Below, in pieces: positions 1 to 64,000 of a stretch of DNA of 64,000 nt. The notes beneath the pieces are model-generated. The model was not told the origin of the DNA. It searched no databases and saw nothing but the letters and a program-made list of their open reading frames with translations. Every line of letters starts with the position of its first letter. The first letter of the stretch is position 1. The position numbers were made by a program, and so were the translations under genes. Origin of the DNA: Rebecca billardiae RCC1528 (lineage: Eukaryota > Protista > Haptophyta); contig OZ251238.1 of NCBI GenBank assembly GCA_965240325.2, forward strand, positions 744,001-808,000, given 5' to 3'.

Positions 1-250
1 CGACCCGACGATCTCGGATGAAGGTGCTGCGTGAGGCGGCGCGTGCTGCGCTCCGTATGTGCGCATCGCGTCGTCGTACGGTGCCAGACTCCCGTAGGCG
101 GCGCGAACGACGGGCCCGCGCCGCGGACTGCGGACGAGGCCTGCCGGGCCCTGAATAAGCAGCCTTATAGAATATAGGATCCGACTGCTGATGTTGACCC
201 AGCCAGTACTCAGTGATGACGATGAGTCTGTCGACGATATATCTTATTTA

Positions 251-269
251 ATATATATATATATATATA
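251..269. repeat. (AT)n microsatellite
   Basis: Direct reading. Confidence 0.9.
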
Positions 270-455
270 ATTATATTCTGATGAGATCATCGTCGTCATC
301 ATGCATCGATCAGATCGACGCGCGCAGCAGCCTCACGAGCAGCGTCGTGCTAAGCAGCCATAAGCCATACGATACAGCAGGCGTCAGCAGCCCGGCAGTC
401 TCCACCGCCCGCCAACGTCTGAACGTGGACTCGCGCGCGGTTGGCTCGCGTCGGC

Positions 456-2800
456 TCAGTCGCACTTGATCGCGCGGTAGATGCGGCGCACGAATGCGAA
501 CGCCGAGAAGAAGCCGATCATGCCGAGCATGGTGAACGCCGCGAACGACATCATCGCCATGTACCCGAAGAAGAAGGAGGTCTGCATGAAGCCAAACATG
601 TTCGATCGCTCAAAGTAGTAGAAGATGGAGTAGGCGAACACAAAGAAGCCGGTCGAGCCTGCGTGCACGGCGCAGCGCCGCATGGCAGCGGGCGCGCGCG
701 TGGTGAGCGCGGCGCCCTCGCAGCGCCCCCACCCCGCCCCGCCGCAGCGCGCGCGCGGCACGTGCTCGGGGCGGTGCGCGGCGCGCACCGCCCGAGAAGA
801 AGGAGCGCCACCACCACCGGTGGTCCTCGATCGCCAGCTGGAAGTAGGTGAGCGCGATTGTGATGAACGAGGTCACGATGATCAGCATCGAGAAGGCGAT
901 GAAGAGCACGCCGTACAGCGTGTACAGCTTGTGCCCCCACACGCTCGCAAAGATGTAGTGCAGCTCGATGTAGATGGCTGAGAAGGGCAGGAAGCCTGCA
1001 GCAGCCAGCCGACAACACGTGCGAGCGCGTGGCGCGCGGGCCACAGGGCGCGTGGGCACCCGCGCCGCGCGCCGCGCGCGCACTGACCGGTCTCCGCGCG
1101 CGCGTGCGCGCGCGGTGTGTGTGCACGCGCGCGCGCGCGCCCACCTGCCATGAAGACCTGGCACGCGGACTGGCGGTACCACGGGATCGGCGGGATCTCG
1201 CGCGGGATCTTGCTCGTGCGGCACGGCGGCTCAAACGCGTTTCGCTGCGCCCAGCTGCGGCCGGCAAGCCCGCCGAGCACGGCGAGAGGGAGCGACACGA
1301 GTGCCCAGAGCAGGATGACGATGACGATCGTGCCGAACGGCAGCGCCGCCGTCGAGTCGTACGCGATGGCCACGGTGTTGAGGAAGCAGAACGTGCAGAA
1401 GAACGGCACGGGGAACAGGCACGCCGCGAGCACCAGATTCCACGCCCACCGCCCGCCTGCGCCCGCGCCCGAGAAATTGCTGTACGCGGCCGCGGAGACG
1501 AAGCCGGCGATGCCCGCCGTCGTGGCGTACAGCACCACCGCCGCCGAGTAGATCGCGCCGCGGTTGCCCGGGTAGAACGTGTTCATCAGCGCGAGGATGA
1601 GCAGGCAGAAGACGAGCGCCAGCAGCTGCCCGCCCGTCCCGAGCAGCGCGCACAGCAGCGAGCCCTGCGGCGGCACCCGGAACACGTCTCCGTGCACCAG
1701 CTTCCAGCCTGCGAAGGCGGCGGGCGGCGTGGCGGGCGGCGTGGCGGGCGCGGGCGGCGCCGCTCGGCACCGCGCGGCCCGCCGTGCGCGCGCCGCGCGC
1801 GCGCCGCCGGTGCGCGGGCGTCGGCGCAGCACCGCGTGTGCGTGCGCACGCGCACCTGTCTCGTCCTCGTCGTCCTCCTCCTCGTCTGCGCGTGTGTACC
1901 GTGTGAAGTCGTTCTTGAGGACTCGCATGAGGATGATCGCGAGGAAGCCGGTGAGCAGGAGCACGAGCACGAACGAGTTGATGATCGAGAGCCAGTGGAT
2001 CTCGAACGACTGCGGCATGAACGAGTACTGCGAGTAGCGCTCCATCCGGCGCTCATACGGCACGTCACTCAACTGCCAGCGCACCGCGTACGTGAACTCG
2101 ACCTGCTGGCCGACGGCGTTGCCTATGTCCTTGCGCTGCAGCGGGTCGGCGGAGACGTTCACGTCGATCACGTGCTCGCCGTTGTACGACAGCGAGAAGT
2201 CGAGGTGCGTGAACAGGTAGTAGCGCGTCGTGTTGTCGTCGTTCAGACCGGGCGCGGCCGAGGTCTCGAGCTCGCCGACGTAGCCCCAGATGGGCAGGTC
2301 GTCGAGCAGGAGCTCGAAGTAGTAGTCGTCGACGATGGCCTGCTTGAACTTGGCCGCCTTCTCGTCGTCGAGCGTCACCTTGCACAGCGGCTGCCACTGC
2401 ATGTCCACGCGGAAGCGGATGTCGTAGAGCGTCTTTGTCGCGCGGTCGCCCTTCAGCACCTCGCCCAGGTCGAGCCACTTCTCCTCGAGCTCCTTCGGGC
2501 GGCAGAACGGGAGCGAGAAGAACTGGTACAGCTCCGACGGGTTCGCGAACGGCCCTACCTGCGCATGACCGGGAGGTGTGCGCAAGCATGCGTGCGCAGC
2601 GCGCTCAGCCATGTGCCGCCGCTGAGGGCGCGCAGGGCGCGCGCGCTCGCGGCCGACACAGGCCGGGGCGCGGCGGCGGCCGCGTTGTGGGGCGCGTGCT
2701 GCCTTGTCCGTGCCTTGTTGGCATACAGCGTGATCGGCTCGCCCTCCTCATATGCGCCCGCGAGCGGGAGGACGAGCGCGACGGTCACAAGCCAGCGCAT
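456..2800 (-). CDS. Transmembrane 9 superfamily (TM9SF/EMP70/nonaspanin) protein, 5 exons
   Basis: Signal peptide [16 protein letters not shown], then YANK|[58 protein letters not shown] and C-terminal IKCD (KxD Golgi-type tail). Introns 2559-2713 (GC-AG), 1709-1855, 996-1144 and 659-788 splice in frame. Confidence 0.95.
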
Positions 2801-3410
2801 CGCCCACAGCTCGCGTTGGGCATACGCTGCTGCACAAGAACGATGGCGGCCAGCGGCACAACAAAGAATTGATGGCGGCGGGAAATTGAAAATGCGCATC
2901 ATTGTAGGGGGGCAGGGCTGCGGGTGGCGCACTGCCTGACCTGGTCGGAAGGCGCGGACGCATTCTATATGTGTCTGCTGCATTCAGAATGATCGGATGA
3001 TAATCCTTTGTTGTGCACGTTAAAACATATATAGAATCTCGCCTGCCTGAGCTGTGTGCGTCTCTTATTCTTAGTAAACTGTAGAGTGAGGAAAAGTTTC
3101 TAAAGTTTATGGGGGTATCCATAGACCCCGTCAGTAATATAGTAGTATCAGCACCATTGCTATACGTACATACGTAGCAGCGGCGACGGCCGCCACAGTG
3201 CGCACACGAATGTGACACTGAAATCCTAGCTGACTTCTGGATGAGGCGGACATGGTGTAGCCTTGCGGACCCACAAGTCGCGTCACGGCGACCTGTCGAG
3301 GACGATGGCATCGCCAGTATTGTCCGTCTCGACTCTCGTTCATCGTTGATTCGCCGATGACGTGGTCGTGCGGCGCCGCGCCGCGGCAGTCTGTGGCCCG
3401 ACGGCGGCCG

Positions 3411-6400
3411 CTACGGCACCCAGAACTTGGTGTTGTTCGCCGTCTTATCCACGGCGAGCTTCTTCCACGCGCCGTTGCACTCGCTGATCACCTCCTTGGC
3501 CTTGGCGGCGTCGTCGGGTGTGTCGGAGACGAGCACGTTCACCGCCTTGCCGTCGGTCGTTTTGTACATCTTGAGCCAGTCGACGAGCGCGGCGAGCACG
3601 CCGGGCTTCTGGGTCTCGAGGTCGGAGATCGAGTTGATCGAGGCGGCGTTCGGGTCGTCGAGCGCGAGCGCGATGATCTTGTGGTCGAGCTCGCCCTGGT
3701 CGATCAGCTTCAGGTTGCCCAGCACCTTCACCGGCACGATCTCGCCCACCTTGCGCGCCTTGTCGCCCAGCTCGACAATGTCGAGCGGGTCGTTGTCGCC
3801 CGCGTTGCCGTCGAACTTGGTCGCCGGGTCCTCCCACGTCTGCGGCAGCAGCCCGTAGTTGAAGAAGGTGAGGCCGTACGTGTACTCGCGCACCTTGCCC
3901 TTCTTCGTGTCGTGCATGATCGGGTTGCCCGGCACCTCCTTCTGCACCTCGAGCTTCGACGTCGTCCCGCGCGGGATCTCCACGATCATGTTGAACGAGT
4001 CGGCACCGTCACCCTGCAGCTTGACGTGGTGCCAGGGCGACACCTTGGGCGCGGCCGACGCGCCCTCGGCGAGCTGCGGCGTGCTCGCGTCGAAGGAGAT
4101 CGAGAAGTGCAGCGTGTTGTACATGCCGTCCGGCTTTGCGTGCGGCGCGAGCGGCGGCACCTCGTGCTGCACCGAGTACTTGACCTGCGAGAGCACGACG
4201 CGGCGGCGGCGCGCGCGAGGTCGGGCGATGGGGTGTGCGGCGCGCAGCGTGAGCGGAGCGCGCGGCGGGCGGGCGCGCGCAGGCTGCCGGCGCGCGCGGC
4301 GCGAGAAGTTGCGACGCGGGCACCAGCACCGCCACCGCCGCTCGCGCCGCCGCGCGTGCGTGCGCGTACCCACTCCTTCGTGTCCTTGTTCTGGTAGTAG
4401 TCGATCATCTTCGCCCAGCCGCCCGGCACCATGAAGCCCGGAGGGATGCACTTCTCCTTGACAAGGTCGGTCGGGATTGTGTCGGGGCACGGGTGCGCGC
4501 CGAGCGCGGCGAGCGTGCGCATCTTGGTGCCCGAGATCGAGATGAAGTCGTCCTTGCGCGAGGAGTCCTTCGGCTTCATCGTGTGGTCCTTCACGTCGTA
4601 GTACACCTGAGGCGGATCGGGGGCGGGCGGGCGGGCGATGCGTCAGCGCACGGGTCCGTGGCAGGCGAGCGCCGGGCGCGGCCGTCACGAGCCGCGAGCG
4701 AGCGCCAAGCGCGCGCACAGCCCAGGTAGGGGAGACGGCAGCCAGCACGGCGAGCGGTGACCGGGCCGTCGAGAGCCGGGCGCTCACGAGCACCCCGCAC
4801 GCACGCGGCCGTGGGCACACGCGCGCTCCTCCCCGACCGCCCGCTGCTCCCATCCCGCCCGTCCCCGTCCGACCGGCCGCGCGCCCGGCCGCGCGCCCAG
4901 CCGCGCGCCCCGCTGTGCGAGCGCTCGCACCTTGTCAAACGCGAGGAACTCCATGTCACCCACGCCCGGCGAGTACGAGAGGACGTAACGGCCGTGGTCC
5001 GGGTGGTACAAGTCGTCGCCCTTGGCCGGGCCCTCCGAGGTCCGCGGCATGCCCGCGGGGTCGCGGCCCACCACGAAGAAGGACGCGCCGCCGATGCGCC
5101 GCGACTTTGCGTGGAACTGGACCTCAGTCGGCCCCGCGTAGATCATGGGCGATGGCCAGATGGCCATCACCGTCGACTCCTCGTCGAGCATGCCCTCCTT
5201 GATCACCGCCTCGTGCTGCTTCACGCGCACGTCGAGCGGCACGTCCGACGCCTTCGTCCACCCGCCGAGCGGCGAGAGCCACAGCACCGGGTTCTGGTAC
5301 CCGCGCTTCTTGAGCTGGCGCTGCGCGTCGCGCATCAGGAAGGCGTGGCCGGCGTGCGTCGGGTTGCGAGTCTGGAAGGCAAAGACCGTGTCGGCGTTCT
5401 TCCGCTTGAACTCGGCGCGCAGCTCGTTGACCGTCAAGCGGAACTGGTCGAGGCCGTCGTCGTACTGCGCGAGGGCGGCACGCGCGGCACGCACGGGCGG
5501 CGCGGGGAGGGCGTGAGCGCGCGGCGCGCAACGCGGGGGCCGGCGCGGGCGGCGCGGCGCGGCGCCGGCGCCGGCGCGGCGGCGCGGCGCGCTGCGAGCC
5601 GCGCACGCGCGCGCGCTCCGGCGCGCGGTGCGTGCGTGCGCACCTTGATCTTGCCAAGCAGCTCGACCTCGCCGCCAACGAGCCAGTTGCCCGCCGTGCG
5701 GATCAGTGTGATGTACGGGTGGTCCGGGTCCTCCACGCCGAAGCAGCGCGCGATGATCTCCTCCTTGCGGTGCTCGTACACCTCGGGGTTGCGCATGATG
5801 GCGAGCGGCTTGCCCGCGGCGTTGTACAGCGTGATCGCCTTCGCCTTCTCGATCTGCCGCTTGGTGAAGTCGGTGACTGGGAGGACGATGGGCACGGGCA
5901 TCGAGACGCGCATCGGCGGGTACGTCTCCGTGTGCAGCCAGTCCGTCTTCCGCTCGAGGTACCCGGCCATCCCGGTGAAGTTGTGCGGGTCCACTACCCA
6001 CGAGTTGAAGTGCAGCGCCTGCATCAACGGGCCCTCGCGCATGAAGCCGCGCAGCGGCGAGGCCCAGCCCTCGCCGATGACCTGCAGCCAGTTGACGTCG
6101 ACGTCGCGCAGCGGCACGCCCGGCAGCGTCTTCGCCTCCTCGAGCAGCGCGGGCAGGTCGTCGCGCTTCGCCACCAGGTCGACGACCGCGCCGCCGTCGG
6201 GCGGCGCGAGCGCGCCGTCCTCGCCCGCCTCGGCGCGCAGCAGCCCGCGCTTCGTCAGCTCCTTGATGATGAAGCTGACGGACTCCTGCGGCGTCATCTG
6301 GTGGGTGGGGATGGTGATCTCCGGGTTGAGCGGCGTCTCGTACGGCGCGTCGATCCCCGTGAACCCCTTGATCTCGCCCGCCGCCGCCTTCTTGTACAGG

Positions 6401-7380
6401 CCCTTCGGGTCGCGCGCCTTGACGACGTCGAGCGGCACGTCCAGGTACGTCTCGAGGAAGGGGAGGCCCTTGTCGCGGTGGAGCATGCGCGCCTTGTTCC
6501 GCGCGTCGCGGTACGGCGAGATCAGCGTCACCATCGTGATCACGCCCGCGTCGGCGAACAGCGCCGCCGTCTCCGACGCGCGCCGCACGGACTCGGAGCG
6601 GTCGGCGGGCGAAAAGCCGAGGTCTCGCGTGAGGCCCGTGCGCAGGTTGTCGCCGTCGATGCGGTAGACCACCTTGCCGTGGCGGAAGGTGAGCTCCCGC
6701 TCGAGCAGCTCGGTGATCGTCGTCTTCCCCGAGCCCGACAGCCCCGTGAACCACAGCGTCGCGCCCTGCTGCCCGATGCGCGCGAAGCGCTGCGAGCGGT
6801 CGGCGCGGCAGTCCTTGCCAGGCGCGCACTCCATGATGTTGCCCGCGCCGTTGCGCAGCATCTTCTCGCGGTACTCGCCGGCGACCTTGGCCGAGTCGGG
6901 TGGCGGGCAGCCCTCCCGCATCGAATCCGGGAACTCGATCTGCGGGCACTCGGGCTTCGGGCAGATGGGCGGCGGCACGGTCGGGCACGGCGCCTGCTGC
7001 GGGCAGACCGGCTTCGGGCACACCGGCGTGGGGTGGGGCTGCGACTTGAGCACCTCGCTCACTTGGCTCTTCACGTCGATGCACAGGTCAGCCGCCGTTG
7101 GGCACGGCCTGGGCGCCTCGTACGTCGCCTGCTGGTAGCCGATCAGCATGAGCGACGCGGCGAGCATGCCGCCGACAAACGCGAGGGGCGTCTTCATCCC
7201 GCCTGACCGAGGCCTTCTGACGTCAAAATCGTCGTCGTCGTCGAACGAGGATGAGTAACGGCCCTGCTCGGCGTCGGAAACAGCGTGCGGCGCCCGGGCG
7301 CGAGCCACGCGCTCAGCGCGGCGCACGGCGAGAGAGATTGGGCGTTAGCGCTGAAGCCGCCGCGGTGATGCACGCACCAT
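3411..7380 (-). CDS. APS kinase - ATP sulfurylase - soluble inorganic pyrophosphatase triple fusion (PAPS synthase-PPase) with N-terminal hydrophobic anchor
   Basis: APK: [42 protein letters not shown]: [52 protein letters not shown]. PPase: [34 protein letters not shown]. Introns 5465-5643, 4607-4930 and 4185-4369 are all phase 0 and join the domains in frame. Start is either ATG at 7380 plus intron 7264-7377, or ATG at 7197. Confidence 0.93.
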
Positions 7381-7563
7381 CCGAGCTGCCCGAGTCGCCC
7401 CACACCACGAAGCGGCGCCCGGACTCCATGGGCGTCATCTTCCAGTTAGACGTGCCGGCCGTTGAGCGTCCGGTCGGAAGCGTAACGCTTACGACGATGG
7501 GCATTTTCGATTTTAATTTCACGCCGCTAGAAATAGCCCGGTGCGGCTCCGATCGGGACGACG

Positions 7564-8412
7564 ATGTGGACTCGCCCTGCGCGAGCGCGCCCGTCCAAGC
7601 TGCTTGTGGCGGCCGTGCTCGCGGGCGCTGCGGGGACCGGATCGCCGCCACGGGGCACACCGCGGCTTCCACGCCGCGCACTCGTGGGCGCCCTGACCAC
7701 CAGCGCCGCCTCTGCGCTCCTCACGCCCGCGCGCGCCAGCGCGGACACGGTGCCCTTCGCCGAGCCCGGCAGCCGGGTGGCCACGCCGCGCGGCGCGGCG
7801 GCGCTCCTGCGCGAGCGCGCGAAGACGGGGGTCACGCGCACGGGATCGGTCCCCACCGAGGACGTCGTCATCGCGCCGGGCCGCCTGCGCGAGGAGCTCC
7901 GCGGCGTGGACGACCCGAGCACAATCGTCGAGCTCGCCTTCTCCTACCCAAGGCAGTGGAGCCTCGCGACCGGGCCGAACATCGACGTGCGCGACCTGCG
8001 CACGTCGGACGCGGCGTTCGTGCTCGCCACGCCGCTCCCAGCGGGCAAGCAGCTCGCCGACCTGCCGTCTTCCTTCTTCATCGACGTGCTTTTCAGCCCG
8101 GAGGGGAAATTCGGGCAGTACGGCCAGGTGGATGACAGGCGTGTCGTCTCCTCCCGGCTCGTCGAGGGCGCCGGGGGCGTGCCCAGCCGCGTGCTCGACA
8201 TCAAGTTCGCCGCGCTCTCATTCAACTACAACCTCGTCGAGCGGCGCCTGCTGCTCCGCGCCACGGCCGTGGGCGGCGGCGTGTACATGCTCGCGGCGTC
8301 GACGCTCAACACGCGCTACAGCAAGATGAGCGACACCATGCGCGACATCTGCGACTCGTTCGACGTGCACGTCGTGCGTGCTTCCCGCGCCGCGCCCGCG
8401 GACGGGGCGTGA
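7564..8412 (+). CDS. PsbP-domain thylakoid lumen protein
   Basis: Hydrophobic leader, then twin-arginine RRALVGALTTSAASALLTPARASA lumen signal. PsbP-like core AFSYPRQW...GKFGQYG...RATAVGGGVYMLAAS...ICDSFDV. Confidence 0.75.
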   Translation: MWTRPARARPSKLLVAAVLAGAAGTGSPPRGTPRLPRRALVGALTTSAASALLTPARASADTVPFAEPGSRVATPRGAAALLRERAKTGVTRTGSVPTEDVVIAPGRLREELRGVDDPSTIVELAFSYPRQWSLATGPNIDVRDLRTSDAAFVLATPLPAGKQLADLPSSFFIDVLFSPEGKFGQYGQVDDRRVVSSRLVEGAGGVPSRVLDIKFAALSFNYNLVERRLLLRATAVGGGVYMLAASTLNTRYSKMSDTMRDICDSFDVHVVRASRAAPADGA

Positions 8413-8583
8413 GGTCGCCGCCGCAATCGTCACTGCTGCGCCAGCGCCGCGCCAACCACGCGGCAGACGAACCAAATTCGACGCGGGGGCGGGGCAGCCA
8501 TGCTTACTGTACAGTTTATTTGTTTGCCGCGCCATCCTTACAGTAATCTGGAGATGATCCTCCGGCCGGTGGGATTGGGATGA

Positions 8584-9189
8584 ATGAAGCCCTTCGTCAG
8601 CATGGGCGCTTTGATCTCCATGCTCGGCGGGGGCTCCCTGCACGGGGGCGCCCGGCGCTTCGCGAAGGGCGTGTGGTACGACGAGCATGGGGGCGTCGAG
8701 CGGTCAGTATACGACGATCTGCGCTACGGGCACCACACGCAGCGCCCGATGGAGCGGCGCGTGCCCCTTGCGAAGGCGCCGCATCCTGGCTTTGATGGCT
8801 TCTGGGAGGACGACACTGTGATGGCGTTCGTGCCGAACAAGCCGTGCGCTGCCGAGCACCTGCTGATCGTGCCAAAGGACAACTCGATCAGGTCGGTGAA
8901 GGCCCTCGGGCCCGAGCACCTCGACCTCCTCCACCACCTGCGCGAGGTTGCCGTGGAGCAGCTCGAGTTGCGAGTCGCGCGGACTGACAGCCCGACGCAT
9001 GGAAACGTGCGCTTCGAGTTCAGCTTTCACGTGCCGCCATTCAACTCGATTGACCACTTGCACCTGCACGCCTTTGCCCTGCCTTTTGACTCGGCGTTCC
9101 GCCGCATCAAATACTACCCAGGCACGCCGTGGTGCGCCTCGTATGAGCAGGTGGTCACGCGGCTCATGCGCAGCAGCAGGCGGCGCTGA
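8584..9189 (+). CDS. HIT-family nucleotide hydrolase (HINT3/aprataxin-like)
   Basis: P-AAEHLLIVPK and FHVPPFNSIDHLHLH histidine triad. Confidence 0.88.
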   Translation: MKPFVSMGALISMLGGGSLHGGARRFAKGVWYDEHGGVERSVYDDLRYGHHTQRPMERRVPLAKAPHPGFDGFWEDDTVMAFVPNKPCAAEHLLIVPKDNSIRSVKALGPEHLDLLHHLREVAVEQLELRVARTDSPTHGNVRFEFSFHVPPFNSIDHLHLHAFALPFDSAFRRIKYYPGTPWCASYEQVVTRLMRSSRRR

Positions 9190-10090
9190 GGCCTCGCGCT
9201 GGCAGCGGTTGAGCGGTGATGCTGCCACTGCCAGTGGTCATCCTGAGCGCTGCGAACACGGCACGGTGTCTCATTGCGACTCTCTTCGGCGGCACCAGAC
9301 TGTGCAGCAGCGACTCTGAGCTCCGCCCGGCGGAGACTCAGACTCTCGTCCGGCTCCATCGTTTATGACTGCTGCTGGTCGACGGCTGCGGGCCTGCGGC
9401 GGCCCACGGCCACGCGGGTCCGACGGGCCGCGCAGTGATATTGATATTTGATTCGACATCATTCGTCCGTCGTGGGACGCGCGCGGCGTACGAGTATACT
9501 GACTCTCCGCCATGCTGCTCGGCTGCCTGCCTCCGGGTGCCCATAAGATCGAAGGCGCGCGGACCCGAGGCCGAGTGGCGAGTGGCCGAGTGGCGGCCCG
9601 GGCAGTCACTGTGAGTCAGTAGTACTAAGACGACTAGTAGACAGTAGCATGACTCCACTTTAAAAGTCCGCGCGGTAAGCCGTGTCACGTGACACGTGTG
9701 CGCAGCCGCGCCAGAGCGCTAGGGTAGGATACCGCAGCCAGTGCTACCGCCCGTACCGGCCGTACCGCGCGCTGTCACGCGGCGCCGCGCTGACCGCCTG
9801 ACGCCTCTGAGACCGTTCATGTGATGAGGGCCGCGACATAAGTTCCGGCATCAATAAGGCCTATGCTCGGGTGGTCAACAAGCATGCGCAGCACTGAGGC
9901 TGTCATTAGACATTATGGCATGGTTTTTAAATGACTCAGCGTTACTAGGCCCGTCTACCCGGTGGGCTGCTGGGTCGCCGGCGAGCGACGCCGAAGCCGG
10001 CCGAGTCGGACGACGCGGTGGCGGCCTGAGCTTCCATGGGGGTATGGGCGACCGGGATCGGCATGTATCATGTATGGGTGCAGGTCGTGC

Positions 10091-10549
10091 TCATTTCGCG
10101 AGCATGGCTGTGAGCGTCCCAGCGCGGTAGGCAGCCTGCGTGTCGTCGTTCCCGCCAATGTGGGTGCCGCGCACGAACACGTTGGGAACTGTGCGTTGCC
10201 GCGTCTTCTGAGCAAGCGCCGATTGGTAGGCATGCCCGTTGGGCAGCACGTCCAGATCAACGATCTTTGCATGCTTCATGCCCATGGCGCGGAACAACTC
10301 CTTCGTCTGCTGGCAGTGCGGGCAGTACGTCTTGGCGAACACGACGACATCGTGGGTGCGGATCAGGCCGTCAATCGTCGCGTGCAGGTCGGGAGCATCG
10401 GGCATCACTGTCCGAGGGGCGGGCTGGGAACGCTCTTTTAGAGACTTTGCGTCATGCTGGCCAGCTCGTCGGGATGCGGCTGCGTTGGGGTGCCCCTTCT
10501 TGAAGAAGCGCGTGAGCGCGGCGGGCAGGACGGGGAGGGCGTGGACCAT
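10091..10549 (-). CDS. Dithiol glutaredoxin
   Basis: VVVFAKTYCPHC, QRTVPNVFV and HIGGNDD motifs. Start uncertain (ATG 10549 or 10405). Confidence 0.9.
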   Translation of the reverse strand: MVHALPVLPAALTRFFKKGHPNAAASRRAGQHDAKSLKERSQPAPRTVMPDAPDLHATIDGLIRTHDVVVFAKTYCPHCQQTKELFRAMGMKHAKIVDLDVLPNGHAYQSALAQKTRQRTVPNVFVRGTHIGGNDDTQAAYRAGTLTAMLAK

Positions 10550-10851
10550 TGGATCAGTAGCGGACTCGAGTCTCGGACGTCCCTCGGTGCTGACCACTGG
10601 CAGCGGCAGTTCGGCTGGGGCGGCTCGGATATTCCGCGGAAGCTGCCGTTCTCCGATATTTGTTTTCGAGCGCCAGAAGCTTCTGCGAAGTCCCGCTGCC
10701 GCCGCCGCCTGAGGCTGATCACCTGACATGATGTTCATGATGAACAATGGCCGGACGGAGTTGGACCGGATAGTGTACAGGCTGCGGCTACGCCGGCAGG
10801 CTGCTTTGACAACAACAAGCGACCCAGCGTGTCTCACTGGACCAGTCACGT

Positions 10852-11940
10852 TCACACCGCGGCGGACCCTGCCGCCCTGGACGACTCCGGTGGCGGCAGC
10901 AACGACGTCGACTCTTCTGAGTCTTCAGTCGTGTCGCGGCTGTCGCGCGCCTCCGCTGCGGCGCTCACGCGCGCATCCGTGGCAGCGCGCTCACGCGCGC
11001 CTGCCTCGTACAGAGCGAGCGCGCCGATCACCATCGCGGCGCCCAGGGCGAGCGAGGCCGAGACGGGCGTAGCGTAGATCGCGTTGGCCGCGATCGCGGT
11101 GAGCACGATCTCGGCCCCGTTCGCCAGCTCCTTGACGACCGCCGAGAGCGTGCGCAGCAGCAGCGCGGTTGAGAAGCCGGCCAGAGCGCCCACGCACAGG
11201 ATGGCGAGGGCGCTGTGCGCGTACCCTGCAAAGAAGGCCTCGGTGCTCGTGAGGAGGTGCGGCTTGAAGAGCGCGATGTACAGCGCGTTGACGAGCACGC
11301 CCCACGCGTACAGCAGCGCGTTCCGCTGGAAGAAGCCCAGCGTCCTCATGCCCTGCCCGCTCGTCTGCAGCAGCCACTGCGAGTACACGCCCCCCACGCT
11401 GCCCAGGGCGCCCTGCAGCGCGATCAGCGAGAAGGACGAGAACGGCATCGGCTGCAGCCGCTCGTCGAGCTGGGCGAGCGCGCAGCCAAGGGCGATGAGC
11501 ACGAGCGCGACCCACTGCCGCCCGGTCAGCCAGCTGTTCTTCAGCCAGCGCCGCGCGAACAGGGCGGTGAAGATCACCTTGAAATTGATCAGCGTACGGA
11601 AGGTGGGCGCGTCCGTGAGCGAGAGGTTGACAAACTGGAGCATGTTGTACGCGCAGTACACGAGCGAGGGGACCGCGAAGTAGAGCACGGTATCCATGTG
11701 CCCGAGCACGCGCCAGAGCATCGGCGGCGAGTTCGGCAGCGCGGGGCCGTCCGCGCCGAGCGCGATCGCGAGCAGCGAGCACGCCAGCTTGAGCGCTTCG
11801 ATCAGCAGGCACATGCTCGCATAGTCGAAGGTGTAACCGCCGCCGCCGCCTCGCGCGGCGGCGCGCACGAGGAGGGTCTGCGTCGTCCAGAGCCCCACGT
11901 ACGCCACGCAGCACGCCGCCTCGGTGATGCGCCTGCGCAT
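10852..11940 (-). CDS. Nucleotide-sugar transporter (SLC35A / CMP-sialic acid, UDP-Gal type)
   Basis: Multi-TM protein with EALKL, FAVPSLVYCAYNMLQF, NFKVIFTALF, RQWVAL, GGVYSQWLL and NALLYAWG. Intronless. Confidence 0.88.
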   Translation of the reverse strand: MRRRITEAACCVAYVGLWTTQTLLVRAAARGGGGGYTFDYASMCLLIEALKLACSLLAIALGADGPALPNSPPMLWRVLGHMDTVLYFAVPSLVYCAYNMLQFVNLSLTDAPTFRTLINFKVIFTALFARRWLKNSWLTGRQWVALVLIALGCALAQLDERLQPMPFSSFSLIALQGALGSVGGVYSQWLLQTSGQGMRTLGFFQRNALLYAWGVLVNALYIALFKPHLLTSTEAFFAGYAHSALAILCVGALAGFSTALLLRTLSAVVKELANGAEIVLTAIAANAIYATPVSASLALGAAMVIGALALYEAGARERAATDARVSAAAEARDSRDTTEDSEESTSLLPPPESSRAAGSAAV

Positions 11941-12095
11941 CGCCCTCACGCACGTGTGGCACGGTCGCGCCGTCAGCGGTGAGCGGTCGCCATTGCTGTC
12001 GTACATCAATACCAGTACTGTACGACGACGGTTCGCCAATCGCCGATGGCCGAGACTCGGCGCCAAGTGCCAACAGACAAGGCAAGCGCGAGGAG

Positions 12096-13647
12096 ATGGC
12101 TTCCTGGCGGCGGCCTCGTCGCGTCCTCTTCGCCTCCGCCGCGGCGGCGACAGTGTCCGCATGCGCGTACGCGGGCTACAAGCTCTGGCAGCGCCGGCAG
12201 GAGCTCTCCCTGCTCTACCGCACCGTCTCGAGCATGCTCGCCGCGCCTAAAAGCAGGTGCGCCGTGCCAGTCCACTGCGAGATCGCGCACGCGCGCGCGC
12301 TCACACACACCACGCGCGCGCGATCCGCCACGCCGCAGGCTGCAGGTACACTTTGAGGAGACGCAGGCCGACTGCGACATCGCCGTCGCGGGGCTTGCGC
12401 CCACGCTGCGCGCCCGGCTCACCCAGCTGAGCGCGGCCGACCGCTTGCACGCCGAGCTCCGCACGGTGAGAGATCGCGCGCGCAAGCTCGAGCTGTGGGC
12501 AGAGTTGAAGGTCGCGTCGATCGCGCGCACGCTGAGCGCAGTGTACGCGCTGGTGTACACCAACCTCCTCATGCGCGTCCTCGCCAACCTCGTCGCGCGC
12601 CACCTGCTCCTCGAGCGCACGGCGGCGGCCGCGGACGGCGCGCAGCACGAGGCGCCTGGCGGCGCGGCGGCTGCCGCCGACCCCCTGGGGGCGGCGGCGG
12701 CGCGGCTGGACGCGAGCCTGAACGGCAACGGCTCGTGCACCGAGTCGGCGCGCGCGCCCGCGCCCCCGCCCTCGGCGCGCGTGCCCACCAGCGCGCAGCT
12801 CCGCGTGCTCGAGGCGTCGGAGCACCTAGTGCAAGGCGCAGGGCTGTCTGAGCTGCACGGCGCGGTGGAGAGGGGAGTCGGGGAGAGCTTCGGCGACGTG
12901 GCGCTGACGCGCGCGCTCACGCCGCGGGAGCTGGAGGCGCTGCTCCGCCGCGTGCGCGCGCCGCTGGAGCGCGGCGTGGCGGCGCACGCGCTGCTGCGCC
13001 GCGTGCTGCTCCCTGCCGAGGTCGCGCCCGCCGCTCGCGCGAGCGGCGGCGACGGCGGCAGTCTTGGCCGCGCGGACGCGGCGCAGGCGTGCGCCGCGGG
13101 CGCGCCAGTCGCGGCGCTGCTGCTTCGGGAGGTGCGTGAGGTGGTGGACAGCGCGCCGTTCCGACTGGTGCTCGACCAGATGCTCGACGCCGCGTTCGCG
13201 GAGCTCAGCCGCGAGCTCAACGAGCGCATCGCACCGCCTGCCCGAGAGGCGCGCGCGAGCGCAGCCGAGCCCGCGGCAGCGGCGGCGGCGGCGGCGGCGG
13301 CGGCGCTGCCGCTGGCGAAGATTGTGCCGCTGGTGAGCAACTGCTTCGGCTCGGTTCTCGCCGATCCGCGCGCGGGCGCAGACGCGGCCCACGGGGCGCC
13401 TCCTGCGGGGCGCTACCTGCGCGCAGCCTCGGGCGTGCCATCCCTGCCTGAGCTCTGCTTGATGGCTTACGCCCCCCAGGCCGCGGCCGAGCCTGAAGCT
13501 GCGGAGGCATGCGCGGCGCTCGTGGCCGGACTTGGCCTCGGGCTCGGCGCGGGCGCGCAGCCTGAGCATGCCGCCGGCACCGGCGCGTTCGAGGCGGCGG
13601 CCACCGCGGGCACACTACTGGCCGAGGCCGACGCGTGCCACGAATGA
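12096..13647 (+). CDS. PEX3: Peroxin-3
   Basis: Basic N-terminus plus TM (WRRPRRVLFASAAAATVSACAYAGYKL), HFEETQADCD, KLELWAELKVASIARTLSAVY, LPLAKIVPLV. Intron 12257-12338. Confidence 0.85.
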
Positions 13648-14324
13648 TCAGATAGATTCCAGGCGGATCTTCATGAATCATGATCTTGATGCGCATCACG
13701 TGCTCAGCACGTACTACAGGCAATCGCGGGCAATATATTAAGAAGTAGTCAGAGATCTCGTTATCATCAGCACGGCTAGTCGACGTCGTATCTCGGTTTC
13801 GACTGATAGATATCATCATCGATCTCAATATAGTAGGCATCACTATACTGCTTACACTAAAATACAATCCGATAGCCATTCATTGCCGCGGTACGTTACG
13901 CGGCCCGCGCCGCGGCGCCGCCGCCGAGCGCATATATACTGACTATATAATTTAATACGGTACTGCTCTACGGAGTCGGAGTCGTCTGCTCGATGACAGC
14001 ACTGTATATGCAGTCATCATCATATCGTATATATATTAGATTTATTCGTCATCACGACGACCGCCCGATCGGCGAGTGTCAAGTCACGCGCCGACCGGGA
14101 AGGAAGTGAACCCCGTCCGTGGCGGGCCCCACCCGTCAGTGGGGCGCGCTCGGCGCTGCGGGCGTCGATCGTCCGGACGTCACGGACACGGTCACCGACA
14201 CCGGGCCGGCCATGCCCGTCAGTCATTAAATAGTCATCATACTCATATCCGAGTGGCCGTCATCAGCGTCAGCCGAAGAGTGCGGACAAGTGTCGTCATC
14301 TAAGTATATATATATATATATGTG

Positions 14325-14397
14325 GTCCGGGCGGTGACCGTACGTATAGCAGTGATGGAGTCCGGGCGGTGACCGTACGTATAGCAGTGATGGAGTC
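14325..14397. repeat. 35-bp perfect tandem duplication (intergenic)
   Basis: GTCCGGGCGGTGACCGTACGTATAGCAGTGATGGA x2, next to a (TA)n run. Confidence 0.9.
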
Positions 14398-14859
14398 GTT
14401 GCTAGCGCTCTTGCCGTTGCGCGTCGCGGCGCTACTCTCGCCCCGTCGGTCGGGTCCCCGGGGGCCGGGCCGCCAGCGGGCTGCGCAGCATCGGTCCCGG
14501 GGCCGATCGGAAGCGACGTCGGTCACTACGGAAGCCAGTGCCGCGCGGATCGAAGCGCCAATAAGCGGGCCGGAAGGCACGGCCACGGGACTGGCACTCA
14601 ATAAGGGCCCTGCTAGAATGACGGGCGCCGCCCGCGGGCCCGCCGAAAGCTACGGTACCTACGACTACTACGTACTTCCTCGGATCCGCGAAGCCCGATC
14701 ACTAGCACTACGGCCACGGGCATATCACAGCGGCACCACCCGCCGCCGGACGCCACCGGTGGCGGGCTGCGCGCTCTGTTAGCTAGTTAGTTCTGGAAGC
14801 GGCGCGCGTCAGGTCAGGGCCGAAAGCCCGAAGGCGAAAGGCGAAAGCCAGAGGAGCCG

Positions 14860-15139
14860 TCACCGCGGTTCCGCCATCGTGTGCGGCAGGCACTCCTCCA
14901 GGTCGACGAGCGTGTGCACGACGGGCAGCAGCACGCCCGCCTTCTCGCCGAGCAGCCGCTTGACCGCGCCCTCGCCCTCCAGCCCCGCCTCCTCCTCGCG
15001 CGCCACGCGCATCACGTCGTCCAATCGCGAGCCGCCGCCGAGCTGCTGAGATAGAATCTCGCGCAGCCGGTTGGCCTTCTGCCGCAGGGTGGCGTCCGTG
15101 GGCACGCGCAGCATGGATGGCGGCTGCGCCGCCGAGCTC

Positions 15140-15177
<38 letters not shown>

Positions 15178-18100
15178 GCTCTGCGCGGAGCCCTGCCGCC
15201 CGACCGCGGCCGGCGGCGCGCCGCCGTTCGCGCCCGGTGCGCCGCCGCCCTCCTCGTCCGCACGCGGCGGCGGTGGGCGCCGCCGGCCCGGCTTTGGAGG
15301 CGAAGCCTCGATCTCCCACGCGAAGCCGCCGGTGCCGGAGCGCTTGGACTGCAGCGCCTCGCTCGCCCCGTCTGCGCCGCCCTCCGCGCTGCGCGAGCCC
15401 GCGTCTAAGCTGGGCAGGCCCGCAGCCAGCGCGGCGTCTGCGTCCGCGGCGGGCGCGGCCGGCCGCCGCCAGCCAGGGTGAGGGGCGACGGGCGCGGCCG
15501 CGCCGCCCGCCGCCGTCGGCTGGTCGGCGTCCGCCGCGTCCGCGCGCGTGTCGAGCTGCTGGAAGACCGTGGCGATATCCTCACCCAGCTCCTCGCCGTC
15601 GTCGCGCGGGTCGTACAGGACCGCGATCTCGGACTCGTCAATTCCGGGCGGCACCATCACCACCGCCTCCGCCTCCGAGCCCGAGGCGCCTGACGGCTCC
15701 GCCGCCCCGCCGCCGCCGCTGCCGTCCTGGGCGCTGTCGGCGGGGACGAGCACGTAGCGGGAGCGCAGCTTGGCGATGTCCGCGGCGATCTGGCGCATCT
15801 CGCGCTGCGCCGAGTTGACCAGCTGCCGCGCCGCCTCGCCCGTGAGCGCGCAGCTGTCCACGAGGCGCATCACCGCCTGCGCCGCAAGCGCGCGCGAGCC
15901 GCGCGGCGCGCACAGGGGTCTGGGTGTTGAGGGCGGGCGCGCCATCGCGCCGCGCGGCGTGGGCGCGGCGTGGGCGGCGCGGGGTCGCGCGCCGGCGCAC
16001 CTCGCGCTGCTCGTTGAGCGAAGCGAGCCGCTCCGCCATCTCCTCGTCCGAGACGAGCCGCCAGGTCGGGTTGGCGCGCTGCAGGGCGGCAGCCTCAGCG
16101 CTCGACGGCGCGCGCCGCTCCGCAGGCTGCGGCGCCGCCTGCGTCTGCGGCGGCGCGCTCACCAGCGTGGCCGCCATTGCATCCGCCACGCCGCTCGGCG
16201 GCAGCGCGCCGCCGGGTGCGGGCGCGGCGCGCGCGCCCGGCGGCTGCTGCGGCTGCGGCTGCGGCTGCGGCTGCTGCGGCTGCGGCTGTGCCGGCTGTGC
16301 CGGCGGCAGCGGATACGCCGCCTGTGGCGGCTGCGGCACGCGCGCCGTCTGTGTGGGCACGAACACCTCGACCTGGTCGGCCTTCCACTGCGCACTCGCC
16401 TGCTGCCTGGCGAGCCTGTCGCGGCGCATCTTCGCGCGCTGCTCGTCGTACTTCGCCTGCAGCTCGCGCACCTTCTGCGCCTCGACGGCGCGGGCAATGG
16501 CCGCCGCCTCAACTGACACTGGCGGGTCCTGGGCGGCGGCGCCGCGCCGGCCGCGGCCCGGGGACTCGCCTCGCTTCGAGTAGCTGCCGCCCGCGCCGGC
16601 GCGCGCGGCGCTGCTGCCGCCGGCGCCGGCGCCGCTGCCGCCCGCCGGCGCCGCGTCCGCCCCGGGCGCGAACGGGTTGACCGGCGGGCGCGCGCCGCGC
16701 GCGTTCAGCCCGCCCGCGCCGCGCGCCGCAGACCCCGCCGAGGGCGTGCGTGCGCCTGGCTCGCCATCCGCCGAGCCGAGCGCCTCCTGCGAGGACTGCG
16801 GCGTGATCTGGTTGAACTCCGACGCGAGTAATCGCTCGTCGAGGAACTTGGTGATGCGCGCCTGCGCGCAGCCGGCGCGAGCGCGTGTCGGCCGTGTGGG
16901 GGGACGCGAGGCTGCGCTCAGCCGCGCGCACGGCGGGGCGCAGCGCGCGTCGCCCGCGGGCGCGCGCCCTGCGGCTGCGCGCTCCGCGCAAGCCGGATTG
17001 GGCTGGGCGGCTCGGCGCGTCGGCCGCGGCCTCTGCGCACGGCATGGCTCGGCACGGCTCGGCGCGGCACGGCGCGGCACGGCGCGGCCCTGGCGCGGCG
17101 CGACGCCAACACGCGCCGTGCGCGCGGCGCGGCGCGACGGGCGCTTTGGCTCCGGGCGCGCCACACCGCTCCGCACACACCGCTCCTCACCTTGACGAAA
17201 TCGCGCTCGAGAATGTCGTGGATGTGCGGCCGCCTCGCCGGGTCCTTGAGCAGGCAGCTGTCGATCACCGCCGCCAGCTCGCGCGGCGTGCTCTGCGGCA
17301 GCGGCGGATAGGAGCCACCAACAATCTGCATCACGAGCGCGGGCATATTATTCGCGTGGAAAGGCAGCTTCAGCGAAAGGAGCTCATACAGAATCACGCC
17401 GAGCGACCACACGTCGCAGCTGGGGGGCGGTGCGGGCGGGGGACGGCGATGCGCCGGGCGAGAGCGAGGCTGCGGTGTGAGCGGAGCAAGCGCTTTCTGC
17501 TCTGCTGCTGCGCGCAGCCCAGGCCCGCGCGCCCCGCGCCCACCCCAGCACGCACTGCGCCGCCCGCGCCGCGCAGCTGCGGCGGAGCGCGGCCGGTGGG
17601 CACGCCCCCCACCCCCGCTCCGCGCGCGCGCCCGACCGCGCTGCGCACCGGTTGTTGTACTCCTTCCCCTCGCACAGCTCGGGCGCGAGGTAGAGGGGCG
17701 TGCCCACGCACGTGTGCGCCACCGAGAGGGTCGAGCCCAGCACCTTCGAGATGCCAAAGTCGCCGAGGCGGACGTAGTTCTCGCGCGTGAGGAAGATGTT
17801 CTGCGGCTTGAGGTCGCGGTGCATCACCTGCGCCGCGCGCCGCGCGCGCCGCCGCGGCGTGCTCAGCGCCGGGCGGCGCACCGCGCAGGGACTGCGGCGG
17901 GCGCGCACGGCTCGCGCGCCGCCGGCCGGCGCGCGCGCGCGGCATGCGCGCACCTTGCGGTCGTGCGCGTGCTTGAGCGCCAGGCAGATCTGCACGAACC
18001 AGTCGAGCACCTGCTCCGCGCCGAAGCCCGCGCCGCCCGCCTGCTTCTGCATGTCGATCCTCTGCGAGAGGTCGCCGCCGTCAGCGTATTCCATCACGAT

Positions 18101-18382
18101 CGCCAGCTTGCCGTCCTCCTCCGTGTAGTGCTCGTACATGCGGATGATGTGCGGGTGGCGGCGGAGGCGCTGGAGCACCTCGCACTCCGTCTTCGCGTCC
18201 GCCCGGTCCTTCTCCGAGAGCATGCTCATGTCGACCAGCTTCATCACGCACTGGCGCGAGTCCGCCTGCCGCCGCACGAGGAACACGACCCCAAACGAGC
18301 CGCGGCCAATCATCTTGAGCGGCGTGTACTTGCGGCTGATCTTGGGAAGAGCATCCTTCTTCTTCACGGGCACCCGCTTCAT
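14860..18382 (-). CDS. NIMA-related (NEK) Ser/Thr kinase with long C-terminal tail, 5 exons
   Basis: IGRGSFG, VMK, MEYADGGDL, DWFVQICLALKH, HRDLKPQNIFL, LGDFGISKVL, GTPLYLAPE, DVWSLG. Introns 17828-17953, 17420-17648, 16862-17190 and 15877-16000. Confidence 0.93.
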
Positions 18383-18566
18383 CGCGCCCGGCGGCTCGGC
18401 CGACCGGCGCGACCGCGGGACCGACCGGCGCGCCGCAAGTCGTGCCGTACCCGCCGCCACGCAAGCAACCCTCGAGCGCGCGCTAGCCAGTGGCAAGTCG
18501 CGCGGCCTGACTGACACTGACACGGGCGGGGGCGATGGCTGCCGCCCGGGCGCGACACGGTGTGCG

Positions 18567-19301
18567 ATGAGCCTGCTCTCGCTGCTGCGCTTCCGCGAGA
18601 TGGGCGGCGCGCCGCCCGAGGCGTACCCGCTCGAGCTGAGCGTACAGCACATGCGCACGCAGGCCCTCGAGCTCTCCACGCGCAAGGAGATCGCCTCCGT
18701 CCACCGCGCGGGCGTGCGCGCGCTCTCGTGCGCCGATCGCTACCTGCTCGCGGGCGACACCGAGGGCCTCCTTGCCGTGTACGACTCGCAGCACGCGCCC
18801 GCCGAGGCGGGGCCGGGGCTGCAGCTCGTGGACTCGCTCGCGCGCCTGCCCAAGGCGCACAAGTACGCCGTCTCCTCCGTCTGCTGGTACCCGCCGGACC
18901 CGGGCCTGTTTGTGAGCGGCGGGTACGACGGCCGCGTGCGCGCGTGGGATGCAAACGAGCTGGAGCCCGTGCTCGACTTCGACCTGCAGGGGCGCGTGTA
19001 CGCGCTCGACCTCTCGGCGTGCGCGGGCACGCACGGCCTCATCGCCGTCGGCGCGGAGGAGGCCACCGTCCGCCTGTGCGACCTGCGCTCGGGCGCGCAC
19101 ACGCACGTGCTGCACGGGCACAGCGCCCCGGTGTGGGCCGTGCGCTGGTCTCCCGCGCGCGAGCACGTGCTCGCGAGTGGCTCGCAGGACTGCCGCGCGC
19201 GCGTGTGGGACGTGCGCAAGGCGGGCGCGCTGCACGAGCTCGACAAGACGCGCACCGCCGAGGCGCGCCTGCGAGGGAGCGGCGGCGCGCGAGCGCGCGG
19301 C

Positions 19302-19333
<32 letters not shown>

Positions 19334-19943
19334 CGCCTACGGATGCGCGGGCGGCGAGCGGCCGGCGCAGCGGCAGCGGCACAGCGCGCACGATGGCGGC
19401 GTGAACGGGCTGCTCTTCTCGCGCGACGGGCTCGAGCTGCTCACCTTCGGCAAGGACGACCGGCTGCGGCTGTGGGACGTGGGCACCGGGCTGAATCTGA
19501 ATGTGCACTACGAGCAGCCGGCCAATCACGCGCCGCGGCTCGTGCAGATGGCGGTGGCCGACTGCGGCGGCGGTGGCGGCGGCCAGCATTCGTTCGCGTA
19601 CGTGCCGTGCGGCCGGCTGGTGCACGAGTACGAGTGGGCGAGCGGGAAGCTGCGCCGGCGGCTCCGCTGCCACTTCGAGCGCGTCAACGCCCTCGCGTAC
19701 TCGCAGGCGTGCGAGGAGCTCTTCTCGGGCTCAGACGACCAGACGATTGGCGTGTGGGCGCCGCCCAGCGCGGGGCTGTGCGCCGACGCGGGCGCGGCGG
19801 GCGCGGCGCGCGGCGAGGCGCGCGCCGGCGGTGGCGGCGTGGAGCTGGACGAGGATGCGTGGAGTGACCAGGACGATGATGCCGCGCCTCCGCCGCCGCG
19901 CGGGTGGAGAGGCGGGTCTCGACAGCGGCGCCAGAGGAGGTGA
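18567..19943 (+). CDS. ERCC8: WD40 DNA excision repair protein ERCC8/CSA-like
   Basis: HKYAVSSVCWYPPDPGLFVSG, VRLCDLRSGAHTHVLHGH, WDVRKAG, AHDGGVNGL and FGKDDRLRLWD are characteristic of CSA. Confidence 0.85.
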
Positions 19944-20091
19944 GTTTTGAGTTTTCTCCGCCGGCGGAGAATTCCGATACTCCTCCCCGCGCAGAAAATA
20001 AGAAAGGCGGAGAATATACATATCTGATGCATGAGCCGCGAAAAACAAATGCCGGCCCCGCCGATTCCGGCATCACGTGATCACGTCCAAG

Positions 20092-21930
20092 ATGGAGGGC
20101 GCGGCCTTCTACGTGGACAAGAAGCGCCGTGCCGCCGATGATGCGCGCGCGACTGGACCCGCGGCGGCGCGGGCGCGCGCGCTGTCGAAGGAGCGCGAGC
20201 TCGAGCGTCTTGTCTTCGGCCGGGACGACGAGTTCGAAGCCAAGCTCGGGCGCGAGCTCGACGACGACGACGACGACGCCGATGCGGACGGCGACAGCGT
20301 CGAGGGCGACGGCACGGAGGCGGCGCGCGCCGAGCACGGCGGGCGCGCGGCGGGGCGCGCGGCGTGGGTGGACGAGGACGATGAGTCAGTCGCCGTCGAC
20401 CTCACCAAAGCCTCGCGCACCAAGAAGCTCCGACGCTCGGAGAAGGAGGCCGTCGTGAGCGGCTCCGTGTATGAGCAACGGCTGCGAGAGCAGTTCGAGC
20501 GCGCGCACGGCAGCGTGGCGTGGGCGCGGAGGCGGGCTCGGAAAGGGGCGGGCGCTGCGGACGGCGGCAAAGACGGCGCCACCGAGCGCGCTGACGACGA
20601 CGACGACGACGACGACGAGCTCAGCGCGGCCGAGGACGAGGACGAGGGCGCGCTCGGCGCTGCGCTGCGCACGACCCGTCCTCTGGTGCACAAGCCCGCG
20701 CTCACCGCCACCGAGGTGCGCGTGTCCCGCGCGTGCGACGCGAACGCGAGCGAGCGCTCGGAGGCGGTGGTGCAGGCCATCGACTTCCACCCGACCAACG
20801 ACCTCTTCCTCACCGCAGGTGAGCGAGCGCGCGCGCGCGCCGGCGCCCCTGCGCCGTGCGCGGCGCCGCGCGTGCGCCAAGGCCGCCACCGTTCACACGC
20901 GGTGGGGTGCGCACGCGCACGCGCGCGCGCGCGCGCTCGGGCAGGCTTCGACCGGACCCTGCGCCTCTTCCGCATCGACGGCACGGACAACCCAAAGGTG
21001 CAGGGCGTCTTCCTGCAGGACTGCCCGATGAGCTCGGCCGCGTTCAGCGCAGACGGCCGGCAGGTGGTCGCTGCCGGCCGCGCGCGCCACTTCTATGCGG
21101 TCGACCTGGGAGCGGGCTCGGTGTCAAAGGTGCCCCCGCTGCGCGGCCGGAAGGAGCGGAGCCTCTCGGGCCTGGTGCTCTCGGCGGACGGCGAGTGGCT
21201 CGCGTTCGCCGGCGAGAAGGGCGCCGTCCTCCTCGTCTCCGCGCGCACCAAGCAGCTGGTCACGCCTCTGCAGATGAACCGCAGCGGCGCCGCGCTTGCC
21301 TTTGGTCCGAACGGCCACCTCTGGAGCGCGGGCAAGGCGGGGGAGGCGTACCTGTGGGACGTGCGCTCGTCGCGCTGCGTGTGCCGCTTCGTCGACGAGG
21401 GGATGAGCGAGACGACGGCGCTCGCGGCGTCGCCGGACGGCAGCAGGCTCGCCGTCGGTGCGCGCCGCTTGACCCCGGCGCGCGCGCAGCGGTGCCCCCG
21501 CCCGCCGAGCGGTGGACCGCGCCTCACACCCGCGCGCCGCGCCTGCGCCGCCGCGCGCGCCGCAGGCTCGGCGAGCGGCGTCGTCAACGTGTACGACGCG
21601 CGCTCGCTGCTCTCGCTCGATGGGCCCGCCCGGCCGCTCAAGAGCATCCTCAACCTCTCGACCGCCATCACCAGCCTCCAGTACAACCACGACAGCCAGC
21701 TACTCGCCATCGGCTCGCGGCAGAAGCGGAACGCGCTGCGGCTGATGCACGGGCCCAGCCTGGGCGTGTACCGCAACTGGCCGACCGCCAAGACGCCGCT
21801 GCGCCACGTGCAGTGCTGCGCCTTCAGCGCGGCCAGCCAGTACTTCGCGAGCGGCAACGACGCGGGCGCGGTGCTCCTCTACCGTGTGCACCACTACAGC
21901 GACGCGCCCGCCCGTGCTGTCGTCGCCTGA
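20092..21930 (+). CDS. UTP18: U3 snoRNA-associated WD40 protein UTP18
   Basis: ELERLVFG, AWVDEDD, YEQRLREQF, IDGTDNPKVQ, RFVDEG and VYRNWP. Two in-frame, stop-free introns, 20819-20944 and 21458-21565. Confidence 0.9.
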   Translation: MEGAAFYVDKKRRAADDARATGPAAARARALSKERELERLVFGRDDEFEAKLGRELDDDDDDADADGDSVEGDGTEAARAEHGGRAAGRAAWVDEDDESVAVDLTKASRTKKLRRSEKEAVVSGSVYEQRLREQFERAHGSVAWARRRARKGAGAADGGKDGATERADDDDDDDDELSAAEDEDEGALGAALRTTRPLVHKPALTATEVRVSRACDANASERSEAVVQAIDFHPTNDLFLTAGERARARAGAPAPCAAPRVRQGRHRSHAVGCARARARARARAGFDRTLRLFRIDGTDNPKVQGVFLQDCPMSSAAFSADGRQVVAAGRARHFYAVDLGAGSVSKVPPLRGRKERSLSGLVLSADGEWLAFAGEKGAVLLVSARTKQLVTPLQMNRSGAALAFGPNGHLWSAGKAGEAYLWDVRSSRCVCRFVDEGMSETTALAASPDGSRLAVGARRLTPARAQRCPRPPSGGPRLTPARRACAAARAAGSASGVVNVYDARSLLSLDGPARPLKSILNLSTAITSLQYNHDSQLLAIGSRQKRNALRLMHGPSLGVYRNWPTAKTPLRHVQCCAFSAASQYFASGNDAGAVLLYRVHHYSDAPARAVVA

Positions 21931-22230
21931 CGACGAGATGACGACGACGACGATGCGACGATGCGCCCGTCGGATGGCGGCGGTGAGTCATCTCGTCAGC
22001 ATGACGAGATGCGCCGCCGCCGCTGCCACCGCTGCCAAGTCGTGTAGACGCTGTGCGCGCGCATCGTCATGACGATCGTCATGATGCCATGCGCCGTGCG
22101 TCGTACTCGCGTGCTCAGTGCTGCTGCGGCGCGCGCGCTGCTGCTTATGATGACGACTGATCAGAGTCTGATGACGCCGATGACGTCGCTGCCACGTATC
22201 GACGATGCCACTCAACTCAATGACACTATG

Positions 22231-22293
22231 CTGACTCGTGACATCGGGCTGACTCGTGACATCGGGCTGACTCTTGATGCTGACTCGTGACAT
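22231..22293. repeat. 18-bp minisatellite (intergenic)
   Basis: CTGACTCGTGACATCGGG x2 plus partial copies. Confidence 0.85.
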
Positions 22294-22643
22294 GTCGATG
22301 ATCCGTGATGATCATGATGATCACGGATCATCGCCTGCGGATATCGCGACGAAGCGACGAGACGGAGTCGTGCTCACAGATGACTGTCGAGTAGTTAGGA
22401 GCCCTGGCGGCTCATCCAATGACGATCCGCCTGGCAGAGCCTTCCGACGACGATTCCGCACCCACGGGTCCCCCTCTCTCCGATCGCGGCAATATGGCTG
22501 CGCCTTGTGAGGGAAGACGCAGTGGACGCTGTGCGTGCGTGATGATGACGAGGATGACGAGTGTGCAGCAGTCGTCGCAGCATGGCAGCATCGCGCGCGT
22601 GCGAGCCCGCGCGGCCGCGCGTGCGAGGAGGCACCGCCCCAGC

Positions 22644-24110
22644 TCACACGCGCGGCTCGGCGTTGAGCGGCGCGCGCACGCCCCCCGGGCCGGACGCGGC
22701 GAGGTAGTCTCCGCGCGCCGCGCGCCGCTGGCCGTACTGCTTGAGCGCAGCCGGGGCGGCGACGGCGGCGGCGACCAGCGCGCAGACGCCGAGGGCGATC
22801 GTGAGGGTCGGCGTGGCGCTCGAGCCGCGCGCGCCCGACGGCGTGCCGACACGGACGAGCCCCGTGCGTGCGCCCACCGCGCTGACGGCGTCGTTGATCG
22901 ACACGCTGAGCCGCGGCGCCGTGCCGGGCTGCGCGCGCTCAGCCTGCCTGGCGACAGAGCCGCTGACAAACTCGAGCGCGGTGTCCTTGACCGCGGCCAT
23001 CGCGGCGGCGGAGAGCTTGGGCGGCTCGGCGCGCCCCTCGCGCGCCGCCTGCTCCCGGTGCGCGCGCTCCACCTCCGCAGCCACCAGCTCCGCCTGCCTC
23101 TCCACCTCCGAGCGCGCTCCCTCCATGTGAGCCTTCATCCGCGCGATCGCGTCCTCAGGCGCGCCGCGCGCGCGCGCGTCGCTGATCGCGTTCTGGAGGC
23201 CGGTCTGCATGAACTTGGCCGCGCGGTACATGCCGGCGTGCGTGTCGTACTGCCCCCACTCCTTCGACGCGTCGGTGCTCGCGTCGGCGTCCGCGCCCGA
23301 GCCGTCAGCGCCCGCGCCGTCGGCGCCCGCGCCGTCGGCGCCCGCGCCGTCGGCGCCCGCGCCGTCCTGCGCGCCCGGCTGCGCGCCGCCGGCCGCATAG
23401 CCCTTCGCGTCGCGCATGCGCCGCGTCATCTGCGCAATGTCGGCCTCGGACATGCCGTGCTTGCGACCCTCGGCCGTGGCGAAGGCGAGCGCCTCTTCGA
23501 TGTGCCACGCCGACTCGCCCTCGGCGCCGTGCCACAGGCCGTTTGCGTCTGCAGGCGCGTCAGCGGATGCGGCTGGGGAGCCATCGGCCGCGGGCGCGCC
23601 GCTTCCGGCCGCCGCGTGCATCCGGTTGGTGAGGTCGGTGATGACGTCCTGCGGCATGCCGTGCGCCTGGCCCTGCGCGATCGCGGCCTGCATCGCCGAC
23701 GCCATGTGCTTCGCCGCCTCGTCCGCGCGCGTGAGCAGCTCGGTCTCGGCGTGGCCCATGTTGTTCTGAATGTCCGCGAGCTCGGCGGCGGACGCGCCGT
23801 GGGCGGAGGCCTCGCGGACGGCGATGAGCATCTCGTTGTGGATGCGGGTCGCAGCACGGCGCATGTCGTTCAAGCCGTTGGCCATGCTCGCCGCGTCGCT
23901 CGCGCTGGGTGACGACTGCGCGCCGTCGGCCTGCGCGTCGCCGCCAGCAGCGGCGCTCGTGTCGACCGCGGCCAGGTTCTTCACCCACTGGGCGTTTCCG
24001 AAGCGGCTGGCGAGCTCGTCGCGGTCGACAAGCACGTTGTTGAAGTACACCGCGTCCCCCGCAGCCGGGGCTGCGAGGAACACGGCGACCAGGGCGAGCC
24101 GCGCGAGCAT
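22644..24110 (-). CDS. Uncharacterised type I membrane protein with internal helical repeats
   Basis: Signal peptide MLARLALVAVFLAAPAAG, four A-x-x-(H/R)G-x-(S/P)-x-x-x-(I/L) helical repeats, (GADGA)n linker, C-terminal TM (LTIALGVCALVAAAVAAPAAL) and a short tail. Confidence 0.7.
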   Translation of the reverse strand: MLARLALVAVFLAAPAAGDAVYFNNVLVDRDELASRFGNAQWVKNLAAVDTSAAAGGDAQADGAQSSPSASDAASMANGLNDMRRAATRIHNEMLIAVREASAHGASAAELADIQNNMGHAETELLTRADEAAKHMASAMQAAIAQGQAHGMPQDVITDLTNRMHAAAGSGAPAADGSPAASADAPADANGLWHGAEGESAWHIEEALAFATAEGRKHGMSEADIAQMTRRMRDAKGYAAGGAQPGAQDGAGADGAGADGAGADGAGADGSGADADASTDASKEWGQYDTHAGMYRAAKFMQTGLQNAISDARARGAPEDAIARMKAHMEGARSEVERQAELVAAEVERAHREQAAREGRAEPPKLSAAAMAAVKDTALEFVSGSVARQAERAQPGTAPRLSVSINDAVSAVGARTGLVRVGTPSGARGSSATPTLTIALGVCALVAAAVAAPAALKQYGQRRAARGDYLAASGPGGVRAPLNAEPRV

Positions 24111-25062
24111 GCCTCTGATGAGCCACGGCCGGCCTGGCTGGGCGTGAGACGCGCTCGGTTCGCGCGTCCGCGTTTGGGGCGAGCATCTTGAAGCGACCAA
24201 CGAGTTTCGGCTCGGCCAACGGGATTTCGGAAAAGCCGGACCAGTGACCGGACGCTCGCTCTGTGGCGCAGTGGCGGCAACATCCAGGTCAAGACATCAG
24301 CGGGTGCCGGACTGCCACTCACTCACAGCCAGTGTGCCCCTGCGAGCCCCATCGCGCGTCCGACGCCCGTCGTTGCACCGCGGCTGGCGCGGTGTGAAGC
24401 CCGAATGGCCCGGCATCGGGGTACTCAACTCTCATCAAGCTATGCATGCCCTGCCAACCCGATTCACGCTGAACGGTTCCGAAGTCGTCGCGGAAGGTCA
24501 CTGCCCGCGAGCGCACCAGGCAGCCGCCGGTACTCGGCCCAATTATGGGGGTTTAAACAAGTACTACTAGCTAAGGAGGGTCAGAATTAGTACCGCCACC
24601 GAGTGCTTGCTCCCGCAGCCGCCGCGCGGCGCAGCTGCTCCGTGCTCGCCGCTAGGTCGGCGGGCGGCGACCGATCGACCGACCGACCGTACGACCTCAC
24701 CCTCATCCAAGTGCTCCGCGACGGAAGGCGCTCGGCCGCGGTGGCATAATCCGCGCCGTCGCCGCCGCGTGCCACCGAGGCCGAGGCACCGCGGTGCAAC
24801 GTACTAGCTAGCTAGTACTCGGCCCGGGACTACTGGTACTGCCTGCTGACCTGGTCAGTGGTCGGACGGGGCCGTAACAGGCGGGCGCCGCGTCGACGCC
24901 GATTCCGGCCCGGTACTAGTGTGTCCGTGCTGCACGCAGCCTGACGCCTGCCCGTTGCATATATGTATATACCATCACGTCGTCGTTATTATAATAAATA
25001 ATGTCAACGGCGCTGCTAAATAAGCAAGCAGAACTCATCGTCATCAATAAAACGACACATTT

Positions 25063-26250
25063 TCAGCTCGTTTTGAAATGTTTTGCCCCCGCGGAACCGC
25101 CAATCGATTGACATCCTGCTGGGAAAACACTCGGGGACGCTGCTCGCTTCGCGAGAGGGCGGGGCGGCGGTACACCAGATGGTCCCGGAGCCCCCGCTGT
25201 GCTTTCTCCAGACCCCTTGTTCAAACCCCCTTGCTCGGCCAAGCGGGAGCCATCGCCCTCGGGGGTGTCATCGGACTCCTTGCCCTTGGGCACAGGGTCT
25301 TCAGCCTCTTCAGGGAGTGCGCTGCTGCGTGGCACGCCAATAAGCCCTGCCTCGAGCCGCGCCACTGCGGCATCAAACCACTGCGGGTTTGAAGCGGCCT
25401 CGTCCTGCGGGTTGGAAGCGGCCTCGTCCGGCGTCGGGAGAGGCGGGAGCGCCGGGAGTCCTTCTCGTGCGCACGGCGGATACGGCGGCTTGACCACGGA
25501 GCCGTGCTTGCGGTCGGCATCTTTCTGGCGGAGCGCGCTCAAGAGCTCTTCAACGTCCTTCTCTGAGCACTCCAGCCTCATCACAAGCGCGTCGTAGACG
25601 CGCACGCTGGCGACCACGTCGAGAGCGGCGTAGTGCAGCTGGTCCTCGCTGAGCGGCACCTGCCGCCAGTCGCCCGTGCGCACCGCCGGCTTGGGCAGGT
25701 CCTTGTATGTCAGCTTTGCCAGCAGCGTCTGCAGCTTCCAAAAGGACGAGGTCTTCCAGTTGAGCCCAAGAGATGTGTCGTTTGTCGTCGCTGCCACCTC
25801 ATCTCGCATAGCGTTGAGGTCGATGAGGCGCGGGATCGCCGTGCCGCCTGAAATGCCGCCGGCGGCGAGGCCCCTGTGCTCGTAGCTCTGCTCGAGCATG
25901 GCTGCGTCAAACATCACGCCAGCGCCGACCTTGATGCACGGCCCGCCCAGGAGGCGCGCCAGCGAGCCAGGCACGAAGCCAATGGCGTGGAGGTGCACGA
26001 CAGCGACGACACGAAGAGTGCCGATCTGCAAGACGTCAATCTTCATCTCGCTCACAGGGAGGAGCGTCTGCTCGTTCGGCGGGTCGCAGAATGCCTTCCA
26101 CTCCGTGTCGAGGCCGAGCACGTGCCCATAGTCCTGAGCATTCTGCAGGTCGTGCTCGATCTCTGCAACGGCATGGTCCGTCTCCGCCTCCGTGCGTGCG
26201 TACAGCACGCGGTCGTCGACGCGCAGCTCCAGCGGCTCGAGTTCGGCCAT
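25063..26250 (-). CDS. DEDDy 3'-5' exonuclease (WRN-exo/EXD2-like)
   Basis: ExoI LGLDTEW, VLQIG, KVGAGVMFD (ExoII), DWRQVPLSEDQLHYAALD (ExoIII). Confidence 0.88.
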   Translation of the reverse strand: MAELEPLELRVDDRVLYARTEAETDHAVAEIEHDLQNAQDYGHVLGLDTEWKAFCDPPNEQTLLPVSEMKIDVLQIGTLRVVAVVHLHAIGFVPGSLARLLGGPCIKVGAGVMFDAAMLEQSYEHRGLAAGGISGGTAIPRLIDLNAMRDEVAATTNDTSLGLNWKTSSFWKLQTLLAKLTYKDLPKPAVRTGDWRQVPLSEDQLHYAALDVVASVRVYDALVMRLECSEKDVEELLSALRQKDADRKHGSVVKPPYPPCAREGLPALPPLPTPDEAASNPQDEAASNPQWFDAAVARLEAGLIGVPRSSALPEEAEDPVPKGKESDDTPEGDGSRLAEQGGLNKGSGESTAGAPGPSGVPPPRPLAKRAASPSVFPAGCQSIGGSAGAKHFKTS

Positions 26251-26543
26251 TTGATGAGTGCGTTGGCCTGCGGACGCCCCGCACGGCCTTGAGAGCTCTT
26301 TCCCTGCGAACCGGTTCGTCGCGGGCGCCGTGATTTCTAAGTACAGTTTACTAAGAATAAGAGACGCACACAGCTCAGGCAGGCGAGATTGACGCCCGCC
26401 AACTGTCACCGCCCATGAAGCCGTAAGTGAACGTGCGGTCCGGAGTGACTCCGGACTGGGAAGGTGCCTCCTCCGGAGCGGCGCGCCGCGCGTGCAGTGG
26501 CAGCCGAGGAGGCAGACGGTGGGGGGCGCGTGCGGGCAGCGCC

Positions 26544-27857
26544 ATGCGTTGGTGGGGGGGCGGCGGCAACGCGGCGCCCACGGCGCAGCATCCAGCCGCG
26601 CCCGTCGCCGTGGGCCCGTCCCACGCACGACCGCCGGCGCTCATCGAGCAGGCGCTGCGCGCCGCGGACGACGGCGCGCAGCGGGAGCGCCAGCCGCCGT
26701 ATCGGCACCGCGCGCGCGCGTACCACGACCTGCTCACGCTCTCCGAGTCGTTCCCGCACCTGCAGCCGATGGCGAGCCCGTGCCCCGGCTGGCGCCAGCC
26801 CCTCGTCTGCATGTCCGGCACCGTGCCCATCGTCCACGCAGGCGTGCAGTACAATATTCCGGTCCTGCTGCGGCTGCTGCCAAGCTACCCTGAGCCTGCG
26901 CGCGGCGCGTCCGGCGTGGCGGCGCCCGTGGAGGCGCTGGTCACGCCGACGGCGGAGATGGTGATCAAGCCGGCCCACGCGCACGTCGACGCGAGCGGCC
27001 GCTGCGTGCTCCACGCCCTCGCCCACTGGTCCCCTCGCGACTCGACTCTGGTGGGCGTGGTCAGTGAGCTCTGCGCTGAGTTCTCGGCCGACCCGCCCGT
27101 GTTCGCGCGGCCGGCTGGGGCGCGGCAGCCCCCCGCGGCGCAGCCGACGCCGGTCGCGCAGGCGTACCTCGCGCCGGCGCACGGCGCGCCCACCTCGACC
27201 GCCGCCGCCACCGCCGCAGCCGGGGCCGCCGCCGCCGGCGCGTCGGGCACCGCGCACCCTGCAGCACGCGACCGGCCGCAGTCGCAGCCGCCGCCGTCGA
27301 CGCTGGCGCGCGCCAACACGGGCGAGCTGCTCGAGGAGATGGCGGGGCAGCGCCGCGCGTTCATCGCGGAGCAGGCGAGGCGGCGCGGCGCGCGGCTCGC
27401 CGCCGAGCACGCCGAGCGCGTGCGCGCGCTGCACGCCGAGCGCCAGGCGCTGCAGCAGCGCGCCGCCGCCATCGTGGCGCTGGACGGCGAGTGCGCGCGC
27501 GTGCGCGCCGCCGCCGAGTCCGCCGCGCTCGCCGTGTCCGAGGCGCGCGCGCGCGCGGAGGAGTGGGGCGCGACGTACGCGGGCGGCGCCGACCCCGCCG
27601 CGCCGAGCCGCGTGCGCATCGAGCCGCCGCCGTCGCTCGACGCGCTCGTGCTGCCCGCGGACGGCCGCTCGGCGCAGCTGCTCGAGCTGCTCGCGGAGGA
27701 GAGGGCCCTCAGGGAGAGCGTGCAGATGCTGGCGAGCCAGCTCGAGGCGGGGCGGGTGCCGCCCGCGGCGTTCGTGCGGCACACGCGCCGGCTGTCGCGC
27801 GAGCTCTTCTTCGCCCGCGCCGCGCGCATAGAGCTGCTCGCCCGCGGGTCGGCCTGA
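26544..27857 (+). CDS. ESCRT-I subunit TSG101/Vps23
   Basis: UEV domain (GTVPIVHAGVQYNIPV, YP, IKPAHAHVDASG, FSADPPV), Pro-rich linker, coiled coil and steadiness box (QLLELLAEE...FVRHTRRLSRELF). Confidence 0.88.
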   Translation: MRWWGGGGNAAPTAQHPAAPVAVGPSHARPPALIEQALRAADDGAQRERQPPYRHRARAYHDLLTLSESFPHLQPMASPCPGWRQPLVCMSGTVPIVHAGVQYNIPVLLRLLPSYPEPARGASGVAAPVEALVTPTAEMVIKPAHAHVDASGRCVLHALAHWSPRDSTLVGVVSELCAEFSADPPVFARPAGARQPPAAQPTPVAQAYLAPAHGAPTSTAAATAAAGAAAAGASGTAHPAARDRPQSQPPPSTLARANTGELLEEMAGQRRAFIAEQARRRGARLAAEHAERVRALHAERQALQQRAAAIVALDGECARVRAAAESAALAVSEARARAEEWGATYAGGADPAAPSRVRIEPPPSLDALVLPADGRSAQLLELLAEERALRESVQMLASQLEAGRVPPAAFVRHTRRLSRELFFARAARIELLARGSA

Positions 27858-28392
27858 CCGGCGCGGCGCGGCGCCCCGCGGCGCAGCCGAAGCACGCCTG
27901 GCAACCGCGCCGCCCATAGGGTCCCCAGGGCCAGGGGCATCCTAGGGGCCCCAGGCGGACTCAAGGAGGCTCAAGTTACACGCCGAGCTGGTGCTGCCGC
28001 CATGTAACTAATGTTAGAAATACCGTAGTAGCTGTAGTATTCTGAAGCTGACGCCGAGTCCGGGCTCGGCCAGTGACGGCAGTGTGCAGTCGCGCGTGGC
28101 CGTGGGCGCGCGGCACGCCGCTTCTGCGGGCCCAGCGGGCCTGGCTGCTGCAGCTGGGCCTGGCCATCCGGGACGTCCTCGGGAGGGCCTCTCTGCTCAG
28201 TGCTCTGTCATCTGCAGTCAGCTTCCCTGTCCACTGTGCATTCCGGTCATCATTCACAGGCAGGAGGCAGCGGAAGGAAGGCCGGACTTTCCCGCCATCA
28301 CGTCCGCGACTCCGCGCTCGCCAGGGTGCTCCGGAGCACGGTGCGCGTGACGTCAGTGCAGCCCTCAACGCTCGGGACCGCCATCGCTCACG

Positions 28393-30729
28393 ATGCAAGC
28401 GGAGGAAGCTGATGACGCGCGCACGCTCGGGCAGAGCACGCCGGGCGGCGGCGCTGCCGACGTGCCCACTCGGCACGCGAGCGCAGAGGGCGCGCCTACC
28501 GCGCACGCCGAGCAGACCGGGCCCGCCGTCGCGCCCAGCGGCGCTGCCCCCACGTTCGGCGACGTGGTCGCCGCCATCGGCGTGGAGGGGCTGTGCCGCA
28601 GCCTCGGGCGCGGCCTCCTCGCCCTGCGCGCCACGTGCGCCGAGTACCGCGAGGCGGTGGAGGAGTGGGCGGAGCGCGCGTTTGCCGAGAGCGCACACGC
28701 CGTCAGCACCACGCCGCTCGACACGCACGTCACCGCGCTGCTCGCCAAGCACGGCGCGCCGCGCGTCGAGTGCCCGGCGGACGTCGGCGTCGAGATCGAC
28801 GGCCGCACCAAGCTGCTGCTCGTGGCGCGCGTGATGGGCGCGCCCGCTGCCGAGCTCGCCGCCGAGGCGGAGTGGGCGCGCCCCTCCCCCTGGGAGGTCC
28901 AGCAAGACAGCGATCCTCGCCCGGCGCTCGAGTTCCGGCTGAGCAAGGAGAGCGTGCTCTTCGAGCTCGTGCGGCACTCGCGCGTCTCGCCGGCCGGGCA
29001 CAGCCAGCTGCTCGCCGCCGCGTGCGCGCTGCTGAGCCACTGCGCCCACAGAAAGTGGATGGGCGCGCGTGGGCCGGGCGGCGAGGGCGACGAGCGCGAG
29101 CCGCAGGAGCGCGCGCGGTGGGGCCCGCACCGAGCCTCGCTAGGGGCCGCGGCCGCCGCGCTCACCGTGGCGCTCCGATACAGCCCCCTTGCCGAGACCA
29201 TCGGGCTCGGCGCCGAGTCGCACGAGGACGCTGAGGCGCTGTGGCGCGGCGTCGACGTGCTGTGCGGCCCGCTCGGCCTCGCCGGCGCGCGCGCCGCCCA
29301 CGACGGCGGTGTGCCCCCTGTGCCGAGCGCGGACCCGCCCGAGTGGAGCGGCCCGGACTGCCGCTGGGCGTTTGCACACCCGGACCTGCGCGGCGGGCAT
29401 GGCGCCGAGAGCGCGCCGTCCGCGGAGGCGCGCGGCGCGCGCGCCGAGGCGGCGCGCGCCGCGTGGCGCGCGGCGGTGGTGCGCCTGGCGCGCGGCGTGC
29501 GCGCGGCGCTGGAGCGCATGCACGCGGCGAGGCTGCTGCGCGCGCGCGCGGGCGACGAGTTCAGAGCCGCGAGCGCGGGTCCTGCCGAGGCCACGGGCCC
29601 TGCCGAGGCGGCGCGCGCGGCTCAGCTCGCCGAGGCGGCGCGCCTCTACTCGCTCGCCATCCACTTCACGCCGAGGTCGAGCGTGCTGCACGCCAACCGC
29701 TCGCTGGTCATGCTCAAGCTGGGCGCTCTTCGCGCGGCCGTGAGCGACGCGGCCCAGGCGCTCGTCGAGGACGACAGCAACAAGAAGGCCGCGCACCACC
29801 TGCTGCGCGCGCTCGCCGCGCGCGGGCACACCACGCACCCGCCCACCTCGCAGGCGCTCATGGCCGTGCACAGGCTCGAGCAGTGGTACCCACGCGAGGC
29901 GGGCGCGCTGCGCACCCAGTTCGACCCGCTGCTCGGTGCGCTCGAGCGGGTGCGCACCACCACCTTCAAGCAGGCGCGCGACGCGTACGCTGCGACGGCG
30001 CGGCGCGCGCGCGCCGGCGACGTGGGGAGCTGCTACGACCTCCAGTATGTGAGTAAGGACTGGGTCATGATCCACCACTACCACGGCGGGCGGCGGAGCT
30101 GCCCGTCGGGCGTGGAGCCGTGCTGCGAGGTGGACGCCGGGGATCCCGAGGTGGGCGAGTTCAACGTGATGGCCGCCGTGCTGCGCACCCGGTGCGGCAG
30201 CTACCCGCGCTGGTTCCTCATCAACACGTCGGTGATTATCGACTGCCGGAGCTCGCCAGTGATCCACGCGCTCTGCCAGGGGCACGTGCCGTACTACAAC
30301 CTGAGCGAGCTCGTCGCGACGACGGTCGCGGAGATGCGCGGCATGATGCGCGAGGACCCGGCCGGCGCGCGCGCCCTCGAGCACCGCTGCTTCCTCGTGA
30401 GCGTGATGCTCGAGCGATGGCTGCTCGCCGCGTCGCAGCCGGCGGTCGACGCGCTCGCCGCCGCGCTCGCCGAGCTGCGCGATGTGATCACGGCGTGCGG
30501 CCTGGCGAGGATGGCGGAGCAGCCGATCATCCCGTGCGCCGCGCACACGGGCTTGGCGTGCGCGGGCGTGCGCATGATGGCGCAGCGCTCGGCCAGCTGG
30601 CGGCGGCAGTACGGCACCGTCATGCACGCCGAGCTCGGCGACCTGCAGCGCGCTTCAGAGAGCGCCGCGCGCGCCGTCGGGCCCGAGGTGGCGCCCTTGA
30701 TCCGACTAATTGCCCCCCGCTCGGTATAG
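28393..30729 (+). CDS. TPR-containing protein of unknown function with possible N-terminal F-box-like motif
   Basis: 778-aa intronless ORF with GC3-rich codons. TPRs YSLAIHFTPRSSVLHANRSLVMLKLG...AVSDAAQAL...KAAHHLLRAL. LLALRATCAEYREAV near the N-terminus. Confidence 0.7.
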   Translation: MQAEEADDARTLGQSTPGGGAADVPTRHASAEGAPTAHAEQTGPAVAPSGAAPTFGDVVAAIGVEGLCRSLGRGLLALRATCAEYREAVEEWAERAFAESAHAVSTTPLDTHVTALLAKHGAPRVECPADVGVEIDGRTKLLLVARVMGAPAAELAAEAEWARPSPWEVQQDSDPRPALEFRLSKESVLFELVRHSRVSPAGHSQLLAAACALLSHCAHRKWMGARGPGGEGDEREPQERARWGPHRASLGAAAAALTVALRYSPLAETIGLGAESHEDAEALWRGVDVLCGPLGLAGARAAHDGGVPPVPSADPPEWSGPDCRWAFAHPDLRGGHGAESAPSAEARGARAEAARAAWRAAVVRLARGVRAALERMHAARLLRARAGDEFRAASAGPAEATGPAEAARAAQLAEAARLYSLAIHFTPRSSVLHANRSLVMLKLGALRAAVSDAAQALVEDDSNKKAAHHLLRALAARGHTTHPPTSQALMAVHRLEQWYPREAGALRTQFDPLLGALERVRTTTFKQARDAYAATARRARAGDVGSCYDLQYVSKDWVMIHHYHGGRRSCPSGVEPCCEVDAGDPEVGEFNVMAAVLRTRCGSYPRWFLINTSVIIDCRSSPVIHALCQGHVPYYNLSELVATTVAEMRGMMREDPAGARALEHRCFLVSVMLERWLLAASQPAVDALAAALAELRDVITACGLARMAEQPIIPCAAHTGLACAGVRMMAQRSASWRRQYGTVMHAELGDLQRASESAARAVGPEVAPLIRLIAPRSV

Positions 30730-31070
30730 TCTATGTAGTTATAACTAACTAAAGTCAGCGCACGCGCTGACTGTACAAGTGGCACTGGCTCGGGCTTGCT
30801 GCTGTCGCTGACTGATGAACGGTACTAGTCAAACAGTGACGTTGTCGTGCAGCTGCGGCCGCAGCGCATCACATGCCAAACATGAAAATCCCCGGAGTAG
30901 TGAGCTGCAATAATACCACATCGTCGGCGACACCACGTCGTCAGCGACAGCACGTCGCACCAGGTGGGCCACGACTCAACGTCCGTGAGGTCGGCTGGGC
31001 GAGAGGGACAAAGCGTGGTGGTGCTGAGACGGTGTCCTGTGTCAGCTCGCTGAGGCACCGAGGAGCACGT

Positions 31071-31529
31071 TCAGCCGTGGCTCAGCAAGGCGGAATCCGT
31101 GACGCGCACGTGGTTCGCAACGACCACCATCGGCGAGTCCTTGACGCCCTTCGAGCCGTACTCCAGCACGCCGTTTGTGAACGGCACGAACGCAAGGCTC
31201 GCGATCCCATAGTCGCTCGCGAGCTTGAACCGATGGAAGACCGTCGGGTCAAGCTGGTTCACATCCTGCACGATCTCGGGGACACCCGTCTGGAACACTC
31301 GTCCGACGACGCCGTCCCCCACGCCGAACTCCCAGCTCCTCGAGCGGCGCATGGCGTTCAGTTGCCGCTTGCTGTTGGTCTGTTTGGTGTGCACGAGCCG
31401 CTTGGACTCTGGATCAAGCTGCCACCAAATGACGTAGTCGGACTGCGTGCACTCCAGCACGGCGGTGAGCGCTTCGTCGGAGACGGCGAACGGGCACAGC
31501 TGCTCCTCCGTGCCGGGCACCCTCGCCAT
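31071..31529 (-). CDS. Stand-alone GAF-like domain protein (bHLH-MYC N-terminal / NIN-like GAF fold)
   Basis: YVIWWQ...FGVGDGVVGRVFQTG...FHRFKLASDYGIASLAFVPFTNGVLEYGS. Confidence 0.7.
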   Translation of the reverse strand: MARVPGTEEQLCPFAVSDEALTAVLECTQSDYVIWWQLDPESKRLVHTKQTNSKRQLNAMRRSRSWEFGVGDGVVGRVFQTGVPEIVQDVNQLDPTVFHRFKLASDYGIASLAFVPFTNGVLEYGSKGVKDSPMVVVANHVRVTDSALLSHG

Positions 31530-32059
31530 TGGTCGAGATCGGGCGAGACGACACGGAGGGCGCGGTCGGCAAACCTTGCTGATGCGATCGGAGGAAAGTT
31601 GCGTGCCGGTCTGTCCAGGACCGACTGAATTACCGTCCGCGAATCGCCACGCGGTACTTGGCGGACCGAACCGTTCGAATCATTTGATCGAGCCCTAAAT
31701 AATGGCGGCGGGCTGCAGAAGCAGCATCTATTGACGAGAAGGATGAATCAGACTGCGGCTGCTTCTCGTCAAAGAAGGAAAGGCCACCGTCCAGCCTGAA
31801 CATTCTGGTGATCAAGAGCCCCTGCCAGTCGAACCGAAATATGAATAATGCCACGTCGACCCAGCGTCTCACAATAATATCAGGCGAACCGGACGGCTTC
31901 TGCCAAGGAACCTGATGCGACCCGACAGAACGATGTCATCGTAATGATGTCGTCATTGACATTGTCGACGGCGGCGTCACCACCGATCCGGCCCTCACGG
32001 CGCTGGCTTCACACCGCCGACCGCCGCGCCTCGCGGGGCTGCGGTTTGCGGGTCGCCTC

Positions 32060-35000
32060 TTACGTCGCCGCCGGCCGTTTCCGCACGGCCACCGGGCAGT
32101 AGCGGTTGTAGCCCGATGCGTACTGCCGTCAGTCGCGCGGCGCGCGGTGTGCGGCGGAACGCGTGAGTGGTGGCAGGCAGCCAGCCGCGGTCGGTGCCGC
32201 CGGACGAGCGCGTGGGCGCGCGGCGCGCGCGCGCGGTCGCGGCGGCGGCGCGCGCTCCGCGCGCCGCGCGCACCGCGAGCAGCACGGGCATGAGCACGAC
32301 GCCGTGCAGCATGCCAAACACCACCGTCATGCTGAGCATCTTGAAGAAGGTGCGGAAGGCGACGGAGGAGGAGAAGGCGATCACGAGCACGCCGAGGAAC
32401 GTGGTGAACCCGCCCTTCAGCACGGACGCGCCCATCGTCGAGAGCGCCTCGATCGCGCACTCGCGCGGGTCGACGGGCTCCTCGTCGGACGCCTCGGCGC
32501 GCTCGCGCTCGCGCCGCGAGTAGACGTCCGCAAACGTGTGCGAGATGTGCACGCAGTAGTCGACGGAGAGGCCGATCGCCATCACGAGGTTGACGAACGA
32601 GACGGCGGCGAGCGACACGTCCAGCGGCACCATCATCCCGAGCAGGTCGAGGTCGATCAGCGCGACGCAGATGGTGATCCACACCGCGATGATTGGCGGC
32701 GTGAAGAGCAGCGTGAGGAGGAAGACTGCGATCAGCGCGTAGCCCATGTTGGTGAGCGTGAGCTCCCAGATCCGGCCGTCGAGCTCGGCGAACATGAAGT
32801 CCTGCGAGTGCGCGAAGCAGTTCTGCAGGCCGTCCCGCCGCAGCGAGCCCTCGAGCTCGTCGCGCCGGCTGAGCGCATCGATCGACACCCCCAGCCCCTT
32901 GTTGTACGTGGCCACGTACCTGCGGGCGCGCCACGCGGCGCCGCGGCGCAGGGCAGAAGCGCGCGTGAGCGCGTGAGGGCGCTCGACCGCGCGCTGCGCG
33001 GTGCGGCGCGGCGCGGCGGCGCGCGCGCGCGCGCGCACCGCGTGGGGTTGGGGTTCTTGCAGATCTTGCCGTTGGGCGGGCTGCAGGAGAGGTACTCGCG
33101 CCACTGCGTGAAGCCGTCCTTGCGAAGGAACGCGTCGATCTCGTAGGTGTACGTGAAGTCGTCGCGCGTCCAGTCGTGCCCCTTCTTACTCAGGTAGTAC
33201 TCGTACGCACCCATCCACGTGCTGTCGACGAGCAGCATCCACTCGATGCCCTGCGCGTGCTTGAGCGCCTGGTGCAGCTCGAAGCGCGTGGACGATTTGT
33301 TGAAGTCCTCGTCATACACAACGATGTCTGCCTGGTTGTAACGGCCGCCAAAGTCGTTGTTCTCCGCCAGCAGCGCCTGCTGCACGTAGCTGTCGTCCGG
33401 CAGCACGTCCGAGTCGGGCTGGCCGAGCCGGATCGACGGGAGCGCGATGGCCGCGAGGCTCGAGATGAGGGCGAAGAGCAGCACGACGCCCACCGCCACC
33501 GCCGGCCGCATCAGCACGGGCGCGTAGTAGTCGCGGATCATCCGCTGCGTGAAGCCCACCATCTCGGGGCCGAATGACGGCTGCGGCTGCGGCATCGGCG
33601 GCTTGGCGGCCGCGTCCGCGCGCACCTTCTCCTCGCGCACCTGCAGCGTGACCGACTTGCTCGCCGCGCCGTTGGCCGGCTTGGCGGCCGCGCCGTCCGG
33701 CGCGGCGCTCGGCGGCGGCGCGGCGGCGCTCGCCGACGTGCGCGTGCTGCTCCCAGCCGCGCTCGGCCCGCCCAGCAAGCTCGCGGGCGCGCACGGCAGC
33801 CAGCTGATCCTGCGCGCCTCCAGCCTGCGCTCGTCCAGCACCAGCAGTGCGAGGAAGAAGGAGAACAGGACGAAGAAGGCGCAGAAGAACGCGAAGGCGG
33901 CGTAGGTGCAGAACATGGTCACGGACGGCAGGTCGGTCGTCGTGCCCACCGCAAACGCGCACACCGCCGTCGCCGACGTGATCAGGATCGCCGGCCCCGA
34001 GTGGCGCAGCGACTGGCTCAGCCGCCACTCGACGGTGCCGGCCGGCTGGTGGTTGAGGTAGTCCACGACGATGATCACCGAGTCCACCTGCGTGCCGAGC
34101 AGGATGAGCGGGATGAGTGCGGCCAGCGAGACAAACGGCATCCCGGTCAGCGCCGCCAGCCCAAACCCCGCAAACAGTGCGAGCAGCACGTTCACCACCG
34201 CGAACAGGCCGAGCAGCACGCGCGAGCGGTAGAGCGACTTGAGAGGGCCGAGCGTGAGCGCGAGGTAGATGGTGATCACGATGATGCCCAGCGCGAACAG
34301 CGGCGTGTCGTCGGTGGTGAGCCGCTGGACTTCATCGTCAAACGAGCGGTCGGAGAAGTGCGAGATGGTCAGGATCGACGTGTCCACCGACGTCGCGATC
34401 CCGTCTGTGCGCACGGCGGAGGGCGCGGTCGGGCGCGGTCGGGCGCGGGCGCAGAGAGGCATGTGGCTGAGACGGGCGCCGAGGTCGCGGTCGAGATCGC
34501 GCGCGCGCGCAGAGGCGCGCGCGCAGAGGCGCACACGCAGCACGGGCACGCGCGGCCGTCACGAGGCGCGAGCGCGCACCGTTCCAGCGGCGCTCGAACG
34601 CGTACGGGATGCCGTCGGGGGTGCGCGTCTCGTACGTGATCACCACGGCCTTGCCGCCCTTCACCTTGTCGTTCTTGAACTCGGGCTTGCCCGTGAACGC
34701 CTCGATGGTGGCCATCTGCCCCAGGGAGCGATGCACGGCGCGTGCACACGCGCACGCGCACGCGAGAGAGCGCGCGCCCGGCTGAGTCGCGGGTGCCGGC
34801 GTGGAGGCGGGCCACCCGACGGGCGATGGAACGCGGGGTGGGGGGGGGGGGGGCGCACACACCTGGTGCAGGGCCGTCAGGTCGTTCAGAATGTCCCCCT
34901 TCCGATCCTTGAGCGTGTCGCGGTCATAGCCCCTGCGGCACGCGGCACGCGCGAGCGCGCGGCGGCGCGTGAGTGCGGGGCGGGGCGCGGAGGGCGAGCG

Positions 35001-35639
35001 GAGGGCGGATTACGGAGCGTAGCGAGCGGAGGGCGGATCGCGCGGGGGCGCGCGCACCAGATGGCGAGGAAGTTCCCCGACAGGCAGTCCTCATCCCCCG
35101 GCGCCTTCTTGCACACCTCGTTCCACCGATGCTCCTTGCCGTCGATGAAGACCTTGCAGTGCTCGGTCGTCCAGAGGTGCGCCTTCATCAGCTGGTCGAG
35201 CACCTCGTACTCGAAGATGGAGCGGTCGGGGTCGGTCGCGCGCGCGTAGAGGAGAAGGTTCGCGCCGCGCTCGCCGAACGTGTCCTCCACCACGCGGAAG
35301 TTCTTGAAGCCTGCGGACTCGGTCGGGACCCAGCTGCGGGCGAGCGGGCCGCCGAGCGCACGGGTGCGCGCCGATGCGCGCGTGAGTGGCGCGCTCGTGG
35401 CGCGTCCGCGCGCGTCGAATGCGCGATGTACTCGCAGATCGCGCCGCGTGGCGCGCGCACAGGTAGGTCGAGCGCGTCTCTTCGACCATCGTCAGCATGC
35501 CGCACATGCATGCGATCATCACCAAAAGCGAGACGACGACCACCTTGAGCGGATTGCGAGCAACCAGCCCGCCCCACTTCTCGAACGCGCCAGCGATGTA
35601 GCCATCAATCACGCGGTGGCGGAAGTCCTCGAAGCCCAT
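32060..35639 (-). CDS. Patched/NPC1-like sterol-sensing-domain RND membrane protein, 7 exons
   Basis: YLWVP, SRVLLGL, LLGTQVDS, GPAILITS, FCTYAA, FFLALLVLDERR, LPDDSY, NLVMAIGLSVDYCVH, MGASVLKGGFTTFLG and LHGVVLMPVLL. Six GT-AG introns join the exons in frame; last exon YASGYNRYCPVAVRKRPAAT*. Confidence 0.9.
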
Positions 35640-36704
35640 GGCACCCGGTTGCGCACGCGCGGACTACACTCCGATGGAGCAGGCTGACGCGCGTGGCACG
35701 CGACCAGCGCGGAGGTGGACCGTCCAGGTGATGATGCGCGGCGATCTCCTGCTATTGCGCGCACTGATCCCCGGGCATCTCGAATCATCGAGTGCCGATG
35801 ACAAACGCCGAGCGACGGCAATAGGCAGAAACTATGACACAAGGCGACGAGAAACTTTGAAAAAGTACGTATGCGGGTATGCCCATTAATCATACAGGTG
35901 CCGGGGTACTTATTCCGCTAGAAAAACGAGCCGATTGAGTCGCCGAGGGACACATCATGGCGATGGGCGACCGGCATCGGATGTGCGAAAGCCGCGCCGC
36001 CGAACTCGCCATTGGCCATGGTGAGCAGCAGGAGCCGCGCCCTGAACTTGTGCTTCACGATTCGTGTATGTGCGCGGCGACGACGAGGGTGGAAGAGTCA
36101 GGAAGTAGAGATATACACACCCGGGGGCGACATCTCTGCAGGCTGCCTCGCCGAACCGCAATGGCCGAACACTCCTGCCGCGAGCAACCGCTCGCTGCAA
36201 GCTGCCATCAGCGTCGTGCACTCAGGCTGGAGCGCATGTCTCTGCCGTCAAACACTCTCGGCAGGCACGCACGTACTTCACTCGCACTGCCCTCGTGTAG
36301 CAAGCGACCCAATTGCATGCAGCGCGGCGCAAGCAGCGCGCGAACCGCGCACACGCTTAGCTCAAGCTCAGCAGCGGATATCTCGAGCCGAGAAGGAAGC
36401 TACTGTAAGGTGACATCGGCGAGCAGGAGCTCACGCAGTGAGCACGCCTGTTTGCGAGGGCAGGCATCCAGGTGACAAAGCGGTGTTGTTGCCCGCGCTC
36501 ACCTCGGTCCTGGCTTCCCGGGCGGCCCGAGCGCACGAACCGCACGATGGCTGCCCGATGCGCCTCAATAATGGCAGCTCATTACCCGGGCGTCACTTAC
36601 TCACTTGTAAATACCCACGCGGGCGGGCGCGCACGGTCACTCGGTTGCTCAGCAGTCAGCTTGGCGTGGCTCGCTACGGCGGCCCCCCGACCGCAAGCGA
36701 GGAG

Positions 36705-37292
36705 ATGGCGGCGTTGCCGAAGGACAAGCAGATGTTCCGGCGGGGCTCGCTGCGCGGCGGTGGGCTCGGCGCGCTGGAGATCGATGTGTCAGAGGGCTCG
36801 ACCCTCAATTACGTCGAGCCCTCCGAGCTCCGCAGCGTCCTCAAGGAGCCGGGCACGGTGATTGTCGACGTGCGCAGCGCGGAGGAGCGCGCAGACGGCC
36901 ACATCGCAAACTCGAAGCACATCGAGGCGAGCGAGTGGGACATCGACGGTCTCACGGGGGCGGCACGCGAGCTTGTCGACTCGATCGACCCCGCCAAGCA
37001 GCGCCTCGTCTTCCACTGCATGTACTCGCGCGAGCGCGGGCCACGCTCAGCGCTCGCCACGACCAAGGCACGCCCCGAGCTCTCGGTCGCTGTGCTGCGC
37101 GGCGGGTTCCAGCAGTGCATGACGAAGCTCTACCCCGAAGCGAAGGACGACCTCCTCGTCGGCATCAAGCCCGACAGGTGGGTCGACTACGGCCGGCAGG
37201 GCCTGATCTGGCTGCCCGACGCCGACCCTGCGGACATCGCCGCGGGCAAGCTCGCTGACATCTCCGTCTCGGGCGCGCCGGCGGCCAAATGA
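36705..37292 (+). CDS. Cdc25-like rhodanese phosphatase / arsenate reductase (Acr2/Ych1 type)
   Basis: IVDVRS...GHI, FHCMYSRERGP (HCX5R) and LRGGF. Confidence 0.82.
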   Translation: MAALPKDKQMFRRGSLRGGGLGALEIDVSEGSTLNYVEPSELRSVLKEPGTVIVDVRSAEERADGHIANSKHIEASEWDIDGLTGAARELVDSIDPAKQRLVFHCMYSRERGPRSALATTKARPELSVAVLRGGFQQCMTKLYPEAKDDLLVGIKPDRWVDYGRQGLIWLPDADPADIAAGKLADISVSGAPAAK

Positions 37293-37874
37293 TCGGCCGC
37301 GGGCCGCCGCGGGCCGCGGGCGCTGTGTCGAGCGGGTGGCTGGCGCGAGGCGGTGTCGTTCGCGTGGGATGGGGGCGCGCCGCTGCCCTCGCGAGCCTCG
37401 CAGTCGCCACAGCGCGCAACGGCAGCCAGCCGCTGTGTTGTGATCGGGGCGCTCGTCCCACGCCCGGTCACCGTTGCTCCGCCTTTGGGGAAGCCGGCCC
37501 CGCTACGAGGTATGGCGAGAGCGGCGACGCAGCGCTCACCCCGGCGAAGAGACCTTCACCATCGCGCCGCGTGAACACACGACCCGTCGCATCGAGGCTC
37601 CACCCGTTAGCGGCGACGGCCCCTGCGGGTCAGGGGCCCGGGGAGAAGGCAGCCACTGCCAGTGGCAGCGCGTCGTGACGCAGCGTCGCGGATCGGCAGC
37701 GGCGCCGCCACCGCCGGACTCGGGTCTTTCTTCGGACTGGCTTGGACGGGAATGCTGATGACGACGTCTCTTTCGTCGTCTGAGTTACGACACGTGCGAC
37801 CGGTAATACGAATCGAGCGACCTTCGTCCTTTGCCGAGAGGCTTCACCGCCTTCACGGTTCACCCTTCCGAACT

Positions 37875-39403
37875 TTCATGCTCGGAAGTCCCACAGCGGG
37901 ACTTCTCCGAGCTTACAGGATCGCCAGTGAAGACCTCCCGCGACCCTCGAGATCATACGGAGTTGGCGGCGAGATCGCGCTCTTGCGGCGGCGGCGGGCG
38001 GGAGCGCGCGCCGGCGCTCGCTCGCGCGCTCGCTGCCCGCAGCGCGCGCGTCAGGTCGTCGCGAGCGCTCGCGCACCGGCGCTAGGGCGCGTGCCACCTG
38101 CGCACGCCGCTCGTTCGCGCCTGCGCGCTCCGCTCCGCCGCTGCGGCCCTTGCGAGCGCTCGCCGTGTCCTGCGCCGGTGCTGGGCCGCGTCGAAAGCCT
38201 GGTTGTGCGGCCAGCCAAGTGTGGCGTTTGCGGCTTGGCGCGCGAGCGCGCGACGCAGCGGATGGCGCGTGTGAGCCGCCCAGCCAGCGTCACTCGCCTC
38301 GTGCGCCGCGCGCCGACCGCACGCCCCAGATTCGACGCCGAGCGCTGCTCGGTCACGGTGAGACGGGTCGGCGCTCCGCATCGCAGAGCCGCGCGTGGTC
38401 GCGCAGAAGAGGCCGCGCGTGGCCGGCGCGGCCGCTGTGTGCCGTGGCCCAGACCTCAATCGCGTCCTCAGTTGCTTGCCTTGCCCAAGTGGTCACGCCG
38501 CACTCACGAGTGGGCGACTTGACCTGACCCTGCGTGCTGGGCCGTATCTCATGCCGCCAGCAGTGGGCTCGAACAAATCCATCCTACTCCATTGGTCGAC
38601 GGCTTCAAGAACTCGATGGTCATGGTCTAGTAGTGCGCTGATGACACGCGCGCGATCTCCGTGAGCGCAGCTCTTCCATGCAATGGCTTATGTGGCTACG
38701 ATCGGTGACGGCGTGACCTCGAGACACCCGTTCTGAATCCACCTCACGTGTCTGTGTACGGGCAAAAGATTTGTGACTGCTTGGGCGAGGCGAGCGTTCT
38801 CACCTGCCGCGGACGCGATTGAAGTCTGGACCATGGCACACAGCGGCCGCGCCGGCCACGCGCGGCCTCTTCTGCGCGACCACGCGCGGCTCTGCGATGC
38901 GGAGCGCCGACCCGTCTCACTGTGACCGAGCAGCGCTCGGCGTCGAATCTGGGGCACGCGGTCGGCGCGCGGCGCACGAGGCGAGTGACGCTGGCTGGGC
39001 GGCTTACACGCGCCATCCGCTGCGTCGCGCGCTCGCGCGCCAAGCCGCAAACGCCACACTTGGCTGGCCGCACAACCAGGCTTTCGACGCGGCCCAGCAC
39101 CGGCGCAGGACACGGCGAGCGCTCGCAAGCGCCGCAGCGGCGGAGCGGAGCGCGCAGGCGCGAACGAGCGGCGTGCGCAGGTGGCACGCGCCCTAGCGCC
39201 GGTGCGCGAGCGCTCGCGACGACCTGACGCGCGCGCTGCGGGCAGCGAGCGCGCGAGCGAGCGCCGGCGCGCGCTCCCGCCCGCCGCCGCCGCAAGAGCG
39301 CGATCTCGCCGCCAACTCCGTATGATCTCGAGGGGCGCGGGAGGTCTTCACTGGCGATCCTGTAAGCTCGGAGAAGTCCCGCTGTGGGACTTCCGAGCAT
39401 GAA
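37875..39403. repeat. Long near-perfect inverted repeat (~600-bp arms, ~275-bp spacer)
   Basis: 37875-~38497 is the reverse complement of ~38773-39403. Mirror ORFs appear in the ORF track (37662+ vs 38744-, 38082- vs 38819+). Roughly ten substitutions by eye, plus an indel near the inner ends. Confidence 0.95.
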
Positions 39404-39588
39404 CTTCGAGTTCGGCCCGAGCCCGCGACGACAGCGCGTGACGGCGCGGCGTCCGGCTCACGCATGGTCTGCACCGGACGGCCAACGACGGGGGCGCCGC
39501 GCGCCTTCAGGGCTGAGCCGCCCGTCACTGCTTCGCCGAATAGCCACGCCCGCCGACCACACGGTTGCGCACCCCCCCCGCCGTGGCC

Positions 39589-41468
39589 ATGACCGAGCTG
39601 CGTGCCGACGCGCGCGACGACATCGGCCCCGCGCCGCTGGGCGGTGGCGGGATCGAGCCCCATCATCACGACCCACGCGTGCCAGCCCCCGACGCTCACG
39701 CGCCCCCGCTGCCATCGCCCGTTCTCGGCGAGACCAACACCGACGCCGACACTGAGACGATCAAGCTCACACGTACGCCGCCCGCAGCGCGGAGCGCGGG
39801 CGCCGCGGCGCGGGCCGACGAGCGGGCAGATGCTGCATGCGTGCGCGTCAACGCGCAGCCGTCCCCGCTCACCCCAGCCCTGCCGCCCCTGCGCGCGCGC
39901 ACCTGCCCCACGGTGCGGCCCGTGTTGGCACGCGCTCCCTCGCGCTGCGCGCGCGCGCAGGCAAGTACTACCACGTGCCCAGCGCGGCCGTGAGGGGCGC
40001 GAAGGCGTCCGCGTACACGGGCGTGTCCTTCAACGCGGGCAGCGGCCTGTGGGAGGCCAGCGGCTCCGAGCGCAACCTGCCGGTGCCGCTCGGCGCGTTT
40101 GCGACAGAGCACGGCGCGGCCGCGGCTTACGATGCATGGGCGCTGGAGCGCGGCCTGCCGACGAGCTGCGGCGCGGATGGCGGCTCTGCGGAGGCCAGCC
40201 CCGCCGAAGCTGCGCCCGCCGCGCATGCCGAGCCAGCGCCGGCCGCGCCGGACCACCCGATCGCATCACCCACGGGCGCGCCCGCCGCGTGCCCGCCCGG
40301 CGCGGCGGCGCCCGCTGTCGAGCAGCTGGCCGCGGCGCCCGGCGCGACGCCCCCGCCGGGCGCGGGCTGCACGAAGAAGCGGCCGCCGAGCGCGCCCGGG
40401 GCACCCGCGCGCACCGACGACGGCGTGCCCACCGACCTCAAGAAGGCGCGCGTCGATCGCCTCCTCGCCGCCCGCAAGGCGGTCGCCGCCCGTGCGGCTG
40501 CCACAAAGGAGCGCCGGGTGGCGGCTGTGCGAAGGGGCCTTCAGGCGAGGCGCGCCGCGCTCGCCGCGCAGAAGGAGGCGCCCGCCGCCGCCGAGGCGCA
40601 GCCGCAGGGCGCGCCCGGCCAGCCCGCCGCCGACCAGCCCGCCCACCAGCCCGCCGCCGCCGAGCCGAGGCGCGCGCCCGCACGCGCCCCGCCGCCGGCC
40701 GCCGGCGTCGGCGCCGACGGCAGCGGCGCGGGCTTCATCGGCGTGCGGCGCGCCGTCGACCCGCTGGATGGCGAGTACTGGGAGGCGCTGGTGCACCGCC
40801 CGCCCGCGCTGGTGCGCTCGTCGGAGCTGGAGTGCTGCGAGGAGCTCGGCGACATCGACGACGACGTGGGCGGCGGCCCGGCTGACGCCGCCCGCGCCGC
40901 CGACGGCCCTCCGCCGCGTGCGCCCGCCCTGCACACAGCTGCACCGCGCTCGCCGGCGCGCGCCGACGGCTCTCTGACTGCCCTGCTGGGCCTCGTCGAG
41001 GGGTGGAGGGGCGGCGCCGCCTCGCCGAGCGAGCCGCTCGGCGGCGCGGGCGCGGCGGGCGCGCCGAGCGGCCCCGCGCCCGCGCCGCGCCGCGGCGCCT
41101 TCGTCCCCACCTTCTGCATCGGCCGATACGAATCGGCGGAGGCGGCGGCGCGCGCGCACGACGCTGCCAAGCTTACGCTGCTTGGGCAGCGCCCGTCCAA
41201 CTTCTGCTGGTACCAGGCGTGCGCGCGCTGCCCGCGCACGGGCGAGATGCACCACCTCGGCTGGTACCAGCGCGACCACGACGCGCGCCTCGCGTGCGCC
41301 AGGTTCGCGCGCGAGCGCAGCGCCAAGATGTACTTCGTCAACTACCGCGGCGAGAGGCCAGTGGACGCGCGCTCGCTGCTCGAGTCCGCGTGGAAGCGCC
41401 TCAACGGTGCAGCCAGCGCGCACGCGCCGCCGCCGCCGCCGCCGCAGGCTCGCATGGCGGGGGCGTAG
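39589..41468 (+). CDS. AP2-domain DNA-binding protein
   Basis: SAYTGVSFNAGSGLWEAS...LGAFATEHGAAAAYD, GFIGVRR...WEA...IGRYESAEAAARAHD...NF, and a third partial HLGWYQRDHDARLA. Intron 39773-39960. Confidence 0.8.
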
Positions 41469-41884
41469 GGCTCGGCCGTCGCATGGCGCACGCGACTTGT
41501 CACGGACGACGGGTGGCTGCCGCCCGTTGCGGCGCGGTGCCGGGTTCGGCGGGTTGGCGGCCGCGCCCGCGGCCTTCGTGCGGCAGCCGACTGCTCTCAG
41601 TCTCGGTCGTCGTCGGAGTCCGTCGCATTGCAAGGCCGTGCGAGCTTGGCTGCACAGAGTCTCGACCCGTGAGGCATGGCGCATGGCTGCATGCCGCCAT
41701 TGGCAATCATGGGCGTGCCATCGTTGCAGCAGCAAGTTGCTTACTCAAATGTGTCTGCGCCACAGACGGTTAGCGGGTTCGCACCGGCCGGACCGGACCA
41801 CGGGCGTCCACCCCCGTGACCCCGCGGCCGGGCAGGCCGGTGGCGCTCTGACGTCCGCCCAGCCACCCTTGGCCCAGCGGCGTG

Positions 41885-44363
41885 CGGCAGCGCTAAATCA
41901 GCCCGGGCCGATTTAAGCTTATCTCAGCCCGGGCCGATTTAAGCGCTTAAATCGGCCCGGGCTGAGATAAGCTCCGCGCGAGCTTATCTCAGCCCGGGCT
42001 GAGATAAGCGCTTATCTCAGCCCAGCGGCTCGCGACTCGGCCGCCGTGGACTCGGAGCGCACGTCGCGCGGTGCGGCCCGCCCGCTCCATGGCTGCACGC
42101 GCTGCTGTGTCTTCGGTGGCCACAGGGTGAAGTGTGCTGAGTCTAGTGGCGGGCCCAGCTCCACCCACCCCCTTCTCCCTGGCCCGCCCCGCCTGCCCTC
42201 GCCTGCATCGGATGCCTTCCTCGCGCATGCAACGGCCTCAGCCAACGCCATTGTTCCACCATCGATTCCACCATCGACGGTCGCGGGTACGTGTACGTCG
42301 TGTGCTGTACATGTGTGTCATGTGTAATCGCACGCATGTGGCCACGGCCCACGTGCACCTGTCTGCCGTGTGCCGTTGCCCTTGTACCACGTTGCCCTTG
42401 TACCGTTCGCGCGTTGCGGCATGTGCTTGCCCAGCTTGGCATACTTGCCGGTCACGCTCGACGCTGGATCAGCCAATCATCGCGATCCCGTCAGATCGAA
42501 ACGGTCCCTTCGCGCGGCGCACTACTCTGCGCGGCGGCTGCCGGTTCACGACCGAGCTTGGACCATCGGCTGACAGCTGTGGTGTGCGGCTCGCTGCGTC
42601 TCAAGTGTGGCAGGCGCTTCGGCAGAGTAATACACTGTCGACGGTCGTGGCGCCGCAGCTGGTGGGCTCACCGGCGCCGTCGCGCTCGCAGCTTTCGGCG
42701 CGCTTGGCGAGCACGCCAAGGTCGCCGCGCGCACCGTGGTCCGCGTGCACACAACGGCCGCCGCGCGCGCCGCAGCCGTCTTGCGCGCCGCAGCCGGCGA
42801 GCGCGCCGCGGCCGGCGAGCGCGCCGCGGCTGCTGAGCGCGCCCGGCCGGCGAGCGCGCCGCGGCCGGCGAGTGCGCCGCGGCTGCTGCGCGCGCCCGGC
42901 CGGTGAGCGCGCCGCGGCTGCCGCGCGCCGCGCGGCTGGCGATTGCGCCGCGGCTGCCACGCGCGCTGCGGCCGGTAAGCGCGCCACGGCGGCAGACAGC
43001 GTAACTCGGCCGTCGCGCCCGGCCGGCGAGCGCGCCGTGGCTGCTGCGCGCGCCGCGGCTGCCGCGCGCGCCGCGGCCGGCGAGCGCGCCGAGGCCGACC
43101 AACGCGCCGCGACCGCCCCGCGCACGGCGACCGAAGGCGAGTCTGTGGCGGATAGCGAGCTTGCCGCTGCGGCTAGTGAGCGCGCCGCAACCGGCGCGGA
43201 TGGATGGTGCAGCCGGGGCTTGCGCCACCGCGACCGGTGAGCAGGCCGCGCCAGCATGCGTAGGTATTGGCGAGCGCGCCACCGCAACCGGCGAGCGCGC
43301 ACCGCACGGGCCACAGATGCCCATTGGCCCAACGCCGCAGGTGCCCATCAAGCCTGGCGCCAACACGTGACAGTTGCGCGATGAGGCTGAGCGTGCTCGC
43401 CGGCCGCTGCGCGCTCACTGGCCGCGGCGGCGCGCTCGCTCGCTATCCGCCACAGACTAGCCTTCGGTCGTCGCGCACGGCCGCGGCGCGCTGGTCCGCC
43501 GCGGCGCGCGCGGCAGCCACGGCGCGCGCGGCAACCGCGGCGCGCGCGGCGGCCACCGCGCGCGTGGCGCATGCGGCGGCCGCTGCGTGCGTGCGGACCG
43601 CGGCGCACACCGCAACCTTAGCTTGCTGTCCGTGCGCACCAGCCCCTGAGCCGCGGCACGCGCTGCGAGCTTGGCGTGCTCGCCGTGCGCGCCGACAGCT
43701 GCGGGCGTGCCGGCGTCGGCGCGCCCACTAGCCGCAGCGCCATGATCGTCCATGGAGCTGCGCCGGTGCCCATGCCTGTGCCGCTGGCACCGGTACGCCC
43801 GCGCGCGGCGGCCGCGGTGGCAACGTTCAGCACATTTTGAACAACGTGCAATGGCAACAGCACACAACCGACTGTAGCGCACGGGCCGTGTTCACCCGCG
43901 TGCGACTACGCGCGGACATGGTCAACTGGCGAACGTCGATGGTGCGTCCATGGTGTTGGCTGCATGCTTCTCATGCGGGCAGCAAGTCCACAAGCCGAGT
44001 TGCCGCCGTGGAGTTGCATGCGCGAGGAAGGCATCCGATGCGGGCGAGGGCAGGCGGGGCGGGCCAGGGAGAAGGGGGTGGGTGGAGCTGGGCGCCCGCC
44101 ACTAGACTCAGCACACTTCACCCCGTGGCCACCGAAGACACAGCAGCGCGTGCAGCCATGGAGCGGGCGGGCCGCACCGCGCGACGTGCGCTCCGAGTCC
44201 ACGGCGGCCGAGTCGCGAGCCGCTGGGCTGAGATAAGCGCTTATCTCAGCCCGGGCTGAGATAAGCTCGCGCGGAGCTTATCTCAGCCCGGGCCGATTTA
44301 AGCGCTTAAATCGGCCCGGGCTGAGATAAGCTTAAATCGGCCCGGGCTGATTTAGCGCTGCCG
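41885..44363. mobile_element. Non-autonomous foldback / Mutator-like (MULE) DNA transposon
   Basis: ~350-bp terminal inverted repeats (41885-42233 and 44013-44363) flanked by a perfect 9-bp direct repeat AGCGGCGTG (41876-41884 and 44364-44372). No transposase inside. Confidence 0.88.
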
Positions 44364-44496
44364 AGCGGCGTGTCCGGCAAAAGCCCGCCGGAAGCCCGGA
44401 AGCGGCAACTGGTGGCGCCTGCTTCCGTCATCATCTTCCATCGTCGCGATGCTCGGCGGAGAGGTCGATCGGCGCGGGCGCGGTGGCGGCCGCACG

Positions 44497-45234
44497 ATGG
44501 AGTGGGTGCGCTTCGTCGTGCTCCTGCTGGCGGCGTACATGGTGTACTCGTCCACCACCGCCATGCACGAGGCGCTGCAGTCGGCGGAGCGCGTGCTTCG
44601 TCAGGTGCATGGGGAGATGAGCAAGGGCGAGGAGTCAAAGGAGGTGCACGAGCTTGCGACGCGTGTGCTCAAGCTCGAGCAGAGCGTGCAACAGATGGGG
44701 ACCACCGTGCAGGAGAAGATCGAGGCATCGCTCGCCGCCGCCGAGAAGGCCGCGACGCACTCGGCGGGCGACCAGCAGGAGGCATCAACCAAGCTCGCGC
44801 ACGACGTGACTCTCTCCTCGGAGGCCACGCGCAAAGTTGTCGAGGAGATGCGAGCGGCGTCGGAGAGCGAGCTCGCGGGGATGAAGACGGCCATCAGTGG
44901 GCTGTCGGATGCGATCGCCAAGCTCGCCGCCGCCGGCGCGAGCCACACCGTCACACCTCCGGCCGTGCACATCCCGAAGCCATCAGGCTCGGCGCCGGGT
45001 CGCGGAACGGAAGGGACGGCGGCAGAGGGCGCGGCAGCGGCCGACGCCAGTGCTGCGACGGCGGCCGACGCGCCCGCAGAGGGCGCCGCGCTGCGGCAGG
45101 CGCCGCCGGCGGAGGGCGCAGATGCAGCCGAGGCGGACGCAGCCGGCGAGGATCACTCCCCAGACGCAGCCAGCGACGCGAGCGCGCCGGCTGCACGAGC
45201 CGACAGCGCGGGGAGCGCCGCCGGCAGCGAGTAG
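44497..45234 (+). CDS. Uncharacterised signal-anchored coiled-coil protein
   Basis: MEWVRFVVLLLAAYMVYS TM or signal, heptad-rich middle, acidic Ala-rich tail. An upstream ATG at 44449 is possible. Confidence 0.65.
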   Translation: MEWVRFVVLLLAAYMVYSSTTAMHEALQSAERVLRQVHGEMSKGEESKEVHELATRVLKLEQSVQQMGTTVQEKIEASLAAAEKAATHSAGDQQEASTKLAHDVTLSSEATRKVVEEMRAASESELAGMKTAISGLSDAIAKLAAAGASHTVTPPAVHIPKPSGSAPGRGTEGTAAEGAAAADASAATAADAPAEGAALRQAPPAEGADAAEADAAGEDHSPDAASDASAPAARADSAGSAAGSE

Positions 45235-45916
45235 CTCGCTGCCGGTGATGTATTCGTCTGCGGCTCTGCGCTGACAATCGACCGTCTGTGCAGCGGTGCA
45301 GCCTGTGCTGCCTGCTGCTCGCCGCCGTCCGCTTAGCTGCGCACGCACAGCAGTAGAACTTTGATGCCACTCAGGCCGACTAATAAGTCATCTCGGCCGC
45401 GGAACCGGCGGCACTGGCTTACTGGCTAAGCTCGGACGGTTCGTTCAGACCGAGCAGGCGCCGGCCAGCACTGCCCGGTCTAGGCGCTAAGCTAGAGTGG
45501 AGTATCAGTAAAGCCGCAGCAGCCGAGACGCTCGTCCGAGCTCGTCCGGTCCGCCGTCCGGCGGGCGGCAGACCGGCGGTCCGGCGCGGACGTGAGACGT
45601 CGCCGCGGCGCCGGCGTTGCCGTTCATGCCGTTGGAGTCGTTGGACGGCAGCGCCGCTGACTCATCGGGCAGTCTATAGTGTCGTCTATGACTGCTCGCA
45701 CTATATTGCTATACCGTTATTGTACCTCGGTCGTATAGGCTATACTTGTAGCCTACGGCTACAAGTGAGTGTGGCGCGCTGTGAGTGTGGCGCGACCGTT
45801 GCGGTAACGCGCGCCGAACCGAGGGCGAGAACTCTGCCTGACGACCGACAGCCACACGTGTACCGACCGTCGCAACATGCGCCATGTCAACAACACGAAC
45901 CAACGACCCAAGAGCG

Positions 45917-47440
45917 TCATGCGGCCACGGAAGGAGAGCTCGCCGTGATGGCACTGCCATTCCCGTTCGCCACGACCGCCTGCGCGCCATTGCAGCCCTT
46001 GGCGTGAGGTATTCCGTCGAGCCGCGCTGCGCTCGCGTCGCTGGCGACAGCGACGCCCGCACACAGCTGTGCCTTGTCGCTGCCGCTGCCATCCACAGCA
46101 CGCGGGTCGCACGCGCCACCGGAAGCCCCATCCTCAGCCGCCGCGCCCAGAGGCCGACCGTCTGTCTCCGCCTGCGCCATCTGCGCCTCCAGCTCGTCGT
46201 CGTCCGCGGGGACGAGCTCCCGCAACTCCTGCTCGGCGGCGGCGCCGACCATGTTGACAGACTCGGTCTTGTGCACCGCCATGACGAACGGCGTGCCCAC
46301 GGTCCGCCACAGGCCGAGCCGCTGCTTGGCGGCGAGGAGCACCGCGCTGCATGTCGGCGCGAGCAGGCTCATGAGCACGGCGGTACCCAGCGTGCCGCCG
46401 ATGATCGCCAGGCTCAGGCCGGTCGACAGCTCCTTCCCAAGCAGCACGCTCAGAGTGATCTTGGTGCCGATGAAGCCGAGCAGGAGAGCGACCGCTGGCT
46501 GCAGGTAGACGAAGCGGCGGATGAGCATCACGGTGATCGTGTACACCGAGCGCAGGCTGAGCACCGCGCACATCACCGCCAGGTAGACAATCAATGTGTC
46601 CGACGTCATGCCTGCACGGCCGCCGCACGCGTGCGCGAACGCGCGTGGAGCGCCCTCGTGAGCTGGCCGGGTGGCGCGCGCGCGCCGAGGGCGAGAAGAC
46701 GCGTGCGGCCGCGCGCGCACCGAGCACGGCTGGCACGCTGTCGACGGCGAAGACAATATCTGACATCTCGATGGTCACGAGCACGAGGAAGAGCGGCGTC
46801 GCCCTGCACACGCCAAGCGGGCCACATCGCACGAGGTGCGCGGTGTGAGGCGAGGGCGCCGCGCCGCGCTTGCCCGGCGCCATCGGCGCGTGTGGCGCTC
46901 GCGCACGCACCGTAACTTGCCGTCCTCGCGCGCGAAGAGCCGGCTCCCGGCGTAATCATTCGTCACGGGGATCATCCGCTGCACCAGCCGCACGATGCGC
47001 GTGTCGCCGACGTTCTCCTCCTCGTCGTCATCGCCCCCGAAGAAGCCCATCTGGATTGCAGACCAGAAGAGCGCCACCGCGAAGAGCAGCATGAGCGGCT
47101 TGACGGCGTGCACGGCCGCCGAGCCGGCGACGAGCGCGACCGCGCGCAGCATGATCGCGCCCACGATGCCCCACGTGAGCGCGGTGCTCTGCAGCTCCTC
47201 CGGGCACTTGAAGTACTGGAAGATGAGGTAGAACGCAAACATGTTGTCCACAGAGAGACTGAGCTCCATGGCATAGCACGCGACGAAGGCGAGCGCGCCG
47301 TCCCGACCGCGCGCGTGGCCGATCACGTACAACGCGCTCAACGTCGCTGCCAGCGTCAGCGTCAGCGAGCTCGCCAGGCGCATCCGTGGGTCGCCCACCA
47401 CGGAGCAGGTCGAGCGCGCCGGGGTCTCGTCGGCAGCCAT
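45917..47440 (-). CDS. TerC/Alx family membrane protein (copy A)
   Basis: YAMELSLSVDNMFAF, WGIVGAIMLR, RATPLFLVLVTIEMSDIVFAVDSVPAV, LRSVY and LGFIGTK. Introns 46804-46910 and 46612-46720. Confidence 0.92.
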
Positions 47441-47669
47441 GGTCCTTCAACGCCCCCAACGCCCGCGCGCGGCGTTCCGGCCAATAAAAGATGTCGTCGT
47501 CAATCGTCATGGATTCCGCTGTGGACATCCGGAATTCCGGACGCCGCTTCTCGTGCGCCGGAAGTGCACTGTGGTGAGCAGCGCCGCGCAACGGCACAAG
47601 GGCGTTCGCGCGTCGGGTGGCTAGCCTGCGCCGCTGTTGCCGGGACTCGGCGCCCCGGCGCGCGCGCAC

Positions 47670-49005
47670 ATGGCGAGCGCGACGCGCGGCTCTATCGTGA
47701 GCGGGCTGCTCCTCTCCGTCGCCGCCACGTCGAGCGCCGGGTACGTGATCCATCATGCGCGCGGCGACGACGGCGCGATGACCTTCTTCGCGTGCTACCT
47801 GATGGAGCTCAGCCTGTCCTTCGACAACATGTTCGCGTTCTACCTGATCTTCCAGTACTACAAGTGCCCGCCCGAGCTGCAGAGCTACGCACTCGCGTGG
47901 GGCATCGTGGGCGCGATCGTGCTGCGCGCGCTCGCGCTGGTCACCGGCGTGCTCGCAGTCAAAGCGGTCAAGCCGCTGATGCTCGTGTTCGCGGCGCTGC
48001 TGCTCTGGTCGGCCGTGCAGATGGGGTGCTACCCACAGGACGACGACGACGCGGAGGTGGGCAACACGCGCATCGTGCAGTTCATCCAGCGCTTCGTGCC
48101 CGTGACGAGCGAGTACCACGGCGGCAGCCTGCTCTCGCGCGTGGACGGCCAGCTGCGGTGCGGGGCCTGCGCGTGCGCGGGGGGCGAGCGGCAGGCCCCG
48201 CGCGCCGCACGGCTCAGCGAGCGGCGCGCCCGTGCACCCCATACGCACGCGCACAGGGCGACCCCGCTCTTCCTGGTGCTCGTCACCATCGAGCTCTCTG
48301 ACATTGTCTTCGCAGTCGACAGCGTCCCGGCTGTGCTCGGTGCGAGCGCGCGCGCGCTCCGCCGCCTGCGCGCGCACCCGCCGGGCTCGCGCCGCGTGCC
48401 GCGCCTCGCGCCGCGTGCCGCGCCTCGCGCCGCGTCGAGGCGCGCCGCGCGGGCGTGGCCCCTCTCGGCTCACGCGCACCCACACCGCCCCGCGCGCGCA
48501 CGCGCGCGGCGGCCGTGCAGGCATGTCCTCGGACACGTTGATCGTCTACCTGGCGGTGATGTGCGCTGTGCTCAGCCTGCGCTCGGTGTACGCCATCACC
48601 GTGGCGCTGATCGAGCGCTTCGTGTACCTCCCGCCCGCGGTGGCGCTGCTGCTCGGCTTCATCGGCGTCAAGATCGCGCTGGACGTGCTCTTCGGCGTGA
48701 CCGTGCCGACGACGCTCAGCCTCGCGATCATCTGCGCAACGCTCGCGACCGGCGTGCTGCTGAGCGGATGCGCGCCCGCGCACGTCAGGCCGCCAGAGGA
48801 ACCATACGCCCAGGTGTCCACACTCGCCGACGACTTGTCGCAGAAGCAGCACCTGTTCCGCAGCCCGTCGTGCGACGACGAGGAGCTCGTCGACGAAGTT
48901 CCGGGGCTGTCCTCCGATGCCGCCTCCTCGCGCGCAACGGCTTCGACGCCACGGCGCGTCCCGCCACCGACGATGGCCAGAAAAGGCTCGGACAACGATG
49001 TATGA
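47670..49005 (+). CDS. TerC/Alx family membrane protein (copy B)
   Basis: YLMELSLSFDNMFAF, WGIVGAIVLR and ATPLFLVLVTIELSDIVFAVDSVPAV. Introns 48158-48256 and 48340-48520 at the same positions as copy A. Confidence 0.92.
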
Positions 49006-50122
49006 CGCAGCCCTCGCCCCTCGGGGGCTCCACCTGGGCTCGGCTACGTACGCGCAGTGAACATATATATATCGACATTCGTCCCCGATTCTACATCAAT
49101 ATTCAGCTTATTTATAATAATAATAATCAGATAATATTAAAATAATATAATATATATAATAATATGTTATATATATATATAATATTCGACCTCGGATACT
49201 AAGCCGACGTCTGGAGTACCAAGTAGGCGAGACTGTCGACAGAGTGTCGACGACTCCGGACTCGACGCCACGACTCGGTCTCGGACTACTCCCGCTCCGG
49301 GTCCGCGGGACCGGCGCGATGCCGACGAATAAACGATGCGGGCCGCGATCCGCCGGAATCGCCGTCGGATGCGACTCACGGGCGTCGTCACGGCCGATGA
49401 TCATGATGCCGATGGGCCCGACGATGCCGATGGCGGCAGGCGCCGCAGGCGGAGCCGCGGGGCCCAGGCGGCGGGTCTGCGGGAGGTCGTGATGGCGCAG
49501 GCGGAGGTCCGGCTGAGTTTCCGTCTCCGGTCATATGCCACTCATATGGCATATGCCCATTGCATACCAAGTCGTTATATATATGGCATATGACGATATG
49601 GCCGCGATTAATAATCATTATAAAATCATTATAATTATATGCATGTATTGTATGTGCATAATATTGTAGTTATTATAATTATAATACTACAACTACGAGT
49701 AACCGCTCTCACGTAGACTCAGAGTCTCGCATCGTCGCCGAGTCCGCTGCCTCCAGCCATCCAGACGGAGAGGGCAGATTTCGGAGTCCAGCACGGGCCG
49801 CAGGCGCACGGCGCAGCTCACAGACACAGTCACAGAGAGTCACACCACTGTCTGCCCCAGTGGCTGGCTGGCAGCTTGGAGTGTGGAGGCACCCGTGCAC
49901 TTCGCAGCTGGTGTGAATTATTGTGATTGATGATGACTAGGCGGGACCGGCGAAACGATTAAGAATTTAAGATAGGAATCTTTCGTGGGTATCACAGTAT
50001 CCATACTGTTCTGTGCTCCTCATCAAGAGCAAGATCATTCTGTGGACGATGCTGTTGTCGACTGTCTTGGTCGAGCAGGCCGAGGCGCCGCGGAGCGCGA
50101 GCGGAGCGTCTCTACCGTCGTG

Positions 50123-52880
50123 ATGCTGCCAGCGCGGAAGGCGAGCGTCTCGAGGCCCGCGGCGGCGTCGAGCGGCTCGCAGAAGGGCGCCAAGCCGCAG
50201 CCGCGCAGGCCATCGCTCCGCTCAAAGACTCCCGGCCCGGCAGCCTCGACCTCCTCGTCGACACCGCTCGCCGAGCCGGCCCCGCGCCCGCGCGCGGGCT
50301 CGGTCTCGCGCGCGGACGCCAAGCAGGTGCGGAAGGGGAGCGTGTCCGCGGCGGCACAGGCGGGCAGCGCGAGGAACGAGAGCAAGTCGCTGCCACCCAT
50401 CAAGTCCACCGCTATCTCGGCCACGGCCAAGCCCACGCCGCTCGCGCGCGCTCGCTCCGGTTCCACGAGCAGCCGAGGTGCCGCCGTGGCCGGCGCACGA
50501 CAGCCGAAAGCGCCGGGCGCGGGGCCGAAGAAGGCCAAGCGATCGGCGCCGCAGGCTAGCAGTGGCGAGTCGGTGGCGCCCGCGCTGCCCGCTCTCGAGC
50601 CGCCGCTCCCACCCGCGCCGGCCGCGCCTCAGCCGCCCGCCGCCCCCAAGCCGCCCAGGCCTCCGCGGCCGCCGCCGCTGCCGCCGCCTCCGCCGCTTCC
50701 GTTCGTGGAGGACCCGGCCGCCGCCTACGAGGAGCTTGTGCGCGCCAACGAGCGCGCCGACGGCGTGGGCGCGCGCGCCGTGGCGGCCTACGTGCGCCAG
50801 CAGCTCGGCGGCGCGCCAGCTGGCCTGTCAGAGTGGCTTGGTCGCGCGATCGCCGATGCCAACCGCGCGGCCGAGGCGCGCGCGGCGCTCCGCGGCGGTG
50901 GTGGCGCCGGGGCGGGTGGCACGGCGGGCGGTGCCCCGTCCGAGGGTGTGCTGACGCGCGCCGGGTTTATGATCCTGCACGCCGCGCTCGCCGACGGCGC
51001 CGCGACGGCCCGGCGCATACGCGAGTACCTGGGTGGCGACGACGGCGGCGGCGGCGGCGGCGGCGGTCACAGCGGCGCTGCCGGTGGTGTGGGCGCGCCG
51101 GTCCAGCCCGCGCACCCGGCCGGCGGCGATCCCGCCGGCAGCCACGCCTTCCTCGAGCCGCCGGAGCTGCCGCGCCGCGCCCTCGCCTTCTTCGTCTCGT
51201 CCACGTTCACCGACACCGCGGTCGAGCGGGACACCTTCATTTCGACCGTGTACGGAGATGTCCGCGCCGCGGCGCGCGCGCGCGGGCTCGCGTTCGAGGC
51301 GGCGGAGATGCGGTGGGGGATCCGGGCGGCGGCGGCGTCGGACGGGCGCACGGAGGAGCTGTGCCTGCGCAAGCTCGAGCAGTGCAGGAGCGAGTCCGGC
51401 GGCCTCTTCTTCCTATCCATCTGGGCTGATAAGTATGGGTATCGCCCGCTGCCGCGCACGCTCGACTCGCGCTCCGCCGACGCGGCGCGCGCCGCGCTGG
51501 CTGCGGAGCACGAGGTGCTCTTCAACGCGTGCTACGCGCCCGAGCTGAATAGCGTGCCCGCGAGCGTGCGGCTGCGGCCGAGCGCGCCGCCGGCCGCTCA
51601 GGAGGCGCTGCGCGTCGCCCTGCTCGAGGCGACGGCCGACGGCGCCGCAGGGCCGGACTGGGATGCGGCGCGTCGGCGCGCGCTGCTCGAGCGATCAATC
51701 ACAGAGACCGAGAGCGTGGTCGCGCTCGATGGCGCGGAGGCGGAGGTGCGCGCACGCGCGGGCGCGGGGCCGAAGCCGGCGGCTGACGCCGGCAGCGGCG
51801 CCGCCGCCTTCGCCGGGCACGAGCCGAGCGCGTGGCGCGCGCCGGCGCGGCTCGCTTGGCTCCGGCGTGCACTGCCAACGCCGAATGCGCCGCCGCCGCA
51901 CGCGGCCACGCCGGAGGCCGCGCCGTGGCGATTCGTCGACTACGCCGGCGACGCGCCCGACCTCGGCGCAGCGGCGCTGCGCGTGCGCTTCCTCGGCCCC
52001 GGCGCCGCCGCCGCCGCCGACAGCGCCGCCGCCGCCGCCGCCGGCGGCGGTGAGTTTGGCGCGCGGCTCGGCGCGCTGGGCGCGGCCGCGTGCGCGCGAG
52101 AGTACGCCGCTGAGTGGGGCTACGACTCGAGCGCGGCGCACGTGGCCGCCATGGCGGCGGATCTGCGCGTGCTGCTGCTGGGGCAGCTGAGCGAGGTGGG
52201 CCTGCGCGCCGAGGCCTGCGCGGCGCTGCTCCCCACGCTGGCCGGCGTGTCGGAGGCCGACGCGGCGGAGGCTCTTGCCCACCACGCGTGGGCGCGCGCC
52301 AAGGCGGGCCCAGGTCAGTTCCACGGCCGATCGGCCGAGCTCGCCGAGATTGTATCTCGCGACGACGCGCGGCTGCTCGCGCTGGTCGGGCCGTCCGGCT
52401 GCGGCAAGACGGCGCTGCTCGCGCGCGCCGCCGCCGAGCTCGCCGCCGCCGGCCCCATCGTGCTCGCGCGCTTCGTCGGCGTCTCCGCCGCGTCGACGGA
52501 TGCGGCCGCGCTGGTCGGGTCCTTGTGGGCGCAGTGGCGCGCCGTCGTGCGCGCGCGGCGCGCGCGCGAGCCGGACGGCGGGTGGAGGCACGTGGGCGGC
52601 GGCGATGGCGGCGGTGGCGACGGCGACGACGACGCCGCGCCCGGCGGCGGCGGCGCGCGCGACGGCCGCGCCACGCTCGCCCAGCTCCTCTCCGAGATGG
52701 GGAGTGCGCCTGCAAGGGTTGTACTGCTGCTTGACGCCCTTGACCAGCTGAGCGACCGGGCGGAGGCGCGCTCGCGGCTCCGCTGGCTGCCCGCGCCGGG
52801 CTCGACGCCGCCGAACGTGCGCGTGCTGGTGAGCACGCTCCCGGATCTCCCGCCCGCCGCCGCCGCTGACGCCGCCGCCC

Positions 52881-52953
<73 letters not shown>

Positions 52954-55900
52954 GGGCGGCGCGCCGCGCCAGCTGGGCTGCGAGAGTAGCCTGCGCGAGA
53001 TGGGCGCGGCAGTGGTGCGCGTGGACGCGGTGGCGCCCGCGGACGTCGTGGCGATCGTCGAGGGCGCGCTCGGCGCGGCGGCGCGCACGCTGCAGCCGGC
53101 TCAGACCGAGGCCGTGCTCCGAGCGCTCGGCGCCGCGCCGGGCGCGCTGCACGTCGCGCTGAGCGTGCGCGCCGCGCGCGCGTGGACGGCGGAGAGCGCG
53201 TCGGCGCCCGCGCCCGCCGAGCTGCCGCGCTCGGTGCCCGCCGCCATTGACGCCGTCTTCGACGCGCTGGAGGCCGAGCACGGCGCGACGCTCGTGCGCA
53301 CGGCGCTCGGCCTCGTCACCGACTCCCGGAGTGGCCTCTCCACCGATGAGATTTCAGACTGCCTCTCACTCGACGACGAGACGCTCCACGCCGTCTTTGA
53401 GTGGTGGGTGCCGGCGGTGATCCGGCTGCCCACCGCCGTGTGGCTGCGGCTGCGCGCCGACCTCGACGGGCTGCTCATCGGCGAGGGCGGCAGCCCGCTG
53501 CGCTGGTACCACCGCCAGCTGGCCGCGGCCGCGCGCCGGCGGTACGGCGGTCAGTCTCACGTGGCAGAGCTGCTCTGTGAGTTCTGGGAGGGGCGCTGGG
53601 CGGGGGCGGTGCCGAAGCCGTTCACGCCCGCGCGCGCGGACATTGCGCGCGGCGCGCCGACGCTCGACGCTCGGCGGCAGGTCGCGCCGCAGCCGCTGCT
53701 CCTCGCCGGCGAGCTCGGCAACCCGAGGGCGGACGGCGCGCGCGTGAACGGCAGGATGCTGCACGAGCGCCCGCATGCGCTGCTGCTCGCGCGCCGGCCG
53801 CTGGACGTGCTGCGACTCTTCGCCGGCGGCGGGCTCGACGCCGCGGAGGCGCGCTGCCGCGCCGGGCAGGCGTACGAGCTCGCGCGAGACATGGGCCGCG
53901 CGCTCGAGCTCGCGAGCCGCGACGCCGACGCCGACGGCGACGGCGACGGCGGCCGCCGCGAGCTGCTGCTGCGAGCGCGCGCCCTGCTGCGCGTGCTGAG
54001 GCGAGACAGTGCCTTCCTGGCCTCGGCGCCCGAGGCGGTGGTGCACGCGGCGATGGCGGCAGCGCAGGACAGCGCGCCGCACCGCGAAGCGTCGCAGCTG
54101 CGCCGCGCGTCGCGGCCGGGCGTGCGCGCGTGGCGGCGCGCGCGCGCGCACTGCGTGCCGCTCCCGCCGCTGCTCAGCTCGAGTGCGTGCGAGATGGAAC
54201 TAGCCGGACACGGCACCGGACTGGTCACCTCAGTGGCCGCGAGCGCGGACGGCGCGCGCTGCGTCACCGGCTCGACCGACGGGCACTGGCGGCTGTGGGA
54301 CCTCGGCAGCGGCGAGTGCGTGCGCACGGTGCGCGCGGACTCGGGCGGGGGCCTCGCACTCTCGGCCGACGGGCAGCTGCTCGCGGGCTCCAGCACGACC
54401 CACAGGCGGCAGGTACGCGTGTGGCGCGTGCGCACGGGCGCGCTCGTCGCGACGCTGCGCGTGGCGGACGGGCGCCCGCGCTCGGCGGCGCCGACGGTGC
54501 CGCACACGCACCCGCCGCCGCTCGCCTTCCTCCCGGACGGCCGGCTTGTGCTGGGCGCGGACGATGGCTCTGTGCACGTCGTCGGCGCGGCCGCGCTCGT
54601 CGCGGGCGAGGGCGGCGGCGCGGACGCGCAGGCCCACGCCGCCGCGCCGCAGGCGCTGGCGCTGCGCGCGCACGACGCGCCTGTGCGCTCGGTGTGCGCC
54701 GGCGCGGCGGTGGTGGCGAGCGGCCACCTCGACGGCGCCGTTCTCGTGTGGGTCGCGGCCTCGGGCGCCGACGCCCCGCCGGCGCCGCGCGCGCCAACGG
54801 CGGATGGGTCTGACGGCGGCGGCGACGGCGGCGGCGAGTGGTCGTGGGCGCTGCGGCTTGAGGCGGGCGCGCGCGAGGTGGTGTGCGTCAGCCTCGCCGC
54901 GTCGCGCGAGCTGCTCGCCGCCGTCGCGGTGGACGGCCAGGCTCGGCTGTGGCGGCTGCCGTCGGGGGAGCAGCTCTGCGCGCTGCGCACGGGCAACGGC
55001 GAGCGCGTGCGCGACGCAGCGCTCAGCTCGGACGGCGGCTCGCTGCTCGTGGCGGGCGACGACCGCACGGCGACGGTGTGGACGGTGCCCGCCGCCACGC
55101 GCGAGCGCGCGCTGCGCCACCCCGCCCCTGTCTTCTCCTGCACCTTCCTCGGCGCCGACGCGCGCCGCGTGCTCACGGGCTGCGGCCAGGGCCGCGTGTG
55201 GGATCGAGCGTGGCCGACGGACGAGCAGGTCGGCAGCTTCCACTCCGGGCGGGTGAGCGCGGTCGCCCTGAGCGCTGACGGCGTGCTGCTCGCGTCCGCG
55301 GCGACCGACGGCGCCGTGCGCGTGTGGCACGCGCTGAGCGGCGCGTGCGTGGCCACGATCAGCGTGAGCGCCGCTGCCGCCGTCGCCGCGACCGCCGCCG
55401 CGGTTGCCGAGACCGGTGCCAACGGCACAGCCGCTCCGCCGGCCGCGGGCGGTGAGAAGGGCGCGCCAGCCCCCGCCGATGGCGCGCTGCCTCTCTCGCT
55501 GCTCGCCCTCTCAGCGGACGGCGCGCACTGCCTCGTCGCTGCGGCCGACACGGCGTGGCTGCTCGACGTGCGCGCGCAGGTGTGCACCGCCGTGCTTCGC
55601 GGCCACGCGGCGCGGCTCACCGCCCTCTGCCTGCGTGGCGACAGCGGCCGTTGCGCCACGGCCGACTCGTCCGGCGCCGCATGGCTCTGGGAGCCGACGA
55701 CCGCCGCCGCGCCCGAGTGCACGCACCGGCTGCACGCGCCGCAGCTGGTGGCGATGGATCGCTCGCGCGCGCGCGCGCACAGCGGCGCGGTCCACGCGCT
55801 TGGCGCGAGCGCGGGCTTCTCGCGCGTCGCCACGGGCGGAGCGGACCGTCTCGTGCGCGTGTGGCACGGGGAGAGCGGCGCGCTGCTGTTCGTCCTCGGC

Positions 55901-56503
55901 GAGGGCCGCTGGTTCGACGTGCCGGAGGACGAGCATCAGGGCGAGGTGGTCTCGCTGTGCCTCAGCGCGGACGGCGAGCGGCTGGCGTGCGGGCTGCGCT
56001 GGCACACGCGCGCGCTGCACCTGTGGCGGCTGCCCCCGGCATGCGACGACGGCGCCGAGCCCGCCACGCTGAGCGGCCACCGCGGTGGCGGCGGCGAGGG
56101 CAGCGCGGGCGGTGGCGCGGCCGCCGGCGACGGGAGCGGCGCGGGCTACGCCGTGTGCGAGCGCGTGCTCCGCGCGCACGAGCGGAGCGACGTGATCGCC
56201 GTCGCGCTCTCGGACGACGGCAGCAGCGTGCTCAGCGTGAGCAATGGCCGCCGGTACGTCGGCGGCGAGTCAGCCGTCGCGGTGAGCGACGCGCGCACCG
56301 GCGAGCTCCTGGCCCGCTTCGGCGTGCGCCGGCAGCACTTTCGCGCGGCGGCGGCGTGCGCCGACGGCCGCCGCATCGTGAGCGCGTCCGACGGGCTGGG
56401 CACGGAGGAGGAGGTCGAGCGCAGGGAGTCGTACGCGCTGCAGATCTGGGACACTGGCGCTGACGAGCCTGGCGCCCAGCAGGCCAGCAGCTATAGCTAC
56501 TAG
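50123..56503 (+). CDS. Giant DUF4062 - NACHT/STAND NTPase - WD40 protein (NWD1/NWD2/TEP1-like)
   Basis: FFVSSTFTDTAVERD...EMRWGI (DUF4062), Walker A GPSGCGKT, ARFVG, Walker B VLLLDALDQL, SGLSTDEISDCLSLDD, WYHRQL and many GH...WD repeats. One uninterrupted ORF of ~2100 aa. Confidence 0.88.
52883..52953 (+). repeat. (GCGGAC)n coding microsatellite giving poly(AD)
   Basis: About 11 perfect hexamers inside the NACHT region. Confidence 0.95.
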
Positions 56504-56799
56504 TAGACGACGCTGGCATCGTCGTCGTCGATATCGCGTTGATGCACGCGCGCTTAGATATAGCAGTCGTCGCATATATCATATCAATAAGCTGCCGCGC
56601 GCGGCGCCGTATATAACAGTGGCGCGCATTCACGACTGCTACTGCTGACGAGATATATGCGCTTCTGGCTGATGAGGACCGCGTTCCGCGGTCCTTCCGT
56701 AGAACCAACGTAGTTAGAGGCCCGCGGTGCACCCTCCGTTGCGCCTCGTGCCGGCAGACGGCGAGAGCGCGCGCCACTGCTGCGGCCCCGCCCCCCGGG

Positions 56800-57560
56800 C
56801 CCGTGCGCTCACTCACGGCGCTGCGCAGCCGCGCACCGAGAGGCGAGACCGAGCGCGGAGCTCGGGGTGGAACGAGGCGAGCGGCGGGTCGCGCCCGTGC
56901 CGCCGCGCGTGCGCGCAGCCTGCTCCACCGCGGGCCACCGTGCTCGCCCGCCGCCTCCTCCGCCGCGTCGGCCTCGAAGCAGCGGCGGCCAGCCAGCCGA
57001 CCGAGGCTGAGCCCGTGCGTGCTCACTCACCCGGCGCGGTGGCGCCCTCGAGTCGACGGCCGTCTACTCCACAGCTGGCTGCTCGAGCTGCTGCACGGGG
57101 CGTCGCGACGAGGGCGCCGCGCGCGGCCCAGCGCGTCCGTCGCCGCGTCGCGCACGGCGCAGCGCGTCGAGCTCGGCGCCGCGCTTCCGGGCCAGCTCGG
57201 CGCCCAGCGCCTGCGCGCGCACGTGCTCCGATGCACGGCCCGAGTCAGGTGGGCGGCCGGCTGCGCGACCGAACGGGAACCGGCGCGCGTTCCACGACTG
57301 TCACTGCTCCTGCTCGTCCTCACGCTGCTGCACCTCCACGCCGCCGTCGACCGAGTTGCTAAGGAGGAGCTCGCGCTCGACGTCACGAGGAGCGAGCTCG
57401 CGTGCTCGAGCTCGCCCTTCAGCCGCGCTAGCTCCGGGCGCATCCGTTGCGTGCTCGCGGCGCGCTCCTCCTCTAGCAACGAACGAGCTTACGCGTAGTG
57501 CTCCGGAGACCGGACTCGGCTCGCCCTTGCGCGCTCCTCCTCGAGCGACGAACGCGCCCG
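56800..57560 (-). pseudogene. Possible decayed coiled-coil gene fragment
   Basis: Glu/Leu-rich heptad segments (LLEEERAA...ELARLKGELEHA; DVERELLL; EHVRAQALGAELARKRGAELDALRR) in shifting frames, with stops. Confidence 0.3.
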
Positions 57561-57702
57561 CGCGGGCAGAGCCCGCGCCCGGGTAAAAAACCTGCTGTGT
57601 TCGGCCTCGGCCCTCGGGCCGCCATCCAATACCGGGTGCCGTTCGTCATAGTTCAGACTCGGCCAATCGGTAATCGGATGCGACGCATCATACTCGCCGG
57701 GA

Positions 57703-57953
57703 GCGCAAAGGTTCGTCGTCAGTAAAGTTGATTGAGTACTTGACGGATTTTTGTTAGGACCTCCATGATGCATCACTGCGCTTGGGTCTCGTCCCATTTG
57801 GCAGCGCGCAAAGGTTCGTCGTTAGTAAAGTTGAGTAATTTGGCAGCGCGCAAAGGTTCGTCGTTAGTACGTAAAGTTGAGTACTTGACGAGACTTTTTG
57901 CCAGGAGCCCAGGACCTCCATCGCATGCGCTTGGGTCCTCGTCCTATTTGGCA
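57703..57953. repeat. Degenerate ~100-bp tandem repeat (2 full copies plus 1 truncated)
   Basis: GCGCAAAGGTTCGTCGT(C/T)AGTA occurs three times; GAGTACTTGACG...AGGACCTCCAT...GCGCTTGGGTC...ATTTGGCA occurs twice. Confidence 0.85.
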
Positions 57954-58781
57954 ACATTATGGTCGTATGAAGATTTACAACAATCAAATCGCAGATTCGT
58001 TCACCCAGATATACTGACAAATGCACGTCCACAGGCTCACGTCCGTCCGTAGATACGGAATTGGAGCGGGCGCGGCTATTTCGTCAATCGAGTCTTGCTA
58101 ATGCAAAGCAATGGGCCAATGTACCCCTCGAAAAAGCGAAAACTTACCCTCCAACAGCCCTCAAAATCGTCCCCCGTCCCCTTTTCTTTGATGATCAAAA
58201 GATCTTTTTGACAACGTAGTGAGGGCCCCCGGCGGGGCTCCACGCTACGCGCTCCGCCCTGCACCGCGGGCCATGATATATGTGCCCATCCGATCTGCAT
58301 ATATCGGATGGACGATGATGATTGCGCCGGCGCCCCTGTGGCCGCTGTGGCGTCGGCGGCCCGTCCGGGCTCGGGGCTGCTGCGCGATCCGCGCGCCGTC
58401 AGGCGGGTTGGCCGGTTGCAAGCGGCCACGGCGCCGGCGCGCGCCGGCCCTGCCGCGGGGCCGTCACCAGTGGCCAGCGCGCCGTGCGGCTGAGGCTGAG
58501 CAGGCGGTGTCACTGTGCTGGTCATGCTGCGGGAAGGTGCTGGGTAGTCGTCGATCGGGTGGAAGCGCTCTGATGATCGAATAAGGACTCGATCGGTCGT
58601 TCGCGGCCTACTCGCGTTCGGATGAAGTCATCATCGCGTGATCGAGTCAATCGGGGGTAGTAGGGAGAGGTTCCGCTGTAGCGTATGGCCCGCTTGGGTG
58701 ACTTCGGCTCGGTTCGATCAGAATGCCAGTCGTCGCCACTTGCAGGCTGCGGTGCAACCGAATCAGTAGTAGCCTTCAAGT

Positions 58782-61671
58782 TCATTGGTGCTTGTGGGTG
58801 GACCGAAGCCGGAGCCCTGGAGCGCGCTCAAGCCAAGCCCTGCGGATGTCATCTTGGGCGGAGGTGGTGAAGGCATTGCCACTATGCACGACGGGGCAGA
58901 CCGCACGGGCGGACAGGGCCGCCGCGTGACACTGTGAGACTGAGGCAGAGGCGCGGTCGCTCGGCTCGGCTGTTGGCGCAACGCACGGCAGCGAGCTGGT
59001 GCACACACCTGAGGTCGAGCTCCTCAAGACCTTCGTTGTGGCGCAGCATGTCAACAATCTCTGGGGCGATCTCGTCAGTGAGCAAGTTCCGTCTGCAGGC
59101 AGGATGAGGTGAGGGAGGCATGTTTGCAGCCACACACACATCAGCGCTGAGCACTGGTGGTCGGGGAGCAGGGCTCGCCGCGTGTGCGGCGCAGCGCGCG
59201 CTCACGAGAGATCGAGCACCCTCAGGCTGCAGCCCCCGCCAGTCGCCACATTGAAGGCGGCGACGGCGCCATCGTACATCTTAGGATACACCCTGCAACG
59301 CGGGCGATCGAGCGGTGGGGGCACGACGCGAGGAGTGCGCGGTGAGCATGCATCCATCACTCCCCTCTGCAGCACTGTGCGGCGCGCGGTGCTGCACGCA
59401 CTCATTCGCGAGGGGAGTCTCGTAGACTGCCTCGCCCAAGTTGGACCCGTAGGATGCGGCGTTGTTGACGGCCCTGCAAGCGAGGCGGTGCGGCACGTGA
59501 GTCAAGTGCTGCCAGCGCTTGCCGCTGCGTCACGCGGCCCAGCGCACGTGCAGCTGTACACATCACGCGGGCAGCGCGGGCGTGCGCGCACTCGTTCATG
59601 ACTTGCTCTATGCCGTCCGCCGAACGCTCCCACGCACGCACCAGCTTGAGGTCGACTTCGTAGGCGCCGAAAGCGATGTCGATTGGGGCTTCAGCCTCGT
59701 ACACGGGGTCAACGAAGCGTGAGCCGCCCGGCATGTCGGTATGTGTGAGGCCGTACAGGTCAGTGGAACCGGTCAGCACGTCCTTGGCATCCCTGCCCAG
59801 ATCAGAGAGGGCGTAGCCGACGGCTGCTGTCTCATCGATGACCAGGGCGTCGAGCGCCTCCGATTCGTACAGGCTCTGGCCCACGAGCCCGGCTGCCTCC
59901 GCGACGGCCGAGATCTCCCGCCCGGCGAATGTCAGCAAGGGGCTCTCGCCTGCGTTCTGGTCCTCAGCTAGGTCCATCTCCAAGTGAGCGCTCGCATGAG
60001 CAAGGTAGCTGCCAGCGTCGTGAACTGCCTTCTTGAGATCATCGCGAAGCGGGACATAGTTGCTGACGTCCGATCCGAGGCGAGCAGCTCCAGCAGACAG
60101 GAGGTCGGCCTCCTCCGTCAATGTCGTGACCAGCGGCTGCTGCTTGGCCCAGATGTCACCTGCCTGCACGAAGTCGTTACCCGCTCTGCGGTGGGGGAGG
60201 CGAGGGTGACGAGCAGTGCGGTACATGCGCTCAATCAGCAAGCTGGGCGATAGCCCGCGCAAGAGGGACGGACGGAGCGCGTGGCGCAAGCTGGTGCGCT
60301 GCGCTCACTTCTGCCCAAACTGCGCCACATGAGCCGTAGCGAGGTCTTTGCCTACCTGCTCCTGGGCGTAGCTGGAAGTGTAGTAAAGCCTGCGCGGGGG
60401 AGACATTGTGTTGGGTGGTCGGGCTGGAGGGCATGCGCGCCGATGGCAGTCGGCATCGCACATTGCACGCACCGTTCAACCACACCAGAGTCCCCAACCT
60501 CGCTCAGCGCAGCTTCCATCTTGCCCACCGGTTTCATCAAATGGGAGCCAAGCTCGTCAGCGCCTGAAGATGCAGAGAGGGCGTCGGCCAGCTTGGACGT
60601 GGCTGGGAGGCCGCTGTAGGCAATGTCGGCGACAGCTGCCCCTGGGCTCACGCCGATGACTTCGTGAGTGAGCTCGGCGACGTCACCGATGGCATACATG
60701 AGCGCAGCAGCCTCATCTGTCACGAAGGTCTGCACGTCCTCCGATGAGTGCATCTCATCTCCGAGGACAGAGATGCCATCCAGCACAGCCGATGCCTCAT
60801 CCGACACAAACTTGAGCAGCGCGCCGTGGGGGCTGCCTTTGCCCAGATCGTCGTTGATGGGATCGGGCATGCCAGAAGCTGCAAGCCCGACCGTCGAGAT
60901 CTCAGAGCCCACCGCATCCCGTGCATCTTCATCGTGAGAGAGGAGCTTGCCGACGTTTTGCATACTGTCAGCCACCACCTGTGCCTCAGCGTCCACCAGC
61001 TCGAGCACAGAGCCCGGGTCGCGAATGGCAGCGAGAAAACGGCGAGCGCTGGCATCGGTCAAGCCACAGCCAGCCATCTTGAACGTGTCGATGTCTTGGT
61101 TATCCACGAGGAACGGGGCGAGCTGACGCGCTGCACGCAGGCTGACAAAGTTGTCAGAGATGTCCACATCTGTCTTGCCCTCCATGTACCAGCTAACTGC
61201 CTGGAACTCCCTGTAGTTGAGGTCCTGCCCGGGCAAGCTAATCGTGTTGCCCTCCCTCAGCAGGTCGTAGAAGCCCGAGCGCGTATCAGGCGGATACGGT
61301 GGGGCCGGTGGGATAGCCGGCGGGGGAGGCGGGGATGGCGGACGGGTGTGTGGCGGTGGCGGAGTTGATTCGCCACGCTGTCCGAGGGGTGGAGGCGGGG
61401 GGAACTGGCGATCCTGTCCCGACGGCGGAGGCGGCTGATACACCCACCATGGTGACGACGACGAGCCGGCCTTCTCGAGACGACCCGCGTGGGCTGGCTG
61501 CGGGCGCCCAAGTGCTCCTTCCTCAGCAGGCGTGGCAGGCTGCGCGCTCGCCGAGGGGTGAGGAGTCACACCGCTGGTGAGGCGCTCGACGGCGAAGAGA
61601 AGCGCGGCCACGGCTAGCAGCGACACGCCGGTAACGGTGGCACCCGCCACGACGCGCTTGGTGAGCGGCAT
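58782..61671 (-). CDS. Signal-anchored RI-like leucine-rich-repeat protein with a large helical-repeat insertion, 7 exons
   Basis: N-terminal TM, Pro-rich stem, LRRs (ISLPGQDL, VDISDNFV, FKMAGCGLTD; later LRVLDLSRNLLTD, LEELDLSGNAFT). Introns 60390-60472, 60186-60308, 59474-59591, 59293-59401, 59093-59205 and 58882-59008 splice in frame. Confidence 0.75.
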
Positions 61672-64000
61672 GACCGCCCGACGACGGCCGCCCCGCCCCG
61701 GCCGGAGGCAAAGCTCTCGAGCGAAAATTGGCCGGCCGGATGGTCGTTCTTGCGTCTGGCTTCAGGCTTGCAACGCCAACTCCGCGAGCAAGCCCCTGCA
61801 AGCCCGAGCCCGCGAATGACAGCTCGCAAGAACCCGACCTTGGGAAGCGGCCGGGCCCGGCCTGGCCCGGCCCCGGTAGAAAGTGAGCTCCCCGGCGGAC
61901 TCGACTGGCGGGTGTGGCGGCCCGCCACGGCCACGCCCTGCGCGCGGCCGGCGCCGGCGTGTAGCGGCCAGTCGAGGTGGGTGTCGTGTAGCGAGGTTTG
62001 GGTGCGCGCCGTGCGGGACCAGAGGCACTGTCCCACCCGGTCGTATCAGGCCAGCGACGGATCAGCGAACGCTGATCCTTGCCGCGGGACGATGGAACAG
62101 GCCGCGATGCATGGTATGCGACGCCACCGAGGCCGTGGTACAGCTAGGCACCGCTTGATGCGCGCCCACCAGTAGGGCGGCCAGGCGGCCTGCCGGCTGC
62201 GGCTGGAGCGCGCTGTGCTCTCACGGCGCGAGACGGCCGCCAAGTTGCCGCGTGGATGCGATGTGCACGCCCTATGTCAGCTGCGGATCAGCAGTCGTCA
62301 CGCGAAGCTCTAGTGCGTACTACGCCGTACTATGAGGAGTAGTGACTGCAGACTGCCCGTCTGCCCGGACTAGTGCAGATTGAGCAGTGATTACGACGGT
62401 AGACTCCTAGTCGTCCGAGCCCTGATGATTCGGCCGCGGATCATTCAGACCAGTATAATACTAGGTGGGCCCACTGGCCACTGTGGGATTATAGTGACGC
62501 AGAGCGCGAGCTCATAGCGCGATGTTTACTTTCGTCTCGAGCTGGATTCCAGCCCCAGGAGATGGCCCCTGGCCTGCCTGGTTAAAAAACCAGTGGTACA
62601 TGCTGTAAATATAGGGAGTAACGGTGGTCCTGTTTACTTATTGGAAATGGCCTGTGACCAATGTAACGGCCATGTAACGGGCGTCTTAAACGTGATATAT
62701 AGGGTCGATAGACGTCACTTTGATATAGCACTTTGATGAGCTGATCATAGGTCTTCAGCAGCATGCACACCCATTGTCACATATACGGCGTATATGGGCA
62801 CTGTGAGAATACGGGATAACGGCCGTTACACCCGTGCGTTACATATACACCGCCATGCTGATCAGCATGGCTGCCATAGTATTTCAGACTGTTTCAGACT
62901 GCTCTCGTAGCAGCCGTACGGCGTGCATGTGACACCTAAGAATTTTTCCAACCCTTCTACCCTCGAAGGATGAGTCTTAAGGAGCCGTGGGCAAAGATTG
63001 AGCCGCACCGAGTCGCGGCGCCAGCCCGCCCGCCGTGGTCAAGGCAAGCAGGAGTGGTGCACGCGGCGCCGGGCCCATCCAGCAGCCCGCAGCGTAAACA
63101 CGGCGGACAAGGTTCGTCGAGAGCTCATCTGTGGCGTTCAAGGCAGGCACTGCTATGCATCGAACGCCTATTCTCATGCCCCGACCTAACCGTTGCTCTA
63201 CACTGCGACCAAGCTGTGTCCGAGCTGTCCTCAGCTTGACCGTCCTTTGCCTAACTGTGCGCAACGGCCGCTTCGTCGCAGCGCCGAGCTGGCTCGCCGT
63301 GGTGCGCGCGCGCGCGTAGCGATGTGCACTCATCACCGCTTCCTGCGTGGCAGCAGGGCGAGACATGGCTCGCAGGTAAGCTGATACGCCTGCTGACCGT
63401 GCACCGGCGTCGGCGGCGCCACCAACGTCCTCGGGCAGGCTCACGAAGGGCTCAAATCACTGGTGAACGCATCAACTGTACTGTCCGCAGCGAGCACGGC
63501 GCACAGCGGATGACCAAGCAGAGGCGGGGCGACTGCTGTGCGGCCGCGCGGGGGGAGTAGCTGGGCTCTTGAGGTACGCGTAGAGCCACGACAGGGCTCA
63601 ACAAGCGCATCAGCTGCGATCTACCCGGCTTGACGCGCAGCCCGACCTCGTGCAATCGTGTGGCTCGAGGCCCTCCAAGGGGCTCGTAGCTTCCAAACAC
63701 CTGAGGTGCGTCGGCACTGAGAGTTGAGTCGAGGCCGGGGAGGTAACAGACGGCACACGCATCCACTTTGACCGCTGTTTGACCATCAGATCCTTCCCCA
63801 AGTGCCCACGATCATGTGAATAGCCACAGCGTTCGGTCACACCGCGCAGACTTCCGGGGACCTGACCGACGAGGCGGGTCTCCGCAGGGCCACAGAAGTA
63901 GCTGGGCCTTGCCAGGATACCATGCATATGCTGTCCGAGTAACGCTCCGGAGTGTCCGAGTTGATTCGAGTGCGTCCCAAGCTCGCGTTGTGCACGCATT

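Follow-up and report, generated by a model that had tools for sequence, protein, structure and literature searches.

A membrane-anchored triple-fusion PAPS synthase of the haptophyte Rebecca billardiae that may face the secretory lumen

In the textbook scheme, sulfation in the secretory pathway uses cytosolic PAPS, which is carried into the Golgi by SLC35B-type transporters. A gene of the haptophyte Rebecca billardiae RCC1528 raises the question of whether PAPS may be made within the secretory lumen itself. The gene lies on the minus strand at positions 3411-7380 of the window, meaning the whole 64,000-nucleotide stretch of contig OZ251238.1 that was analysed, and its five exons encode a 1,055-aa product in which a charged tail, one hydrophobic helix and a stem rich in Cys and Pro precede APS kinase, ATP sulfurylase and a family I pyrophosphatase, in that order. 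Enzymes of this family were known before; what is new is the reading of the anchor and of the compartment that it implies. The protein is best explained, at a probability of roughly 0.6, as a single-pass type II protein whose whole catalytic part lies in a secretory or endomembrane lumen, that of the Golgi/TGN or of a post-Golgi compartment being the most plausible.

On the minus strand, the start ATG occupies 7380-7378 and the stop TAG 3413-3411, and the spliced coding sequence of 3,168 nt is in frame throughout. Every intron is of the GT..AG type, with donors GTGCG or GTACG, acceptors CGCAG or CTCAG, and a GC content of 81-90%. The parts of the gene are as follows.

7378..7380, minus strand: coding part of exon 1, the ATG alone, followed by the donor GTGCGT; transcripts of relatives begin M-G-R/K-Y, and the 5' UTR lies further upstream
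7264..7377, minus strand: intron 1, 114 nt, GTGCGT...CTAAC...CAG, the CTAAC being branch-like
5644..7263, minus strand: exon 2
5465..5643, minus strand: intron 2, 179 nt, 90% GC
4931..5464, minus strand: exon 3, ATP sulfurylase catalytic core (ATP-sulfurylase, PF01747, 1.4e-45)
4607..4930, minus strand: intron 3, 324 nt, 81% GC
4370..4606, minus strand: exon 4, C-terminal part of ATP sulfurylase (C-terminal piece of PF01747, positions 156-204; matches 4maf, 2qjf and 1x6v)
4185..4369, minus strand: intron 4, 185 nt, 83% GC
3411..4184, minus strand: exon 5, a linker, the family I pyrophosphatase (3462-3989; Pyrophosphatase, PF00719, 1.3e-36) and the TAG (3411-3413)

The evidence for splicing comes from transcript contigs of relatives (72-90% identical), not of RCC1528 itself, and with these the junctions at introns 2, 3 and 4 are colinear and gap-free at the protein level. 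At the 5' end, the spliced transcript L001, from a relative at 76% identity, begins ATG-GGA-CGT-TAC with an in-frame TGA just upstream, the transcript contig of a 90%-identical relative (L003) retains the equivalent of intron 1 (ATG, then GTGCGT...CAG, then GGCCGC), and the genomic contig L004, from a third relative, has an exon 2 that begins, behind CAG, with GGTCGCTAC. These contigs support a first exon of a single codon, in agreement with the start drawn in the initial annotation. Transcripts starting downstream of the helix would have undone that annotation; those of the relatives start before the helix and include the tail codons. Over the 22 tail codons compared with L003 there are 9 synonymous differences and 2 conservative ones, a pattern indicating that the tail is under purifying selection. 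Intron 1 itself is 64% identical to its L003 counterpart, with 26 gapped positions, and the flanking codons differ mostly synonymously. Two other kinds of start were rejected: an unspliced start further 5', as the continuous ORF upstream of Met24 has no in-frame ATG, and the upstream ATGs at 7438, 7429 and 7504, all of which are out of frame.

The domains and regions of the protein ahead of the sulfurylase core map to the following positions.

7192..7263, minus strand: predicted cytosolic tail, aa 2-25, carrying a Tyr close to the N-terminus, five Asp followed by Phe, and a basic RRPR..K adjoining the helix
7135..7191, minus strand: single hydrophobic segment, the predicted signal anchor, aa 26-44 (Kyte-Doolittle 1.59 over 19 aa, 1.92 over 17 aa)
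6769..7134, minus strand: stem, aa 45-166, made of two short helices, a Cys/Pro-rich extended stretch of CPxCP type and a conserved helix leading into the kinase
6310..6768, minus strand: APS kinase domain (APS_kinase, PF01583, 4.7e-58; P-loop and ISPY; pLDDT > 90)
5656..6204, minus strand: PUA-like N-terminal domain of ATP sulfurylase (PUA_2, PF14306, 1e-35), with a family-specific insert visible against human PAPSS1

The initial annotation's claim that a single polypeptide unites APS kinase, ATP sulfurylase and family I pyrophosphatase holds for the in-frame 1,055-aa model, by Pfam and by a motif scan in which the catalytic motifs of all three enzymes are intact. The APS kinase, which is recognised by a P-loop of the form GxSGxGK[ST], by DGD, by (I/L)SP(Y/F) and by a profile score above cut-off, has GLSGSGKT at aa 175, DGDNLR at aa 204, ISPY at aa 249 and a score of 196 bits against a cut-off of 21.1. 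In ATP sulfurylases of the eukaryotic or PAPSS type, a PUA-like domain precedes the catalytic domain, which bears QxRNPxHxxH and GRD; here the two profiles, PF14306 and PF01747, score 123 and 156 bits, and the motifs are of the QxRNPxHxxH type at aa 572, VGRDPAG (aa 673, exon 3) and SGTKMR (aa 744, exon 4). The pyrophosphatase scores 126 bits, carries DNDPLDI at aa 928 in agreement with the PROSITE-type signature D-[SGDN]-D-[PE]-[LIVMF]-D-[LIVMGAC], and matches human PPA1 (6c45) at 1.1e-49 and yeast IPP1 at about 1e-46, while the human PAPSS1 structure 1x6v matches the query at 1.5e-87. The three domains stand in order on one in-frame chain, colinear with the single-ORF transcripts of relatives, and the same Pfam set recurs in more than 70 full-length homologs. 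A feature search of the ESM Atlas returned only generic APS kinase and PAPSS clusters.

In front of these domains, the tail, helix and Cys/Pro stem read from the spliced translation exactly as they had been quoted earlier. In the AlphaFold2 model the tail is disordered (pLDDT < 50), the anchor is a single helix of 24 residues whose pLDDT reaches 92, and the Cys/Pro part of the stem is coil at pLDDT 54-61. The anchor is the sole segment of such hydrophobicity outside the kinase core; it is only moderately hydrophobic and Gly-rich, and the helices of homologs span Kyte-Doolittle values of 1.6-2.9. The 122-residue stem contains 10 Cys, 22 Pro and 14 D/E, and matched no Pfam family at E up to 10. 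A 25-aa tail, a helix of 19-24 residues and a 122-aa stem followed by the catalytic part together make the layout of a type II Golgi enzyme. Furthermore, the stem resembles the immunoglobulin-type hinge (CPPCP) and the disulfide-linked stems of Golgi transferases, in that C-P-x-C-P is repeated within an extended Pro-rich stalk leading from the membrane to globular domains; there is, however, no sequence homology to the hinge, and the long stem occurs only in haptophyte members.

The anchor is present in 79 of the 120 best homologs, and most of the anchor-less entries among these 120 begin inside or just behind the helix and look like N-truncated gene models. Such truncation is frequent in public gene models of the family and is probably the reason that the anchor was overlooked. 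The anchor occurs in full-length triple fusions of haptophytes as well as ochrophytes. Of five deep-branching representatives, four (P0130, P0139, P0140 and P0145) have both helix and pyrophosphatase, and the fifth, P0154, is fused to pyrophosphatase and lacks the helix; metazoan-type double fusions (P0146, P0147 and P0187) have neither. These comparisons indicate that the anchor is family-wide in pyrophosphatase-fused enzymes. Of the two features whose conservation the initial annotation had singled out, the transmembrane helix thus held across the family, whereas the long Cys/Pro stem did not, the ochrophyte homologs having a short stem with 3 Cys.

A lumen-facing enzyme would be expected to keep its tail in the cytosol and to bear the marks of an oxidising, glycosylating compartment. 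K+R are more numerous in the 15 residues before the helix than behind it in 57 of the 67 distinct anchored homologs, with equality in 4 and the reverse in 6 (medians of 3 and 1), and the RCC1528 protein has its basic cluster before the helix and no K or R in the 7 residues behind the helix. By the positive-inside rule it is the tail that is placed in the cytosol, and not, as would have refuted the earlier proposal, the catalytic domains. In the same 67 homologs the tail is charged and conserved, with a median length of 31 aa (range 16-164); 50 of them have YxxΦ in the tail, and 48 have a dibasic motif no more than 8 residues from the helix. Three further features concern the catalytic side.

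6808..6828, minus strand: invariant Cys pair 1, C147 and C153, motif E-C-x5-11-C, immediately ahead of the kinase fold (72/72)
4448..4489, minus strand: invariant Cys pair 2, C759 and C772, flanking an insert of 12-17 residues (72/72)
5974..5982, minus strand: N-x-T sequon N429-F-T in the family-specific insert (N in 70/72, T/S in 69/72)

Pair 1 is found in all 72 full-length haptophyte and ochrophyte homologs and is absent from deep triple fusions and metazoan-type enzymes; pair 2 is found in every pyrophosphatase-fused representative and is absent from human PAPSS1/2, soybean ATPS and a metazoan-type double fusion. The sequon is conserved as N-x-T/S in 96%, its middle residue being free (I, L, F, V, A or H). 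Two closely spaced Cys pairs, which cytosolic and plastid homologs of solved structure lack, and a conserved sequon are traits expected of a luminal protein and favour that placement, as does the CPxCP-rich stem, predicted to run as extended coil from a confidently modelled helix to the kinase fold. Cys content is less telling: the catalytic part has a median of 4 Cys in triple fusions against 5-10 in only three double fusions, which is no clear difference, and the luminal part has an odd number in 39 of 60 homologs, so that complete pairing is without support. Reading an odd stem Cys as the sign of an interchain bond was set aside as special pleading.

The same helix could hold an enzyme that faces the cytosol, N-out and C-in like cytochrome P450 or an outer-membrane signal anchor, with PAPS made on the cytosolic side of an organelle such as the ER or Golgi, possibly next to a PAPS transporter. 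A lone N-terminal helix does not by itself set orientation, the ATP, Mg2+ and low Ca2+ of the cytosol suit all three activities, and the odd Cys counts give no support to complete disulfide pairing. Reviews also take the enzyme to be cytosolic (PMC4220642), a placement based on the absence of a plastid leader and not on experiment. It is nevertheless unlikely: besides the charge bias, the long conserved tail has YxxΦ and dibasic motifs that are sensible only if cytosolic, which argues against an N-out topology; the invariant Cys pairs and the sequon sit in family-specific inserts; and a fused pyrophosphatase is unneeded where soluble pyrophosphatase is abundant. An N-in/C-out, lumen-facing topology with a secretory or Golgi address is thus the probable one on these sequence features.

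A further alternative is a three-enzyme protein that is soluble in the lumen or secreted, its hydrophobic segment acting as a cleaved signal peptide; this would follow if translation began at Met24 (ATG 7197-7195) or if signal peptidase cut C-terminal to the helix. Were intron 1 kept, as it is in the L003 contig, Met24 would be the first in-frame ATG and would open a classic n-h-c layout; the database gene call P0001 starts there, and many ochrophyte homologs have A-R-A directly behind the helix. However, the sequence upstream of Met24 is maintained as protein and is encoded by spliced transcripts of relatives, there would be no point in conserving some 30 aa of tail, sorting motifs included, if the peptide were removed co-translationally, and the -3 residue here would be Gln, a poor cleavage site by the -3/-1 rule, so that a cleaved signal peptide is quite improbable. 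A plastid or periplastid leader, of which the helix would be the signal-peptide half, is less probable again. Haptophyte and ochrophyte plastids lie inside the ER, and their import begins with ER entry. In that case the complex plastid would be the site of PAPS or APS synthesis, in line with the plastid targeting that Patron et al. 2008 (PMC2275785) read from a 'signal peptide' on the Thalassiosira pseudonana fusion; that call, however, rested on a raw contig, according to Prioretti et al. 2014 (PMC4220642), and plastid-less Phytophthora also has the enzyme fused to pyrophosphatase (PMC2275785), a comparison that concerns the fusion and not the helix. A bipartite presequence opens at the very N-terminus with a signal peptide whose n-region is short, and continues with a hydroxylated, basic transit region that has few acidic residues and an aromatic at the cleavage site. 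By composition and homolog comparison neither half is found in the RCC1528 protein: the hydrophobic segment starts only at aa 26, behind a tail that is long in homologs too; the region that follows is acidic and Cys/Pro-rich; and the homolog alignment has no conserved F/W/Y behind an AxA-type cleavage site. A PsbP-like neighbour in the same window, in contrast, has a typical leader, with no D/E and no Cys in its first 60 aa.

If the catalytic part does face the lumen, ATP sulfurylase would convert ATP and sulfate to APS and PPi, the fused pyrophosphatase would remove PPi in a compartment presumed to be without a soluble pyrophosphatase of its own, and APS kinase would convert APS to PAPS, which would therefore be made beside the luminal sulfotransferases that modify secreted glycans. 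The cytosolic tail would hold sorting information in its helix-adjacent dibasic cluster and its Tyr/acidic or YxxΦ motifs, and the hinge-like stem probably forms interchain disulfides that would hold a dimer on a stalk. We infer the disulfides, the glycosylation of N429 and that ATP and sulfate reach the lumen. For such an arrangement, sulfate and ATP would have to enter the lumen, and ADP, Pi and PAP to leave it. Ca2+, which is abundant in the ER and Golgi, inhibits family I pyrophosphatases; this inhibition, the moderate Gly-rich helix, the odd Cys counts and the helix-less P0154 count against a lumen. In its widest form, the proposal would have haptophytes and ochrophytes make PAPS in the secretory pathway instead of importing it, by a self-contained, disulfide-stabilised and N-glycosylated type II enzyme to which pyrophosphatase is fused since the lumen has none, and which its tail steers to the site where scales, coccolith-associated polysaccharide, fucans or other sulfated glycans are assembled; it might extend to all pyrophosphatase-fusion lineages. 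For this version the chances seem about even.

APS kinase-ATP sulfurylase-pyrophosphatase triple fusions are said to have been described by Bradley et al. in 2009. [quoted passage not shown] The literature searched on triple fusions makes no mention of a conserved tail, helix, stem, Cys pairs or sequon, and that on these algae has no occurrence of the PAPS transporter term. As the initial annotation had supposed, luminal PAPS synthesis is proposed in no paper found in the literature searched, where no PAPS-making enzyme of tail-anchor-stem layout was found either. PAPSS1/2 (1x6v, 2qjf and 7fh3) likewise join APS kinase and then ATP sulfurylase in one chain with shared catalytic motifs, but are cytosolic or nuclear and lack the membrane helix, the pyrophosphatase, the Cys-bounded insert in the C-terminal part of the sulfurylase and the sequon-bearing insert. 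The earlier statement that characterised PAPS synthases are cytosolic, nuclear or plastidial had left out Entamoeba histolytica, in which PAPS is made in the mitosome (PMC4621310). There too a membrane-bound compartment contains ATP sulfurylase, APS kinase and its own inorganic pyrophosphatase, but as three separate soluble proteins of a mitochondrion-related organelle from which a carrier exports PAPS to the cytosol (PMC4621310), whereas the RCC1528 enzyme is one anchored chain, placed by our reading in the secretory system, whose PAPS is presumably used on the spot.

Plant luminal UDP-xylose synthases are built of a short tail in the cytosol, a signal anchor and a stem. They carry out donor synthesis in the Golgi lumen (PMC6018967), and luminal nucleotide handling is represented by yeast GDPase, which is described with a layout of the same kind (PMC2119650). 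Both are donor-nucleotide enzymes of the Golgi lumen, as is proposed here, although their folds and chemistry are unrelated. Luminal use of ATP is known from FAM20C (PMC12643058).

Haptophytes, diatoms and other ochrophytes are major marine primary producers that release much sulfated polysaccharide, and if the family works in the lumen they would use a compartmentation different from the textbook one; the long-noted, unexplained pyrophosphatase fusion would also gain a simple reason. A single-chain PAPS generator active in an oxidising compartment, if that is what the enzyme is, would be useful for enzymatic or in-cell sulfation. Orthologs occur in the transformable Phaeodactylum, Thalassiosira and Nannochloropsis, which makes the claim directly testable. 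The nearest named matches are from E. huxleyi and Chrysochromulina, and the proteins of E. huxleyi, Nannochloropsis and Ochromonas share 52-56% identity with it across the query region.

[quoted passage not shown] What is new is a reading of the sequences in which the family as a whole would carry a type II membrane anchor with a cytosolic sorting tail, together with features of luminal proteins and the compartment that these imply. No proposal of a membrane-anchored or luminal PAPS synthase was found in the full-text literature, in a coverage that leaves out most subscription journals.

The gene is a single minus-strand unit at 3411-7380, in surrounding DNA that is rich in GC (65-80%). Its exons, put together by script from a reading of the sequence, are:

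7380-7378, minus strand, exon 1 (the ATG alone)
7263-5644, minus strand, exon 2
5464-4931, minus strand, exon 3
4606-4370, minus strand, exon 4
4184-3411, minus strand, exon 5

All four introns (114, 179, 324 and 185 nt) are bounded by GT and AG, with GTGCG or GTACG donors and CGCAG or CTCAG acceptors. The GC content of the three larger ones (5465-5643, 4607-4930 and 4185-4369) is 81-90%, above that of the exons; they are GCG/CGC-rich and of low complexity, and several of their frames yield long Ala/Arg/Pro "ORFs" that clutter six-frame lists. Splicing gives a CDS of 3,168 nt that encodes 1,055 aa in frame, with one stop codon, at the end. The product consists of APS_kinase (4.7e-58), the PUA-like ATP sulfurylase domain (1e-35), ATP-sulfurylase (split between exon 3, 1.4e-45, and exon 4, which holds the C-terminal part) and Pyrophosphatase (1.3e-36), in that order. 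The motifs of the APS kinase (P-loop, DGD, ISPY), the ATP sulfurylase (QxRNPxHxxH, GRD, SGTKMR) and the pyrophosphatase (DNDPLDI) are intact. The nearest solved structure for the kinase-sulfurylase part is human PAPSS1 (1.5e-87), along with the ATP sulfurylase domains of soybean and human, and those for the pyrophosphatase are the human and yeast family I enzymes (1e-49 to 1e-46). Thus, the in-frame model, the Pfam order and the intact motifs bear out the spliced three-enzyme fusion of the initial annotation. Ahead of the kinase are the charged tail, hydrophobic helix and Cys/Pro stem just as quoted there: a 25-aa tail that contains a Tyr, five Asp in a row and RRPR..K, the only hydrophobic segment of this region (aa 26-44), and a stem of 122 aa with 10 Cys and 22 Pro. 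For residues 1-168 there is no Pfam match, not even at E = 10.

Further support for the gene model was drawn from transcripts of relatives. The closest homologs are single-ORF, transcript-sized contigs of 3.3-3.5 kb that code for all four Pfam domains, and the three internal junctions are conserved without gaps in global alignments to the relatives' proteins (72-90% identity). A first exon of one codon is unusual, and is supported by comparison with several related sequences. The spliced transcript of a 76%-identical relative (L001) reads ...TGA ATG GGA CGT TAC..., L002 starts with ATG GGC AAG TAC, and M-G-R-Y is the start of further transcript-derived members. In L003, a transcript contig from a relative with 90% identity, only intron 1 of the four is kept, with the same ATG/GTGCGT donor, CTAAC box and CAG/GGCCGC acceptor, and in L004, a genomic contig of a third relative, exon 2 begins CAG/GGTCGCTAC. 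Between the window and L003, 11 of 22 tail codons differ, nine synonymously and two conservatively (D/E, V/A), and intron 1 shows 64% identity and gaps at 26 positions, its two versions differing in length by a number not divisible by three; it follows that the N-terminal tail codes for protein and is under purifying selection. The retention of intron 1 in L003 (positions 1-111) may reflect slow or regulated splicing of an intron just after the start codon, or the assembly of pre-mRNA reads. Upstream of the start at 7380, three ATGs on the minus strand (7504, 7438 and 7429, within 7381-7563) share one frame, out of frame with that start, and would open upstream ORFs should they belong to the 5' UTR. 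In L003 just 8 nt precede the ATG; in L001 a short upstream ORF runs up to the start codon and ends there.

The database gene call for the locus (P0001, 587 aa) starts at Met24 and ends in intron 2, and thus lacks the tail and the downstream domains. Automatic gene calls have split or truncated other members of the family as well (L004 2102-5584, P0027-P0034 and others), for example into a 615-aa N-terminal piece and a separate 253-aa pyrophosphatase ORF, or with starts at an internal Met, and such faulty calls probably hid the anchor from earlier surveys.

A protein search returned >6,500 homologs, and an anchor, defined as a hydrophobic 17-mer (Kyte-Doolittle ≥1.5) ahead of the kinase P-loop, is found in 79 of the 120 best matches among them. 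The named family members are, among others, from Emiliania huxleyi, Chrysochromulina, Ochromonas or Ochromonadaceae, and Nannochloropsis. The remaining 41 of the 120 have no helix; most visibly start inside or just behind it, and so look like truncated models. Deeper branches were reached through a word-index-free search of 50%-identity representatives. Four of the pyrophosphatase-fused representatives recovered there (P0130, P0139, P0140 and P0145) have an N-terminal helix, a fifth (P0154) has the pyrophosphatase with no visible helix and may be truncated, and both helix and pyrophosphatase are missing from the double fusions of metazoan type (P0146, P0147 and P0187). Among the sampled sequences, membrane anchor and pyrophosphatase fusion co-occur. 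The APS kinase domain of P0145 and P0154 is degenerate, with the P-loop replaced and a Pfam score of only 37-42 bits, and is reminiscent of the kinase-like regulatory domain in fungal ATP sulfurylase; both proteins also have long low-complexity C-terminal tails. The anchor and the Cys stem, joined in one layout by the initial annotation, part ways across the homologs: the anchor is family-wide, and the long Cys/Pro stem is specific to haptophytes, whose stems have 10-18 Cys and many CP dipeptides against a short stem with 3 Cys in ochrophyte members.

Orientation was read from K+R counts in the 15 residues before and after the helix of 67 distinct full-length anchored homologs. These residues are more numerous before the helix in 57 cases, equal in 4 and fewer in 6 (medians 3 and 1), and by the established positive-inside rule the tail is predicted to be cytosolic. 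The tail is conserved, with a median of 31 aa; a Tyr near its N-terminus forms YxxΦ in 50/67 homologs (YAPL, YSPL, YERV, YQHV and others), and a dibasic motif lies ≤8 residues from the helix in 48/67. In type II proteins, both motifs classically serve as cytosolic signals for sorting and for export from the ER. The clade of the studied gene has a Tyr followed by an acidic run and Phe rather than YxxΦ. PMC3014094 deals with what basic residues do in Golgi enzymes.

Only four Cys, in two close pairs, are invariant across 72 full-length haptophyte and ochrophyte members. One pair (C147/C153, E-C-x5-11-C) lies directly ahead of the kinase, and the other (C759/C772) flanks an insert of 12-17 residues close to the C-terminal end of the sulfurylase. 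All pyrophosphatase-fused representatives have this insert, and it is absent from human PAPSS1 and PAPSS2, soybean plastid ATP sulfurylase and one metazoan-type representative. A second insert, missing from the human enzyme, holds the sequon D-x-x-N-x-[TS]-G at aa 429, with N in 70/72 members, T/S in 69/72 and a free middle residue. An AlphaFold2 model of the 318 residues after Met1, built on a 36-sequence alignment, begins with a disordered tail and a 24-residue helix predicted with confidence; two short helices follow, then a long Cys/Pro stretch in extended form (low to intermediate confidence), a conserved helix and the kinase fold (pLDDT >90), in a predicted layout of tail, anchor, stalk and globule. 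Because charge bias, tail motifs, Cys pairs, sequon and layout agree, the catalytic part probably faces the lumen (probability about 0.6), and the luminal type II enzyme of the initial annotation stands as the best current explanation; a "signal peptide" had earlier been seen on one member and read differently. Points against it are the many Gly and only moderate hydrophobicity of the helix in the studied protein, the Ca2+ sensitivity of family I pyrophosphatases, and the one deep member with no visible helix; Cys-count parity and Cys density lend it no support.

An anchored enzyme that faces the cytosol is unlikely: the bias in charge and the motifs of the tail speak against it, as do the Cys pairs and the sequon that are specific to the family. 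Cleavage of a signal peptide to give a soluble luminal enzyme, a variant of the lumen-facing reading, is quite improbable in view of the conserved coding tail. Patron et al. 2008 (PMC2275785) suggested a bipartite plastid leader for T. pseudonana, which Prioretti et al. 2014 (PMC4220642) doubted; such a leader is very unlikely, as it fits neither the long charged tail ahead of the hydrophobic segment nor the acidic, Cys/Pro-rich region behind it. A contrast is offered by the neighbour:

7564-8412, plus strand, PsbP-like gene (PF01789, 2.7e-05)

Its product starts with a leader that would suit a plastid/thylakoid-lumen protein: the n-region is short, a hydrophobic stretch, a twin-Arg and A-S-A are present, and the first 60 residues contain 0 D/E and 0 Cys.

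The cytosol and plastids contain plenty of soluble pyrophosphatase. The sulfurylase reaction is highly unfavourable; hydrolysis of PPi and phosphorylation of APS pull it forward (PMC4220642; PMC3734648). In a secretory compartment, where a luminal pyrophosphatase is presumed absent, the enzyme would have to supply its own; the fusion would then have a reason, and so would its occurrence alongside the anchor. Such a scheme assumes import of sulfate and ATP, and disposal of ADP, Pi and PAP from the lumen. The Entamoeba mitosome (PMC4621310) is a parallel: there, ATP sulfurylase and APS kinase share a compartment with an inorganic pyrophosphatase of their own. Precedents exist for donor synthesis inside the Golgi (luminal UDP-xylose synthases, PMC6018967), luminal use of ATP (FAM20C, PMC12643058) and luminal nucleotide handling (yeast GDPase, PMC2119650). 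The odds are even that luminal PAPS synthesis takes the place of import in haptophyte/ochrophyte lineages.

The PsbP-like gene and the PAPS synthase gene are transcribed divergently, and the ATG of the latter is only ~180 bp away. On the other side of the PAPS synthase gene lies a downstream gene on the same strand:

882-2612, minus strand, EMP70/TM9SF (nonaspanin) gene (PF02990, 9.8e-53 and 1.2e-32 on two ORF pieces)

The very GC-rich, Ala/Arg/Pro-coding middle of this gene looks like an intron read through. Between it and the PAPS synthase stop (3411), the spacer at 2850-3300 has a GC fraction of 0.47-0.49, against 0.65-0.80 elsewhere, and is probably a 3' UTR/terminator and promoter region.
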